64,000 bases of DNA from the NCBI GenBank assembly GCA_001662655.1, contig KV460258.1. The stretch is one strand, 5' to 3'. Below are positions 1 through 64,000 of the stretch, one piece after another. This DNA comes from Pseudogymnoascus verrucosus. Taxonomy: Eukaryota. A model generated the notes under the pieces. That model had not been told where the DNA came from, searched no databases, and worked only from the letters and a program-made list of their open reading frames with translations. Each line of letters begins with the position of its first letter. The stretch's first letter is position 1. Both the position numbers and the translations under genes were made by a program.

Positions 1-159
1 GACGAACCAGAACACCCCCGATGCTGGCTACACGCAGTCGGTTTATGGTACTACGCTTGTTGGATACTCTGGCCAGGGCGTGGGACACACTGTTCCTGTC
101 CATGAGGCGGTCGACCTTGCTTGGTTTGGCATTGCTTAGGTCGGGGGTGATGGAGCCGA

Positions 160-960
160 AAAGCTATCTGTGCATATGTATACAGCGTACATATTGATGG
201 GAATTAAGCAGCCATAGGCAACCTATGGACTGTCTTGTTTTACATAACCAGGTTAACTTGCTTATTTTAATGAGGTCGATTTTATACAACATGCGCTTTA
301 GTATATCTCTCCGTATAAAATCTATTACTTCGAAGTAGATACGCGCAAATACTATGCGATAACTCGATGGCATTGAACTCGGCGGCATTAAACCCGATAG
401 GGCATTGTCCTCGATACGGCATTAACCTCGATACGGGGTTGGCCTCGATACGGTGCCATTAACTCGATACGACATTGAACCTAGCATAAGCCTCTTAAAC
501 AAAACCCATCAGACGACTTCTGGTCTTGTAGTAGAACACGTCCGGTCATGCGGAACACATCTGGTTTTCAGAACACGTCTAGCTTTGCAGAACATGTTCG
601 GCCTTTACTAAGGAATGTACTCTTAGCCCTGCGAAGGAAGGTGCGTTTGGCACTGCGGAGGAAAGTGCATTCGGCCATGTAAACAAAGTGCGTTTGACCT
701 TGCGAAGGCAGCCACGTTTGGCATTGCGAAGGAAGGTGCGTTTGGCATCGCATAAATCGCGTCTGGCCTTGCAGGACACGTTTAGTCTTGCAAAGGCGCG
801 ACTCGCATGTCGAACTCAACATGTCGACCGAACAGGTCTTTGGGTTTTTGCGCAAATTCGCAAGGTTTTAGACAGATATGCGCGCGTCGTTTCGCGGAGC
901 CTCGCGGAGCAGTTGTCGTCTTGTAGGGAAGGGCCTTAGTTCCGCGAGGCAGTGTTTAGT
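160..960. repeat. Minisatellite-rich non-coding patch (17-bp and ~24-bp degenerate tandem units) with one 34-bp palindrome
   Basis: CATTAACCTCGATACGG-like units at ~360-485; GCGAAGGAAGGTGCGTTTGGCAYT-like units at ~630-800; palindrome at 850-883. Confidence 0.75.
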
Positions 961-1274
961 GTTTGGCTCCTGAGGATGCATATACCATAAATAGGGGTAA
1001 GGGGTTAGTCAGTAGTGGCTTGCAACACAATATTCACGCTTCACATCACCGCACTGCATGTTTGTGGCACAATTTGATGGGGTATCCGAAAACGCCAAAC
1101 ATTATCATTGCACGTAGCACAAGCACGATCTAAAACCCAAGGCTGCCACCGCAGCCGCAAATGCACCCCGCGATCGCCATCGCCCCGTCCCCACGACGCC
1201 TCATCCAAACGCATTACTTTCCCCCCGCCAACGACCCCCCTAGTAGGAGCCAAGGCGCACCCCATCATTATCCC

Positions 1275-2347
1275 TCACCACGCGGTGTGTCCACCATCAA
1301 TGACGAGCTCGCTGCCCGTCATGAAGGTGCTCGCATCACTGAGCAAGAACAGTGCCGCGCCCTTGAACTCCTCCGGGGAGCTGAGACGGCCCATCATGTT
1401 CTCGCGCGCCCACAGGGCCTCGAGATGTGGCTCGTCATCGAAGTTCTGCTGCACCATCGGTGTCACAATGTGACCCGGGGACAAGCTGTTAACGCGGATT
1501 CCGTGTGGTGCCCACTCCATAGCCAAGTTCTTGCCGAGCTGGATAACAGCGGCCTTGCTGGAGTTGTAGACGGACGAAATGAGCCCCTTGTTCGCGATCT
1601 TCCCCGACATGCTAGCAACGAGCATGATGTTTCCAGGGGTCTTGTGGGCGATCATCTGGCGAGCAGCCGCGGCAGCCGCGAACATCACACCGCCGTAGTT
1701 AACGTCCATCATCTCGCGCATGTGCTCCTGCGAGTAGTCGATCGCAGGCTGCACGCGCTGGATGCCCGCGGCGGCGATGAGGCCGTCCAGGCGGGAGTTC
1801 TGGGCCGCGATGGTAGCGAATGTGGCCTCCATCTGGGGAACATCGCGCACATCGACCTGCGAGTAGTGCAGCGAGCCGACGCACTCGGTGTCAGCGGCCG
1901 CGCGGGCCTGTGCCTCGAGGAAATCGGGGCCGGCTTCAGGGCGGCAGTCGAGGCAGTGGACTGTAGTTTCGCCGCGTTAGTTTAATTGTGGGGCGGGTTT
2001 TTGGTGGCGGGGTGAGGGGCTCTTCGGGAGAACTTACCGGTTCCGCCGGCTTCGGCGAGGGCTTCGGCCATAGTTAATCCGAGGCCGCGGCCGCCTCCGG
2101 TGACGACGTAGACTTTGCCATCGAGGCGGAAGAGGTCGCGGGTTTTCTTGAAAGTGGTGGGCCTTGTAGCGGTGGGGAGTCTGGAGGAAAAATAACGGTG
2201 AGTTTGGGATCTTAGCTGCGCGGAGGGTCGCGATTGGAGAAGGGTCCTCTGGGGATTGGAACACGGGCGCCCGGAGTCCAGGAGGGAGGTAAATTGGGGG
2301 GATGCGCCTGGGGAGCGTCGGAGGGTCCGGTGGAATACTGACTGCAT
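1275..2347 (-). CDS. Short-chain dehydrogenase/reductase (D-arabinitol/sorbose reductase-like) with a mitochondrial-like N-terminal presequence
   Basis: Exons 2347-2038 and 1960-1275 (intron GTAAGT..CTAAC..CAG) join in frame to 331 aa; [13 protein letters not shown] and VIDGG motifs. Confidence 0.9.
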
Positions 2348-5089
2348 ATTTGTGGTTTGGGGGGGGTTGGTGGTGGGAGGTTTGTGGTAAGAACGAGAGC
2401 AAGGTGGGAAATGGATTGGGTATCGAGTGTGAAGATAGATTCAACGATTGAACGGAGACAAGAGTGAGAGATTGAGCGATTGAGTGATTAGGATGAAAGA
2501 GAAAAAGAGAGAGGGGAGGAGGGGGGGGAAGTGGTTATATATTCTTATTTGGATTCACCCGCAGACCACTTTATTGAATGAGGACTGGTGGTGGTAGTGG
2601 TGCCCTCGTGTCCTCGTGTCCTCGTGTCTTGTATGGATGGCTCGCAGGTTGTGTCCAGTCATACAAACACATACATTACTCAATCAGGTAGAGTACTCCG
2701 GCAGAACAATCTCCTTTTTTTTCTCTCTTCCTTTTCACGATCCTTCGTCAGCCAAAAGCTGAGAGCGGGCGCGGAGTTGAGGGAGGGAGGAGGGGGAAGA
2801 GGGGGGACGAGGGGAGGTACATACTATGGTACTACGATTCTTAGGCGGGAGCAGTGCCGTGTACGTACATGAGTACTCGGCGAGTGTATGTATCTGTCAC
2901 AGAAATGTCAGGTACCTGGATTGATGTAATGGCGTGTAATGTTAAGTGGACTCTGGAACTCTTAGGAGTCTTGGTTGTACTGTGGGCAAAGATGGAGAAA
3001 GGAGGGGAATGGGCTGGGCGATAGTGAGGGGATGGTTGGATGGAGGCGGAGGCGGCGGAGGAGGCGGACGAGGAAGAAGGAACAGAGCAATAGGGCGCGC
3101 CACTAGATCTAGGCCACTTCTAGACTTCTAGACCACCACTTGTGCAGCGATTTAGCAGTTTTTAGCAGTTACGGAGGTGTTGTTTAGCAGCACTTAGCCT
3201 TCCTAGGCGTGCTGGGATTGATGGGATTACTGGGATTACTAGGATTCTACTTCTTGGTATGCAGAAGGAACAAAAAGGGCAACAGGGAAGGCGCGCATGA
3301 CTTCTTCGATTCTCCACAGTTTCAAAAAAGTATTCCTTCTTAGGTCTTGGTAGGTCTTGTTAGGTCTTGTTGGGTGCTGGGTAGTACTGTGATAGTGCTG
3401 TGATAGCCCTTCTCAGCCTTGCGCTAGAGTCAGCGTTACAGCACAGTAATCAGCGACGTACTCACGCTACTGCGGCTGCCAAGTGTCCATCTCTCCACCA
3501 GCTCTCCACCACTTCTTCGCTGTCCTCTCTGTTTCCCATCATCCCCCCACCGGTCCCCCTCTGTTGTCTCCCTCCTACCCTTTCTTTCCCTTCCTAATGG
3601 CTCAATCCTGCCACAGCCTTGCATGACACGGGGGTTCCGCAACTGATTTGCCGGTGAGCACCACCGCGCATCCTCTCCACCGCTGTGCATCACCTCCACC
3701 AACGTGCAGTAATGTACTTCACACAAACCCTCAGCGTCCCTCTCTTGGCCATCTCTATCTATCCGTATCCATCTTTGCCCATCGCTACCCCATCGCGTTA
3801 CCCTTTCCCACCTACCGCGTCCACGGACCGGCCACGGAGAATAGGGGCCATAGGGTCCGTTACGAATCTAGTACGTACAGAGTACGTATAGAACAAAACG
3901 GAAAACAGAGTGGAGAGCTGATGTGGGGAATTATTCCCGTGGAGTATCTGTACATCCGTGAAAATCATGTTTATATGTGGGCAGTTAGAAGAAAGAAAAA
4001 AGCGAAAAGCGAAAAGAAGTGAAAAGATTGCAAATGCCATAAAAAGCTACGCACAGGACCCTATTTTAAACCCGCTTTTTACATGCCCATCCTCCCCATC
4101 ACGACATTGCTTGGTGCGGTGTGGTTCGCTCCCATCGTGTCGCTTCGCCCGTCACATCGTGAAGTGGCGTCTCCGTGCCTTCTTCCCCTCTCTTTTACCC
4201 CCCCTTCTCTCTCCCCCCCCAAAAATAACTCCCCGAACTCCCCGAGATCTCACCCACACTCCTCCTTCTTTCTCACCACTCCTCCCTCTCCCGGACTTCA
4301 TCCGCCACACCGCCGGCCATCCCCATCTTTCCTCCCCCATCCCACATCCCCAGTATCGGTCATCGGACCCAAAACACCCACATTCCTGCGCGCTTCTCAC
4401 CCCCACCGCTCCTCGGCCACGTCCCTCCCGCGCCGCACGCCTCTGCTCCATGAAGAAAGGAGTGCGAGGCTCTAGCCCCTTCTTCGCTCGTCTTGCCCGC
4501 ATCCAGCTTCGAGTGCCGGGGCGGTTATGTACTGTACCAAAGTACGCGAGAGCTCATAGCGCTGATCAACTATCGCCTCTCCGTCGCCGCCGCGTCGATC
4601 CCATAAAAAAGGGCCCTGGCTGGTCCACTTGTGCCATTCGGGAAGGATGGGATAAGGCGAGGTTAATTGGGATGTGCCAAGGTATGTGTGAGATGTTAGC
4701 CCTATAAATATAGTAATATCCGTTTGATGTTGTATGCATCCCCCATGTGTGTTGCTCTGTTGTCGTGTGCATCGCATCTGTTGGTTGTTTCATGGGATTT
4801 TATCAGTTTGTTGCAGGTCAGGTGAGGGTGTGAGGGAAGCCTGATCGGGTAGGGGCGAGGGCAATCGCGGCGAAATGCTCAACACTCAACAACTCGCGAT
4901 AACTCTGGGTTTGAGGGCTCCGAGATCGGTTGAGCTGCTTATGTCGTCTTCTGGTATGGTATACTATAGTGTTCGCACGGTGGATGTGCCATGCATTGAG
5001 GAAGTTTCAACAGGCAGCAAACTGCACCGCGTATCTAGAATCGAGCATTAAGCAATGAGCAGGACGCAACGAGTAACCAACCTTCCATT

Positions 5090-7480
5090 TTCACTCTTTC
5101 ATTACTCATGTCATTACACACTTCATTTCGCATCTCATTTCGCATCATGTCTCATTACGTCTCATCGCTCTTCCTAAAGGTTGCTCCTATCATCATTACG
5201 CTTCTACCATTGCGCTTCTATAATTGCGCTTCTATCATACGCTTCTATCACCCCTTCTATCTTACGCTTCTATCATTCCTTGTATCATACGCTTCTGTTA
5301 TTGCTCGTCTCATTACTCCTTATATCATCCTATGTCTCATTCATAGCTTCGATCGCTTGCATCGTGTTGCACGAGGCTTCGATTCGATAGCCTCGATCGA
5401 TTGCATCGTGTTGCAAGAGGCTTCGATTCGATAGCCTCCATAGCTTGCTTCATGGTGCAAGAGGCCCATATCACTGCCCATATCATTGCACACATACATG
5501 TCATAACATAACGCTATAGAAGCCTATGGTATTGCATTATTGCGCATTTTCGTTTAGAAGCTATCGAATATGCGCTGGAAACCAAAACACCGCGAAGCCC
5601 CGCGGGAAGTATTCTTTGCGCATATTCATTAAGAAATAATCGAATTTGCGCTGAAGTTGAAAGCACTGCGAAGTCCCGCGGAAATCATTTTGCGCATATT
5701 CGTTAAGAAACAGTTGAATTTGCGCAAATTTCCGTTCATCTGCAAGAGGCATCGATAGCTTCGATGGCTTCGATAGCAAGAGGCTTCTGTAATGGAAGGC
5801 TTCTATGATGCAAGAAGCTTCTGTATCGTAAGAGGTTGTACGTAAGACGTCTTCTACTACGAGACGCTTCCGTGCGGTACGATGTTCCGTGCCGCAAGCG
5901 GCTTCGATAGCAGGAGGTTTCGATGGCCTCCCCCTTGTTATAAGAGGGATGCGTTCCATAAGTCGGTTCGTTCCCTGCCGCATAAGGCTTCCGGTTGCAA
6001 AACTTGTATGCCTTCTACCGCAAGAGGCTTCGGCTCCATAAGAAGCTTCGTGTCATGAGGCCGTGTCGCAAGGGGCTTTAATAGCTTCGATAGCTTGCTC
6101 CGTGCCATAAAAAGGCTCGCAAAGGGCTGCAAAGGGCTTCCGTGCTGCAAGAGGCTTTGATGGCAGGCGGCCTCATGTCATTAGAGGCTTGCTTTGATAG
6201 CTTTGTAATGCCTGCAAAGCTTTCATGATACCTGCGAAGCCTTCGTTGTGCATACGAATCTCGATCATGCCGAAGCTTTGCAAAGCTTTTTGGCGCAAAT
6301 TTAGTAAGAAGGGTCTAGATTTGCGGAAACATCTAGCATCTTAATTAACATGATCAAGGTCGTCATGGTCGATCCTAATGGCGTCAATGATCCTAATGGC
6401 GTCTATGACGCGGTCAAACCTGCTACTATGCCACGGCCAAGATCGGCATGGGCGATTGAGCCTGCTAATATGATAACATGGTTTAAGGTTTGCACGGTCG
6501 AATTTACTGTTACTACATAATTAAGCCAGCGCTATCGGATCTGTTAGTATGACAAGGTTAAGGTCGGCACAATCGAAGCTACTATCATGACATAGTTAAA
6601 GGTTGGTTGAAGTTAAAAGCTAGTATGACAGGGTCGAAGAAGCAGGATCGAGGGGATCGATTTATAGATCTTTTGCCCATACTCAACTTCACATGGTTGA
6701 ATTTGCGTAGAGGCTAAACGAGTGGACCAAAGAGCCAAACGAGAGAATCGAAGAAGCCAAACGAGAGAATCGAAGAAGCCAAACGAGAGGACCGACTCAT
6801 AGATTTATTGCGCATTCTCATCTAGATGGGTCTAAATATGCGCAAAACGCCAAATCCCGCGAGATCTCGCGAGATCACTATAATTTACTCATATCTGAGT
6901 AGAATGGGCTGGATTTACGCAAAAGAATAAATCCTATGGAAGCCTCTATAGAAGTCAGAGGGTTCAAATAGAAGAAGTCAGGGTGAGCTCTTATGGAAGC
7001 ATGCAATGGCGATGGCATTGTTACGTTGATCGTTAGGTTGATATTACATCCTTAAGCCGCATCCGTTTCCTTCGTGCCTTCCTTTCCTTCGTGCCTTCCT
7101 TTCCTTCGTGCCTTCCTTTCATTTCGTTAAGCTGCCTTTATTTGATGTCATTAAGCAAGCCTACTTTGTTTCGTGATTTAGCGCAAATTAACCTAAATTT
7201 AGACAGATGTGCGCTATATTCTAAAATCGACACCGTCGATTTAGGCAAGTTTTACGAAGTTTGTGCGCATATTCATGTATAATAAGTTAGATTTGCGCAA
7301 AAGGCTGCTAAAGTCGCATTTGTCAAGTCGCTCTTGTTAATTCGCTTTCGTCAATTCGCATTTATCAAGTCGATTTGGTGTCTCTGCGCATATCCATTTA
7401 AATGGAGCTGAGTCTGCGCAAAAACTAAACTACACCAGTTTATGAGCCTATAAGTTTACGAAGCCACCGCTTTTCTGGTG
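5090..7480. repeat. Mosaic of degenerate minisatellites carrying 10 copies of a 34-bp imperfect palindrome
   Basis: 44-bp tandem at ~5344-5465, ~75-bp tandem at 5542-5725, CAAGAGGCTTC units at 5740-6190, ~40-bp units at 6420-6640, 22-bp at 6733-6789, 17-bp at ~7067-7120; no credible ORF. Confidence 0.85.
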
Positions 7481-7741
7481 TCAAAGGTTTCGGACAATAT
7501 TCTTCACAAGTGTGGCAAGTTCTCTCACATCATCGAAGTAGTTTTGAGGCAAGATCCAATATTGCTCGCCGTTCTACGATCCTCATCCTACCCCTTATTC
7601 TCGCTATCGGTATCTAAACTCCGCGAATCGCCTTCCAAAATCAAACTCTTAGTCCCCTCTAGATCTCGTCCCCTTCACCACTCCCAAAAAAGCACTCATT
7701 CTCAAAAATTCCAACCCCTGATTCCTTCAAACCTCCCCCTA

Positions 7742-8516
7742 TCACCACCCAACCATTCCCATCCGCTGCAAAAACGCAAACAGACTTCCCCCCGGCGTCG
7801 CACCACCATACATACTCTGCCATCTCGCCGCGAACGAACCTACACATCAGCCATGTTAGCCCCTATCACCCCTAACCCCCAAACCAAACCAACCCAAAGA
7901 AAACCAAACAGCAAGGGACAAAAAAAGGAGGCCATCACTCACCCAATCTAACCCCCACCCCCCCAAACCCCAACCCCTCCACCACCCACGGCGCAACCAC
8001 CACCAACACCCCAAGGGCAACAACCATCGCCACCACCCCCGCCATAACCGGATGTTCCCCAATCCACCCCTCTACATCCCTGTTCGCCGTCTCCACAACC
8101 TCCTTCGCAGCCCCAAGCGGGACACCGGCTTCGATGGCGGCGGTGATGGAGTGGAGGATTGCGAGGGCGAGGGACGATGTCCACGATGTGGTGCTGACAT
8201 CGGAAGCAGTAGTAGGTGGAGGGGGGAAGGTGGTGGAAAGGCGATGGCGGAAGATGGTGGGGGTGCGGGAGAAGAGAATCAGGCCGCTGAATTCGTCGGC
8301 GAGTTGTGCGTCGGTTTTTGGGACGCCTGGGACTAGGAAGTTGGTAGAAGGTGAAGCGGCGGATGTGGTTGTGAGGAGGGGGAACTTTTCGTCGAATGAC
8401 TGGTGGCTGGATGGGAGGGGTGCTTTGAGGTCGTGGTAGGTGTGGGTTTGTTGTGTGTGTCGGACAGTGGTGGTGCCGACGAGGCGGTTCAGGAGGGTTG
8501 AGAGGTAGGCGCCCAT
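7742..8516 (-). CDS. Hypothetical membrane protein with C-terminal IFI6/IFI27 (Ifi-6-16)-like motif
   Basis: Exons 8516-7943 and 7839-7742 (GTGAGT..GCTAAC..TAG) give 223 aa ending LGFGGVGVRLGSFAARWQSMYGGATPGGSLFAFLQRMGMVGW*. Confidence 0.75.
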
Positions 8517-9337
8517 TTTTTGGGTTGGTTTGCTTGTAGGAAGGGTGTATGTGCGGTTTCTCGTAAGATAGAAATGGCACAACCACTATCTATACCCCAG
8601 GCCCCTCATACAAACGAGGCTCCAGCTACCCGCCGAAAATCAAATAACCCCGTTCCACGTTTCTACCTCCCCATCCAATGCCTGCCTATCATCCATCAAG
8701 TCTGCCTCGTTGTTGGCGCTACATGCACCTCGCCAGCACCTGTCGTTGGCGCTACCCCACCACTGTTGGTGTTGTTGGTGCCACTCCCACCGCGGTCCGC
8801 GGTTGGGCCCGTGGCGCGGTGGGGGCGGGTAGCCGTTTTGGGTGTTGGATCATGGGTTGTGGGCGGGCGGGGTAAGGCTGGGATGCGGGAGTAGAAGGAT
8901 GAGGGGGTTATGTGTGATGGACATGGGGGATTTAAGATAGGGTTGGTTGTTATTGCGTTGTTTGGATGTGGTGAGGCTTTCCATGTGGTGAACTGTTGTA
9001 AGTAATGTGAGAGTTCGTGCTTCTTGGGCTACCACAACCCAATAGAAAGAAATTGTCACGGTTTAGAAGTAATTTACTACCGTTGAGATAAAAGTCTCCA
9101 TTTTCAAATATGGACGAGAAAAATATCCATCATCGCCTAATCGAGGCACTCAAGAACGAACGTCTACACGTCTGGTATCTATCACCTGGCCCCTGGAGTA
9201 CTAAACCCCACGACCACCTAACCCATCAGTCCTACAAAAAGAAGATCACATCCCAACGCCAGTCATTAATCCTCCACACCCCCAAACTTCATAACCGCCA
9301 GCCCTGCGGCCCAGACGCTTCAGGCACCCTAGACACC

Positions 9338-10967
9338 TTAAAACGCACCCCCGCCATACCCCCCATTCCCCCTGGGCCTCTGCGAATTCGAGCTTCCCGA
9401 CCTGCCCATATTCTCCGCCGCCGCACTATTCCACGAGCCCTGTGTATTGGTCCTGGGCTGCGGCGCAAAGTATTCGGTCGAATTATTCGGCGCCGCCGCT
9501 GGCACATACCCGCCCCCGCTCACATTGCGCGAGTTCACCGAGTACCCCCCCGGACCAGGAGAGCGGGGGCTATTGAACTGCCCACCGCCTGCGTAACCGG
9601 GGGACGCGAGCGCGGGACTGCGCAGACCGGCTGCGTCGCCGTAGGGCGCAGCGCCGGGGCGGAGGGAGCCAGTGGGTGATTTGATAGACGCGCCTGCACC
9701 TTGATACGCAGCTGGTACGGTAGGCATAGGCGGGTCCATCGAGCGGTCAAGTCCAGGTGACTTTACGACGCCACCGCTAGCGAATTCCTGGGCCGTCATA
9801 CCGCTGGGACCTAGCGCGTCGGGGCTGATCCCCGCGGCTTTGAGTTCGATCTGATAAGCCTCGTCTTCGCGGTCCATGGCTTCTTGCTTAGCGCGGAAGG
9901 CCTTGGCCTCGCGGGCGCCCTGGCGGCGTTTGCGGCAGCACGAGAAGAGGCAGGCGGCAGCAAGGAGGAAGGCGGCGCCGCCAGCGCCGCCGTAGATGGC
10001 GATTTTGGAGGAGGAGGGGAGGGCGTTGAATTTGTCGCTTATGGTGGGTGCTGGGGGGGGCTTGATGTCGAGGAGGAGGAGGCGCTGGGTGGAGTTGCCG
10101 CTGGTGTTGGGGTTAGGGGTTGCTTTGGTGGGTTATAAAGGGTGGGGGATGGACTTACGGGATGGATTGGATGCTCTCCCAGCTTCCGGTGAGGTCGCCG
10201 TACTTGTATGCTTTGGCGCCGGTGGTGAAATCTTCAATTTCGGCGCTCTTCACATACATGTGGAAGGGCACATTGTCGTAATTGGTCTCGCCGCCTGCCC
10301 ATTCGATGACGCCTTTGCTGTTGTCAGGGTCACCGCCTGCCCAGACGCCGAGTTTGACGGTCATAGGTGTCTGGGGGTAGTTCTTGCCACCGAGGGCATC
10401 TTCGTACATCAGAGTGCGGACTTTCTCAGTGTCGACGAAGAAGTCCAATTGTTTCGCGGTCCATAGAAGCGTGTAGTTGTGGAACTCGTCCATGGGCTTG
10501 TTGAGAGGATGCCAGAAAGCCCTGTCGAATAATGTCTCGTTTCCTTTACCGAAGTAGTTCGATTGGACGTGGGTTTCGTTGCCACCGATTAATTCCCAGT
10601 CAATCTCATCGCGATCCTTGGAAAGCAAGACGATGGACGATACGATTCCCTTTCCACGGGCCGCCTTCATGTGGACCTCGACTCTGCCAAACATGATGGT
10701 GAACTGCGATACGAGCGTCGGCGCCTGCTTCTTTGCATTGATGGGAAGAAGAACGCCGTCTTTCTGATAATTGGCATTGCCTGCCTCCACGTTCCAGGTT
10801 GAGCCGTTGGATTCCTGGGTGAAATCGAAGTTGTATTTCATACCCAGCGCAGCCTCTTCGGGACACTCCTTTGTCGTAGGATCGCAGTCTGTGAATGTTT
10901 GGGCTGTCGCGAGGCCAAGAAGAGCGACGAGGGAGAGGCCGGCGAGGCCACGTAGATTGGGTAACAT
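9338..10967 (-). CDS. GH16 Crh-family chitin transglycosylase with C-terminal TM helix and cytoplasmic tail
   Basis: Signal peptide, TDCDPT, catalytic DEIDWE, YPQTPM..WAGG; intron 10101-10158 joins in frame to a TM segment (IAIYGGAGGAAFLLAAACLFSCC-RKRR) and to the 9338-9877 ORF. Confidence 0.9.
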
Positions 10968-11618
10968 GGCGGATAGAGAGTGTGGTGGTTGATCGGTGTG
11001 TAAAATCGGTCAATCGAGATAGATTATTGAGAGAAGGTGTAATGTGTTTGCTGGTGTCGCAGCGTCGAGATATTTGGCTTCGGTCGTTGCGGTATCAAAC
11101 ACGCATTGAAGCAGGAAAAAAACGAGGGTATATTGCTAAAGAGCGCAGGAAGAAAGCATGAGGTTCAGAGAGTGAGTGGTTCAGAGATCAACTCCTATGT
11201 GTGTTGGTAGATTGCGCTGTATCGCATGTGGATGAGGTATCGCGTATTCGTCTGATATGTATGTACACGACGGGATTGACAGAGCGAAAGGTCAACAATG
11301 AAGGAGAGTGTTTGTTTGACTGGAAGTCATGATAGTATCAAGGGAGTGTGTTGAGGGTTGAGAGGAGGAGTAGAATGGGTAAGATCTCAAACGAGGCAAG
11401 GTGAAGTTCGAAACGGGTCTGAGGAGAGGGGGGTGCTGGGCAATATCTGGGCGGTATCCGGGCGGTATGGAGTATGGGATGTACGGTATCTTGGGATGAC
11501 GGCGAACGGGGGACCCCAGGGTTCATTGGGGAGGATTGGAGGGTGAGCAGCCAATGAGAGAGTCTATGTTCCTGACGTACCCGAGATTAAGGGGACCTTT
11601 GACTGGCATTAAGTGATT

Positions 11619-11690
11619 TTTAGTGGCATTTAATGGGATTTAGCGGTATTTAGTGGTATTTAGTGGTATTTAGTGGAATTTAGTGGAATT
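11619..11690. repeat. 10-bp tandem repeat TTTAGTGGTA
   Basis: About 7 imperfect copies read directly. Confidence 0.8.
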
Positions 11691-12030
11691 GACGGCCATT
11701 TGACAGCCATTTGCATGGTTACTTGCTATATTGGGTTTAGCGTTGAGCCGTTGGCGTACTCCGAAGGGACACAAAGGACACCAAAGGACAACAACGGCAG
11801 TCCGTCTCGAGTATACGAGACACACGCTTCTGGTGGAGTGTGTAATATATACGAGGGGATCATCGCGATTTACTCGAACAACATCATTTACAGCGTCATT
11901 TACGGCGTCATTTACAGCATCATCTCTAGTTTATATATAAGGCTTCGATGTGCGCAGAAATAAGGTAGTTCGCTCCTGAGGTGACACATGCTACTACGGG
12001 GAATGATGCCCTGTTGTCCAGTAACAGATA

Positions 12031-12190
12031 TGACAATATTAGCCCTCAGTAACTAGGAGTCTTTATTTCAGTTACAGTTGCTGTAATCACCGCTGTATTC
12101 ATAAGTAACTATTACGACAATTATACCCTTCAGTAACGAAGAGTCTTGTCTTTAATTATAGTTGCAGTGATCAATGCTGTCATCCACAGT
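12031..12190. repeat. Degenerate ~84-bp tandem duplication
   Basis: CAGTAAC..GAGTCTT..AGTTGC.GT.ATCA..GCTGT occurs twice. Confidence 0.6.
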
Positions 12191-12337
12191 CCCTCTTCAG
12201 ACTTTTGAGCGGCAAGAATACCATTGCAAACGTTAACTCCCTGCCCCGGCCCCGGTCCCGCCTACCCCGCGCCTTGCAAAACACCAGTAAATGCCCTATA
12301 AAAAAACCCCCCACACCAACCGCCCCGACACCATCCT

Positions 12338-13972
12338 TCACGGCTTTGCCTTCTTCCGAATCATCCCAGCACCCAGAACATTGACTTCAGGGGCTTGCAC
12401 ACTCTCCTGAGGTGGCGCCTCGGCAGAGACCCCTCCATCATCGCCAGCCCGTCTCTTCTTCCTCACAAGCCCAACATTCAGCGTCGTGACGTTATCGCGA
12501 CCCGGCAAGTTTCTCGCCTCAAAAGCCTTCGTGCCAACAACTGTAGTTCCCCAGCCGAGCGTCTCAACGGGAGAGCCTCCCGGGACCTCGCCAGTCCATC
12601 GCTTCGTGGCTGCGCACGCTAGTTCGATATTCGCGAAGTCTAGCGATAGGAGGAGTTCGTGGAAGCGGTGGTAGTCTTTCTCCTCGAGCACAACTTGTCC
12701 TCTACTGTCGGCTGGCCATATGTAGTACGGCGTTCTCTCGGGCCTTGATGGCTGGTGGCTATTGCTGTTTTCTTTAACTCGGGGTTTTCGGGAAACAATG
12801 GGTCCAGAGAGAGTGGGCGCCTTCTTCGCCTTCCGGCGTCTTGTACGGGATGGAGATCTGGTCTCGTCTTTGAGAGTTTCGACAGTCCGATTCGGCAGTC
12901 TAGACGTTCGTTGCGATTTGACGGGACTATCATCTGGCTCCGTGAAACTACTTGCAAAGCTCGCTTGACTCGTCAATGCCTGGCTGCTAGCTGTGTCTTC
13001 TGCTTCCGCCGACTCCGACGGAGGAGTCGGCGCAAAGACAACCCATATGAACCCCACCAGACGGCCCGCACTGCATTCTTGACGGAAAGCCATCATTTCC
13101 CAAAACATATCCAAGTCCTTCACACTCTTCCACCGCCCGTTATCCTTCCCCTGAGACCCAGAAAGCTCGTCATCCAACTCGTCAAGATACCTCGACTTTG
13201 GGTCGTCCGGGAAGTGAGGGATGAGGCACCGAGGAGGCGCATCCGGGAAAAGCGCGATCTCTCGTAGTGGGTGGCCAACCGTCCATGTCTTCGTCTCTGC
13301 GTGCTTTGGTGGTAGGAATGCCCTCGTCTCATACGTATCCAAACCCGGCACTGTCAGATATCCATGAATGTTATGCCATCCTCCCTCTTTCTCGTTGGCC
13401 AGTAACGGGTTCAGCACCCGACACCACCACTTCACCAAGCCTCTGTCATCTAAGACATGCTTCCCTTTATTATCAATGCTCCTCGCAAATAGATATTGGT
13501 CCTGCGCCCGGGCGAACAGCGAAACGATGGTTTGGATGCCAGGCCTCCTACGTCGCTCCACCAGGTATGACAAAAACGCCGAGCTGATCTCCTTCAGCGG
13601 TGACGGACTGCCTTTGGGGAGGTCTAGTAGGTGTAGATATCCGCTGGAATCGGCTTTCGATACGAATAGCGTGGTGGAGTGCGCGGTCGAATAAATGAGG
13701 ATCTCGATAGCGTAGACGAGCACTTCGCCTGGTGAACCTGATGTGGCCTTGCCATTCGAATTTATCGACACGGACAGGAAATGACTTTCGCAGTATGTCT
13801 TGTTGGGTCGCTTTCCTGGAGGAGCAGAGTAGATCGCCGAAGTGGACGTTGGTGGCGTGGATAGATGGTATACCTTGAAGCTTGTGTCCTTTGGCAAGGC
13901 TTCACTCAGCAATTGCTCCAGCGACTTTCTCCTATCCTTCCCTCCAGAAAGTAAGCCATTATGCGCCGCCAT
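12338..13972 (-). CDS. RTT109: Histone H3K56 acetyltransferase Rtt109
   Basis: Intronless 544 aa; LFVSKADSSG, SLFARAQDQYLF, KHVLDDRGLVKWW, FPDDPKSRYL, MAFRQEC motifs. Confidence 0.95.
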   Translation of the reverse strand: MAAHNGLLSGGKDRRKSLEQLLSEALPKDTSFKVYHLSTPPTSTSAIYSAPPGKRPNKTYCESHFLSVSINSNGKATSGSPGEVLVYAIEILIYSTAHSTTLFVSKADSSGYLHLLDLPKGSPSPLKEISSAFLSYLVERRRRPGIQTIVSLFARAQDQYLFARSIDNKGKHVLDDRGLVKWWCRVLNPLLANEKEGGWHNIHGYLTVPGLDTYETRAFLPPKHAETKTWTVGHPLREIALFPDAPPRCLIPHFPDDPKSRYLDELDDELSGSQGKDNGRWKSVKDLDMFWEMMAFRQECSAGRLVGFIWVVFAPTPPSESAEAEDTASSQALTSQASFASSFTEPDDSPVKSQRTSRLPNRTVETLKDETRSPSRTRRRKAKKAPTLSGPIVSRKPRVKENSNSHQPSRPERTPYYIWPADSRGQVVLEEKDYHRFHELLLSLDFANIELACAATKRWTGEVPGGSPVETLGWGTTVVGTKAFEARNLPGRDNVTTLNVGLVRKKRRAGDDGGVSAEAPPQESVQAPEVNVLGAGMIRKKAKP

Positions 13973-14240
13973 AAGTATAGCAATAAACCAAAAATAACCT
14001 CATACTCCTAAGAAACTGCTTGAAATAAAACCGTCTTTGTTCTTCGCGGGCGCCGCTGTTGGAGCTCACCCAGATAAGGTTGTCCCCCAAGTGACGCGCC
14101 CCGGCCACCCATGTCCCAAAATCGCCTAGTGCCAATTCAAACTCCAGAATTTCGACAACCACCAATTCCACACCCTCATCAACCAGGAACGACCTGCCCC
14201 AAACCACCCAAACGAGTGCCGCCCCCTTCCACCACACACA

Positions 14241-15148
14241 ATGGCCACCAAAGCGCCCCTCCGTTCCCTCCAGGCGATTGCCGCACGCCCTTCCCTCTGC
14301 AGCGCCTCCGCCCCTCTCTCCTCCCTCGCCGCCCGTGTCGCCCCAGCACAAGCACAGAAGCTGTTCTCCACGAGCGTCGCGCGCGCGGAGGAGCTGAGCG
14401 AGAGGCCGCGATGGTCGTATACGCCTGAGAAGATGAAGGCGCCGTTCCAGCCGCGTGTGAAGAACCCGCAGATGGCGTTTTCGGTCAATGAGGACCCGGC
14501 GCTGTTGGATGCTGTGTATACTAAGTTTTTGGGGGTGGGTGGGGAGAATGCGCTCACGGATGAGGTCAAGTGGCTTGCGGTTACGCATAAGAGCTTTGAT
14601 CAGGGGAGGAGAGGGTTTAATGATAAGCTGGCTTTCTTGGGTACGTGATGTCACGCGTAATGGCTGGTGATGGCGGCGGGCTTGATTGGGGAACTGGGGC
14701 TAACGGGATTATAGGGAAACGGATCCTTGTGCTTCAGGGAACGACGGTGCTGCTTACGTCCCAGGCACCACCTCCTGCTTCGACAGATGCTTATAACCGC
14801 GAACCCTTCAACCACCCATCCCTCGAGGGCCTTGCCAAGGTCCAGGCAGTCGACCTTGGGGATGTGTTGTCCAAGCAGAGAGTTGGACAACTCGCGCGCT
14901 CATATGGCATCGACCAGGTCACAAGGTGGAAGCCGAGAAACGTATGTCCCTCATTATAACCTCCCTATGACCTTGAACAAATCCAATCTAACTCCCGATA
15001 GCCGCTGAGACTAGGAGCATCTGGTGTCGATGTCGTTCTGACGACTTCCGTGTACGCTATAATTGGAGCACTGGCATTACAGAAGGGCGGCGAATACGCC
15101 GGCCAGGTCGCGAGAGAGAAGGTCCTGAAGCCTTTGGGACTGTTATAG
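14241..15148 (+). CDS. MRPL15: Mitochondrial ribosomal protein mL57 (RNase III-like)
   Basis: Exons 14241-14640, 14715-14941, 15002-15148 in frame (257 aa); presequence, LAVTHKSFDQGRRGFNDKLAFLGKR, YAIIGALALQKGG. Confidence 0.9.
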
Positions 15149-15404
15149 GCGGAGCGGTTGTGTATTATACATTTTATGAGCATTTATTGGCGTCTGGATG
15201 TTCGAGTATTGTAAATTAGAATATAGATATTGTATGTTCAAAGATTTGGATTAACTCTGGATAAAGGGGAGAATCGTCAATCGTGACACTATATTTAACT
15301 GTGTGCTCTATATTTGCGCTATAAGAGCGACATTTTTATACCATGAACGCCTTCGCTATGCCCCTTTATAACTATGTGCAATAACTTCAAATCTCGTACG
15401 GCCA

Positions 15405-16375
15405 TCAGCGCGCTTCACAAGCCGCGATAACCTGTGCCGTAATATCCTTAAAGATTGGGGATAGCGAGCATTTCGGGTACTTCGCAACCAGCTGCCCCGA
15501 CTCTTTAGTCTCATTATTTGTTGGTTGCCCATCTGCGCTCTCCATAGCCTGGCCATTGATCGATGTGCCCGCCGGATACGAAGGTGTCCTGCCCGCCTCC
15601 ACCAGCATGACAAACTGGGGATCAATCGGAACACTCCCGAGGAATTTAACGTTGAATTCTTCCGCCATCACCTCGCCGCCTCCGGAGCTGAACACGTTTG
15701 TGCATTCCGAGCAACTGGGGCACACAAATCCGCTCATGTTCTCCACCACGCCAATCACGTTGATCGCCGTCTTCACGCAGAAGTTTAGCTCCTTCTTCAC
15801 ATCCGCTGTGGCCACAGCTTGTGGAGTGGTGACAACAACAGCCCCCTTGACTTGTCCCGGCGCTGCATCCTTCATCAGTGTCTCCGCCAAGCTTATATGC
15901 TCATCAGAAGTTCCGGGTGGCGTGTCGATCAAGAGGTAGTCAACCTCGCCCCACAGCACATCGGTCAAAAACTGGCGCACCATAGCCGTCTTCTTCGGCC
16001 CTCTCCATACGACTGCATCACCTCTTTCTCTGAGTAGGAAGCCCAAGCTCATACATCGCAGCTCGCCGATGCCGGCCTCAGGGTCCGCGGCGTGGACTGG
16101 GACTGGTACCCATCCGCCTGGGGCTTGTGTGACTTTCGCGGACTCGATGCCGAATAGGCGGGGTATAGATGGGCCGGTAAGATCGATATCTAGTACTCCG
16201 ACAGAGTGTCCGGCGAGGGAGAGGGAGAGCGCAAGTTGAGTTGTGATCGAGGATTTGCCAACCCCTCCTTTGCCTGAGAGGACCTGTAACACAACAGTTT
16301 AGTGGGGTTCTTGGATCCATTTTGGTGATAAATGTAACTTACAAGGACAATATTTTTAATCTTGTCTAGAGACAT
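15405..16375 (-). CDS. CFD1: Cytosolic Fe-S cluster assembly factor Cfd1
   Basis: Exons 16375-16343 and 16283-15405; [13 protein letters not shown]-loop, [21 protein letters not shown]; lacks the N-terminal Cys cluster of Nbp35. Confidence 0.93.
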
Positions 16376-16732
16376 TGTGTATTATGCCGCTGTTCTCGCC
16401 AGAAATCCTCTGTTATATTATTTGACGTTCAGTCATATCATGGTGATCCATAGAAATAAATTCAGAGACCCTGGGGTTTATGTTATCGATACCTTGCTGC
16501 AGATTAGCAAGCAACGTCCGCGGCCCCACCCGATCGGCACCACGTTTTTGCGGCTTCCGGATGTTCCGAGCAGCACCCCTGCATCATCGACTATCGACGT
16601 AGGTAGACGCGCATCCTGCAGCCGCCCCCAAATTTCAAATCCAGGTAACTGCCAGGCGCTGTGGTTTTGCCATCCGAGCAACAATTCGCAAGCTCGGGTC
16701 ACGATGAAAGTCGCGCTTACCTTCGAGCCGCA

Positions 16733-19234
16733 ATGGATGATCCCTGGGGCTCGCCATGGGCAGATGAGGCGCCAGGGACAGCTAAGAAATTAGATGAGGC
16801 GAGGCCGAAGCCGATTGTGATAGCTACGCAAAAGGAGCTCCCGTTCGACTCGGGGCCAAGATCGCCTTGGGATGATGATGGGGATGATGAAGAGTGGTCG
16901 GCGAATCTTGATAATGTAGTCCAGTCACAGCGCACGTCGATAATACAGAATGCGGATGAGGGCTGGAGCTACCATCAGAGCAACGCACGCGAGCCTCTTA
17001 GGAGGGATGAGGCGGCTACGACGGGGGCTGGATCGCCCTGGGTCCCGCTCTCACATGAGGCAGGAGAATCTCCAAAACAAGATCTACAAAGAGGAAGAGG
17101 AGAACAGAGTTTTGACGACCCCTGGGCACAAGCAGATGTTCAAACAGAAGCGGAGCTATCGCCGAATTTGACACAACAAGCTCAAGAGCCAGCTAAAAAG
17201 ATCGATGCGGACCCATACCACTCCCGCCAGGAGCTTGGCAAGATCGCAGATGATGTTCCTCCACAAGAAGAACACCAGCTTGAGCCCCCCGTCAAGGACT
17301 CTATCCAACCCGAAACATTTCCGTCCCCAGATAGTGGCAATAAATCCCCCGTTATAGAATCACCCGGCCATAAAGAGTCCGATGCAGGGGATAACATCCC
17401 CCAGCCTCCAGGCTCAGAGACCCCAGATAAGGATGCGACCCAGTCTTCTCGGCCGTCCTTGTCACTCTCGGAACATAGCCACCACCATGAAGAGATCAAT
17501 GGCTCTCCACATACGCCACCTGATGGCGAATCAAACCCCATAACGGTTGGAACTAAAGACACTTCAAAGGTCAAGGAGTTAGTTCAGCTATTCGATGGCT
17601 TAGCTGTAGAATCTCCAAGCACCCCCGATGGTCGCAGCAATGAAGATTTGCCTTTGGCTTCATCAGAGTCGACGCTCGAGGAACCTTCTCCCGCAGAAAC
17701 GGAAGACGAGTTTGGCGATTTTGAGGACGGTGTCTCCTTTGTCAGTGCTAGTGCAGATTCTGACGAGCCAGAAGTTTCGACGGATGCTCCGACTCCAGTG
17801 CAGTCGTCAAAGACTCCAGAAAAGGCTATTATTTCACGACCAGAAGAGCGAAGGACTTTTGAACGCGGGTCGATAAAATTTGACATCGACAAGTCTATTG
17901 TGGATCAGCTCTATTCGGACAAAGAGGCATTGCCAGAGTCTACCAATTATGGGCCGTCAGATGTTGATATCCCGATAACTGACTCGCTGTTAACAGTCGA
18001 GCAGCGAAAGGTATGGTATCGAATATCTCGATACGGGACGATGCGAAAACACAATTCTGGGGACGATGATGCCTATGTGAGAATGGGCTGGCAGGATTCC
18101 AAGGTTCGAGAAAAGACACTTGATATAGTGCACAAATGGATGGAGGAGGGTCGCCTAGGTTCTGGCATGGCTCTTGGTGGAGTCGGGAGGGTCGAAGCGA
18201 TGTTCAGCTGGGGTAAGCCCGGACAAGCTCCAAATACCGAAGCCCTCCATATAGCTCGCAAAGCCTCGCAGTCTAGTAAGGCAAGACAACCAGCCTTGCC
18301 TATTTCACCTCCCCGACAGTCTGCACCCGATGTCAAGCCTGTCCACAAACGGCAAAAGAGCTCCGTGGGCTCTATCAAGAGCATCGTGAGTTCACCAGTG
18401 GAACAGAGCCCGCGTTTCAGTTGGAGCGCTGCGCAACCTGCATCTCCTGACGTAGCTACGGCCATTACCTCGGCATCCAGCGAATCTCATTCTGAGAGTT
18501 TCCGCCAGGAGCCAGTTATGCCCCCTATTTCGAAGGCGTTTGAATCGCCCAGCCCTGTGCCCGTTCCAATAGAGCCGTTAAAACCTAAACCAGCTGCGCC
18601 GCCTGCACCCGAACAACATAAGGACGTTATTCCAAAATCAAATGATGACGACGACGAATGGGGCGAGATGGTGGCGTCCCCTGCTACTCCAAACTTCCCA
18701 AGCCTTCCTGGCTTTCCATCTCCAATTCAAGTCAACGCGCCGTCAACGACTACACCGCACTTGAGTCATGTTGGTATGAGCAACAATCACGTCAGGAAAC
18801 ACTTCAGGAATTCCTCACTCGGAAACCAAGCCAACGGGTCTACCCCTCCTAAACCGTTTGACATGGACGATTTCGTTCCAAAAGCATCAAATAGATCAAG
18901 TCTAGGGGATCTGTCGAAGTTGACGTCTAGCTCTGGAGATCCCTGGGCAAACGCAGACTTCTCCTTTTTTGAGTCTCCAAGTACTGCGCCTACGAGCGTA
19001 CCAGCATCCAAGCCGCCATCGTATGCATCGAAGCCACTTCCATTTGCATCGAAACCCACTCCTGTGGCAAGGCATGCTACTCAGGCATTGAATACGAAGT
19101 CGGGCGAATCCACATCGCCACAGATTCCATCTGCTCTAGCTGCTGGCCGGAAGTCCAAGGCGGAATTGGAACAGGATAAGATTGTTAGGGACATTATTAA
19201 CGGTCTACCGGACCTCTCATATATGCTTCGTTGA
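16733..19234 (+). CDS. Hypothetical disordered protein (833 aa) with DPW, FGDF and WGEM motifs
   Basis: Long intronless ORF from ATG 16733 (MDDPWGSPWAD); central folded-looking segment RKVWYRISRYGTMRKHNSG. Confidence 0.85.
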   Translation: MDDPWGSPWADEAPGTAKKLDEARPKPIVIATQKELPFDSGPRSPWDDDGDDEEWSANLDNVVQSQRTSIIQNADEGWSYHQSNAREPLRRDEAATTGAGSPWVPLSHEAGESPKQDLQRGRGEQSFDDPWAQADVQTEAELSPNLTQQAQEPAKKIDADPYHSRQELGKIADDVPPQEEHQLEPPVKDSIQPETFPSPDSGNKSPVIESPGHKESDAGDNIPQPPGSETPDKDATQSSRPSLSLSEHSHHHEEINGSPHTPPDGESNPITVGTKDTSKVKELVQLFDGLAVESPSTPDGRSNEDLPLASSESTLEEPSPAETEDEFGDFEDGVSFVSASADSDEPEVSTDAPTPVQSSKTPEKAIISRPEERRTFERGSIKFDIDKSIVDQLYSDKEALPESTNYGPSDVDIPITDSLLTVEQRKVWYRISRYGTMRKHNSGDDDAYVRMGWQDSKVREKTLDIVHKWMEEGRLGSGMALGGVGRVEAMFSWGKPGQAPNTEALHIARKASQSSKARQPALPISPPRQSAPDVKPVHKRQKSSVGSIKSIVSSPVEQSPRFSWSAAQPASPDVATAITSASSESHSESFRQEPVMPPISKAFESPSPVPVPIEPLKPKPAAPPAPEQHKDVIPKSNDDDDEWGEMVASPATPNFPSLPGFPSPIQVNAPSTTTPHLSHVGMSNNHVRKHFRNSSLGNQANGSTPPKPFDMDDFVPKASNRSSLGDLSKLTSSSGDPWANADFSFFESPSTAPTSVPASKPPSYASKPLPFASKPTPVARHATQALNTKSGESTSPQIPSALAAGRKSKAELEQDKIVRDIINGLPDLSYMLR

Positions 19235-19630
19235 TGTGGTGGACCTCAGAAGTAGTAGTTATGGTGTCGAGGGAGAAGCTATCCGCGCAGGACTCACTCC
19301 TAGGGTATTTAGTTGAGGCCAACAAGGATATTTGGCGCTTTAAATGAACATATGTAACATACTACCAAACCAATATATATAATTAAATATAACAAATATC
19401 AAACTTCATACATACTTTACTGCATTTTCCATGTTCCTCCCATCAACAATCCCCGCCCCTGAATCCCTCCCGATAAGCGATAAGCAGTCCCCCAAAAAAT
19501 AAATACCAAACCCACCACCAAAAAAAACCCCACTAGCAACCCCGCGAAACCTCCCGCGAGCATCTTTCCAACCTACTTTCTCCTCCCCCTACCTCTATAA
19601 ACAAAACAGACAACCCCTCAGACATACGCA

Positions 19631-20369
19631 ATGGCGCCCACCCTCTCCGAAGACGAAACCGATGACCTGATCTACTTTGCGCGCGCGGGCGAGCTGGCGG
19701 ATTTCCGCGAGTCGATCGAGGCGCTCTGCAAGCGTGAGGGGTGTGAGGTTGAGGAGGTTCTGGCGGTGGCTGTGGATGGGGAGTCGGGGAATGGGGTGTT
19801 GCATATGGCGGCTGCGAATGGGCATAGTGGTTAGTCTTCTCCCCTTCCCCTGCTCTGCCCCCGTCGTCGGTGTTTTGGTCTTGCCCGGAGACTAGGATAG
19901 ATGGTGGATGACGGAGGTTTGAAGGATGAGATGAACACACAGCTAACACCCCCCCACAGAAATTCTCAAACACCTCCTCACAACCCTCTCCTCCACCACC
20001 ACCCTCCCCACCCTCCTCAACACCCGCAACTCCGCCGGCAACACCCCCCTCCACTGGGCAGCGCTCAACGGCCACCTCTCCGCCGTCCAGGTCCTCGTCG
20101 AGGCAGGCGCGGATCCGTATATACAGAATGGAGTCGGACATGACGCCATCTATGAGGCGGAGGTGAATGATAGGAAGGAGGCGGTGGATTGGATGTTGAA
20201 GGAGGGGGGGGAGGGGTTGGAGGAGTTGGGGGAGGCGGCGGGGGGGGAGGGGGATGAGGAGATGGGTGCGGAGGGTGCGGAGGGCGAGGGCGTGGAGGGG
20301 ATGGAGGGGTTGAAGGAGGCGGTTGAGGGGTTGAGTGTTGGGAAGGGGAAGGGGAAGGAGGAGGTATAG
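19631..20369 (+). CDS. YAR1: Ankyrin-repeat protein Yar1 (Rps3 chaperone)
   Basis: Exons 19631-19829 and 19960-20369 in frame (202 aa); DDLIYFARAGE, GNGVLHMAAANGH, GNTPLHWAALNGH, acidic tail. Confidence 0.85.
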
Positions 20370-20914
20370 GGGTGTTATGTGGGCTTGTGGGGAGTTTATG
20401 GCGTTAAAAGAGAGAAGGCATTATGAGGCGAGGGACGAGAATTTACGTATATACATCCTGTTTTGGGCTTTCGACAAGCTTTGCTTTACGTATCAGATGG
20501 GTGCTTGACGGAAGTGCATTTGTTTATTTTCAGGGACAAGGTGCACCCATTTATTCATCACTCGACTCGATACAGATCAATCTCCTCAAAAAAGCACTTC
20601 AATTTTAAGCTATATGCCAGGGAAGATTAGACAAAAAGCCAGGACAGCACAAAGTACAGCAAAGTACAGCAAGTCAAATCAGAGCAAACACATCTTCGAG
20701 CACAAAAAACAACAACAAATAACAGCAACAGCAACATACATTTGCATCCCCCAAGATCAAAGCCAGATCAAAAAGTAAAAACTTAAAACGCCCGCCTTGG
20801 TATACCCAAACCCCAAAAACAAAAACGCCAGACAATATATACCACCCACCCTCCATCCTAGACCCCGAGGACGGAGGCCAAGGTTATCCCAACCCGCAAC
20901 AGACAGACACACCC

Positions 20915-22139
20915 TTACTCATCACCACCAACACTCCCACTCTCCCACACCGACCACCCCTCCTCAGCCTTCTCAATAGGCTCCAGCAGCGCCGCCGACT
21001 GAGGCGCCAGCACCTCAGTCATGAGCTCCTCCGCAGCAGCCACAACATCCACCTCCTCCTTCTTCTCCTCGACAACCTCCTCTTCCACCACAATACTAGA
21101 GCTGAACTGAAACTCCGGCGCGCTCAACGGCGACGGCCCAAGCTCAACCACATCATCAGCCGGCACAATAACCTCGCCCGCCGCATCCTCCGCATACAGA
21201 TCCCCGATCGGGACCTCGCCCAACACCTGTCTATCGACCTCGATCTCGCTCTCCTCCCTCTTACGACGTCCAAGGCGTGTCTTCCCCTCAACACCCTGTG
21301 CCGAAACCTGCTGTGGGCGAGGTGCAACTCCCTCCTCCTCGGTGGGGGGGACGTTCTCCTTTCCCCTCCCCTCGTCGCGGGGACGCGTAGCGCTCTCCTC
21401 ATCACTGCTGATGTCCAGGGTGTACGTGCTGTGCTCCATCAAGTTCGTCAGGGTCTCCTCCTGCGTGTCCTCATGGATCGCGAATTCCCAGCTCGGCTTG
21501 TAAGATGGCCTCGCCAGCGGCGGGAGTGTAGGACGCGAGAGGGGTGTTGTGCCGCTAAGTGCTGTGGCGAGGGAGAATGGGAGGGACGATGACGACGCGG
21601 ATGACGAGAAGTTAGGTGGGTCGACGCGAGTGAACCCCGCGGAGCCAGTCTTGCGGCGGTTGAGAAGCCCGATGCGTTTCCGTGTCGGCGAGCGCCCGGC
21701 TGGGGTCGAGAGGGCGGGGTGGGGGGAGGAGGTGTGGAAGCGGGCGGGGGATTTGGGGGTTAGGGTTGTGCGTGTGGTGGGCGAGGCGGGGGTGTTGTAT
21801 TCGAGAGGGGATTTTGTGGTGAGGATGAAGGCGGAGGGTTTGGAGATGGAGGAGTCGCTGCTGCCTTTGGAGCGCTTGGTGGAGAGGGTGGGGTCGATGT
21901 TCTCGGCGTCGATGTCATCGTCGTAGGAAGCTGCCTTGCGTTTTGTGGAGGAGGCGAGGGATTGGGGGAGGGCTTTTGGGGTGTTAGATGCGGTGAAGGC
22001 AGAGTGGGCGTGGGGAGAGGAGGGAATTACCATTTTGGCGGTTCTTGAGGCTCGTAAGAGTCTGGAGACGCGAGCTGTTGAGGGGTGCGAAGGGCTGGCG
22101 GACAGCACCGACGGCGGGTTGGTAGAGTGTAGAAGCCAT
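20915..22139 (-). CDS. Acm1-like APC/C pseudosubstrate protein
   Basis: Exons 22139-22031 and 21972-20915 (intron GTAATT..CTAAC..AAG) in frame, 388 aa; ABBA (FAIHED), KEN (KENVPP) and D-box (RQVLGEV) in Acm1 order; CDK-type S/TP sites. Confidence 0.75.
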
Positions 22140-24240
22140 CACGAAGGATTGATTGACGGATTCAAGTGTAACGACAGGACGAACAAGTTCGATGGACAAG
22201 ATATTGATTGTATGTGTGTTATTGCTGGCTGTTGTTCTTGTCAACAAACAATCCGAGTATATCAATCCACGACCACAACACAAGATGAATGAGTGTAATG
22301 ATTGATGAAGTGAGGAGAAGAAGAACAAGAGTTGGGGGGATTGTCACCTATTATTGCGGCCCCTCACACAGGAAGTATACTGGTTCCACCGTACAGTGTT
22401 CGTGCTTTGTACCAAGGAAGGAGAGAAGAGGGGGTATGTCTCGCGTCGCTCTGCCTCAGCACGCTCAAAGCAGCGTCTTGGTGTCTGGCTGATGTCTGGG
22501 TTAGAAGAAATTAGCCCTCTTTTCCCTGATCGCGTTGGAGAGCTGGAGAGCGTGTTCGACGCGTCCTTACCAATGAAGTCGCGGCAGCTTACCCGCCGAC
22601 GCACGCACGGGAGAAAGTTTCCTCACAGCTAAAGTGGTCTATTGGCACACTATAGGTAAGGTACCTGCACTTACCTGCACCTACCTGGACTTAACCAAGG
22701 CAGAGCAGGAACGACGTGCAGAAGCCGTGCATCAGCGCAATTTAGGAGTCGGAGACGGACGGGGACTCCACGGGCGCTGAGTGGTGTAAGTGGCTCGGTG
22801 CGTGGGGAAGACGCTCGTTTGGTGCTAGGCGGTGTTTCTGGCGGTACAAGGCGGTGCTACGGCTGTAACGTCGCGAAGGAAGGAGCGGCCGAGCGACGCG
22901 TTATAGGGGACCGGATGGACCGAATTTCAATTAACCAACGCGACCACGGCGCGAAAGAGGTGGGGGCGATTGGGGATTGGGTTTGAGTTTTTTATATAGA
23001 GTGGTCTAGTATGGTATAGATGGTATAGATATGCGCACGGAAATCCAGTATCCGTGGCCTTTTTGTACGCGATGAAACTGGAGCATATGTAGGAGTAAGA
23101 AGAAGAAGAAGCAGGAGAGAGTTTTACTACGTGAGGTTGTTCAATTCAATGGCCGCCGTCATCCCTTCACTCTCGCTCTTCCCACTTCAACGCGGCACGG
23201 CGCGCTCACGACCAAACTTCTACGTGAAGGGTTCGTTCCCTTCCGGGTGCCGCTTCGGGACGTCCCCACCGCCGCCGTGTCTCATCACCACCACGACTCA
23301 CTAAAATTACCAGATGAACAAAACTGTTTGACTCCCCCTGACGCAAACGGCGAATGTGTTAGATGCCAATCTCCAGTTCTCCATCAGAGCTGTCGTAAAT
23401 TGTCAATTATCTACTATCTTTCACCAACAATTACTGCACAGCACAGCTCCTCCACCACGCACGCCAACTCTTCAGCTAGCCTCTTACCCACCAACCCACC
23501 CACACATCCACCCTTCATGCCCCTCGCGGGTGGCCGTCACACTGGCGGCCCCCCCTTTACCAATGCATCGGCGGCCGAATCACGTCCTTAAACACGACAT
23601 GTGAAGAAATTCAGCGAGGATGTCGTGACTGTTGGCTCGGCCATATCTCTGCAGCAGCGTATGTCGTGGTCGTTGGCTCCTCCGTCTCTCTGCAGCGCTG
23701 TACTCCCTGACTCGCTCACCTGGTGTCGTGCGACGGATTGGGGATGGGGGAGCTCGGTGTTTCAATGTGGGCGGCAGGATGGGTTTCAATAGAGGTATCC
23801 CAAAGATAAGGGAGGGTCTTGATCGGACGGATGGTAAGGTTGGAGGGAGTTGAGCGCGATGGCTATGGCTATGCCATTGATTGAATCCCTCATCGTACAC
23901 CATCCGCCTCACATCACCGGTCTGCACCAACAGCACCCACTGCATCATAATCAGGTCGCCACGCCCCCGACCGGCCGTGGCGAAGCACATAAGCAGCCAT
24001 CATCCAGTCATGTGTAACATTATGCACCTCCAAGCCAGCTACGAATGCTATGAACCAAGAGGTGGTAACACGCCCCCCCATCACCCTCCACCGTTTTTTC
24101 TAAAAAACTAAAAAAAATGCTGCTGCTGCCATCTCACCCACCGCCTCTTGAGGATCAGCGTAAATGCTGAATCCGCCCATCTCCAGCCAGGACGACGTGT
24201 CCAGCTCTGCTACGTAGATATTCTCATCCGCCAATGCCAC

Positions 24241-25731
24241 CTACATCACCTCCCCCACCACCGGGGCGCCTCCCTTCCAATCATCCCTCTCGTAGTAGTG
24301 GAAGACGAGATCATACCCATCAAACTCATGCACAATCCTCTCCACCCGTCTATACCCTCTAATCGCATCCATTCTCCCCCTCCTCTTCCCCTTCACCTCT
24401 CCATTCACAACCCCATTCCCACCCCCCACCACAGCAACACCCTCAACCCTCTCATCCAACGCCTTCAGATCCCCTTCACACTCCTTCCCCTCAAACAACG
24501 TAACACTGAACCTCCCCGGCGCAAAAATCCCAACAACATGCTCAATCACCTCTGCTGTCTCCCCACCTGTCTGCTGCCCAGGCACATTCGTCTCGAAGCT
24601 CGCATACGAGCACTGCGGCTCCGGCGTCACGTGCACAGTGAAGTAATGCGTCGCCGCCCCCACGCCTGGCGCATCAGGCGCAGGAATGACACCGTTGGCA
24701 CTGAATCCGCAGGGAGTGAAAAGGTAAGCGTCGACACGGGCGTCGGGGTAGCGGGAGGGAGGGTAGAGGGCTGAGAGGCCGCAGGACTCGGAGACGACGG
24801 TGCCGAGGGCGTGGCCTTCGGTTGTGAGTTCCGAGGGGATTGGGAGGGCATCGGGGGTGCTCTCTTGGTTGGCGAGTTTTTGCTGCTTGTGGAAGTTGCT
24901 CTCGGCGAGGGCGCTGGCGTTTTCGAGGTAGAATTGTTTGGCTTTTTCGACGTCGAGGTCCGTCATGAGGACTTCGAGGGTCTCGTCGTCGTTGCCGGTG
25001 GCGTTGTTGGGGCGAGGGGTTTCTTCGCCGGGGAAGCTGAGGACTTTCGTCTCCGTGGCCTTTTCAGATTCGGGAGTCCGGGGTGGGGTGATGTCGGTGT
25101 TTGGGCTCGTGAGGTAGAGGTACCAGTGGTCCCCGTTCATCTTGCCGACCATGTATGCGCTTCCGCCCCAGAACATCTTGTCGAGGTACGTGACCTCGTC
25201 GTTCCAGCTGCGATGGGGTCCGCGCTGGCGATCGGGGAATAGGAAGTTCTTCCGGCTGTAGAACACGCGGTAGGGCGTTGCCGCCGTCTCTGTTCCCTTG
25301 ACGTTGCTGCCGCGGTGGTGGGCGAATCCGGCTTTGGCAGCGGCAATATCCAAAATGTGAGGGAGCCCCCAGAGAAGAGTTGTTGTGCCGCATGTCTTCA
25401 GGATGAGCTTGTGGCTGAACACGAACATGCTCGACTCGGAAAGAAGGTATGCATCGACATGGTCGGATTCGACGATTGAGAGAACCTTGCAGTTCACAAC
25501 ATCGAGCATCTCCTTCCATACTTCTGGTGACACGGCTTTCAATCCATCCCTGTGTGCTCCTGGCGGAAGAGTGTCCGCCGAAGGAGCAAACCAGACTTCA
25601 AGCAACTTTTCTGGGCCTTCAAATGCATTGCTAGAGTCTAGATCGACAACAGCATCATGGTTGATGGTCAGTTGCGGTGTACCTTCCGATACTGCGACTG
25701 TGTTGGTGGGTGGACGAGGAATATCTACCAT
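24241..25731 (-). CDS. SPE2: S-adenosylmethionine decarboxylase proenzyme
   Basis: FEGPEKLLEVWF, self-cleavage motif YLLSESS, LKTCGTT, FTPCGFSAN, HVTPEPQCSYASFETN. Confidence 0.97.
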   Translation of the reverse strand: MVDIPRPPTNTVAVSEGTPQLTINHDAVVDLDSSNAFEGPEKLLEVWFAPSADTLPPGAHRDGLKAVSPEVWKEMLDVVNCKVLSIVESDHVDAYLLSESSMFVFSHKLILKTCGTTTLLWGLPHILDIAAAKAGFAHHRGSNVKGTETAATPYRVFYSRKNFLFPDRQRGPHRSWNDEVTYLDKMFWGGSAYMVGKMNGDHWYLYLTSPNTDITPPRTPESEKATETKVLSFPGEETPRPNNATGNDDETLEVLMTDLDVEKAKQFYLENASALAESNFHKQQKLANQESTPDALPIPSELTTEGHALGTVVSESCGLSALYPPSRYPDARVDAYLFTPCGFSANGVIPAPDAPGVGAATHYFTVHVTPEPQCSYASFETNVPGQQTGGETAEVIEHVVGIFAPGRFSVTLFEGKECEGDLKALDERVEGVAVVGGGNGVVNGEVKGKRRGRMDAIRGYRRVERIVHEFDGYDLVFHYYERDDWKGGAPVVGEVM

Positions 25732-25865
25732 CGCCGCTGTGTGTTGGAACCGACAGGCTCTCAGCAAGATCGAACTGGTTATAGGATATTATGTGCTGAA
25801 CAAGCACTGTGGAGCACTATCTACCGCTCAAACGAACCCTGCGGTGTCCGCTTGAGTAGTATAGG

Positions 25866-26354
25866 CCCACAGAACCGTGGGTGTCGGGTGAGTGCTGGCG
25901 GAGCCAGCAGCAAGTGGGTATTTGTGAAAACGTCTCCTGAATAGACGTTAAGGAGGGCGGGTGCACTCAGCAATGTGGCAGAGTATTGAGGATGGAATGG
26001 TCGCTGGTTGCGCCGCTAGTTCTGTAGTCCGATACTGGGTTGGAGTATCGGGTCTATCAGAACAGCTTCTAAAGTGAAGTCTTGCTGTTCGAATTGGGGT
26101 TTGGCTTGCGTTATCTAGGCCTTCGTATGATATGTTAGCAATCTCTCGACACCTATAGGGTCTTGTGCGAAGCTGCTGTGAGGCACGCGATAACGGAGAG
26201 TGTCGGATGTCTCGATTGGTTGGGCGCTGACAGTAGTAGTCGCAGCGCCGCATGCAGCCATTCGCAGCATCGGGCAGTACTGTGTATTTGGGAAGGAAGC
26301 TATAACATACTTTGCGGGCTTGGAGAGGAATCGCAGGAGGACCCTGGTGCTCAT
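25866..26354 (-). promoter_or_regulatory. SPE2 5' leader with an intron, uORFs and three hairpins
   Basis: Intron 26310-26115/26121 (GTATGT..GCTAAC..AG), uAUG at 26354, reading frame ending RPP* at 25948, stems at 25929-25949, 25893-25909 and 25866-25881. Confidence 0.6.
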
Positions 26355-27103
26355 AGAACGGGGGCTCTTGATGGCGGGGTAAAATCGTTATACAAGCTCG
26401 GTCAACCGCCAGGCAAGACGTAGCTGAGTCGGCTCTGATGTCGAGATAAGGCTCACTTTGAGCACTGGGTAATTTCGGGTATAGATATATATTCAGCGCA
26501 TATGGCTGGTAGGGTGTTTTAATAATGTTGAAGCACCCAAGATCGTTGCGCACCGCCAAGGTCGGAAAGAAGGCTAAAATTCTGAAGCGTTAAATATGTC
26601 AGTCAATCCATGTGAGGGTAACTGTGGGCGCGACAACAGCGGACAGTAACTGGGGACACAGAATGTTACATACAGTGTTGCTTCTCGATCTGAAGCTCAA
26701 TAGGTTGTGTATGTCGCAGTTCGAATGTTTTTGCGCACGTCGTCGTCGGATCGCCAATCGTGACGAGTTCAGGGCAAAAGAATTTTGCGGTCCCAACTAC
26801 CCCACCAAGCTTATTTCGCTTCTGCGGCGTGCCTCGAGCGGGCCGGAATATCTTCTGGGTGGGGAACTTAAGCTCGGGCAGTGACGACGAACTTATCCCA
26901 TAAGGCTGTTAGCACTCGAATATGTCACGACAGTCACTCTTCTTGGATAATAATACTCGAGTAACTCTAAATATTATATAGAGCCCAAGGCAGTATTTCT
27001 TTTTAATTTACTCTCATTATCCTAGTCTGTTTGTCACATATTACAGCGTTCCTAAATGCCTCATATGCAGGCCAACGAACGTGTTTAATTGCAGCATATC
27101 AAC

Positions 27104-28406
27104 ATGGTACCTTATCTTACAACCCGTAACTTCTTTTTGTACACGTCGAATAATTGCACGCACTTCCCCATGGGCCATTCTAGTTCCCGGGAATTGGCGT
27201 TTGCAGAATCATGTCGCGTCTTCACGTCGAACCATATCATCTCAGGTCCCAGTGCCCAAGGAGCCTTTCACACAAGGCGCAACACTCCGTGGCCAGTCAG
27301 GGCGAACTTACACTATATATGGGGTGCTTGCTGAACGGCGGGATCCATTGCTATGTGTCTACCGCGCCAGGTATGACCCAAATCTCGTGATCAGGAGCCG
27401 TCACACAGTGCTGACAAGAACAAGCGCTGAAGGACAGAGCTTTGTTATCAAAAATATGATACCAGGCGAATATGAGTATCAACAAGACTTGCAGAAGTCC
27501 GTGGCCTCGTGTCCCAACTTGCGAACCGTGGTAGATGGCCTTCCCAACCCTGAGTTGTCCATCTATCCATTTTTGGAAACCAACTTTCTTCAGTTCAGCC
27601 AGAAGAGCTTATCTGTAGCGACGAGGAAGGGCATGCTGAAGAGTGCTCTTGCTGGTCTGGCTGCTCTTCATGAGAAAAACATTGCTCACAATGGTAGGTT
27701 CGGCATATTCCCGTATATTTCCTTGGTGGAGTCCATTGCATTCACGCGCTAACTATTATCGACAGATATAAAGCCAAACAACATTCTCTTGGATTATGAG
27801 AAGACAGGTGACACTTTCAGCGTTACGAAAGTCCAGATCTCGGACCTGGAGGATGCGCTCATTCTCCCCCTCGGGAAATACCTAAGGGACGGGCTCTGCG
27901 GCAACCAGTTGTGGAGGAGTCCCGAGTCCTGGGCCCGCCGCGCCGCCCAAGGCACCCCATCTGACATCTTCTCCTTCGGAATCGTGGTACGTATATCCTT
28001 ACCTTTCATCCGACTTTCCCGAAAGAGCTCACGCATCATCCAGTGTATCTTCGTGATGCTAAACAACATGTTTTTCCGCGTCAGCGACTCCGAGCTAGCC
28101 GCCAGCAACTCGTGGCGCTACATCCTCAGACGCCATATATCCTTCTTCGGCGAAGAAGATGGCTTCCAGGGCCTGTTACAATGGATCGGCGAGGAAAACC
28201 CATTCTTTGAGCGTCTCATCACCCTCGCGGGCACCTTCAACGCGGCGGAACCCAGGAAACCGTTTGCGACATGGCATTTTGTTGATGCTGGGTTCCGGGA
28301 TCTGGTCGGCAAGATGACGGTTTTGGATCCGGCGGGGAGGATCACGGCGGCGCAGGCGCTGGAGCATCCGTGGTTTGCGGAGAGTGTCGACGAGGGTGTG
28401 TTGTGA
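27104..28406 (+). CDS. Fungal Ser/Thr protein kinase (DLE in place of DFG); start region possibly frameshifted
   Basis: Three introns; HNDIKPNNIL, ISDLED, WRSPESW, SDIFSFG, RITAAQALEHPWF. Confidence 0.8.
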
Positions 28407-28849
28407 GGCGGTGTTTGGATGATCTTGGCTGGTTCAAGGTGATACCCTTATTGTTGTAAGATTACTTGTGTCACGTAAAATTATGGGGATGTGTATGTTA
28501 ATTATCTCGTCGCCGCCTCATTCTCTCCCAAGCAGAGATAATGCTCTGCTTATGAATAAATGTGCTGCGAAAGCTACAACAGAAAATGCCGCAATGACAG
28601 TATTCTGCAGGCGATGATTTCATGATAGTAGAGCACTTTATAGGGTAATTTAAAACATTTCATATTACCATTTTCATATCTAGTATCCTAAAATAATTTC
28701 TACACTTGAGTGCCTAAAAGTTCGTAGGGCTAGGAGGCTTGTATTAACTTTCCATTTACATCCCTTGGTTATATCAGGAGTCCACGCTTGTAATTATTCG
28801 TCACGGACAGAAGGAGAGATCAGCAGGTGGATGAACAAATGCTTCTACA

Positions 28850-29713
28850 TTATTTAGAAGCCTCGTCCTTGAAAGCAGCGGTAGCTCCGGCTAAAATCGC
28901 ATGAGGATTGATGCGGTTGGGATACAACTGCTGCATGTGCTCGTATAATTCTTCCGCACTCTTGCACGTCTTCGTCGCACTCTCGAATGCTCGGATGTAT
29001 TCCTTAGTTGCCGCTATATTATATATCCCATCGACAGAACCCTCCCGTTTGTGTCCCGCGACTACCGTGTGCGGATTCAAGGACTCGATGGTCTCAATTG
29101 CTCTCAACCATTCTTCCCGTTTAGCTGTGGTGTTTGCTTCGCCGAAAAACTGGTGAACGTCGCCATAAACTACATCTCCTGCAACGACGAGATGGATGTC
29201 GGGAACGTGTAATATAGTAGTATCAACAGTGTCTGTGTGTCCTACCTCGATAGCACGGAAAGTGTGACCCTCGATCATGAATGTATCAGTCTCCATCGGC
29301 TGGGCCACCTCTTGCGGTTGAAAGATCTGGCCTCCGGGGAACATTTTGAGCCAGCGGTTATCCAAATACTCCGGGGTTAATTGGCGCTTCATATGTTCGA
29401 CAGTCGCCTTGGTAGCGACAGCTTTGAGATTCGGCCACCGCTTCTTGAGAAGTGGAATTCCAAACCAATGATCACCATGGCCATGCGTAATATAGACATA
29501 AGCTAGCTCCTTGTTTGGCATGACATTTTCGATCCATTTGATGAGAGATTCCGTCTGAGAGATGGAGAGCGGTGTGTCGACGAGAACGGCTTCGCGGTCG
29601 CCATGGATCAGTGTGCAGGAGATTGGAGAGAATGCGCTCGACTCGCCCATTCGCGTGATGGCGAGCGGAAGTCTGCTTGAGACGTGAACGTCTGCACGAA
29701 GTATGGAAGTCAT
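28850..29713 (-). CDS. Metallo-beta-lactamase-fold hydrolase
   Basis: Intronless 287 aa; YITHGHGDHWFG, GHTDT, AGDVVY, VVAGH. Confidence 0.92.
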   Translation of the reverse strand: MTSILRADVHVSSRLPLAITRMGESSAFSPISCTLIHGDREAVLVDTPLSISQTESLIKWIENVMPNKELAYVYITHGHGDHWFGIPLLKKRWPNLKAVATKATVEHMKRQLTPEYLDNRWLKMFPGGQIFQPQEVAQPMETDTFMIEGHTFRAIEVGHTDTVDTTILHVPDIHLVVAGDVVYGDVHQFFGEANTTAKREEWLRAIETIESLNPHTVVAGHKREGSVDGIYNIAATKEYIRAFESATKTCKSAEELYEHMQQLYPNRINPHAILAGATAAFKDEASK

Positions 29714-29855
29714 CTTAGGGTCAAGGAAAGTGATTGTTGGATCGAGAAGAGTGGCTTGGTGGGTGTTGCATCTTAAGTACGTGGTTTGAGATATAATATA
29801 TCATCATGTATTTCACTTTCTTTACACTTCAAGCCGAGGTGGGCTTACAACTAAT

Positions 29856-30042
29856 ATCAGTAATCATCGGAGCCGAGCTTCACTCTACTATATTAGATAT
29901 TGGATTGTGAGCTAAGTGAGGAGAGATTATCACTACAGGCAATTGAATCACTCGTTCGCGGGGTAGTCGCGGGGTAGCCGTGGGGTAGCTTCAGGTAGCC
30001 GGCTACGCCTAGATCAGTAATCATCGAAGCCGAGCTTGACTC
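29856..30042. promoter_or_regulatory. Divergent promoter with a duplicated 30-bp element and three SYGGRG (CreA-type) sites
   Basis: ATCAGTAATCATCGRAGCCGAGCTTSACTC at 29856-29885 and 30013-30042 (28/30 identical); GCGGGGTAG/GTGGGGTAG three times at ~29958-29988. Confidence 0.55.
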
Positions 30043-30193
30043 CTTATATTGTATTTTGAGCTTCTAGATATAAATGAAGATGTCTGGTTTGCCAAATCAG
30101 TCGTGCTTCAAACCGATCAAACCATCTTCAAGACGCACGTCTATTTCCCACACCAAGCCTCAATCCATTACACCACGAGACGACCATCTCAAA

Positions 30194-30616
30194 ATGCCCC
30201 GCTGGACCATTCACTACCCCGCCGGCGCCATTTCGCGCGACGACAAGGACCAAATCGCCGAAAAAGTAACCCAACTGTATACCGACCTGGGACTCCCCGC
30301 GTTCTGGGTTAACGTCTTCTTCCACGAGCACTCCGTCGGCGGCTTCTACGCTGGTGGCAAAGCCAACCACAACTCGGTCTTCTTCCACATCGATCACGCA
30401 GCTCGAAAACCACAATCCGAGGAGGCGCGCTTGATGTTCGTTGATAGGGTGGATGGGATTATGCGGCCGGTTCTGGGAGAGAAGTGCATGAAGTGGGAGT
30501 TCAACGTCTACGACCACCCTCGTGATAATTGGAGGATCAATGGCATGATTCCCCCTATGGATCACCCGGAGGTTTTGAAACAGTGGATTGAGACGAATGA
30601 GCCAGTTCCGTATTGA
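30194..30616 (+). CDS. Tautomerase-superfamily protein (fungal oxalocrotonate-tautomerase-like)
   Basis: M-P-R-W start supplying catalytic Pro1, LGLPAFWVNVFF, IDHAAR, WRINGMIPP. Confidence 0.88.
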   Translation: MPRWTIHYPAGAISRDDKDQIAEKVTQLYTDLGLPAFWVNVFFHEHSVGGFYAGGKANHNSVFFHIDHAARKPQSEEARLMFVDRVDGIMRPVLGEKCMKWEFNVYDHPRDNWRINGMIPPMDHPEVLKQWIETNEPVPY

Positions 30617-31119
30617 AAGGGAGATTACTACGTACTAGCTATAACATGGAAGACTTAAGAAAACATGTAGCTAGAAATCTCTATAGGCAATAAAAATGGC
30701 TTGTTAGAAAGCAAGCAAAGAACAGCCTCCTACCTAGGGAAAAAAGCCCATTTAGCATGTGCTTAACGTAGAACTGAATTATTTTAATTATTTTACTAAA
30801 ATCACGCTGCTTGCTATACTTAATAATTATAGCATCATTATTAACTTGGTTTGTAATATTGTTACTTTTTAAAAAAAATTATACATATTTCTACTTTTAT
30901 TCCTCTAAGAGAATATCATGATTAGTGAAGACCTAGGTAATTTAAGAATAGATTTTTTATATAGTAATGCAATTAATGGCCTAGATCTAAGTTCCTTCAC
31001 TCTACAGCTATCATTGTTAATTTCAGACTTAGGGAAGAAGCCATTCTATTGCCTAAAGAGATCGTTCTTAGAGGAGTAAGGCCCCTGACTATGTATGAAT
31101 TAATGGTAGTGTGGCTGCA

Positions 31120-31366
31120 GTCCCCCACGAGCGTGGGCAATGTAGACGTATGGAAGCTTACGATCTAGTGCAATCTTCTTAATCCATTCTATCAACTCGA
31201 GGGTTTGCTGCTTCGTGATCGGAGTAACAACGTGGACAGCTTCCGCCGAGGAGTACATCAGAGTCCATGAAATCGAAGACCAAACCCGGCCTTCTTGGTA
31301 TTTTCCGTCAGAGCCAAGGACAATAATAGGTGGCGCGACGTAAACTGCTACTCAAAGAACAGACAT
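31120..31366 (-). pseudogene. Truncated metallo-beta-lactamase paralog
   Basis: MSVL*VAVYVAPPI...WSSISWTLMYSSAEAVHVVTPITKQQTLELIEWIKKIALDRKLPYVYIAHARGG aligns with the N-terminus of the 28850-29713 MBL; TGA at 31352-31354; metal motif broken. Confidence 0.75.
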
Positions 31367-34300
31367 ATTTGTAAGAATATGCTTGACAGATGGCCTGTTT
31401 TCGAATGAGTGAGCTGTGCAAATTGAGTAGGACATAAAGGCGCATTGTTACAGTTCCACCGAAGATGTAATTACTAATGACGATACCAATAGATAGAGCC
31501 AGCGGAATGGTTGTGACTTAATTTACCCTTCTTATCCACGATTGGATTGAAAGCGGTGTTTCTCACTCTTGATTCCATTCCCCTCAAGGCGCCAAGTTAG
31601 CTCTCTGTACGCATGTAAGGGTATCGTTTCTAAATACTTCCCCCCAGCCAAACCAGGGCCAGTCAATACAGACTTACTGCATTTCCAATCTCCCCCACGA
31701 TAAAAAAAGCCCTTTAGAGAGATCTACTGGTTTACGCTACAATGATTATAACGTCCTCTGAAAGAAACACATCAGCCACACCACCCACCAAGCCACATCA
31801 ACACGGCACATGAACGCCACACACACAACCCCCCCCAACTCTGTACCACGCCTCCCAAAGCCATCTGCAGCCACAAAGAAACCACAAAAACAACCAAGCA
31901 CCCCAAGCACCCCAAGCACCGCCTCCCAAGCTCCCAAGAAAAAGCCCGTAGAACACCACCCGCTGCATCCAGAACAAGTCACAGAACCAAGGAACTTGGC
32001 CCGCCGTTGATCCCGTCTTCTACATTGTACTTGAAAACCGTTGGCTGGGGAACTAACCACACACACACACACAGACACACGTCCAATTTCCCGATCGCCT
32101 CGTATCCGCGGGAGACCTCGGCAACGCACGTTATCTCTCCCTCCCAGGCTTACGTCTCTCTCAACAGGAATGGAGATTTTTATGGGTATGGGGTAGATAG
32201 AGATAGAGCAGATAGGAGTTCCGGCGCGCCCCTCTCGGCGCTACAAAATATCCAGTAACGGAGTTAACACTTCCCAATCGCATATTATCTCGCCGCCGCC
32301 TCCGCCACAAGTGGCGAACCGAACGGGGATGCCGAATTAATGTACGGAGATAAGGGCCCCCTCGTAGCTGTTTCAGCGCGCCTGGACCATAGGCGAGGAC
32401 CGAGGGAGAAAAAAGGGCAGCTAAATCACGACTTCGGCCCACTATCTCGTGCAATGGAATTTGGCCTGCCTGACAGCTTTGCCGTGACCGCGCTCCGCGC
32501 ATATTGCAATTTGGACAAGGAGACGGGGCCGGGGCGGGCGAGACAGATACGTAGGTGGGGTGGGGAGCGCAGTAGGTGGGGAGGTAGGGAGTGGGAGACC
32601 CGGAGACTCGGAGGTAAGCGCCTGGAACATGTGATGGCGGTGGGGGGGTAATCTCGTCGTCGCGCGCGCGCGGTCGCTGTCGCCGTCGCGCGGCTGGTGG
32701 TGGGTGTTGATTACTCTACAAGACGGCAGGATAGTTGCCGTGGGCGTGTTCCTTGTTCCTTAGTAAAGGCTTGATAAGATCCGATGGGGCGCGAAGAGGG
32801 ACGTTCGCCCGTTCATCGTATACAAGTTCAAGTCAGTATGGTATGTGTAAGCTTTTTTTTTTTTTTTTTTTACGCCCTTTCGGTGTTTGATACTGTAAAC
32901 CTCTCTGGCATTGGCACGGTACTAGCGCGTTACCGCGAAAAACTTCACTGGCTCCCTCCTTGGTAGGGGCTCGGCGTCTGATAATTGCCCATTATCACGC
33001 CCAGTAGCCTACCGCCAAACACGCCCCCCCGCCCGCCCAAGAACTTCCTATTTTAAACACAGGATGCCAATCCAATCCAGGGCTGGAAGGCGAAAAAACT
33101 CCACCCCAGCCAAGATCTTAACAATTTTTCCATAGGAATATGCCGTCCGCTTTAGAACTTGGGACACACTCACGACGGAGGATTCCAATAGTCCCTATTT
33201 CCTCCTCCTCATAGTGCCTTTTTCCAGTCGTTGGTCGCTCGCTGTGAATTGTCTTGTTCTGGTCTAACAACGCCCCCCCCCCCGACCCACTCACACCCTT
33301 CCCAACCGCCGGTCCTGCTGCAGCGCCTGCTCGTTCTGGAAGCTCGGGAACAGCGGCTGGGGGGATGGGTAGTCGAAGCGTCGTGCGCGCGCGGCGTGGT
33401 CGCAGGGATGGGGGAGGCATGGGCAATAGCGATACCAGCGAGCGGCTGCATGGTTGGTGTGTGGAGAGGAATGGGGTCGAGCTTCCCTATTCTCCCAGAT
33501 GTGAAGGTGGGTAACTAGGCTTTAATGAGACGGGTTTTGTGTAGTGTAGTGTAGTTACGTGGGTTATCAAAATTGGATCAGCAGCACCACATCACAGCAG
33601 CAGGAAGGAGGAAGGAAGGAAGGAGCGCGGGATCAATAATCAATCCCCCCCCAGTTTCCCCACGTCCAGCCAGTCCAGTCTCGACCACGCGTCTCTCCTC
33701 CTCCTCCCCTTTCCCGCTACGTAGGCGCTACACCGAGAGGGAAGGTTGACATCACCCAGGAAGTCCGCGATGGATCCTGATCGATAAGCAGATTATTTAC
33801 AGATGTCCGCATTGAGAAGTTGCAAAAGGAAGGGGGTGAGATGAGGCAGGCCAAGCCGCGGGGACGTGACGGCGGTGTTGGGTCCGCGCACGCGCACGCC
33901 CGGTTCAAGCCTTTTCTATGCGCGTGTTGGGGATGGAGGAGGTGTCAGTGTCAGTTTTGCCTCGTGGGCGTGGGGTGGTGGTGGATGGCCGAGGTTGTGA
34001 TGCGAGACGGCATGCTTGCCGCTGCCTTGCTGGATGGATGGATTGATGGATTGCCACGCGGGTTTGCCCCGGGGAGATGTGCGGTGATCGTCACTTCATC
34101 ATGTCGGCGATTGGGGGATTGGGGGATGGGGAGGAGGGTTGCATCTGGGGGCGAGGGGAGGCGATTATGGTGCGCACCACTGTTTGAGTGAAGAACGTGA
34201 TGGAGAGGATAGTACATCATCGTGTCTCGCAATACTGTCATCGCCATCCCATAGCATAGCATAGCATACCCCGTACCCCGTTCTCCGTAACGCACTACTC

Positions 34301-35858
34301 CGGAGTACACAGCAGGATCGCATCACGTCGTCGTACATCGTACAGCCGGCGCACTCGCGCACTCGCGCACGCACAGCAGGTGTAAAGCCGACCAAACAGC
34401 GCCCGCAACGCCGAACACTTGAAGCTCGGTGCGGACATCCCACTAATCCCTATACGGCACTTACGATACCTACGATACCTAACAGCCTTAGCACGTATAC
34501 CATACCGGGGACAAGTTCATCTGCATTGCATACTTGGGCACACGACCCTCCCTCCCTAAAAATGTCTCCCTATCCACCTTCCTGTTTGCAAACCCCCTGT
34601 CCTGATTGGCCCCACGGCGCAATATCAGCACCCATCTCGGTCAAACTCTCAACGGACCTAGTAGCCTAGTCCGGGTTCCCTCTCAGCCACTAGTCCCCAT
34701 CAGTGCGATGGCGCGACCCACGACTCGCAGCCATTTGCGACGCCCGTAAACCCGCTGCGACGCCCCCCCGGCGCGCCCATCGCTTAAGCTTTGCTGGCAG
34801 CTCGCTAATGCAGGCGCTAGATACGGATGGGGGAGGAGATAAGCACCTTCCTATTCTGGGATGGTGCGTTAGCGGGGGGTTTTGGTGGTGGCGTCTGGTG
34901 TGGGCAGGGGTTGCCCGGCAGATCGCAACGTTGCAAGCTCGGACGTCCCCGTTGCTCCTGCCGGATTGGGGATGGCGGGGATTTGTGTGGTGGGTGCCCT
35001 GTTGGCGTTTTTGGGGGGGATGGGGGAGTCCCTGGTGTCCCTGGTGTCTTGGGTGGGAAGGACCCTCGTGGTCCCTGGTGCGGTTTGTACTGTTGTATTC
35101 TTTTGTAGTGGTGTTTGTAGTGCTAGGTATCGCTCTGGCAGTTGGAACAGGGAGGTGATGGGAAATGGGGGAAATGGGGGATGGGTTTAGGATGGGTATG
35201 GGGGAGAGTGGGAGTGGGTAGGAAGGAGAAAGAAGGGAAGGTGGTCAACCATCCTCATCATCATCATCATCATCATCAGCCAGCCAGCCCCCCCAGCTAC
35301 CAATTCCCAATTGCCACAAGCCGAATCGACGAATCCCGTGATTACCATTACTGGTGGTGTTAATGGTGTTAATTCTCCGAGGGAGAGGGTAGTAGTCGAG
35401 CCGAATGGAGGAGGTATCTCTGCGCGCAGTTCTATCCCGTGCTGTACCTGAAGTCAGTTGACTGTATGACGACAATAGTAGTGAAACTGTTGGAAATTGT
35501 TGGCAATAGCATCAATTCTATCAATAGTATCAATTCTATCAATTGTATTAGTTGTATCTATCTGTATATACTGTTTTACTTACTCTACCCTATCTACTCA
35601 GCATCCCATCCTCAACACGACTCGACACTTATCTCCCTATCCATCAATCATCATCCCATCATCCATATCTCCCTCTCCCACTCCACCACCCTCCCACCAC
35701 TCCTCCTCCACTCCTCCCCACTCCTCCCTCCGCCCTCCCAACCAATCACACCCCTCTCCTCGCACGTCAATCACGCTCTCGGCCTCCCCATCTCTCTCTC
35801 CCCCTTCCCACCTTCCCACCTTCCCACCTTCCGCCCTCTTGCACCTCGCACCCGCTAT

Positions 35859-35915
35859 CTTGGCGCCACCTTGGCACCACTTTTCCCTATCTTGGCACTA
35901 ACTGTGGCCCTTGGC
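35859..35915 (-). promoter_or_regulatory. Cluster of four PacC-type GCCAAG sites upstream of PTR2
   Basis: CTTGGC at 35859, 35870, 35891 and 35910. Confidence 0.5.
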
Positions 35916-36827
35916 CCATGGCAATTCCCGGTACCCTTTCTTTCTCGCCTCCCCTCAAGTCAAGCGCCGATAATCATTTCCCATCGCCTCCCATCGCACA
36001 TCGCCCATCACCCATCACCACTCATCACCACCCATCCGCCACCGTCCCCCAACCCCCAATTGACCCTGAATCAATTACATCCGAGGAGCCACGGGACTGA
36101 CACGGGACTGACACGAGGGAGAACTGGGGAATGTCATGTAAATGTATGCACTACTGTAATCTAACTGTACTCAACCACGTCTTCCCCAGTATCCAGTCTC
36201 TAGTATCCAATCCAGTATCCAATCCAATCCAGTAACTCAAATCATCTTCTATCTACCTACTCTATCTAGACTCTATCTAGACTCTATCTATCTAGACTCT
36301 ACCAAGTACCATCATGTACTCCCACACTCCCACTCCCACTCCCACTCCCACTCCTTCCCCCATTCCCCGATTACTCGTGATTAGCTCCTTCTCCTCCCTC
36401 CCTCGTACTGTACTCCTCGTACTGTACTCCTCCTACACACAGACACGCACACGCCATCACGCTTGTCTTTACTTTCCTTCCCCATGCGATCCCCTGTCCC
36501 TTTCCCACCCCTGCCACACCCTTCTCCACCCTTGTCCTCTCTTTCCCCCCACCCCTGTCCGTCCTTACCAAATCCCTGCTCACACCTTCTAATCCCTGCT
36601 ATCCTTGCTCCCCTGCTCCCCTGCTTCCGTCCAACATCCACCCACCCCCAAAAACGACCCCACCTAGTCCAATTCATCCCGACCCCCCCCCTCCCTCTCC
36701 AAGCTCCCTCCCTCCCTGGAGAAACAATAAAACCCTCGTCGCGTCTCCCGCTTCTTCTTCTTTTCCTATCTCTAACCCTTTGGCCTATTCCTAGTCGTGT
36801 GTGCGCTTCACACCAAAGGTATTCAAG

Positions 36828-38834
36828 ATGGGTATGCATTCACCATTGCAATAAAAGGCAATCACAAGCCATGAGGATCAAGATCGCATGCTAACTCTAC
36901 TCGAATGCAGCAACCAGGGAAATCGACCAGTCCATTGACGTTACCGACGAGAAGGGAATCAGAACCGACTCGATCGACCGTCATGCCATTACCAATGTCT
37001 CTGAGGAGAAGCTCGCCATCGACGACGACTATGAGAACAAGCCTACCGATGAGGAGAAGGCGACTCTGCGCCGTGTGCCCGGCTCCCTCCCCGCTGTCGC
37101 CTACCTGATCTGCGCCGTCGAGTTCTGCGAGCGTGCCTCGTACTACGGTGTCGTGGGTCTCATCAACAACTTCGTCAACCGCCCGCTGCCCAAGGGCGGT
37201 AACGGTTGGGGCGCTCCCCCCAGGGGCACCCAGCAGACCGCTGGTGCGCTCGGCATGGGTACCGTCAAGGCCAACGCCGTCAACCAGTCGTTCAACATGT
37301 TGATTTACGCTCTTCCTCTTCTCTTCGGTTACCTAGCTGATGCCCGCACTGGTCGCTTCAAGCTCATTTGCTGGGGTGTTGTTGTCTTCGGTATCTCTCA
37401 CGTGCTCATGGTTGGTGCTTCTGCGAAGCCGCTCTTGGAGAGCGGAAACGCAAAGGCGCCTTACTTTATCTCGGTCTACATTCTTGCTATTGGTGGTGGT
37501 GAGTAAATTCGATTCTCGAGGATTTCTCTGGAGCGCATTTGCTAACATTTTTTTTAGCCATGTTCAAGCCGAATGTGTCTCCCCTGCTCCTCGATCAAAT
37601 GCCAGACACCGTCCCCAAGGTCAAGACCCTGAAGTCGGGCGAGAGAGTCATTGTTGACCCCGAGTCCACGACCGAGAGAGTCATGCTCTGGTTTTACCTC
37701 CTCATCAACATCGGTGGATTCGTGCAGGTCGCTACTACCTACGCTGAGAAGTACATTGGCTTCTGGCTGGGCTTCCTCCTCCCGCTCATCCTCTACCTTC
37801 CTCTTCCCCTCCTCCTGTGGTACCTCAGCAAGCGCCTCGTTCTCCACCCACCGGCAGGATCTGATTTGCCCAACGTCTTCCGTGTTCTGAGTATCTGCTT
37901 CTCGCGTGGTGGATGGAAGAGAATCGGTCGCCACGGCTTCTGGGAGCCGGCAAAGCCTTCCGTCATCGCCGCCTCTGGCAGGATTATTCCTGTGCAGTGG
38001 AACGACCAGTTCGTCGAGGATGTCCGCCGTGCTTTCCAGGCCACCGGTATCTTCTGCTTCTTCCCAATCCAGTACCTTAACGACAATGGTATCGGTTCCG
38101 CGGCCAGTTTCTTGTCGACCATGTTGGTCACCAACGGTGTCCCCAACGACGTCATCAACAACTTCAACTCTCTCTCCATTATCGTTTGCGCTCCTATCCT
38201 GAACTACGGTCTCTACCCCTTCCTCCGCAAGCGCAACATCCACTTCGGCCCCATTGCCCGCATCACCACCGGTCTCGCCATGTCCTCCATGGCTGGTATC
38301 GGCTACACCGTGCTCAACTACTACGCCTACAAGCTCGGCCCGTGCGGAAAGTTCGGTTCGGACAACTGCGTTGACGCCAACGGAGTCTCCCAGGTCGCCC
38401 CCATCAGCATCTGGTACATGGCCATCCCCTTCGCCATCGGCGGTATTTCCGAGCTGTTCGTCAACGTCCCCGCCTACGGCATCGCCTACTCGCGCGCCCC
38501 CAAGAACATGAGGGGTCTCGTCTCGGCGATCAACCTCTTCAACACCGCCGTCGCCTACGCCATCGGCCTCGCCTGCTCCTCCGTCATCCGCGACCCCTAC
38601 CTGACCTGGGATTTCGGCGGACCAGCCATCGTCGGCTGCGTCCTCACCGTCGTCTTCTGGTTCACCTTCAAGCACATGAACACCGAGGAGTACACCCTCT
38701 CCCAGAACGGCGATTACCACCTCACCCTCGAGGGAACCGCCAACGTCGTCGAGGAGAACTCCCAGAACAAGAGCGTCAACCAGCCCCCGGCGATTGCCGC
38801 GAACGAGGAGTTCGGCATGACCCCGAAGCAGTAG
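36828..38834 (+). CDS. PTR2: POT/PTR-family di/tripeptide transporter
   Basis: Exons 36828-36831, 36911-37498, 37558-38834; EFCERASYYG, FKPNVSP, FYLLINIG, YSRAPKNMRG. Confidence 0.93.
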
Positions 38835-39480
38835 ATGGGTGGGATGATGATGATGGGAAAGTTGGATTTTTTCTTTTTGGATTTAGCTTTTCGCCCGTCC
38901 TAAGACTCACTGGGTGAGGGTTGGGACTTGGGCTGTATGATAATATATAACTTACAAGATAGTTGGAAAGCAAATCTATGTGCGACTCTTTACTAAGAGA
39001 TATAACTGTATATTTTGACCCTTTTTGATTGTGATTTATGCTGTGTCGTGTGTGTGATGTAACCTCATGAATCATCTACCTGTACTCCGTACATCTACCC
39101 CAAGTCCAAAAATAGGAGCTTGAGGGTTAGTGCTGGCAAAACAATTTTGGCCTCTTAGAACCTGCCTCTTCGGGACTATTTCCAACTTACTAGCCTATTA
39201 TTGAAATTCAATCATACCCCACCCCCTCACATCTGAGCGCCTCCTCCATCCCAGCCCTCCGTAGTTGCCGTTATTTCCGTTCACCCCCAGCACTAAAGCC
39301 CAAATCGCTTAGTCATCACCCGCCACATCGGAGCGAACACGGCATCCCTCGGCGTCCATCGGTCCGCTCTCACATCCCCCAACACCACCGTCCACAGCAT
39401 CACCACAACCTCCATCCAGCTTCCTAGCTCCCCATACATCGCACAAATAATACACTACTCTATTCCCACCCCCCGCAGTC

Positions 39481-41849
39481 ATGGATGCTGCAAATATAAA
39501 TTCCACCACGCGCCAAGCTTCCACACCTACCCCGACTGCAAGCGCGGCGCCACCCGCACCCCCTGCAGCCACCTCCGCCGCTGGTGGCTCCCCAGGCACA
39601 GCGACGAAGCGGAAACGGATTGCGTGTACATTATGTCGTGAATCGAAAGTTCGCTGTGTTGGGCCCTCTGATCGATGTGCGCGCTGCGAGAGGTTGGGGG
39701 TGGAGTGTCGGACTGATAAGGGGTTTCGGAGGTCGAATAAACGGAGGTGAGCTTTAGCTTTCTTATACCTTAGGGAGGGTTGTTTTGGGAGGTGGTAGAT
39801 GGGCTAATGGGGGAATTAGTAAAGTTGAAGCGCTTGAGAGACAGGTGGAGAGGTTGTTGGAAGCTGCGGAGCAGGGGGGGGGTGCTGAGTTAAGGTCGCT
39901 GAGGGGGTCTATGGCGCCGATGGGGGGGAGTATGGGGGTTGAGGAGGGGGCGCCGGCGACACCTAGGACTATGGGCGGGGAGGAGGGTAGTGCTGTGGGA
40001 GTGAGAGGGAGGGAGAGTGAAGGGCCTGGGGAGAGAAGTGCGGGTGTACCGCGAGCTGTTGAGCGACCTGTGACGGCCGAGAGGATTGAGGGTGTCACAC
40101 CCGGTCCGGAGGGTACGACAGCTCGGGTTCTTGAAGGGGTTGAGGTTAGCGCGGGTCAGATTGATTCGTTGTTCAGACTGTGAGTATACCCCCATTACAA
40201 GCGATCGTAGAGTTCAATTTTCTAACGTCCCAGGTATTTCGCGCGTTTCCACCCGTTTCTCCCCCTACTAGACCCAGCGCGGTCTCCAGACCAGTATTAC
40301 GAATCTTCGACCCTGTTGTTTTGGGCGATTATAACTATTGCCGCGCGTCGACACCGCGATTACCCCCGTCTCCTAGAGAGTCTAACTGGTCCAGTATCGA
40401 CTCTCCTATGGAAGACGGTGCAGATATCGGCAGCGGAACTGATGAACCTCTGGCCCGTCCAAGCGTTCATCATACTGTGCACCTGGCCGCTGCCATCAAA
40501 TCGCGTATGGACTGATCCATCGTTTATGCTGAGCAACATCGCTGTTACGTCTGCAATCCAGATTGGACTCCATAGACCTGAGCATCCTAAGGAGTTTCTG
40601 GCGAGGCCGAGTAGGCAGTATGTAGATTTTGTGGTTAATGAGAGCGAGACGAGCGAGAGGATGAGGACATGGGCGGCTTGTAATATTATTAGCCAGTCGT
40701 GAGATTTCCACCTTCCTTTTTTTTTTTTGTTACGGTTTGATTTTTCTAACTGGTGGTAGGATTACGGCGGATTTCGGGCATGGGTCGGCTGGGCCTTGTT
40801 TTGACTGGGCGATTGATCAGGCGTGTGATAATGGGCTTGGAACCTTTAGCCTGCCTGATGAGATTAGGCATTGTCTTATTATTCAGCGGTTTTGCTATCG
40901 GGTTACTAAAGCGATGATGACGGGCGCGAATAGCACCGGTCTTCCACTCGAGCATGACAGGTATCTCCAACTAATGCTGCTAGAAGAGGAATTAAACGTC
41001 ATCGAGCAGCAACTCGGAAGCCAACTCTCCGGTGAGTCCGCCCCCATTCCCCAGATAAAACACAACTAACCCCCGTTCCCCCCTCCCAGAAATCAACCAC
41101 CTCCGCCACTGCGAAGCCCGCCTCTACCTAAACCTCTACCACTTCCTCGACTCCACCCTCACCGAGCCCCGCCGCAACGGCATCCTCAAAGCCCACCACG
41201 CCGCCAGCACCCTCATCACACGTCTCATAACCAGCCACCCCGACAGCAACGGCTGGTACGACCGCCTCCTCTACGCCCCGCTTCACACCTTCCGCCTCCT
41301 CTGCACCGCGTGCATCGTGCTCATCACAACCATCAACTCCACATACTCCGAGTACCTCGACGCTGCGGCGGGGAAATTGCTGTTTAACAGCGCGGTGTTC
41401 GCGATGCGCAGGATGTCGATTAGAGAGGGTGATGGCCCGGAGAAGGGGGCGTGTGTTATGGCGGAGATGTGGGGGGCGTGTGAGGTGGCGTATAAGAGAC
41501 AGCCGGGGGAACCGAGGATTAGGATTAAGGCGAGGATGGCGGCGAGTTTGACGTATGATACTTTTTTGAGGAGGCATGTATTTAGTACCTGTCATAAGGG
41601 GGGGGTGAATGCTGCCGCTGCTGATAAGGGTATGTTGATTGCTTGTATTTTGTGGGGGATGAGTTTTGTGCTGATTTGTGTGTGTGTATAGGATTACCGA
41701 CGCCAGCTGGTGGTGATGGGGGGGGAGGGGATGGGGGGGAGGCGGGGTTGATGGAGGATTGTATTATGGATTATTGGCAGGATTATCCGAATCCGAGCTA
41801 TATCTGGGATGATGATTTTTCGACTAGCTTGGCTGATTTTATCACCTAG
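39481..41849 (+). CDS. Zn(II)2Cys6 transcription factor with fungal TF middle-homology region
   Basis: ACTLCRESKVRC..RCARCERLGVEC; AIQIGLHRPE, RMRTWAACNI; about 5 introns. Confidence 0.88.
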
Positions 41850-41991
41850 AGCTGGTATAATGTATGTATAAAAAGATACCCAAACAATAGTTCTAGTCCT
41901 ATCTAGTCTCAACTAGCAATATCTACAAAAATCCGTAGTCGACACACCCAGCACAACTCTTGTATCGTCTATAGCTTCCAACCCAACACAC

Positions 41992-42573
41992 TCACTCCTC
42001 TTTCACCTCCTCCACCCCCTTCAACCCCGCCGCCCACTCCCCAGCCGTCACCACATCCGCCTGCTTCGGAAACACCTTCTCCACCAACACCCTATGCACC
42101 TCCTCATCCCCATCAAAGCACAAATCCCTCAACACCGTAACTCCATAATCCCTATCCGCCGCCTCCCTCACCGTCGACAACACCACCCCACTCGTCGACA
42201 CCCCCGCCACCACCACCCTCTGCACCCCCAAACTCCTCAACACTAGCTCCAAATCCGTGCTTGCGAACGCAGACACCCGGCGCTTCGTGACGATTATATC
42301 CCCCTCGATAGGCGCGATGGAGGGGTGCACAGCGGTGGCGTCGCTGCCTTCAATGAAGCCACCGAACGGCTTGATGCGCTCGAACATCTTGTTAAGGGGG
42401 GAGACGTCGGGGTGCTGCGGGCGGAATCCGAGTTTGATGTAGATTATGGGGATGGAGGAGGCGCGGGCGGAGGCGATGGTGGTGGCGTAGAGGGGGAGGA
42501 GGGAGGAGGCGGTGGGGACGCGGTCGAGGATGCCGTTTTGGAGGTCCATTATTAGGAGGGCGGTTTTGGACAT
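41992..42573 (-). CDS. Isochorismatase-family hydrolase
   Basis: TALLIMDLQNG, KRRVSAF, AGVSTSGVVLST, DRDY. Confidence 0.9.
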   Translation of the reverse strand: MSKTALLIMDLQNGILDRVPTASSLLPLYATTIASARASSIPIIYIKLGFRPQHPDVSPLNKMFERIKPFGGFIEGSDATAVHPSIAPIEGDIIVTKRRVSAFASTDLELVLRSLGVQRVVVAGVSTSGVVLSTVREAADRDYGVTVLRDLCFDGDEEVHRVLVEKVFPKQADVVTAGEWAAGLKGVEEVKEE

Positions 42574-42986
42574 TTTTGTTTGTGAGGGGGTGTTGATGAG
42601 GTTTGAGGGGGGGTTGGTATGTGAGAATTGTGGTGGGGGTAATGTTGGTGGTGATAGATTTGAACACTTTACTGTAAAAAATCGTTCTCTTTGAATGTCT
42701 CAATGAGAAGAACACCTTTTATATATTATATAGGTAGGGGATCGACGTGTTTTCTTCACCGAAGCTGGAATCAGGAGATAAAAGTAAAATCCGAGATCCA
42801 ATCCTCAAGTGGCATGCTGGCCGGGCCGCCGAACGCCGATGGAGCGGTTTCGCTCCGACAACCATGTAAGAACCGCAAATCTTGTAAGGCGCAATACAAT
42901 AAATAGAATACATACCGCCCTAAAAGTCAAAATGGTTGATTTTCAATTTACCTTGGGTTACAGATGCGCCCATAGCAAAATCAGAC

Positions 42987-44609
42987 ATGAACAATGAGCC
43001 AAAGTTGCCAGATCAATCAGATCTGCTGTCAGCGACCTCAAATGGCCCAGTTGTCGCCACAGAAGTCGAGAATGACAATGTTGCCGTTGTAGACGACCAG
43101 CCTTTTTCTATATTTTCAGAGTTTGAAAAGCGACTATATGCATGGTCTGCGTCTTTAGCTGCTTTTTCCGGTCCAGTCTCTTCTACTATCTACTATCCGG
43201 CCCTAAATCTCCTGGCAGAGGATCTTAATACCACAGCCACCAAGATAAATTTGACAATTACTACCTACCTGGTGCGACCCCTCACACGACAATTTGAAGA
43301 CCTATCTAACCATGCAATATAGATCTTTCAAGGCATTGCACCGACTATTGTTGGTGGTATTTCCGACAAATACGGCCGAAGGCCTGCATTACTGACCTGC
43401 TTCGTCGTCTACATTGCCGCCAACACGGGTCTCGCGTTGCAGCACAGTTTCGCTGCCTTACTTGTCCTTCGCTGCATCCAGAGTAGTGGCTGCAGCGGTA
43501 CAATTTCAATTTCCAATGGGGTAGTCTCAGACGTAGCCACGAGGGCTGAACGTGGCAGTTACGTGAGTCTGGCAGCGATGGGACAGTCGCTTGGCCCTGC
43601 ACTTGGTCCCATCATCGGCGGTCTCTTGACGCACTTTCTGGGCTGGAGATCTATCTTTTGGTTCTTAGACATTTACGCCGGGGTCATGCTCTGCTCTATT
43701 CTCCTCTTCATGCCTGAAACCTGCCGCAACATCGTCGGCAACGGCTCCGTTCCCTCGCAAAAATGGAACGTCTCCCTCATGACCTACCTGACCCAGCGAA
43801 AGCTCCGCAAGAACAACGTCCCCGTGGCGCACAACACAATCCAGAACAAGAAGAGACCGAGCCTTCTCGCATCCCTCTCCATCCTCGTCGAAAAAGAGGC
43901 CTGCCTCCTCATGATATTCTGCGCCTTATACTTCGCCGGCTTCAGCATGATAACTGCCAGTCTCCCTTCCCAACTCAGCTCCACCTACAACTACAACTCC
44001 ATCCAAGTCGGCCTCTGCTACATCCCCATAGGCGCCGCAGCCATCTGCGCCAAAACGGTCGTTGGCCGGGCCATCGACTGGAATTTCCGCCGCCACTGCC
44101 GCATCCAGGGCGTCGAGATCATCAAGTCCCAGCAGCAGGAGATTGATGATTTCCCAGTCGAGCGCGCCCGGCTGGAAGTCTCGGTGCCGCTGGTTATCAT
44201 GGCGTGCGTGGGAGTCGTCCCGTACGGTTGGGTGATGGGACTTGAACATCCGCCGCTTGGAGCGGTTATCGTGCTTCTCTTTCTCTTCGCGTTCTCGGCA
44301 TCAGGGCTGATGCAGACGATAACGGTGCTGCTGATCGACTGTCACCCCGACAGTCCCGCGGCGGTGTCGGCGGCGAATAATGTGCTGCGGTGCCTGCTTG
44401 CTGCGGGGGCTGTGGCCATTGCCGTGCCATTGTTTGACAAAATTGGGAGGGGTTTGACGGGCACGTTATTGGCACTTGTGTATGCGGTGTCCTGCCTCTT
44501 GTTGTGGGCTGTTGTGGTTAAAGGTCCGGGATGGAGGAATGAGAGAAAATTGAAGAGGGAAGCAATAGAAGAAAAGCGAGAGGAGGAAGAAGGGCGTCAT
44601 GGAATATGA
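42987..44609 (+). CDS. MFS drug:H+ antiporter (DHA1/QDR-like)
   Basis: IYYPAL, intron 43272-43322, SDKYGRRP, GPALGPIIGG, MPETCRNIVGNGS, FPVERARL. Confidence 0.9.
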
Positions 44610-45336
44610 AAATATGTCGCGGCACAAGGTAGGAAAACTTGTAGAAGATAGACTGATATATATTTAGACGAATGAATGAATCAAAGTATCCAACTCCTTT
44701 TATTTACGTCTATTTTCATCAGAGATCATACATGTTAGCATTGATCACTACACAATTATTTTTCTGAATAGAGTCTGATCGACCATGTTTCAGCTCCCGA
44801 GAGTGGTAGTGCAGGATACTCTCCGGTGCAGGCGACGCACAGTGCTGGCAAAATCCAAATCTGTGTTCCGAAAACGAGCAATTATCGGCGCCGATCCCAC
44901 GAGATCAGCGAGACCACCAAACCACATCAAATGATCCTGCGTGGGCTTCAAATCCTACGAAAGAAAATGTGGGTAAAGTTCTGAACATGCATTGGTGACT
45001 AATAATCCATGATGTCTCATTAATCCTGGAGATTTAAGCCGCGAATATTGCTTTCGAATCAGTCCCTCGGTGTTCTTGAAGCCATCGACAACAACAGCCC
45101 GGACATTTCGCGACTCGTTTTTGGAGCTTTAGATAGTTGTCTCCACCTTCGGCATCTATACCTAGCACCGCTACCCCGCGTTTTCGGTCGGTCTCCGTTA
45201 TAGGGGGCACGGCGCGTGCCTCACTTCCGACTTGGCTGCAGAGGGCAATTGCGCGTAAATTCCGCAGTCGCTCCGTATAAAGAGCTGTGCCAGAAGGATT
45301 TCAAATAATTGCCTCGGAAGGAATTATTTGTTGGCA

Positions 45337-46972
45337 ATGATGGCTACAGTTGAGAAGAACCCCGAAGCCGGCCTAACTGAGAATGACCTGGCCGAGGAAA
45401 ACCAGACGGTTCATTTAAAGCCCGAGATCCAAAAACAACTTGTGCGGAAAATAGATATGAACTTAATGCCCCTAGTTTTGTGTCTATGTAAGTTAAGTTG
45501 CTCATAGTTGAGAGCGTAACTAATTGAGATTCAGATCTCCTCGCCTTCCTTGATCGGTCAAATATTGGCAATGCTCAAACAGCAGGCATGGGTAAATCCC
45601 TAGGCTTGAGTGATGGCGAATACCAATGGCTCCTCACAATCTTTTACATTCCGTATATTACATTTGAATGGCTAGCTTTGATGTGGAAGCTTATCCCGCC
45701 ACATATATGGGCTTTCATAACCGTTTTTACTTGGTATGCTGCAACCCCAATTCTATTTAATCTGTCCAAAGCTCATTTAAATTTTAATAGGGGCCTTGCT
45801 TCTACCCTTCAGGCAGCGGCCTTTAACTGGTCTGGCATGATGGTTTGCAGGTTCTTTCTTGCGATAGCAGAGGCAGGTTATGCACCCGGCATCCCGTACC
45901 TCCTCTCATTTTACTATATGCGAAATGAGCTCGGCTTACGCTGCGGCATATACTTCGCTGCTGCCCCGTTAGCAACCTGCTTTGCGGGAGCTCTTGCCTA
46001 TGGAATCACTTCAGGCCATGCTGCACTCGATAATTGGAGGCTGCTATTCTTGGTGGAAGGACTGCCATCAATCGCGATAGCTTTTGTCGCCTTCTATTTC
46101 ATGCCAGACTCCCCTGAAAAAGCAAGGTTCTTGAACGAGGAAGAAAAAGAGGCCGCTAGGGCGCGTGCAATTCGCCAGGTTGGCCAAGAGGGCGCTACTC
46201 GAGTGGGCTCTATCAACCTCAAAGAGGTTGGATTAGCGCTCATGGATATTAGGAACTGGCTCACTGCTGTAAGCTATCCGACGTCTTGCCTGTGGTTCTT
46301 TATCCGGCAGTGCTAATTTCTGTATAGCTCATGTACTTCTCATGCAATGTCAGCTTCTCGTCGCTCCCTGTCTTCCTCCCCACAATCCTTGAGGGAATGG
46401 GCTACAAGTCAATCAATGCGCAGGGACTCTCTGCCCCGCCCTACTTCTTATCATTCCTAGTGTTAATCTCCAGCACATGGATCGCCGACAAGACACAGCA
46501 GCGTGGCCTAATGATCATTGGCCTTTCTGTGATTGGCGGAACAGGTTATATCATTCTCGCAACAGTGACTTCAACCGGAGTCCGATACTTCGCCATATTT
46601 CTCGCCGCAGCAGGAATCTTCCCTGCAATAGCTAATATCTTGCCCTGGGTTTTAAACAATCAAGGCACAGACTCAAAACGCGGCGCTGGCATGGCATTGC
46701 TAAATATTATAGGGCAATGCGGCCCGTTGTTGGGCACTCGGATTTATCCAAAATCTGAAGGTCCATTCTATACAAAAGGAATGTCAATTTGTGCTGCATT
46801 CATGTTTTTCAACGGCTTTCTGGCCCTTGTGTTGAGGACATTGCTTCAGAGACAGAATAAGAAGCTTGAGGAAGAAGAACGAGGGGTAACCCAGGCGGCC
46901 GGAGGCGATGAGAAAGAACCGACTCTTGCTATCGAAAACGAGGGAACATTTGGCTATAGATATATATTGTAG
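45337..46972 (+). CDS. MFS anion:cation symporter (Dal5/Tna1-like)
   Basis: LVRKIDMNLMP, FLDRSNIGNA, WRLLFLVEGLP, PDSPEKARFL; three introns. Confidence 0.9.
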
Positions 46973-47105
46973 CTATAGCGAAAGGAAAATGTGTGGTGAA
47001 GCTGCTATCTGTGTGTTAGAATTGGGTTTTAAGAAATTAGAATTCTGTGGCTCAATGGGATTGGTGTAACAAGAAGCTACCAATCACAAATATCGATGAG
47101 ATCCG

Positions 47106-47678
47106 TCAACCAATACAATGCGAGCCAATAAAAGGTGGTGAGGGAAACTTCTTATAATAGACCTGCGTGAGTACATCGATCAAAGGCGAGTGGTCGATGA
47201 GCTCGAAGCCTTTGCTCATCATACCCCGCCATTGGTCCCAGACTGTATTGACCGAAAGAATCGATCCATGCAGGAGGGCGCGGACGGCTTCGTCGATGGC
47301 TACGTGGATCTCGTCTTTTCCTGGATCTTCGACTGCCACTGCGCAACGAAAAGATGCGCATTCTTCAGCCCAAGCTGACATGAGTTTGTGGTGCACGGAG
47401 CAATTGGTTCGACTCCATACAGGTTGCGCCACAGGGTTGGATCGGACACCCTTCGTTATGAGGTATAAATTGCTTTTATATGATCGCTGGGGTGCATGAG
47501 ACACCCCAGCTGTTCCGTGAGATTGAAGGCACCAGGAGCCTACATACCTGTAGCGAATCATTTTTCTCGTGGTATATTTCCGTGCTATAAGCCGGCGGTA
47601 TGAATGCTCCGTTGGGCCGTCTAGGAACTTGATAGATCGGTGAACTCTTTAATCGTCAGTTAACGAAGGACGTGGCAT
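47106..47678 (-). pseudogene. Possible degenerate gene fragment of unknown family
   Basis: ATG frame with an early TAA (MPRPSLTDD*RVHRSIKF...) continuing into the 151-aa ORF; no recognisable motif. Confidence 0.25.
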
Positions 47679-48330
47679 ATTTATGTTGTAAACTAGGACG
47701 ATGTGGACTCGTACAGCTCCGACAATTCCCAGAAATGCCTAGTTGGTAGGGCAGCCTGGTATCCAAATGATCGTCATAAAGTCGACATTTATGCTTAACG
47801 TAGTTGCGTAGCTGCATTGGCGGGAAATACATGGTGTGGGGATGGTCCACGCCTCTACGAGCGGAGTACGACTTTCCGTATTTTCGGAAGAAACGATCAG
47901 GTGCAGATAGCCTGAAGGAAGGCACTATTAGGCTTTCTCTAGCTTGTTACCATGCCTGTAGTCTGTTTACAGACTGCGGGGTTAGCTGGTTTAGCCTGTT
48001 GACAAGGCCAGTACAGGGGTGTCGGCAGTAAAGGACTGAGAACAGCGGCCTTCCCCAGGATTAGGAAGTAATCATGCTAAGATCTGCCCAGGATGTATGT
48101 GACTCAATGCCTCGAATCTTGTTTGCGGGAATGATAACAGCCCCTGTCATGGTAGGATCTAATACGAAGACCCCAGGTGCCATACCGGAAGATATAAGAG
48201 TGCTGAATGTCCTTCAATACCTCAGCGTATTATATTCTCGGACTCAAAAAGGCAAATTAGATCTTACAAAAATTCAATAACTGCAAATACATCTTCAATT
48301 TTTACAGCTGCAATTTTCCAATTCTATTCA

Positions 48331-48895
48331 ATGGCCATCTCGCGATTCGGTCTCACATCGGCGCTCTGCCTTGCTATACCGTGAGTATTACTTCAAATCA
48401 AATCAGCCCAGGTTTTTGACAATATACTACAGCCTATTCATCGCCCCAGTTGTCGCTCAGGCCCCCACCCCGTGCGTCACGATCACCACCACCACCGTCC
48501 CTCCCTGTGATACCCCACAAACCTGCAAACCAATGGGCTGTCCCGAAATCGCCACTCAGGTAACCCAACCTTGCGGCTGCCCCATTCCCGCTGTCACCAA
48601 AACGGTGCAGAAGCCTTGCGGCTGTCAAGGATGCCAGTCACACACCTTTGTGGTCCCAGCAACATCCTGTAGTGGCAAGCTCTGTGCAGTCGTCACGACC
48701 TCGGAATACCCAGCTTGCCCTCAGGTCACTGGTTGCGTATCACCCGACTGTATCACGATTAGTTCGATTGTCCTGGGCTGCAGTTGTACCGGCATTAGCA
48801 CCGCAACGGAATGCAATGGCAAATGTCGTACAGGGTGCGCGACCGAGTACAAAGGCCTGCTAGTGCCTTGCCCGGTTTCTTCAATTCCTTCTTAG
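48331..48895 (+). CDS. Small secreted cysteine-rich protein (170 aa, two 10-Cys repeats)
   Basis: Exons 48331-48380 and 48433-48895 in frame; signal peptide MAISRFGLTSALCLAIPLFIAPVVA; 20 Cys in the mature part. Confidence 0.85.
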
Positions 48896-49093
48896 AACTT
48901 GAAGGGCGAATGTGATGAGTGGGGATGCAGGGTGGTGAAAGTTGGCAGTAAGGGGAACTGAAGCTTAAGTCTTCGCATTCTAACTTGAGCACTAAATCTA
49001 AATAAAAGGCTTTAAAAAAGGCATATTGCAAATAAAAATATGAAGAGTAGAAGCCAACACGCTATTAATCAACAGCACGTATTCCATACATAT

Positions 49094-49777
49094 TTACTCC
49101 GCCTCGTGAAGTAATTCTCTGCCGCGCGCTACAATCATCGAATTTTTGATAACAGTTTCTTCTGATCCCTTCACCACTAACTCCCCGACAAACGCACCCA
49201 ACTCCTCGCCTTTAACCAGCATGGTCCCCAACACAAACGATGCTACGCTATTCTGGAGCGATTTGCCAATCAGTATCCCACTCGGGCGAATCACAAGCGC
49301 CTCCCACACCTCTTTATGCTGCTCCGCAAACTCAATGGTTTTTGACTCTGTGACGCCCTTGGCTTTCCGCTGCTGCGGCAAGAAAAACAGCGTGCGGGTC
49401 TGATCAGGCTCGACAAATGCGCCGGAGAGGAGAATAAACCTGAACTTGGACGCCTTTCCACTTTGTGGAGCAGGTAAACGCGCCACGAAGGCATCTTGGA
49501 AGGCGAGAGGATAGCGGGTGTTGACGTCTTCGTTGAGGTCATAGGTGCCGATGGCCCAGACCATTGCGTCGGCATCGCGGATCTTCTCCCATTTTTCGTC
49601 GTCGAGGTGCTCCAAGTCACCAAAGTCGGGAACAAGGATGTTTTCAGCCTTGGAGGGTAGATCGGGGATGGGTTTCCGAGTCAGCGCGATGATCTTGGTG
49701 ATTTCGTTCTGCTGGAGGAGGTGTTTTAGGATCTCCCCGCCGATGCTGCCGCTGGCGCCGGCGATAAGGACTTTCAT
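49094..49777 (-). CDS. NAD(P)-binding Rossmann-fold protein (atypical SDR)
   Basis: MKVLIAGASGSIGGEIL, IIALTRKP, IRPSGI. Confidence 0.88.
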   Translation of the reverse strand: MKVLIAGASGSIGGEILKHLLQQNEITKIIALTRKPIPDLPSKAENILVPDFGDLEHLDDEKWEKIRDADAMVWAIGTYDLNEDVNTRYPLAFQDAFVARLPAPQSGKASKFRFILLSGAFVEPDQTRTLFFLPQQRKAKGVTESKTIEFAEQHKEVWEALVIRPSGILIGKSLQNSVASFVLGTMLVKGEELGAFVGELVVKGSEETVIKNSMIVARGRELLHEAE

Positions 49778-50278
49778 TGCAGGGGTTGGTTTATTATTCT
49801 TAGGGTCGCGTCAATTCAACGTTGGGTCTGTGAATATTATATCTGGTATGCGGCATAACCTTTTATCTAAATTCTGGATTCTCAAGGCTGATGTTGACGC
49901 GCATACATGTTCCTTGCCGCTACTTCCAAATATAGGTATGAGATCAGATCGTTGCGGGGAATTAGGCTGCTGCAACTGTCACGCTAGTGGCGCGGCCTAA
50001 ATGCCGTAGGCTAGCGCCACTAGGGGGATCTCCATCCCCTATCTTTATTCCCGTTGTTGCCAACGATCGCGATCTCCACAGGACCACACCGCCAAGGAGA
50101 AAGTGAATGTATTGTATAAAAGCATATAGGAATGACCTGTATGGAGATGTAAATAACTGAGCCCTATTTGTTATTTTACTTTCATGGTCATCACCCTACT
50201 CGTCAACTCTGGCCACAGTTTACATTTAGTGTTGTCAGCCCACCCGTGGTTTCATCAACATCTTTCATCTTATCTATC

Positions 50279-51690
50279 ATGCGCACTCGATCGCAAGCCA
50301 AGAGAGAGGCCAAAACAGCCCCTGTGACACTCACCAGCCTCCCAAATGAGACTCTGGAACTGATCTTTAGCACGTTTTTAATACACCAGTCAATAGCACC
50401 TGATGCGTACTTTCGTGGAACGTAGGAGAAAAGCGACGAGCGGTCCTGGCACTCGATACAATGCCATGTGCTGTTCTCGCTATCCCTTGTTTCTAAGCGA
50501 TTTTGCGATATTGCGCAGCCCATCCTCTACAACGAGTTCGTCCCGGATATGGCGACTCTTGGAAGTCAACCCTGTACTCATGAGATGCCCGACTCACTTC
50601 TTTCCTGCAAACCGTAGCACGACGCCCAGACCTTGCCGCGTTAGTAAAAAGGATCTATATTCACTCGAACCTACTGAAATCCGTTGACGACAAGGAGAAT
50701 AAGAATGAGGCTCACCAAGCTGCACTTGCATTAGGGATCAAAAAGTGGCCGAGTGGCGAGCTGGTTACAATTTCACTCACCAAACTGCCAAACTGCTTAA
50801 CTGCCTAACTGCCTGACCTAAAACACTTCAGCCTCCAAACGGTGACGAACCCCGTTGGGTACCTCAGCTCCTCATACCTACGGGCTTTAGGTACTTCTGT
50901 TCTGCCTCTTACGACTATAGACATCAACACGTATGCCACATCAAACGCGCCTGTTTCTATGTCCCTATTCAACTTGTATAGCTGTGCGGGCGCCATCCTT
51001 GATCAAACTACCAACCTAGAGAAACTCAACCTCCACATGTGCGGTGGCATTCAGCACGGAGCCCCTATCCCGACCTTTCCAAAACTCAAGACCGTACGTA
51101 TCACACACAACAGACTCAATGAGAAGGACCTTGAAGGACTCCTTTCTTCTTGCACTGGTCTACGCACCTTCGTCTTCGAGGCTACATACCCTTACGTAAG
51201 TCGACTCGACTGTGTCCAAGGCTTCGGTCCTAGAGACCACTTTAGTCTGGATAATGCCGTTAAATATCACAGTCGGCACCGTGCAACACTCATGTTGCTG
51301 CATCTTGATCTCCGGGCGAGGGGGGTTGGTTACTTTGTAAGCGAAGTCAACGCCCGTCCGCCCTTCTTCCACCTCAAAGGCTTCAAGGCGCTGGAGCACC
51401 AGTTCTTCAACTCTCATGGGATATACGGAGCAAGCCATTCGTTAAAGACAAAGGGGAATAACAGTGAGAGACAAGGCCCAGAACGCCTTTCTCACATGAA
51501 TGTATCGTTCTGAAGGAAGCACAAGACTCCCGAGACGAGAATTCTTATCAGTTTGGTTCCGCTCGGGAGCGGCCTGAATAGCTACACCGAGATATGCGGC
51601 ATCAGCTCCTCCCAGGATATCCTTCACGAATGTCCTGTGCGTCTTCCTCCTGGCCATGAGGCTGAACTGCAGGAAAGCCTAATCTGAGAC
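50279..51690 (+). pseudogene. F-box/LRR-like pseudogene
   Basis: LTSLPNETLELIF F-box start; TAG at 50423-50425; frameshift near 50542; further TGA and TAA stops; LRR-like LEKLNL/LKTVRI/LRTFVF segments. Confidence 0.8.
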
Positions 51691-52457
51691 ACGTCCAGGC
51701 TGGGGGATTTAACCATGGGAAAAATAACACACCAGATGCCTCAATGGCGGGGTGTGCCAAGCACAAGCGCAGTTGGAGACACTACTGTTATCCCTTGTGC
51801 GGGTCCTCCCAGCCACCTTGTGGCTACCCAATGTGTCAAAAAAGCACCGACAACCGTACTCCATCCACCTTTTCAGGACATAAAGCCGGTGCGGTAGAGA
51901 ATAAAAAAGCAAATTTGCACAATATGTCGAATATATCCCACTTATCTATCCAACGAAAGGGGAGTTGCCTCGGCGCACCCCTCGTTAATCGGGATATGTG
52001 ATTGGCCAATCCCCGCTACAACGTTATGACGTCACACATCCCACTTTCCCAACCTCGTCTTTACCTGAGCGATTCGACAAGAAAGCTGTTTTTTCCCTGC
52101 TTCTTCCCCTCCACAATATGGCCCATCATGGCCCTTCTAGTCCTGTATTGCCCCCCTTGGCTAGAAAATGATAACTTTCCATCCATCCTAGCTAAGGGTC
52201 CTCGGCGAAAGACCCCTCTACGCCCATACGTCATCCTGTAGTTTTGCTTGAATGTGAAAGTCCTCTTTATCCTTTTGGGGCGGTTGATGCACATATATAA
52301 CCATGTGCTGCACTCTTGTGCATTCATTGAATTTTGATCCTTTTAGCCCATGAAACCATTGACGATGTCTCGGCGTTGATATTTGAGTACAAAAATATAC
52401 GCCTGCATAAATATATATATACCTGAAATAAGCAACGGTTCTCATTGCGCAATCAAA

Positions 52458-52893
52458 ATGGTATGTCGACTCCAAATCCGCGCGCACAGGTAGCAGGTGG
52501 TGGTCCTGGATTCCGGGCTCCCCGCAATGTCTTACCATTCATCAAACTAACAACGGGCAGTATATCCCCATTGCCAACCTCGAGGTGCGACAAGCATCTG
52601 CAGATGCGGCAGCCGCGAGCCCTCAACCTAACTGCATGTCCGGTGGCTCGATCGCCGGTATCGTTATCGGCTGCATCGCAGGGACACTATTCTTCGTCTG
52701 GCTCTGGAGTGCACTCCGGAGGAACACAACCGATGAGGGGTACAAGCATGGCGCTGTAGCGACCTCGTCGCGGCCATACGACGGAAGGAGGCGGCGCAGG
52801 AGGCACTCGAGCGCTGGAGGTCGACCAGTGAGCCGGTCATACAGCACTTACGAGACGACTGAGAGGCCGGCAAGGGTGGTTTATCGGAACTAA
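52458..52893 (+). CDS. Small single-pass membrane protein (111 aa)
   Basis: ATG-only first coding exon, intron 52461-52560 (GTATGT..CTAAC..CAG), SGGSIAGIVIGCIAGTLFFVWLW followed by an Arg-rich tail. Confidence 0.75.
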
Positions 52894-53346
52894 GAGGCTA
52901 GGATGAGGAAATAGGGGGAAAACGGTGTTCGGGTTGAGTAATGAGGTCTGAGGCCACGAATGAGATGATGCCAGTAACGATATGCACATATTTACGCGTC
53001 GGGGACGATTTTTGTACTAGATAGCATTATAAACCGACATAGAGCGCGAGCCATAAATATATAACTGATTATTTTGCTACATATACTATTCAACTGCATC
53101 GTCCTACAGTCTTATCTCATCTCCAAATTACCCCGCACCATCCCCCAATGAGACAATCAAACACACCACCACAACGTCACCACGAGCTGATTTAACTTAC
53201 CACAAAACTTTAGATTAGCAAACAAATACAACATCTATCCAGAACTTGCCACCTTTCAATATTAACACGTCTATATGCTCGTGAAGTCCATATTATCCAA
53301 ACTCAAATCTTTCATCTTTCACCCGCAATACCTGCTCTATTCCACC

Positions 53347-54236
53347 ATGGCTTGGCGATGCAGCGGCACGACAAACGCCGAGCTCGTCGAGAACCTCTTC
53401 AGAAATAGGATTATCCAGACAACCCGTGTGAAAGAGGCCATGCTCAAGGTAATAAACCCACATACTCTCCATCTTATCCCTCTACCCCCAACCTTGGAGA
53501 AACAAGCTAGCTAACACATCCATCCACCCAGGTTGACCGCGGGCAATACTGCCCCGGCCACGCCTCCGCCTATGCAGACAGCCCACAGGCCATCGGATGG
53601 CGCGCCACAATTTCCGCCCCACACATGCACGCCTCAGCTCTCGAGTCTCTCTTCCCCTCGACCCGTTCCGCCGTCACTGGCTACCCCGCCGACCGACCCA
53701 TGCGCGTCCTCGACGTCGGGTCTGGGTCTGGGTATCTCACTCACGTGATGGCTGAGCTCGCCGGCGAGGATGGTAAGGTGGTGGGAATCGAGCATATCAA
53801 GGAGCTTGCTGAGTTGGGGAGGGAGAATATGGAGAAGAGTGCTGAGGGAGCTGCGATGTTGGAGAGTGGGAGGGTGAGATTTGTTGTTGGGGATGGGAGG
53901 AAGGGGTGGGTGGAGCCGGATATTGGGAAGAAAAATATCGGGCAGGACACGTGGGATGAGAAGGGGTGGGATGCTATTCATGTTGGGGCTGGGGCAGCCC
54001 ATCTTCACGAAGAGTTGGTTGCGCAGCTGAGGCGACCGGGAAGGTACGTTTGAGATGCGATGGTGGAGGATATGAAGTGCTAATAAATGAGTAGAATGTT
54101 CATCCCTGTTGATGATGCTACAACTGGGATTGGGCAACATATTTGGCTCGTGGACAAGGACGTAAATGGTGTTGTGAAGAAGAAGCAGATGTACGGGGTT
54201 TCCTATGTGCCACTCACGGATCCGAACTTGCTATAA
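53347..54236 (+). CDS. pcm: Protein-L-isoaspartate O-methyltransferase (PIMT)
   Basis: [44 protein letters not shown]; introns 53449-53531 and 54043-54094; in-frame upstream ATG at 53275. Confidence 0.93.
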
Positions 54237-54617
54237 TTAATCTAATGTAATTTAATATAAATCAGCTGTTTGAAAGTTAGAGTTTGAGATGTCTACCAGT
54301 ATTTTTTGGGCTCTGTTCCTGATAGATTTGTGACGTAGATTATAGTATTTACAGATCGTTTAAATAATTGGCTCGGCTGTTCTAATTGTGGCCTGATTTC
54401 TGTTGATAGGCCATATATTTTGGAGTATGGTTTACTTAAAATGGAGTTGTTGGGAAGGGGCGACTCTTGTATGGCGCGCGTCAGTTATCCACTTCCAGGT
54501 TGTGTTGTTCGTTATATCATCTATTGATAGTACACATACAGACTCCCCTTAGGCATCGCATTTTATTGCTTTTGATAATAACCTGCCTTCGTTCGTCACG
54601 CCATCGCAACCGCCAAA

Positions 54618-56082
54618 ATGGCGGACATGAATGAATACATCGCTACTGAGACGATTAAAGCAGAAGAGAAGATATCCAGGTACCGACCAGGTGGATTTCA
54701 CCCTATTGCTCTTGGCAATTCCTTTAAACAAGGCCGCTATACTGTCGTCCATAAACTTGGCTATGGGGGGTTTTCTACGGTATGGGTTGCATATGACGAT
54801 ATGTTAGTTCTATAACCAAGCAAATTCTTTTCGAGTGATACTGACAAGAAGTAGCCTTCATCAATGGGTGGCTCTCAAAATCATGACTGCTGCAATCACC
54901 GAGACATCTCGAGAACTCAGGTGGTACGATGCGTTGGGGGCATGGCGCCCAGACAGCCTATACTCTAAGTACATTGTCCGATTACTGGATCATTTCATTA
55001 TCGAAGGGCCAAATGGTGCGCATTTGGCCCTGGCATTTGAGCTTATGGGTCCCAATCTCAGATCAATTGTCAAAACCGAGTACCACAATCGCGCAGAGGT
55101 TGATCCGACAACCATCCTGAAAATGACAGAACATGTGCTCAAAGCGCTTGAATTTATCCACCAGAGTGGATTTGCACATGGAGGTATGGTCCACTATCGG
55201 CTGGTCTCTGAACCAGTTCGAAACCTCCTACCACGTTGTGACTGGGCACCTGACCTGCGACAGATATAAGCACCAAAAATATGGCATTTAAGGCCGAGTA
55301 TCTGTCAAAGATGACAAAAGAAAAGCTCTTCGAGGTCCTTGGAGCTCCCTCCGTTGGGAACGTGGCTCGCGTCGATGGGCAACCACTCGCAGATGGAATA
55401 CCCCACTACCTCGTAGGAAGCGCAACCTGGGATGGATGGGTTAGCGAATGTGACGAGGACTTTCGGCTTCTTGACTTTGGAGAATGTTTTGTTCTCGGAA
55501 GGGAACCTGAGATTATCACCCAGCCTGGGGGATTAATGCCACCCGAAACTGTTCTCACGGAAGGGTATGACTACAGAGTAGACCTGTGGCGTGTTGGCAT
55601 TGTGGTAAGATTTACCGTTTCGATAATTCTCCGGGAACCATGCTCACACGTTGATGGTAGATCTACTCGTTTGTGTTCGGAGGACTCCCATTCTATTGCA
55701 TCGGGGACAGAGACAACCTTGTTATCCAGATGATTGAATTTATCGGAGACCTTCCACAAGAGTGGAAGCCCAGCTTTGATCACTTGAGGATTGACTTCAA
55801 AAGACAGCCTCTGCTAGGTCAGTATGTTTCAGCCCCTTGCCTAATATAGTGGGCAATCCATTCAAGTTTTACTCTTATTGGGCGATTCGGACAGTATCTA
55901 ACAGAGCCATAACAATAGAGGGTGACCTTCGTGTTGACCGAGGGCTCGAATACAAATTCAAACATCAGATCCATGAAGCCGAGCTGCAGCCCCTCCTCCC
56001 TGTTATTCAGGGGCTGATGAAGTTTAGGCCGTCCGAGCGAATTTCGGCTCAGCAAGCTCTGGAGATGATGAAGTCCAGGTAG
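54618..56082 (+). CDS. SRPK-like (CMGC) protein kinase, lineage-expanded fungal type
   Basis: YRPGGFHPI, HKLGYGGFSTVW, VALKI, HGDISTKN, LLDFGE, PPE, VDLW; four introns. Confidence 0.88.
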
Positions 56083-56333
56083 CGTGGGGGCAGAGTTATT
56101 ATGGCATGTGCGGCGCGCAAAGAGGCTGGCGGATTACCTCGATTAAGCGGGCGTTTAACGGATATATTTTTTCTAAGACTTGTTTCAGTACCAGCGTCGG
56201 TCTAGCCTCTCATTATTACATCGACATTTGGGTCCACAGAGGCAGCATCCCATTATACCACGTGAAACCAAGATATTAGCCTTGTAGAATATTCTGACAA
56301 CCTGGCTCTATAACCTGGCTCTATCCTGTATCC

Positions 56334-57638
56334 TTAAAGCACGTTTCTGGAAGGTTCAAAAAGCTCATCTACCTCAGGCACACCGTTCACCCGATTTTCA
56401 AGCATATACAACCAGTCTAGATCTCTCAAGACCTGCACCAGCGTCTTTCCATACCCTGCATCGGAATCTAGGGCAAACAGGCCAGTTTCTAGGAGCGTTG
56501 GCAAGCAATCATACGCGCGACCTCCATTTTCTAGTGCATTCTGGAGAATGGAGTGTCCGTCTTCGTCCCTCGTGTGAATATCGGCGCCCGCTTTGACCAA
56601 CATCATGAATATGGCCATGCTTCCTCTCTCCACGCAACATGATAGAGGTGTCTGTCCTACTACCGTCCGAGAATTGAGATACATCCCCGATTCTATTAGA
56701 ATTTCCACGAAGTCCTTATCTCGTCGGTTCAGGATTGCGATGTGTAGCGGCGTCTTGTTATCCTCAAACACTCCAATTTCGGTATTAGGGCCGAGCTCAA
56801 GCATTGCCTTCAGCGCCTGGATATACCATGAATCCGGGGCCGGTTTTCTCTTCATCACCAAGAGATGGAGCGGAGTGTATCCCAACTCGTCTTGTGCGTC
56901 GATATCAGCGCCATTTTCACATAGGAGTCGAATAGCAGCGACATGGCCATTGTCTGCTGCGAAGTGGAGCGGTGTCCTCCCCTCCCAGTCCCGCGCGTTC
57001 ACATCCACCCCTTTTTGAATCAGGAATCGAATGATCTTCGGGCGACCCCCAATCGCGGCCTGGTGCAACGCCGTACGTGCTTCATAACCACTACTTATAT
57101 GTACGTCCGCGCCATGCTTCACTATGAGGAACACCGCCAGGGAGTTTCGCAATGTTGCGTGGTAATTCAGGAGAGTCTTTTCTTGTTCTTCGTATTCTTC
57201 TTGGTCGTATTCTTCTTGTCTTTGGTCGAATTCATCTAGACGAATGCTATCTATATTGGCACCATACTCGACAAATCGACTGATCACAACATCACGGGTC
57301 CGTATCTTGTCTGTCACTGGGGTTGGGAGACCCTCTGGTGTGGTGGGATTGGAAGGGTTGTTATATTCTTCTAGGTCCTCATCAAGCTGAGTGAAGTACC
57401 ACGAGGTGAAGTCTTTTGTTTCTAGAGGAGTTAGCTGCACTTTGATACCAGAGCACCCGCCATATGTGATGTTGTGCTGGTAAAGGAGCGGCATGACTAG
57501 ACTATAAACATGTCGATTTGTACGGGCGAAGCGGGAGAGTGATTCACTCTGGTCTAAACAGTTTGCGATGGAAAGGATGAGTTCGTTAGGGAGATTAAGT
57601 AGGGCCATAGTGTCCTCAATGTTTTTGTATGGAGCCAT
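56334..57638 (-). CDS. F-box-like plus ankyrin-repeat protein
   Basis: LLNLPNELILSIANCL N-terminus; about 6 ankyrin repeats (TALHQAA, TPLHFAA, TPLHLLV, TPLHIAI). Confidence 0.88.
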   Translation of the reverse strand: MAPYKNIEDTMALLNLPNELILSIANCLDQSESLSRFARTNRHVYSLVMPLLYQHNITYGGCSGIKVQLTPLETKDFTSWYFTQLDEDLEEYNNPSNPTTPEGLPTPVTDKIRTRDVVISRFVEYGANIDSIRLDEFDQRQEEYDQEEYEEQEKTLLNYHATLRNSLAVFLIVKHGADVHISSGYEARTALHQAAIGGRPKIIRFLIQKGVDVNARDWEGRTPLHFAADNGHVAAIRLLCENGADIDAQDELGYTPLHLLVMKRKPAPDSWYIQALKAMLELGPNTEIGVFEDNKTPLHIAILNRRDKDFVEILIESGMYLNSRTVVGQTPLSCCVERGSMAIFMMLVKAGADIHTRDEDGHSILQNALENGGRAYDCLPTLLETGLFALDSDAGYGKTLVQVLRDLDWLYMLENRVNGVPEVDELFEPSRNVL

Positions 57639-58941
57639 GTCCAGTTGTAGGGTTGGAGTTTGGATTCATGGCGTTTTATTCAGCTCGGAATTAGTAGGTA
57701 GGCTGTGCACGCGCCTGTTGTCTGATTACGTGATGTCGATAAACGGAGAGAGCCTACCTTTGGATCTCCAGACTTGCAAAGAGTTATTTTGCAGGGCAGA
57801 TATATAGAATATACGTTCCGAATAACTTCACGGGAAATGCATAATTAAAGTGGAGGCAGCACTTGCTGTAGTGTCTGTCAGTTTCCATGTTATGCTGTTG
57901 GTGATGGTCTATGAGGCTTGAAATATCGCGACGAACTCTGTTGTTCCAACTTCAAATCGACCACTGCTTTTTTTGTCATTTCTCCGAGACGCTTAGCTCA
58001 AAGTATCCCAGAAATTGACTTGAGGCCATTCTTGATGAACGACAGTTTGTGGAAGCTCCCGTCGAGAGAAGTTTGATTGCGAAGAAGCTCCGGAAAGAAG
58101 CCGACCGCGCGTCCGGCTGGCGCCGGATCATCAGGCTCCCTGAGACAAGACACGAGGCCTCGCCTCAGCTAGCTACACATTCGAGTGAAATTTGCACGAT
58201 TGACCTCGGTGAAAATCTTCGATATATGATCGACATTTATATCACGCGAGTTAATAATTGCTTTCCCTGTCATTCTCCAGGTGCCAGTACTCTTCTGGTG
58301 GGTTGTAGCAACGCCACGCGCTAGATCCCTATTCTCACATTGGATGAGCGCTGGTAGCGAGGTGGAACAGTGCCGAGGGGCCGTTACTTGATGCTGGGGG
58401 CGGGTCATCCCAGGGGTTGTGTTCACAAGCCCCAATCATGTTGGCGGAGACCTAAACATGCACCTACCTAGAAAGTAAAGCTTAGGGCACTAATAGGACA
58501 ATTAATCTATTCTGTCTGCGCCCGCCCCTCTCCGCCAGCTGTAGCTCCCTGTGCACTTCGCCCAAAGTAGGCCTCAGTGCCAAATCTATAGGTCATGGCT
58601 GGCTGATAACTGACGGTTAAGCTCAGTCGTTGCCATTCGCGAACGCCTATAGCCAGCCCCCCCGTGTTTTCTTATTGCACACCATGAACAGAAAGCATGG
58701 GGCGGGAGAATAATAGACCCACTTCATGCAGCCTTGAACGCAGCTCGGCATACTGCGTGATATCCCTTGAGTTTACTCCAACGAGGAAGGTGCGGTGTAC
58801 TCCGCCGCTTCTTTGGATATTTCACGTGAATCATGTTGTTTGCTGCGGGGGTACAGGCTCGAGATGTTATAGAAGGCCGAAGGATTCCCCAATTCTTACA
58901 CTCCTTGCCTATCCTTAAATTCTAGCGCGCCTTTAGAAACA

Positions 58942-60921
58942 ATGAAGTTCTTCCAGGCTATTGTCACTGGTGTTGTGGGGGCTCAGGTTGTCTTGGCTGC
59001 CGTTTCTGAGACTCCCGCGCTGGTCAAGGAAAGCGTCGCCTCAGATATCCTTAAAGATATTGAGAATGCAGCAACTTGCGCCGCATGCGAGGTATGAGAT
59101 TGAATATTACAACTCCAGTTTTTCAACCCAGATAGCTAACAGCGTGCCAGGCAGTTTTAATTGCCCTGAAGGGTCTTGCACACTTGGGCAATAAACCTTT
59201 CGTAAACGTTCTTACAGACATTTGCAAGCTTGCCAAGGCATGTAACTTCATTAACCAAAGAAATATCTACTAACATGGCCCAGGTTGAGGATGACGATGT
59301 CTGTGAGGGCCTCATTGCCGCAGAGGGACCAGTGATTGCACATGACATGAGAGGGATTAAAATTGGGTCTGCTACCTCCAAGACCCTTTGTGCCTCCCTC
59401 ATCGGACTTTGCCCATTCCCGGACGTGAAGCCGTACGCCATACCTTTCCCAAAGCCAAAGCCAGCCACCAAGCGCCCGGTTTCTAGCGGACAGGCGCCGA
59501 TTCAAGTTGTTCACATTAGTGATACTCACGTTGATCTCTCCTATGAGGTTGGTGCGAATTACAACTGCACGAAGCCAATCTGCTGTCGCTCATACACGCC
59601 CAATGATGCGCCAGGACACAACTCATATCCTGCTGGCGAATTCGGTAATCCCCTCTGCGATCCTCCGGTCACGCTCCAGGAAAGCATGGTTCAGGCCATT
59701 AAGGCCATTGCGCCTGATGCTGCATTCACAGTCTTCACTGGCGATGTCGTTGCACACGATCTCTGGTCTGTCGACAAGGCCGAGGTTCTTACTGACCTCA
59801 ACTCGACCTACTCTATCCTCTCCAACCTTGATCTTGTTTACCCCGTCATCGGCAACCACGACGTGGTGCCAGTCAACTGCATTCCTCCAACCACCATATC
59901 TACCACCTTAGGTGTTCAATGGGCATATGATACTCTTGCAAGTTACTGGAATGGCTGGATCAGCACCTCGGGAGAAGCTAATACCGCTAATGAGTATGGC
60001 GCCTACTCTGTGAAATATCCCGGAGGGAAGCTCCGCGTCATTTCGCTGAACTCTGTCTTCTACTATACCCTCAACTTCTGGCTGTACGAGGAGCCCATGC
60101 AGAACGACCCCAACGGTCAGTTCACTTGGCTTATCAAGGAGCTACAAAGCGCCGAGGATGCCGGAGACAACGTTTACATCATCTCCCACATCCCTCCCGG
60201 ATCCTCCGATTTCTTCCACAGCTTCTCCAACACCTTCAACAAAATCGTCAACCGCTATGACGCCACCATCGCTGCCATGTTTTACGGACACACCCACGTC
60301 GACGAGTTTGAGATCTCATACTCTGATTACGCCAACCGAAACGCTGACACTGCTGTTGCCATGTCGTACATCGCCCCTTCCATGACTCCCACGTCTGGCT
60401 CTCCTACATTCCGCGTCTACACTGTTGACCCAGTGACCTATGGTGTTCTCGACTTCATCGACTATACCACCGACATCACAGCAGACAAGCTCTCCTGGAC
60501 CAAGTACTACTCCGCTAAGGAGGCTTACGGTTCCCTACTCACCCCTCCTGTCACCGACGCTGCTGCCGAGCTTACCCCTGCCTTCTGGCACGATGTCACT
60601 ACCCTCTTTGAGACGAACGAGGCAGCCTTCAAGGATTTCTTCGCGCGCAAAAGCCGTGGTTTCAATGTTGAGGCTTGTGACGCTGCATGCAGAGCCGAGC
60701 AGATCTGCATGGCCCGAGCTGCAGAGTCGCAGTACAACTGCGACGTACTGAAGCCGGGATTGAACATATCTAAGCGTGACGAGGAAAGCCACGCCCACCG
60801 CGATGAGTGTGAGGGGACAAGACTAAGAGAAGTCTTTGGACAGATCGGCCAGAACCACGAGACGTTCATCAAGTATATTGATTCTGAGGTTGCGGCTTTC
60901 AAGAAGGCCAACGCTGTTTAA
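58942..60921 (+). CDS. Secreted acid sphingomyelinase-like phosphodiesterase (saposin-B plus metallophosphoesterase)
   Basis: Signal peptide, CAACE saposin start, HISDTHVD, TGDVVAHD, GNHD, ISHIPPG, FYGHTH; introns 59092-59150 and GC-AG 59238-59283. Confidence 0.93.
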
Positions 60922-61539
60922 TTCTTCTCTTCGATTTTAGATCGATTATGGCTTTGATTTTGGATACGTAGAATTTTGCCATGTTCGTTCTATTTAAGGC
61001 GGTAGTTGACGATAGATGAGAGATGATTATTTATAATGTATATATGGTAGCATCCATAATAAAATATTTGCACGGCGGGATGGAATATTCCAGTGCTGCA
61101 GAGGGTCAATAGTCAACATCAAAGATTGAAATGCCGGTAGTTTTCCCAAATTTTCATTCAAGAATAATAGCAATGGGTGGCGCGCGTTGGGTGATTGTTT
61201 CAGCCATTTTCCACTTCTAGAAATCTTGAAAGTGCTTAGGGGAAAGGAGATCCTTGTTCGAGATTGCTAAACATGTCTCCTTGTGATGTAATTCACGGAT
61301 TGTTCCAAGCCAGCCTCAAATGTTTGTGAATATACCCTTTCAAGGGAGCACCACAAATATAAATTGCTCATCTCCTCTCTGACCCTCTCTAGTTTGCAGT
61401 TTGTCTTTACAACACCACGCATAAAGAGAGCGGGACTGGGCGTATTTGCGCGTGCACCGCCTAACCTAAGCGCGGCCAATGGAGGCCTTAGCTACCACCA
61501 CACAAAGGCAGGTATATATATATATTAGATCAAGCGAAG

Positions 61540-61745
61540 AAGAATCACGTCCGGCTCCATGGCTGAGTGGTAGCAACTCTCAGTTGTGGGCTTGATAATA
61601 TGAAACTGCCTCGGATCGTGGTGATAGACGCCCGGCTAACCCCCGGGACCCTATCACGACGATGCGTGGGGTTTGGTTACTGGTCATGTACTCCTACGGT
61701 TAGCTCCTGTAGAGAGTAGACGATCTGGTTCTTTTGTCTTTTTTT
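61540..61745 (+). ncRNA. Candidate Pol III-transcribed structured RNA of unknown family
   Basis: TATA at 61513-61524, A-box TGGCTGAGTGG at 61560-61570, three hairpins closed by a 5'/3' stem, T4/T7 terminator at 61732-61745, B-box GGTTCGAATCA at 61807-61817. Confidence 0.65.
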
Positions 61746-61970
61746 GCTCTAGACTTGTTTTTTCTTCCTCTTTTAGAGTGGTGGGCTCTGTAGTCATATA
61801 TTTTGGGGTTCGAATCAGTGGCTTTGTTGTTATAACAGGCGAAAGCTCTAGCGAATTCATTTTGGGGCGCGCTTGCTAATTGTTTGAATTGTAAATATCG
61901 TCTATTATGCATGTAACAAAGTACCAAAGAATTAAAAACATTACTATGTCCAATATATGCCCCTGGGGTT

Positions 61971-63977
61971 CTAGAACCCAGTCGGATGGATGCTATGTCC
62001 AGTTTGTTGAGCACTCTCTGGCGCTCCTTGCATCTGTCCATATACCATCCCCATTATATCACCACCCTCTTGCTGCATTGTTTCCATAAAGCCTTCCATC
62101 TCATCCAAACTTGAGTATAGGCGGTTCAACACGTCCAAAAACCTCCTGGCTTTGTCGGAATGTGTATTTACAGTCTCCAGGATTCGTTTCGCTGCCTCAA
62201 TATCGGCTCCCCATGCCGCCGCATCTGGTGAGGTTGGCTCGGTTGTGATACAGAAAACCGGGATCAAGCTTGACTGGAAGAGGTAATATCTGGCGCGGGT
62301 TAGTGTCCGATATATAATCAAAGAACTGGCAAACTTACATCGCATACCAGTCATGCATTGGACTGAAGATGTGGAGGGAAAAGTATTCTTCGGTGTACTT
62401 CACGGTGAGGTGTGCATATTCAAGACAGAGCTCACGGCATCGTCTTGCAGCTTCCGTGTCCGCCTGCGGCGACAAGACGCCAACGGATTTCTCAGTCGCC
62501 CATCTGAGTAGTAGGGGTGTATGCAACATTATCCTGAAGCATGCTAACCTCCAAAGGAGGCGACAACGGGCCGTCGTTATGTATTCTGGCTCGGTGGGAT
62601 CGGTATGGCCATATTTGAAGTATGCTGGAAGGGTTTTTTCCCAGACGGTGATCTTTGAATCCATTTCGAGGATTTCTTCGGCAGGCAAATCAAAGCTAGC
62701 CATACGGCGAGTGTACATTGAATTGGTGAGTTGGTGAAATTGAATCTGCCAGATTAGATGAGAATAAATGGTTGACCCAGTGGACTCTTCAGGGGCGACA
62801 AGTGTTGTCGAGGTTAACTTTTCGTCGTCAACATTCATTGGCTCCTTTATATCCATCATACCATCGGTTGGCCATAATATTGGGCGCCCAAACGTTATGG
62901 CCGTCCCAGCATCCATGACGAAAACGCACCATCCAACTCGTCGTCGCATCTCACGATCAAAAACGCTTATATTCCACGCCGGAAATTCTCGATGCAGCCC
63001 AAGGCTTATGGCTATTCGAACGGCCAGCCCAGAGAAGTTCCAGCCGGTGTTTGGGTTGTTCTGTCTTTGCGTGAAATGGCCCTTCAGTGCAACAGCTTGG
63101 ACCAACGTTAGACTCCCAGATGACAGAATGGATGTGTTTCTGCTCCATCCCTGGGTTTTTGCACCCAGTAGCTCATCGAATCCCTTGGTGTCATATCCCA
63201 TACACCACCCGCCAATAGCGAGGATTACATGCCGCAACAGCAACCATGACTCTGGGTCCGGTTTTGGAGCGAGATCCTCGGTCTGAGCTCTAAAAGTAGC
63301 CTCGTGAACTATAGGGTATCTCGTGTGGAAATTCCGAAAATAGGAATCGATCAGCGTGCTAATAAGCTGGTCCAGGTCTGCGTCATGTGTCATCTCGCTC
63401 CAGGCCCAAGCTTCCCGGAGTGAGGGTTTGACGGTCCTGGACGAGTCAATAACCCTCGATACGGAGGAATCGATGGTCCACCCATTATGGTGAAGGGATC
63501 GTAGCAAAGCCACATTTGCAGATGTTCCAAGATAACCGGCTCCTTCTGGATTCACGGACAAGAATGCCATACCATCCGCTAGCTGGTTTAGGGCATCCCC
63601 CTGTTCACTCCATTCAAATCCTGTTGATATCCGGGGAAATGAATCAGTATAACTTGGATGGGATGGAGCATCCGAAGTAGTAGAAGCCCATGGGTTAGTG
63701 GGAAGTTCCCAGGTGCTAGACCCGGGAATTCCTGGCGTCTGTGGAGCCAATTTCTCAATATCAACGCCAGGTATTAACTCTGCACATTTCGCTTCTAGCT
63801 TCTGCAACCGGTTTTCAAGCGAAGTAACATATCTGCGGCACCTGTTACAAAAGACGTCCGTTGAAATAGGAAAAACACTTACTCGCGAGTCAGCGGGCTT
63901 CTCTGGATCTTCGCCGAATAGACACAGGGCCTACGCTCTCTCCGACAATAGGCACATGATGGCCTTTCTTTAGAGCA
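61971..63977 (-). CDS. Gal4/Lac9-like Zn(II)2Cys6 transcription factor (5' end lies beyond the window)
   Basis: CSKERPSCAYCRRERRPCVYSAKIQRSPLTREYVTSLENRLQKLE after splicing; AVRIAISLGLHRE, EMRRRVGWC, FGRP; intron ~62290-62338. Confidence 0.88.
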
Positions 63978-64000
63978 CTGGTGAATGTTAAACTTTAGCA

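What the first reader, a model, noticed from the sequence alone, without database searches (positions are those of the whole stretch)
5542..7419. Array of fixed-length 34-bp imperfect palindromes with variable spacers
Seen: ten copies of GCGCAWATTY-N14-RRATWTGCGC, each exactly 34 bp, at 5542-5575, 5618-5651, 5692-5725, 6293-6326, 6675-6708, 6810-6843, 6887-6920, 7181-7214, 7265-7298 and 7386-7419. An eleventh copy is at 850-883 and a possible decayed one at 313-346. The arms are conserved (often extended by TTT/AAA) while the 14-bp spacers differ, with a weakly directional WAGAA core. Constant length with diverged spacers across unrelated flanking repeats is not what tandem slippage produces. 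Inference: selection for binding by a dimeric protein. Options are a recombinase or transposase site array (loxP and FRT also total 34 bp but use 13-8-13 geometry), a chromosome-structural element (insulator, pairing or centromere-like site, origin), or subterminal repeats of a decayed non-autonomous transposon. I do not recognise it as a described element.
Basis: partly seen in the sequence, partly recalled or inferred. Interest (0 to 1): 0.88.

Follow-up and report, generated by a model that had tools for sequence, protein, structure and literature searches.

The report
Palindrome-cored repeat family between fungal genes
The eleven 34-base near-palindromes are real, but they are diverged, one-directional copies of a single roughly 76-base repeat unit that was duplicated in place and then broken up by other small repeats, so this looks like ordinary repeat DNA and nothing shows that a protein reads it.

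Summary
Observation confirmed. The motif gives 16 strand hits at 9 places against 0.02 expected. At up to 4 mismatches, all 11 copies have exactly a 14-bp centre. A profile finds no further copy in the other 56 kb.

Interpretation only partly supported.
- The copies are not symmetric dyads. In leave-one-out profiles 11 of 11 score better in one orientation. A T/T clash at positions 6/29 is inherited (8 of 11 unpaired).
- Pairing shows no covariation (79.1% paired against 79.0% in shuffles).
- The repeated unit is longer than 34 bp. It is a 76-bp tandem unit, 2.5 copies at 5535-5725, seen again at 6805-6894 and inverted at 833-915.
- Two copies have decayed. Close relatives keep the block at the same locus, but with units gained or replaced.
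- At least one more copy lies elsewhere in the same genome.
- No recombinase or transposase family was found in the 64 kb.

The arms vary less than the centres in the youngest copies (2/20 against 7/14 columns, p=0.017). Some constraint therefore stays possible.

Best reading: a decaying palindrome-cored minisatellite / short dispersed repeat family of an ascomycete. No whole genome was available, so copy number and mobility remain untested.

The parts
5100..7450 (.). Block B: 2.3-kb non-coding, minisatellite-rich block that holds ten 34-bp units
   Evidence: TRF finds many unrelated small arrays here. GC is 0.444 against 0.516 for the window. No Pfam family matches the ORFs over it.
5535..5725 (+). 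76-bp tandem array, 2.5 copies. Each unit is a 34-bp near-palindrome plus a ~42-bp spacer that carries a second small CGCG hairpin.
   Evidence: TRF: period 76, 76% matches, score 217. BLAST of 5540-5651 against 5616-5725 gives 78.6%. Two of these units fold as double hairpins with z of -3.0 and -1.7.
5542..5575 (+). 34-bp unit P1
   Evidence: leave-one-out 27.1 bits forward against 5.2 reverse
5618..5651 (+). 34-bp unit P2
   Evidence: 33.7 against 15.4 bits
5692..5725 (+). 34-bp unit P3
   Evidence: 35.5 against 13.8 bits
6293..6326 (+). 34-bp unit P4; its right end reads GCGG
   Evidence: 15.0 against 6.0 bits
6675..6708 (+). 34-bp unit P5, decayed (3 mismatches to the pattern)
   Evidence: weak when left out of the profile (E=0.083)
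6805..6894 (+). Remnant of the same 76-bp unit: P6, spacer and the start of P7
   Evidence: 68% identity over 91 bp to 5537-5625. The spacers align. It folds as a double hairpin, z=-2.9.
6810..6843 (+). 34-bp unit P6
   Evidence: 33.1 against 10.1 bits
6887..6920 (+). 34-bp unit P7, decayed (4 mismatches; arms differ from P6 at 10/20 positions)
   Evidence: E=1.3e-4 with a profile built without it
7181..7214 (-). 34-bp unit P8, inverted relative to its neighbours
   Evidence: 20.9 against 11.0 bits in the assigned orientation
7265..7298 (+). 34-bp unit P9
   Evidence: 29.2 against 13.6 bits
7386..7419 (+). 34-bp unit P10
   Evidence: 26.5 against 21.2 bits
833..915 (-). Inverted copy of the extended unit in block A. 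It comprises a CCGCGAGGCTCCGCG spacer motif, the 34-mer (850-883) and an AAAAACCCAAAGACC tail.
   Evidence: Local alignment of 835-883 to the reverse complement of 5542-5591 runs 15 bp beyond the 34-mer. Flanks were read. nhmmer hits 884-833 on the minus strand, E=1e-11.
250..915 (.). Block A: a second minisatellite-rich block (17/34-, 18- and 24-bp arrays). It lies between a gene end at 139 and the short-chain dehydrogenase gene.

Best explanation
The 34-bp near-palindromes are diverged copies of one ancestral, directional repeat unit of about 76 bp. The unit runs T-run, GCGCATATTC, a 14-bp centre, GAATTTGCGC, A-run with a CCAAA tail, then a small CGCG hairpin.

The unit multiplied in place as a tandem array, by slippage or unequal exchange. 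A few copies were inverted or copied to other places. The DNA between copies was later rebuilt by unrelated mini-tandem arrays, which are common in this genome's intergenic DNA. The constant 34-bp length and the near-palindromy are inherited from the founder unit, not re-created at each site.

Shown here: common descent, directionality, the tandem origin, decay of some copies, and turnover between close relatives.

Inferred: that no sequence-specific protein is needed, and the way the dispersed copies arose.
For: - Direction: in leave-one-out profiles 11 of 11 copies score higher in one orientation.
- Inherited asymmetry: position 6 is T in 9/11 and position 29 is T in 8/11, so pair 6-29 is unpaired in 8 of 11.
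- No covariation: 79.1% of cells are paired against 79.0% in shuffles, and 318 of 500 shuffles reach the observed value.
- Tandem origin: TRF period 76 with 2.5 copies. The same unit recurs at 6805-6894 at 68% over 91 bp. It recurs inverted at 833-915 with homology beyond the 34-mer on one side.
- Decay: 6675 and 6887 have lost arm positions, and P6 and P7 arms differ at 10/20.
- Other minisatellite clusters exist without palindromes, at 11.6-11.9 kb and 35.2-36.4 kb.
- Relatives at about 2-6% divergence hold the block at the same locus. One (X3) has an extra 34-mer-plus-tail unit between 5344 and 5383. Another (X2) has nothing alignable to 6312-6982 (tables 5, 5c, 8).
- No transposase, integrase or recombinase family appears among 71 ORFs; 18 of the 71 have some family.
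- No RNA family or tRNA lies in the blocks.
Against: - The arms are less variable than the centres and spacers in the youngest copies P1-P3. Variable columns are 2/20 against 7/14 (p=0.017), and the spacers show 11 mismatches in 40. Pure neutral decay does not predict this.
- No copy shows an indel within the 34 bp despite about 25% mean column divergence. Copies with indels could, however, have escaped detection.
- Inverted copies (850, 7181) and at least one copy with unrelated flanks elsewhere in the same genome (table 7) need a copying mechanism other than slippage.
- The whole genome could not be scanned, so copy number, spacing elsewhere and target sites are unknown.
Confidence: 0.55

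Rival explanations
1. The arms are read by a host DNA-binding protein. The array would then be a functional cis-element, such as a boundary, a terminator-proximal site, an origin or a regulatory cluster. The two GCGCAW half-sites would be held about 29 bp apart.
For: - The outer arm positions are the best-kept part (1.14-1.18 bits against 0.62 in the centre).
- Arms against centres in P1-P3: 2/20 against 7/14 variable columns, p=0.017.
- The spacing is invariant in 11 of 11 copies.
- The copies are strongly clustered.
- Both blocks lie downstream of gene ends (reading).
Against: - The copies share direction, centre motif and a one-sided flank by descent. Much of the 'conservation' is therefore ancestry plus ascertainment by the arms.
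- Two of 11 copies have decayed.
- A close relative has nothing alignable to 6312-6982, which holds three to four units, while its flanking genes align.
- No candidate binding protein was identified. The likeness of TTTGCGCA / TTGCGCAA to known bZIP or copper-factor sites is recalled only and was not tested.
Confidence: 0.2
2. The unit is, or was, a very small non-autonomous mobile element of MITE, REPIN or double-hairpin type. Its 10-bp arms would serve as terminal inverted repeats for a transposase encoded elsewhere. Alternatively, the array is the subterminal binding-site region of a decayed DNA transposon.
For: - Imperfect terminal inverted arms with a free interior.
- Copies occur in both orientations.
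- A contig of the source genome matches only 5617-5655 and has unrelated flanks. A relative has the same locus (table 7).
- A unit is present in X3 where the window has none (tables 5, 5c).
Against: - No target-site duplication flanks any of the 11 copies. The flanks are an inverted T-run and A-run, not direct repeats.
- The extra unit in X3 replaces 38 bp and is not a clean insertion.
- No transposase family occurs in 64 kb.
- No long terminal inverted structure bounds the block: block A against the reverse complement of block B aligns only at the unit, score 20 against shuffles 13.9 +/- 1.1.
- Few close copies lie elsewhere: depth in the source run rises by only about one to two unit-lengths over 5401-6000 (table 2).
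- Three copies are plainly tandem.
Confidence: 0.2
3. The palindromes are selected for the hairpin or cruciform they form, in DNA or in an RNA.
For: 8 of 11 copies fold better than shuffles as single-stranded DNA (z from -2.5 to -6.9). Three of the four 74-83-nt units tested fold as double hairpins.
Against: - There are no compensatory changes: 3 cells changed on both sides against 3.1 in shuffles.
- Pair 6-29 is unpaired in 8/11. The inner pairs 9-26 and 10-25 are each broken in 3/11.
- No Rfam family lies in the blocks.
- The unit at 833-915 does not fold better than shuffles (z=-0.09).
Confidence: 0.04

Closest known systems
Degenerate minisatellite / VNTR with a quasi-palindromic core
   Same: Head-to-tail 76-bp units. 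Decay of older copies. Gain and loss of units between close relatives. Non-coding intergenic position.
   Different: Most spacers have been replaced by unrelated small arrays. Two to three copies are inverted, and at least one lies at another locus. The core keeps an exact length in 11 of 11 copies.
Short interrupted repeat cassettes (SIRC) of Arabidopsis thaliana (PMC10342631; abstract and outline read)
   Same: Short repeats interrupted by diverse sequences. The authors propose an origin from the internal structure of MITEs.
   Different: SIRCs are described in a plant and are enriched in pericentromeric heterochromatin. Here the repeat is a 34-bp near-palindrome in gene-dense fungal DNA. 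No link to a MITE was shown.
MITEs and subterminal transposase-binding repeats of DNA transposons (general knowledge, recalled)
   Same: Short inverted arms, a free interior, and copies in both orientations.
   Different: No target-site duplication, no transposase nearby, and no bounding terminal inverted repeats. The unit would be far shorter than known fungal MITEs (sizes recalled).
loxP / FRT recombinase targets (geometry recalled)
   Same: Total length 34 bp, with inverted arms around an asymmetric centre.
   Different: Arms and centre are 10-14-10, not 13-8-13. The centre is not conserved. No tyrosine recombinase family occurs in the window. The sites are chromosomal, arrayed, decaying copies.
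Bacterial REP/REPIN elements and fungal mitochondrial double-hairpin or palindromic repeat elements (recalled; PMC7218506 seen only as a search listing)
   Same: Short dispersed hairpin-forming units, sometimes in pairs or arrays, in intergenic DNA. The 76-bp unit folds as two hairpins.
   Different: Those elements are bacterial or mitochondrial. Here the DNA is nuclear, lies among ordinary ascomycete housekeeping genes, and no associated enzyme is known.

Membership tests
Tandem repeat / minisatellite | Head-to-tail copies of one unit | tested here: met
   TRF: period 76, 2.5 copies, 76% matches. A second remnant at 6805-6894 is 68% identical.
Tandem repeat / minisatellite | Unit number or content varies between close relatives at the same locus | tested here: met
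   X3 has an extra unit between 5344 and 5383. X2 has no alignable 6312-6982 while its flanks align at about 97%.
Tandem repeat / minisatellite | All copies in one orientation at one locus | tested here: not met
   850 and 7181 are inverted. Block A is 4.6 kb away. A further locus exists in the source genome (table 7).
MITE / non-autonomous DNA transposon | Terminal inverted repeats | tested here: met
   10-bp imperfect inverted arms, 79% of cells pairable.
MITE / non-autonomous DNA transposon | Target-site duplication flanking copies | tested here: not met
   The flanks of 11 copies were read. They are a T-run on the left and an A-run on the right, with no direct repeat.
MITE / non-autonomous DNA transposon | Many dispersed copies with unrelated flanks, and an autonomous partner with the same ends | not testable with these tools
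   No whole genome is held. Only one to three extra loci were glimpsed in contigs of the source and relatives. No transposase occurs in the window.
Tyrosine-recombinase target (loxP/FRT type) | 13-bp arms around an 8-bp conserved asymmetric core (recalled) | tested here: not met
   Arms of 10 bp and a centre of 14 bp with 0.62 bits per position.
Tyrosine-recombinase target (loxP/FRT type) | Cognate recombinase gene nearby | tested here: not met
   71 ORFs of the 64-kb window were scanned against Pfam. No integrase or recombinase family was found.
Symmetric dimer-binding dyad | Two equivalent half-sites with no preferred orientation of the whole site | tested here: not met
   11 of 11 copies are directional in leave-one-out scoring. 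Half-sites differ at position 6 against 29. Conservation continues on one flank only.
Structured hairpin element kept by selection on pairing | Compensatory changes that keep pairs | tested here: not met
   Covariation score 0.116 against 0.123 in shuffles; 318 of 500 shuffles pair as well.
RIP-degraded transposon relic | Raised TpA/ApT and lowered (CpA+TpG)/(ApC+GpT) (thresholds recalled: above 0.89 and below 1.03) | tested here: inconclusive
   Block B gives 0.75 and 1.52 (no signature; the window gives 0.74 and 1.21). The short block A gives 0.93 and 1.00, which is borderline.
SIRC-type interrupted repeat cassette | Short repeats separated by diverse, unrelated spacers | tested here: met
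   Intervals between the starts of successive copies in block B run from 74 to 601 bp and have mostly unrelated content.

The most novel reading that the evidence does not exclude
The 34-mer with its one-sided tail is the recognition module of an undescribed small nuclear element of filamentous ascomycetes. It would be a REPIN-like or double-hairpin-like unit that is copied to new sites and seeds minisatellite-rich blocks. Alternatively, it is a bound cis-element whose two GCGCAW ends must stay 29 bp apart. The lower variability of the arms in the youngest copies, the exact length in all 11 copies, the inverted copies and the extra loci in the source genome and its relatives all fit such a reading.
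Probability: 0.15. Interest if true: 0.6.

Novelty: new member of a known kind. Interest (0 to 1): 0.33.

Why it matters
As it stands, this is one more example of how a decaying tandem repeat with a palindromic core can look like a purpose-built array of protein-binding sites. Constant length and 'conserved arms' can follow from shared ancestry and from the way copies are recognised. If the arms turn out to be constrained genome-wide, the family would give a rare handle on a sequence-specific DNA-binding or DNA-copying activity in fungal nuclear genomes. It might also bear on how minisatellite-rich intergenic blocks arise.

Tried and rejected
- **Whole-genome scan.** No genome is held for this window, so genome-wide counts, spacing and target sites could not be tested.
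- **Metagenome scan.** All gap lengths were populated (8:6, 9:6, 10:4, 11:13, 12:6, 13:39, 14:11, 15:9, 16:7, 17:5, 18:12, 19:2, 20:3). The peak at 13 comes from an unrelated family flanked by CGGGGA and ATCACA. None of the 11 gap-14 hits has the T-run and A-run flanks or the TAAGAA centre. The scan says nothing about the fungal family.
- **Expression.** No RNA holder was listed for the stretch.
- **Foldback-like or composite element.** The idea was that block A and block B are inverted arms around the dehydrogenase gene. Only the unit itself aligns (score 20 against 13.9 +/- 1.1 in shuffles). The other inverted matches are at chance level by my estimate.
- **RNA genes.** There are 0 tRNA genes. 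Rfam gave three sub-threshold miRNA-model hits, all at 2710-2807 and outside the blocks.
- **Bacterial-type promoter and terminator scan.** Counts were not above shuffles (6 against 4.4 +/- 2.1; 5 against 2.7 +/- 1.5).
- **Known factor sites.** The resemblance of TTGCGCAA or TTTGCGCA to C/EBP-type bZIP or yeast Mac1 copper-response sites is recalled only. The neighbouring genes give no support, and it was not pursued.
- **Literature.** No paper in the library holds both arm strings; 35 papers hold one of them, and all 20 listed look like unrelated primer-type matches. Searches for TTGCGCAA with 'fungal', for MITE, palindromic and minisatellite terms, for MATE/Spe-motif and for double-hairpin elements found no description of this family.
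- **Earlier notes of this scan.** Nothing for this genome or this sequence.
Full report
**Setting**

The window is nuclear DNA of an ascomycete. Its ORFs encode ordinary housekeeping and metabolic proteins, among them a KAT11-type histone acetyltransferase, a NUBPL-type (ParA family) P-loop NTPase, SAM decarboxylase, GH16, MFS and POT transporters, and fungal transcription factors. Of the 71 ORFs scanned, 18 have a Pfam family, and none is a transposase, integrase or recombinase. The closest Atlas clusters of the acetyltransferase are from Ascomycota. No whole genome is held for the window, so everything below rests on two sources: the 64 kb itself, and contigs of one probable source run and three relatives laid on bases 1-9000.

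Yes.
That is 16 strand matches against 0.02 expected, and 0 of 100 shuffles reach 16.
- With up to 4 mismatches the decayed copies at 6675 and 6887 join. All 11 copies then have a 14-bp centre.
- At up to 2 mismatches 8 of the 9 hits over gaps 4-30 have gap 14. The ninth overlaps a real copy.
- A profile of the copies finds nothing else in the other 56 kb (best E=0.74).
- The suggested relic at 313-346 is not supported (E=5.7).
- GCGCAWAT half-sites inside the blocks all belong to 34-bp units.

**What the copies are**

When put in the better-matching orientation, all 11 copies align without gaps to one directional consensus:

tTTTT GCGCATATTC aTtTAgAA..agtT GAATTTGCGC AAAA..ccAA

- The direction is not an artefact of how I oriented them. 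In leave-one-out profiles each of the 11 copies scores higher in its assigned orientation, mostly by 10-20 bits. The closest calls are 7386 (26.5 against 21.2) and 6675 (11.1 against 8.6).
- The two arms differ in a fixed way. Position 6 is T in 9 of 11 and position 29 is T in 8 of 11, so that 'pair' is unpaired in 8 of 11.
- Across the ten putative stem pairs there is no covariation. 79.1% of cells are pairable against 79.0% after shuffling, 318 of 500 shuffles do as well, and 3 cells changed on both sides against 3.1 expected.

The near-palindromy is therefore inherited sequence, not pairing maintained by selection. The element is not a symmetric dyad.

**The unit is longer than 34 bp and has a tandem origin**

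- Copies 5542, 5618 and 5692 are 2.5 head-to-tail copies of a 76-bp unit (TRF, 76% matches; 78.6% by BLAST).
- The stretch 6805-6894 (copy 6810, its spacer and the start of 6887) is a 68%-identical remnant of the same unit. The spacers align and share a small CCGCGA..CGCGG hairpin.
- The copy at 850 is an inverted copy of the extended unit. The alignment to the reverse complement of 5542-5591 runs 15 bp beyond the 34-mer. The CCGCGAGGCTCCGCG spacer motif lies on its other side.
- Three of the four 74-83-nt units tested fold as two hairpins (z of -3.0, -1.7 and -2.9). The unit at 833-915 does not (z=-0.09).
- Elsewhere in block B the intervals between the starts of successive copies run from 74 to 601 bp. 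They are filled with unrelated small arrays of 14-, 16-, 17-, 18-, 22- and 44-bp units.
- Such clusters of mini-arrays also occur in the window without any palindrome, at 11.6-11.9 kb and 35.2-36.4 kb. They are a general trait of this genome's intergenic DNA.

**Decay and possible constraint**

- Copies 6675 and 6887 have lost arm positions. The arms of 6810 and 6887 differ at 10 of 20 positions and their centres at 6 of 14.
- Against a purely neutral picture, the three youngest tandem copies show 2 of 20 variable arm columns against 7 of 14 centre columns (Fisher p=0.017), and 11 mismatches in 40 aligned spacer positions.
- This is modest evidence from three related sequences, but it should not be ignored.
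- There is no RIP signature in block B (0.75 and 1.52 against 0.74 and 1.21 for the window). The short block A is borderline (0.93 and 1.00).

**Relatives and other loci**

- Contigs of three differently labelled relatives cover the region in the same gene order. X2 covers 3024-6312 with 73 differences and 37 gap positions. X3 covers 6781-8553 with 96 differences.
- The block is therefore older than these lineages and is not a recent insertion.
- Its content turns over. In X3 the sequence runs from window base 5344 into a 34-mer like 5616-5652, then 22 letters that begin with the family's AAAACCC tail, and then rejoins at 5383. That is an extra unit in place of 38 bp.
- In X2 nothing aligns to 6312-6982, although both neighbouring contigs run on with unlike sequence.
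- In the probable source run itself, loose ends at 5617 and 5655 show a record that matches only the 34-mer plus a few bases, with unrelated sequence on both sides. X2 has the same flanks. I infer one further locus shared by both genomes.
- Two more such matches occur in X2 and X5 (5688-5728). They could be other loci or parts of those genomes' own versions of block B.
- Depth in the source run rises by only about one to two unit-lengths over 5401-6000. Close copies elsewhere are therefore few, and diverged ones would not have been laid at 80% likeness.

**Reading**

The simplest account that fits all of this is a short repeat family. Its founder unit of about 76 bp happened to contain a 34-bp imperfect palindrome.
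- It grew as a tandem array.
- It was occasionally inverted or copied elsewhere.
- It is now decaying while other mini-arrays rebuild its spacers.
- The fixed length follows from descent without indels in a short segment, helped by the fact that copies are recognised by their ends.

I give this 0.55. Two rivals stay alive because of the better-kept arms, the exact length, the inverted copies and the extra locus.
- A host protein reads the two GCGCAW ends (0.2).
- The unit is a tiny MITE-, REPIN- or double-hairpin-like mobile element, or the binding-site region of a dead transposon (0.2). Against this rival: no target-site duplication at any of the 11 copies, no transposase in 64 kb, and no bounding inverted structure.

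Selection for a hairpin as such is unlikely (0.04).

**Comparison with what is known**

- **Decaying minisatellite.** The array behaves like one with a quasi-palindromic core. I did not test that note.
- **SIRC.** In architecture it resembles the short interrupted repeat cassettes described in Arabidopsis (PMC10342631; abstract and outline read).
- **loxP/FRT.** It fails the tests for a loxP/FRT-type site, both in geometry and in the absence of a recombinase.
- **MITE.** It fails on target-site duplication. Copy number could not be tested.
- **Literature.** No paper in the library holds both arm strings. Four further searches found no description of the family.

**Limits**

- There is no genome-wide view.
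- No RNA run was listed.
- One search printed only 40 of 766 single-base differences, so arm and centre rates could not be compared between orthologous arrays.

Noticed in passing
L017, L022, L056, L062-L064, L071, L076, L077, L088, L093, L101 and about 30 more loci: A large, unrelated family in metagenome contigs of 32-57% GC. It reads CGGGGA GCGCAAATTC, an A/T-rich 13-15 bp, GAATTTGCGC, then (A/G)TCACA. One contig carries three copies 1-2 kb apart (L062-L064). In one sample several copies lie near the ends of long contigs (L045, L050, L065). It is probably a bacterial dispersed palindromic element.
   Followed up: no
window 35250-36436: A dense cluster of about ten different small tandem arrays (units of 3-18 bp) in strongly C-skewed DNA (GC skew -0.51 over 36001-37000). 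It lies upstream of a POT-family transporter ORF and holds none of the 34-bp units.
   Followed up: no
window 5339-5465: A 44-bp unit repeated 2.9 times carries its own small inverted repeat (CTTGCA..TGCAAG). In relative X3 a 34-mer unit sits in place of part of the first copy.
   Followed up: partly
window 6273-6288: A perfect 16-bp palindrome, AAGCTTTGCAAAGCTT, lies just upstream of the 34-bp unit at 6293.
   Followed up: no
window 7247-7259 and 7452-7463: A direct repeat AAGTTT(T)ACGAAG brackets the segment that holds units 7265 and 7386. It could be chance in this repeat-rich DNA, or the trace of a ~200-bp duplication or insertion.
   Followed up: no
window 2400-5100: About 2.7 kb of low-complexity, purine/pyrimidine-skewed DNA with no Pfam-matching ORF lies between the dehydrogenase gene and block B. 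Relative X3 shows many skips and replacements here (table 5), so it evolves fast.
   Followed up: no
window 56-133: A second contig of the probable source run matches the last 78 bases of the gene that ends at 139, with 14 differences (table 8). This suggests a paralogue elsewhere in the genome.
   Followed up: no

What the first reader, a model, noticed from the sequence alone, without database searches (positions are those of the whole stretch)
61540..61745. Unrecognised ~200-nt structured RNA with a putative kissing loop
Seen: a terminal stem AAGAATCA-CGTC (61540-61551) / GACG-atc-TGGTTCTT (61719-61733) encloses three hairpins. Hairpin A is CCATGGCTGAG 61557-61567 / CTCAGTTGTGG 61579-61589. 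Long hairpin B spans 61603-61674 (ATCGT/ACGAT, GTGATAG/CTATCAC, CCCGG/CCGGG, loop CTAACCC). Hairpin C spans 61689-61718 (loop TTAGCTC). The B and C apices are complementary (GCTAACC 61635-61641 / GGTTAGC 61698-61704), and loop A GGTAGC (61569-61574) can pair with linker GTTACT (61676-61681). Many G-U pairs favour the + strand as the RNA. It lacks hallmarks I know for tRNA, 5S, U1/U2/U4/U5/U6, SRP, RNase P/MRP or C/D snoRNA. Inference: a compact, possibly doubly pseudoknotted ncRNA or a milRNA-type precursor lying between two convergent genes.
Basis: partly seen in the sequence, partly recalled or inferred. Interest (0 to 1): 0.82.

Follow-up and report, generated by a model that had tools for sequence, protein, structure and literature searches.

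The report
New fungal Pol III RNA gene
Between two fungal protein genes lies what looks like a small, tightly folded RNA gene read by RNA polymerase III; it matches no catalogued RNA family, is conserved in related fungi, and has not yet been shown to be expressed.

Summary
The + strand folds to -88.8 kcal/mol, z = -6.06; the - strand gives z = -2.69.

- (TA)7 TATA element at 61513-61526
- perfect A box TGGCTGAGTGG at 61560-61570, about +21
- T7 terminator at 61739-61745
- the only GGTTCGAA (B-box core) in the 64-kb window at 61807-61814, on the same strand, about 60 nt past the terminator

Rfam 15 gives no relevant match even at E<=10, and ARAGORN finds no tRNA. Each of two relatives' assemblies lays a single contig on the stretch, so it is not a repeat. 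In two more diverged relatives, seen only through a spurious antisense ORF, the RNA's 3' third and the B box stay conserved while the spacers between them diverge.

Expression, conservation of the 5' two-thirds, covariation and the proposed loop-loop contact remain untested.

Verdict: probable gene for an unclassified ~200-nt Pol III ncRNA. Its function is unknown. The 'kissing loop' is a real complementarity (p about 0.006) but looks sterically awkward within one molecule.

The parts
61513..61526 (+). TATA-like (TA)7 element about 15-30 nt upstream of the inferred start
   Evidence: Read. The relatives X6 and X7 both have 4 letters fewer here (table 4). The role as TFIIIB site is inferred by analogy with SNR6 (passages of PMC5855946).
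61536..61551 (+). 5' strand of the terminal stem; inferred transcription start region (about 61536-61547)
   Evidence: Pairs with 61726-61738 in the MFE. The start is inferred from TATA and A-box spacing and was not measured. G61542>T in X7 breaks one G-C pair.
61560..61570 (+). A box TGGCTGAGTGG, a perfect match to TRGCNNAGTGG (consensus recalled)
   Evidence: 2 matches in the 64-kb window, both strands, against 0.88 expected. This one lies about +14 to +25 from the inferred start.
61553..61596 (+). Hairpin A (core 61557-61589, extended in the MFE); its 5' strand carries the A box
   Evidence: No substitution in X6 or X7.
61600..61677 (+). Long hairpin B, about 31 pairs, with apical loop CUAACCC 61636-61642
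   Evidence: Changes in relatives: T61611>A turns a U.U mismatch (61611/61667) into A-U in X6, X7 and X11; C61657>T turns G-C into G-U in X6; A61648>C lies in an internal loop.
61682..61725 (+). Hairpin C (core 61689-61718), with apical loop UUAGCUC 61700-61706. GGUUAGC 61698-61704 is complementary to GCUAACC 61635-61641 of hairpin B.
   Evidence: The antisense translation is conserved in P0001 (22 of 23 residues over 61748-61680) and in P0002 (14 of 14 over 61744-61703).
61719..61738 (+). 3' strand of the terminal stem, running into the U-rich tail
Evidence: The same change explains V>I in P0001.
61739..61745 (+). T7 run, the inferred Pol III terminator. It is preceded by T4 at 61732-61735 and followed by a second T6 run at 61758-61763.
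   Evidence: Read. No run of 4 or more T lies between 61540 and 61731.
61807..61817 (+). Extragenic B box GGTTCGAATCA, matching 8 of the 9 specified positions of GGTTCGANNCC (consensus recalled), about 60 nt past the terminator
   Evidence: the only GGTTCGAA in the window on either strand (2.1 expected). It is retained in P0001 (GSNPK in the window's frame) and in P0002 (GFEP, the same DNA read in another frame), inside otherwise diverged spacers.

Best explanation
This is a single-copy gene for a ~200-nt, highly structured non-coding RNA of an uncatalogued family, transcribed by RNA polymerase III from an SNR6 (yeast U6)-type split promoter.

Inferred mechanism of expression: TFIIIC binds the intragenic A box (61560-61570) and the extragenic B box (61807-61817) about 250 bp apart. 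It places TFIIIB on the (TA)7 element. Pol III starts near 61536-61547 and stops in the T7 run at 61739-61745.

Shown by folding only: the purine-rich 5' end pairs with the U/C-rich 3' end. This closes a junction that carries hairpins A, B and C.

Inferred: the oligo-U tail and terminal stem would make a stable La-type RNP, as in other small Pol III RNAs. The RNA acts as a whole folded particle, not as a source of small RNAs. Its exposed loops are the working surfaces. B carries GCUAACC. A, the B/C linker and C carry GGUAGC, GGUUAC and GGUUAGC. The B/C complementarity more likely joins two molecules or marks a conformational switch than forms a kiss within one molecule. The cellular function is unknown.
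For: Structure:
- z = -6.06 on the + strand against -2.69 on the - strand; 12 G-U pairs.
- Ranks first of 642 grid window-strands.

Pol III signals in the right order and spacing on one strand:
- TATA, a perfect A box (2 in the window, 0.88 expected), T7 plus a back-up T6.
- The window's only GGTTCGAA lies 247 bp after the A box. My estimate of a chance hit in that 300-nt span is about 0.005.
- The architecture matches SNR6 as described in PMC5855946 (passages). Those passages also say fungal U6 genes variably use TATA, A and downstream B blocks.

Not a known family: 0 Rfam matches at gathering score in 64 kb. The only 2 matches at E<=10 in 61300-62000 are irrelevant, on the - strand and outside the RNA. 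ARAGORN finds nothing at default thresholds, with or without introns allowed.

Single copy: 1 contig laid at >=80% likeness in each of X6 and X7. No second copy in the window.

Conservation:
- In X7 there are 17 substitutions in 61300-61499 against 4 in 61540-61745 (Fisher p = 0.003).
- Of the 5 substitutions seen in the RNA, 1 breaks a pair, 1 makes a pair, 1 is G-C to G-U, and 2 are unpaired in the MFE.
- In more diverged relatives, the antisense-ORF proteins keep 22 of 23 (P0001) and 14 of 14 (P0002) residues over the RNA's 3' third.
- The spacers keep 5 of 17 and 3 of 18 residues (P0001), and 0 of 17 and 2 of 18 (P0002).
- The B box survives in three species in two reading frames, so the constraint is on DNA and not on a protein.
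Against: No transcript was seen, and the start and end are inferred.

Conservation beyond >95%-identical relatives is shown only for 61680-61748 and the B box, and only through amino-acid translations that hide wobble positions. The 5' two-thirds (hairpins A and B) could not be checked: ORF searches found nothing.

There is no compensatory change anywhere. G61542>T in X7 breaks a terminal-stem pair. In X7 the region downstream of the RNA (61746-62000, 5 substitutions) is as conserved as the RNA itself, and X6 shows no contrast at all (3 upstream, 3 in the RNA).

The internal B-like loop GGTTAGCTCC is a poor B box. A missing Rfam hit does not prove novelty: a strongly reduced or diverged known RNA could be missed. 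No fungal genome collection was available.
Confidence: 0.7

Rival explanations
1. It is a Pol III-driven precursor of small (milRNA-type) RNAs. An A-box module would drive transcription, and hairpin B (about 75 nt) and/or hairpin C would be cut out by Dicer or another nuclease, as in Pol III-dependent milRNAs of Neurospora or the tRNA-like/hairpin units of a murine gammaherpesvirus.
For: Hairpin B has pre-miRNA-like size and imperfect pairing. The Pol III signals are as above. Pol III-dependent milRNA transcription in a filamentous fungus is in print (PMC3547838; title and abstract seen in the listing).
Against: A closing 5'/3' stem, a four-way junction and mutually complementary apices are not needed for a Dicer substrate. 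They point instead to a particle that works as a whole. No small-RNA data could be examined.
Confidence: 0.12
2. It is a strongly reduced or diverged member of a known RNA family that covariance models miss. The closest candidate is an RNase P/MRP-like RNA, which shares the order terminal stem, 5' hairpin, A-rich strand, central helix, 3' hairpin. Another candidate is an SRP Alu-like RNA.
For: The order of helices resembles domain 1 of RNase MRP (recalled). GAAACUGCC at 61602-61610 pairs with GGGGUUU at 61668-61674 with a one-letter bulge, which is faintly like the P4 strand GAAAGUCC (recalled).
Against: No RNase P, MRP, SRP, U6, Y, vault or 7SK match even at E<=10. The CR-I and CR-V motifs as I recall them are absent from the sequence. 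The RNA is about half the size of fungal P/MRP RNAs (recalled). The GAAAC-containing helix is an ordinary hairpin base, not a pseudoknot.
Confidence: 0.06
3. It is a relic of a mobile element: either a tRNA-derived SINE, or a MITE with imperfect terminal inverted repeats next to a TA repeat. Its fold and Pol III boxes would then be leftovers without function.
For: The A box is tRNA-like. The 5' and 3' ends form an imperfect inverted repeat that extends into the flanks in a 431-nt fold. A TA repeat adjoins the 5' end.
Against: One contig per relative assembly at >=80% likeness and no other copy in 64 kb. There are three separate hairpins, not one long palindrome. The 3' third and the B box are conserved in relatives whose spacers have diverged.
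Confidence: 0.04
4. It is not an independent gene. It would be a structured stretch of a Pol II transcript (a long 3' UTR of the Metallophos gene, or antisense to the 3' UTR of the transcription-factor gene), or a DNA-level TFIIIC-bound boundary element whose transcript does not matter.
For: It lies between convergent genes. The flank 61884-61970 next to the factor gene is also conserved: 26 of 29 residues in P0001.
Against: It lies 620 nt past the stop of the + strand gene. The strand asymmetry of the fold, and the TATA, A box, terminator and B box all placed around the folded unit, are hard to explain otherwise.
Confidence: 0.08

Closest known systems
S. cerevisiae SNR6 (U6 snRNA gene) promoter architecture
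   Same: Upstream TATA, intragenic A block near +21, T-run terminator, and a B block downstream of the terminator with unusually wide A-B spacing: about 200 bp in SNR6 (PMC5855946, passages) and 247 bp here.
   Different: The product is not U6. There is no ACAGAGA box and no Rfam U6 hit, and it is about 200 nt against about 112 nt. The B box lies about 60 nt past the terminator here; my figure of about 120 nt for SNR6 is recalled.
Small structured Pol III RNAs closed by a 5'/3' terminal stem (Y RNAs, vault RNAs, viral EBER and VA RNAs)
   Same: Pol III gene, A box, oligo-U tail, ends paired into a stem that encloses several hairpins, about 100-200 nt (the comparison is recalled; the fold is).
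   Different: No sequence or structure match to any of them. Whether partner proteins such as Ro or the major vault protein exist in this fungus was not tested. The B box is extragenic.
Pol III-dependent milRNA loci of Neurospora crassa (PMC3547838) and tRNA-like/pre-miRNA units of murine gammaherpesvirus 68
   Same: A Pol III promoter module followed by pre-miRNA-sized hairpins.
   Different: Here the whole unit is closed by a terminal stem and the apices are mutually complementary. There is no evidence of small RNAs.
   Same: Two 7-nt apical loops with 7 complementary letters (8 pairs, -11.6 kcal/mol by duplexfold).
   Different: Nothing shows that the contact forms. Only 4 pairs lie inside both loops. 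The two hairpins differ about twofold in length, which favours contact between molecules (inference).
RNase MRP/RNase P RNA, domain 1
   Same: The order of elements: terminal stem, 5' hairpin, A-rich strand, long-range helix, 3' hairpin (recalled topology).
   Different: No CR-I or CR-V, no pseudoknotted P4, no specificity domain, and no Rfam hit.

Membership tests
Pol III gene with SNR6-type split promoter | TATA element about 30 bp upstream of the start | tested here: met
   (TA)7 at 61513-61526, 14-27 nt before the first base of the terminal stem. The start itself was not mapped.
Pol III gene with SNR6-type split promoter | Intragenic A block matching TRGCNNAGTGG about 20 nt after the start | tested here: met
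   TGGCTGAGTGG at 61560-61570.
Pol III gene with SNR6-type split promoter | Terminator run of T at the 3' end and none inside | tested here: met
   T7 at 61739-61745 and a back-up T6 at 61758-61763. No run of 4 or more T in 61540-61731.
Pol III gene with SNR6-type split promoter | B block downstream of the terminator | tested here: met
   GGTTCGAATCA at 61807-61817, the sole GGTTCGAA in 64 kb. It is conserved in P0001 and P0002.
Pol III gene with SNR6-type split promoter | Transcription by Pol III, dependent on TFIIIC | not testable with these tools
   No RNA run was listed. It needs ChIP, promoter mutants or inhibitor tests.
U6 snRNA | ACAGAGA box, AGC triad context, match to the U6 covariance model | tested here: not met
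   No ACAGAGA in 61536-61745. No U6 or U6atac match at E<=10.
tRNA or tRNA with intron | Cloverleaf with acceptor, D, anticodon and T arms | tested here: not met
   ARAGORN finds none, and none with introns allowed at default thresholds. Lowered thresholds gave 109 calls in the window, evidently noise. No Rfam tRNA hit.
SRP RNA, RNase P RNA, RNase MRP RNA, Y RNA, vault RNA, 7SK, Afu_* families of Rfam | Match to the family covariance model | tested here: not met
   0 matches at gathering score in the window. None of these families matched at E<=10 in 61300-62000.
C/D or H/ACA snoRNA | C (RUGAUGA) and D (CUGA) boxes at the ends, or H (ANANNA) and ACA boxes after the hairpins | tested here: not met
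   By reading (motifs recalled): no RUGAUGA near the 5' end, no CUGA near the 3' end, and no ACA 3 nt before the end.
SINE or MITE | Many dispersed copies | tested here: not met
   1 contig laid per assembly in X6 and X7 at >=80% likeness. No other copy in the window. The window's own whole genome could not be searched.
milRNA precursor | Discrete small RNAs of about 19-25 nt from a hairpin arm, dependent on Dicer or another nuclease | not testable with these tools
   A hairpin of suitable size is present. No small-RNA data.
Telomerase RNA (Pol III type, as in ciliates and plants) | Single-stranded template of more than one telomeric repeat next to a boundary helix and a pseudoknot | tested here: not met
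   Loop B CUAACCC equals 7 letters of a TTAGGG-type C strand. It is only 7 nt, closed by a G-C stem. The motif occurs 15 times in the window. The organism's telomere repeat is unknown.

The most novel reading that the evidence does not exclude
The RNA founds a new family of fungal Pol III RNAs whose function rests on one loop and three matching sites. Apical loop B shows GCUAACC, which resembles the intron branch-site motif of filamentous fungi as I recall it. Loop A (GGUAGC) would pair with it while bulging an A, as in a U2/branch-site helix. The linker (GGUUAC) and loop C (GGUUAGC) are also complementary to it.
Probability: 0.06. Interest if true: 0.85.

Novelty: new variant of a known kind. 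Interest (0 to 1): 0.55.

Why it matters
The list of Pol III products in fungi is short and thought to be nearly closed: tRNAs, 5S, U6, SRP RNA, RNase P RNA and a few oddities in yeast. A conserved, single-copy, 200-nt Pol III RNA with a U6-type split promoter in a filamentous fungus would add a new member with unknown partners.

It would also show that the extragenic B-box arrangement is used beyond U6. In practice such a promoter/terminator unit is of interest for guide-RNA expression in fungi.

If the RNA proves unexpressed, the locus is still a clean example of conserved TFIIIC-type boxes between convergent genes.

Tried and rejected
- **Whole genome of the window:** not held.
- **Earlier notes of this scan:** nothing by sequence or place.
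- **Sequencing runs:** no RNA holder listed, so this is not evidence either way.
- **Laying 4 runs:** X11 covered only 61592-61778 and X16 only 61725-61991, both as short low-depth contigs. Nothing is concluded from the uncovered parts. All four were contigs, so no starts, ends, strand or level could be read.
- **Metagenome scan** with TGGCNNAGTGG...GCTAACC...GGTTAGC: 6 loci. On inspection all were unrelated bacterial-type sequences, about the number expected by chance.
- **Genome-contig scan** with the hairpin-A pattern: 1 locus in a cyanobacterial MAG, unrelated.
- **Literature:**
  - No paper holds any of six 17-19-letter strings from the RNA.
  - Searches for fungal Pol III ncRNAs gave nothing specific.
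  - I read section 16 of the A. fumigatus small-RNA survey PMC2377427. It lists 15 unclassified RNAs, but I could not link any to this locus. Gene-id searches for the neighbours of Afu-262 and Afu-336 (listing only) did not help. Its supplements were not opened.
- **Spurious ORFs as probes:**
  - 61703-62041 (-) worked.
  - 61567-61716 (+) and 61640-61876 (+) found nothing.
  - The profile search added only an 801-aa protein matching positions 17-43, outside the RNA; it was not followed.
- **ARAGORN at lowered thresholds:** noise.
- **Spliceosomal intron inside the RNA:** considered, because fungal U6 genes can have introns. Rejected by reading. No GTRNGT-like 5' site fits, and the first AG after GCTAAC is 64 nt away.
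- **Telomerase-template idea for loop B:** rejected (see membership test).
- **Branch-site idea:** not supported statistically. GCTAACC occurs 6 times against 5.8 expected. CTAACCC occurs 15 times against 6.2.

Full report
**1. The observation.**
Folding 61535-61745 as RNA gives -88.8 kcal/mol on the + strand. Shuffles average -63.9 (sd 4.1), so z = -6.06, and 0 of 200 shuffles fold as well. The - strand gives -62.7 kcal/mol, z = -2.69.

The MFE pair list has 68 pairs, 12 of them G-U, which fits the + strand as the RNA. The two versions are alternatives that I cannot tell apart.

On a 200-nt grid over the window, 642 window-strands, this stretch has the lowest GC-corrected energy. Its register was chosen and the others were not. 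Two other high-ranking grid windows had z = -3.34 and -3.79. The core fold persists when 431 nt are folded.

**2. The loop complementarities.**
GCUAACC (61635-61641) and GGUUAGC (61698-61704) are exact complements. RNAduplex gives 8 pairs, -11.6 kcal/mol. In 100,000 random apex sets of the RNA's own composition, a run of 7 or more Watson-Crick pairs between any two of the three apices arose in 0.6%.

Only CUAA/UUAG lies inside both 7-nt loops. The other three pairs require closing pairs to open. Hairpin B is about 31 pairs long and C about 16. Two tips that far from a common junction cannot meet unless B bends sharply. I therefore rate a contact between molecules, or a switch, above an intramolecular kiss (inference).

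Loop A (GGUAGC) can pair with the linker GUUACU: 6 pairs, 2 of them G-U. It can also pair with GCUAACC if one A is bulged (read). I did not test the significance of either.

GCTAACC itself is not enriched in the window, 6 against 5.8 expected. CTAACCC is enriched, 15 against 6.2.

**3.
These elements lie on the + strand, in order:
- (TA)7 at 61513-61526.
- The start of the terminal stem at about 61536-61540.
- TGGCTGAGTGG at 61560-61570, a perfect match to the tRNA-type A box TRGCNNAGTGG (consensus recalled). There are 2 matches in the window against 0.88 expected. The other, at 50746, has no gene-like context.
- No run of 4 or more T until T4 at 61732-61735.
- T7 at 61739-61745 and T6 at 61758-61763.
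- GGTTCGAATCA at 61807-61817.

GGTTCGAA, the core of the B box (consensus GGTTCGANNCC, recalled), occurs once in the whole 64 kb on both strands, here (2.1 expected). My estimate of the chance that it falls within 300 nt downstream of the A box on the same strand is about 0.005.

This layout is that of yeast SNR6: upstream TATA, internal A block, and a B block beyond the terminator with A-B spacing of about 200 bp. Passages of the review PMC5855946 describe it. They also say that fungal U6 genes variably use these elements and can carry introns.

The product here is not U6. There is no ACAGAGA and no U6 model match. I did not test that claim.

**4. Known families.**
- Rfam 15 gives no match at gathering score anywhere in the window.
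- With permissive filters on 61300-62000 there are two matches at E<=10 (a flavivirus 3' UTR repeat and mir-5885). Both are on the - strand at 61402-61514, outside the RNA, and far below their thresholds.
- ARAGORN finds no tRNA or tmRNA, and none with introns allowed at default thresholds. Loosened thresholds give noise.
- By reading, there are no C/D or H/ACA boxes, no Sm site of the AU5G type, and no RNase P/MRP CR-I or CR-V as I recall them.
- The order of helices resembles MRP domain 1, and GAAACUGCC/GGGGUUU faintly recalls P4. But that helix is a plain hairpin base. I rate this low.

**5. Copy number and relatives.**
No genome is held for the window. The run index lists 20 runs from 14 studies holding part of 61450-61850, none on record as RNA.

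I laid X6, X7, X11 and X16 on 61300-62000 at >=80% likeness. All are contigs, all >95% identical. X6 and X7 cover the whole stretch with one contig each, X11 covers 61592-61778 and X16 covers 61725-61991. One contig per assembly argues against a repeat family, as does the absence of other copies in the window.

Substitutions inside 61540-61745:
- 61542 G>T (X7) breaks G61542-C61731.
- 61611 T>A (X6, X7, X11) turns the U.U mismatch 61611/61667 into A-U.
- 61648 A>C (X6, X7, X11) lies in an internal loop.
- 61657 C>T (X6) turns G-C into G-U.

That is compatible with a maintained fold but has little power. In X7 the upstream 200 nt carry 17 substitutions against 4 in the RNA (Fisher p = 0.003). 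The downstream 255 nt carry only 5, and X6 shows no contrast (3 and 3).

**6. More distant relatives through a spurious ORF.**
No DNA collection of fungi was on hand. I therefore searched the antisense ORF 61703-62041 (113 aa) against the protein collection. It has no Pfam-like meaning and overlaps the RNA's 3' end and the B box. Two proteins came back: P0001 (122 aa) and P0002 (98 aa). A profile search of 1.84 billion representatives added nothing relevant.

tblastn against the window shows the following for P0001:
- It follows frame -3 and then, after an indel, frame -2.
- Over 61748-61680, 22 of 23 residues are identical. The single V>I equals C61721>T.

P0002 is about 36% identical overall, yet its last 14 residues (61744-61703) are identical.

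Identity by segment:

| Segment | P0001 | P0002 |
|---|---|---|
| Terminator-to-B-box spacer | 5 of 17 | 0 of 17 |
| Next spacer | 3 of 18 | 2 of 18 |

The B-box neighbourhood keeps 8 of 11 residues in P0001 (ATGSNPKIY against ATDSNPKIY). P0002 reads GFEP there. That is the translation of GGATTCGAACC, the reverse complement of GGTTCGAATCC, in a third frame.

The same DNA words are conserved in different reading frames, with diverged and length-variable spacers between them. This points to constraint on the DNA or RNA and not on a protein. It picks out the two elements the Pol III model predicts.

Limits: amino-acid identity hides wobble positions. Only 61680-61748 and the B box are covered. 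There are only 2 relatives. Probes for the 5' two-thirds found nothing.

**7. Searches that gave no homologues.**
A three-anchor pattern scan of metagenome contigs gave 6 loci, all unrelated on inspection. A hairpin-A pattern scan of prokaryotic genome contigs gave 1 unrelated locus. No paper in the library holds any of six strings from the RNA. Keyword searches and section 16 of PMC2377427 did not identify it. That paper's supplements were not read and may hold sequences that bear on this.

**8. Explanation and odds.**
- **Best reading (0.70):** a single-copy Pol III gene for an unclassified ~200-nt structured RNA with an SNR6-type promoter.
  - Shown: fold statistics, signal order, lack of a family match, single copy, and conservation islands.
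  - Inferred: start and end, TFIIIC/TFIIIB use, La binding of the U tail, action as a whole particle, and the role of the loops.
- **Rivals:**
  - milRNA precursor, 0.12
  - part of a Pol II transcript or a DNA-level TFIIIC element, 0.08
  - diverged known family, 0.06
  - mobile-element relic, 0.04

**9. Novelty and score.**
The kind is known: a small Pol III RNA with a U6-type split promoter. The RNA itself has no family, so I rate it a new variant of a known kind.

Interest is 0.55. A new conserved Pol III RNA in filamentous fungi would surprise specialists moderately and is directly testable. Expression, deep conservation and function are all still open.

Noticed in passing
window 61700-62041 (- strand): A 113-aa ORF antisense to the RNA's 3' end, the terminator and the B box has been called as a protein in public collections (P0001, P0002). 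The pattern of frame changes shows that it is not a real protein.
   Followed up: yes
window 61884-61970: The flank just past the stop of the Fungal_trans factor gene (probably its 3' UTR) is strongly conserved in P0001's organism: 26 of 29 residues in a non-coding frame. The adjoining spacer keeps 3 of 18. This may be a conserved 3' UTR element.
   Followed up: no
window 5801-6000 (+) and 14801-15000 (-): These two 200-nt grid windows fold unusually well, z = -3.79 and -3.34. Their context was not examined and they have no Rfam match.
   Followed up: no
window 61460-61498: Upstream of the TATA element lie CCTAACCTAAG and TTAGCTACCAC. The latter contains the reverse complement of GTGGTAGC in loop A. 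This stretch varies in relatives: substitutions at 61483-61488 in X7 and deletions at 61487-61494 in X6. It is probably not part of the RNA.
   Followed up: partly
window 50746-50756 (+): This is the second A-box match in the window (TGGCCGAGTGG). It has no hairpin, T-run or B box nearby and looks like chance.
   Followed up: partly
whole window: CTAACCC occurs 15 times against 6.2 expected, with 0 of 100 shuffles reaching 15. It may reflect intron branch sites of this fungus. This was not checked against gene models.
   Followed up: no
P0003 (801 aa): The profile of the spurious ORF weakly matched four stretches of an 801-aa protein at profile positions 17-43 (E = 3e-6). This is the part that overlaps the transcription-factor gene's end. 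It was not examined.
   Followed up: no
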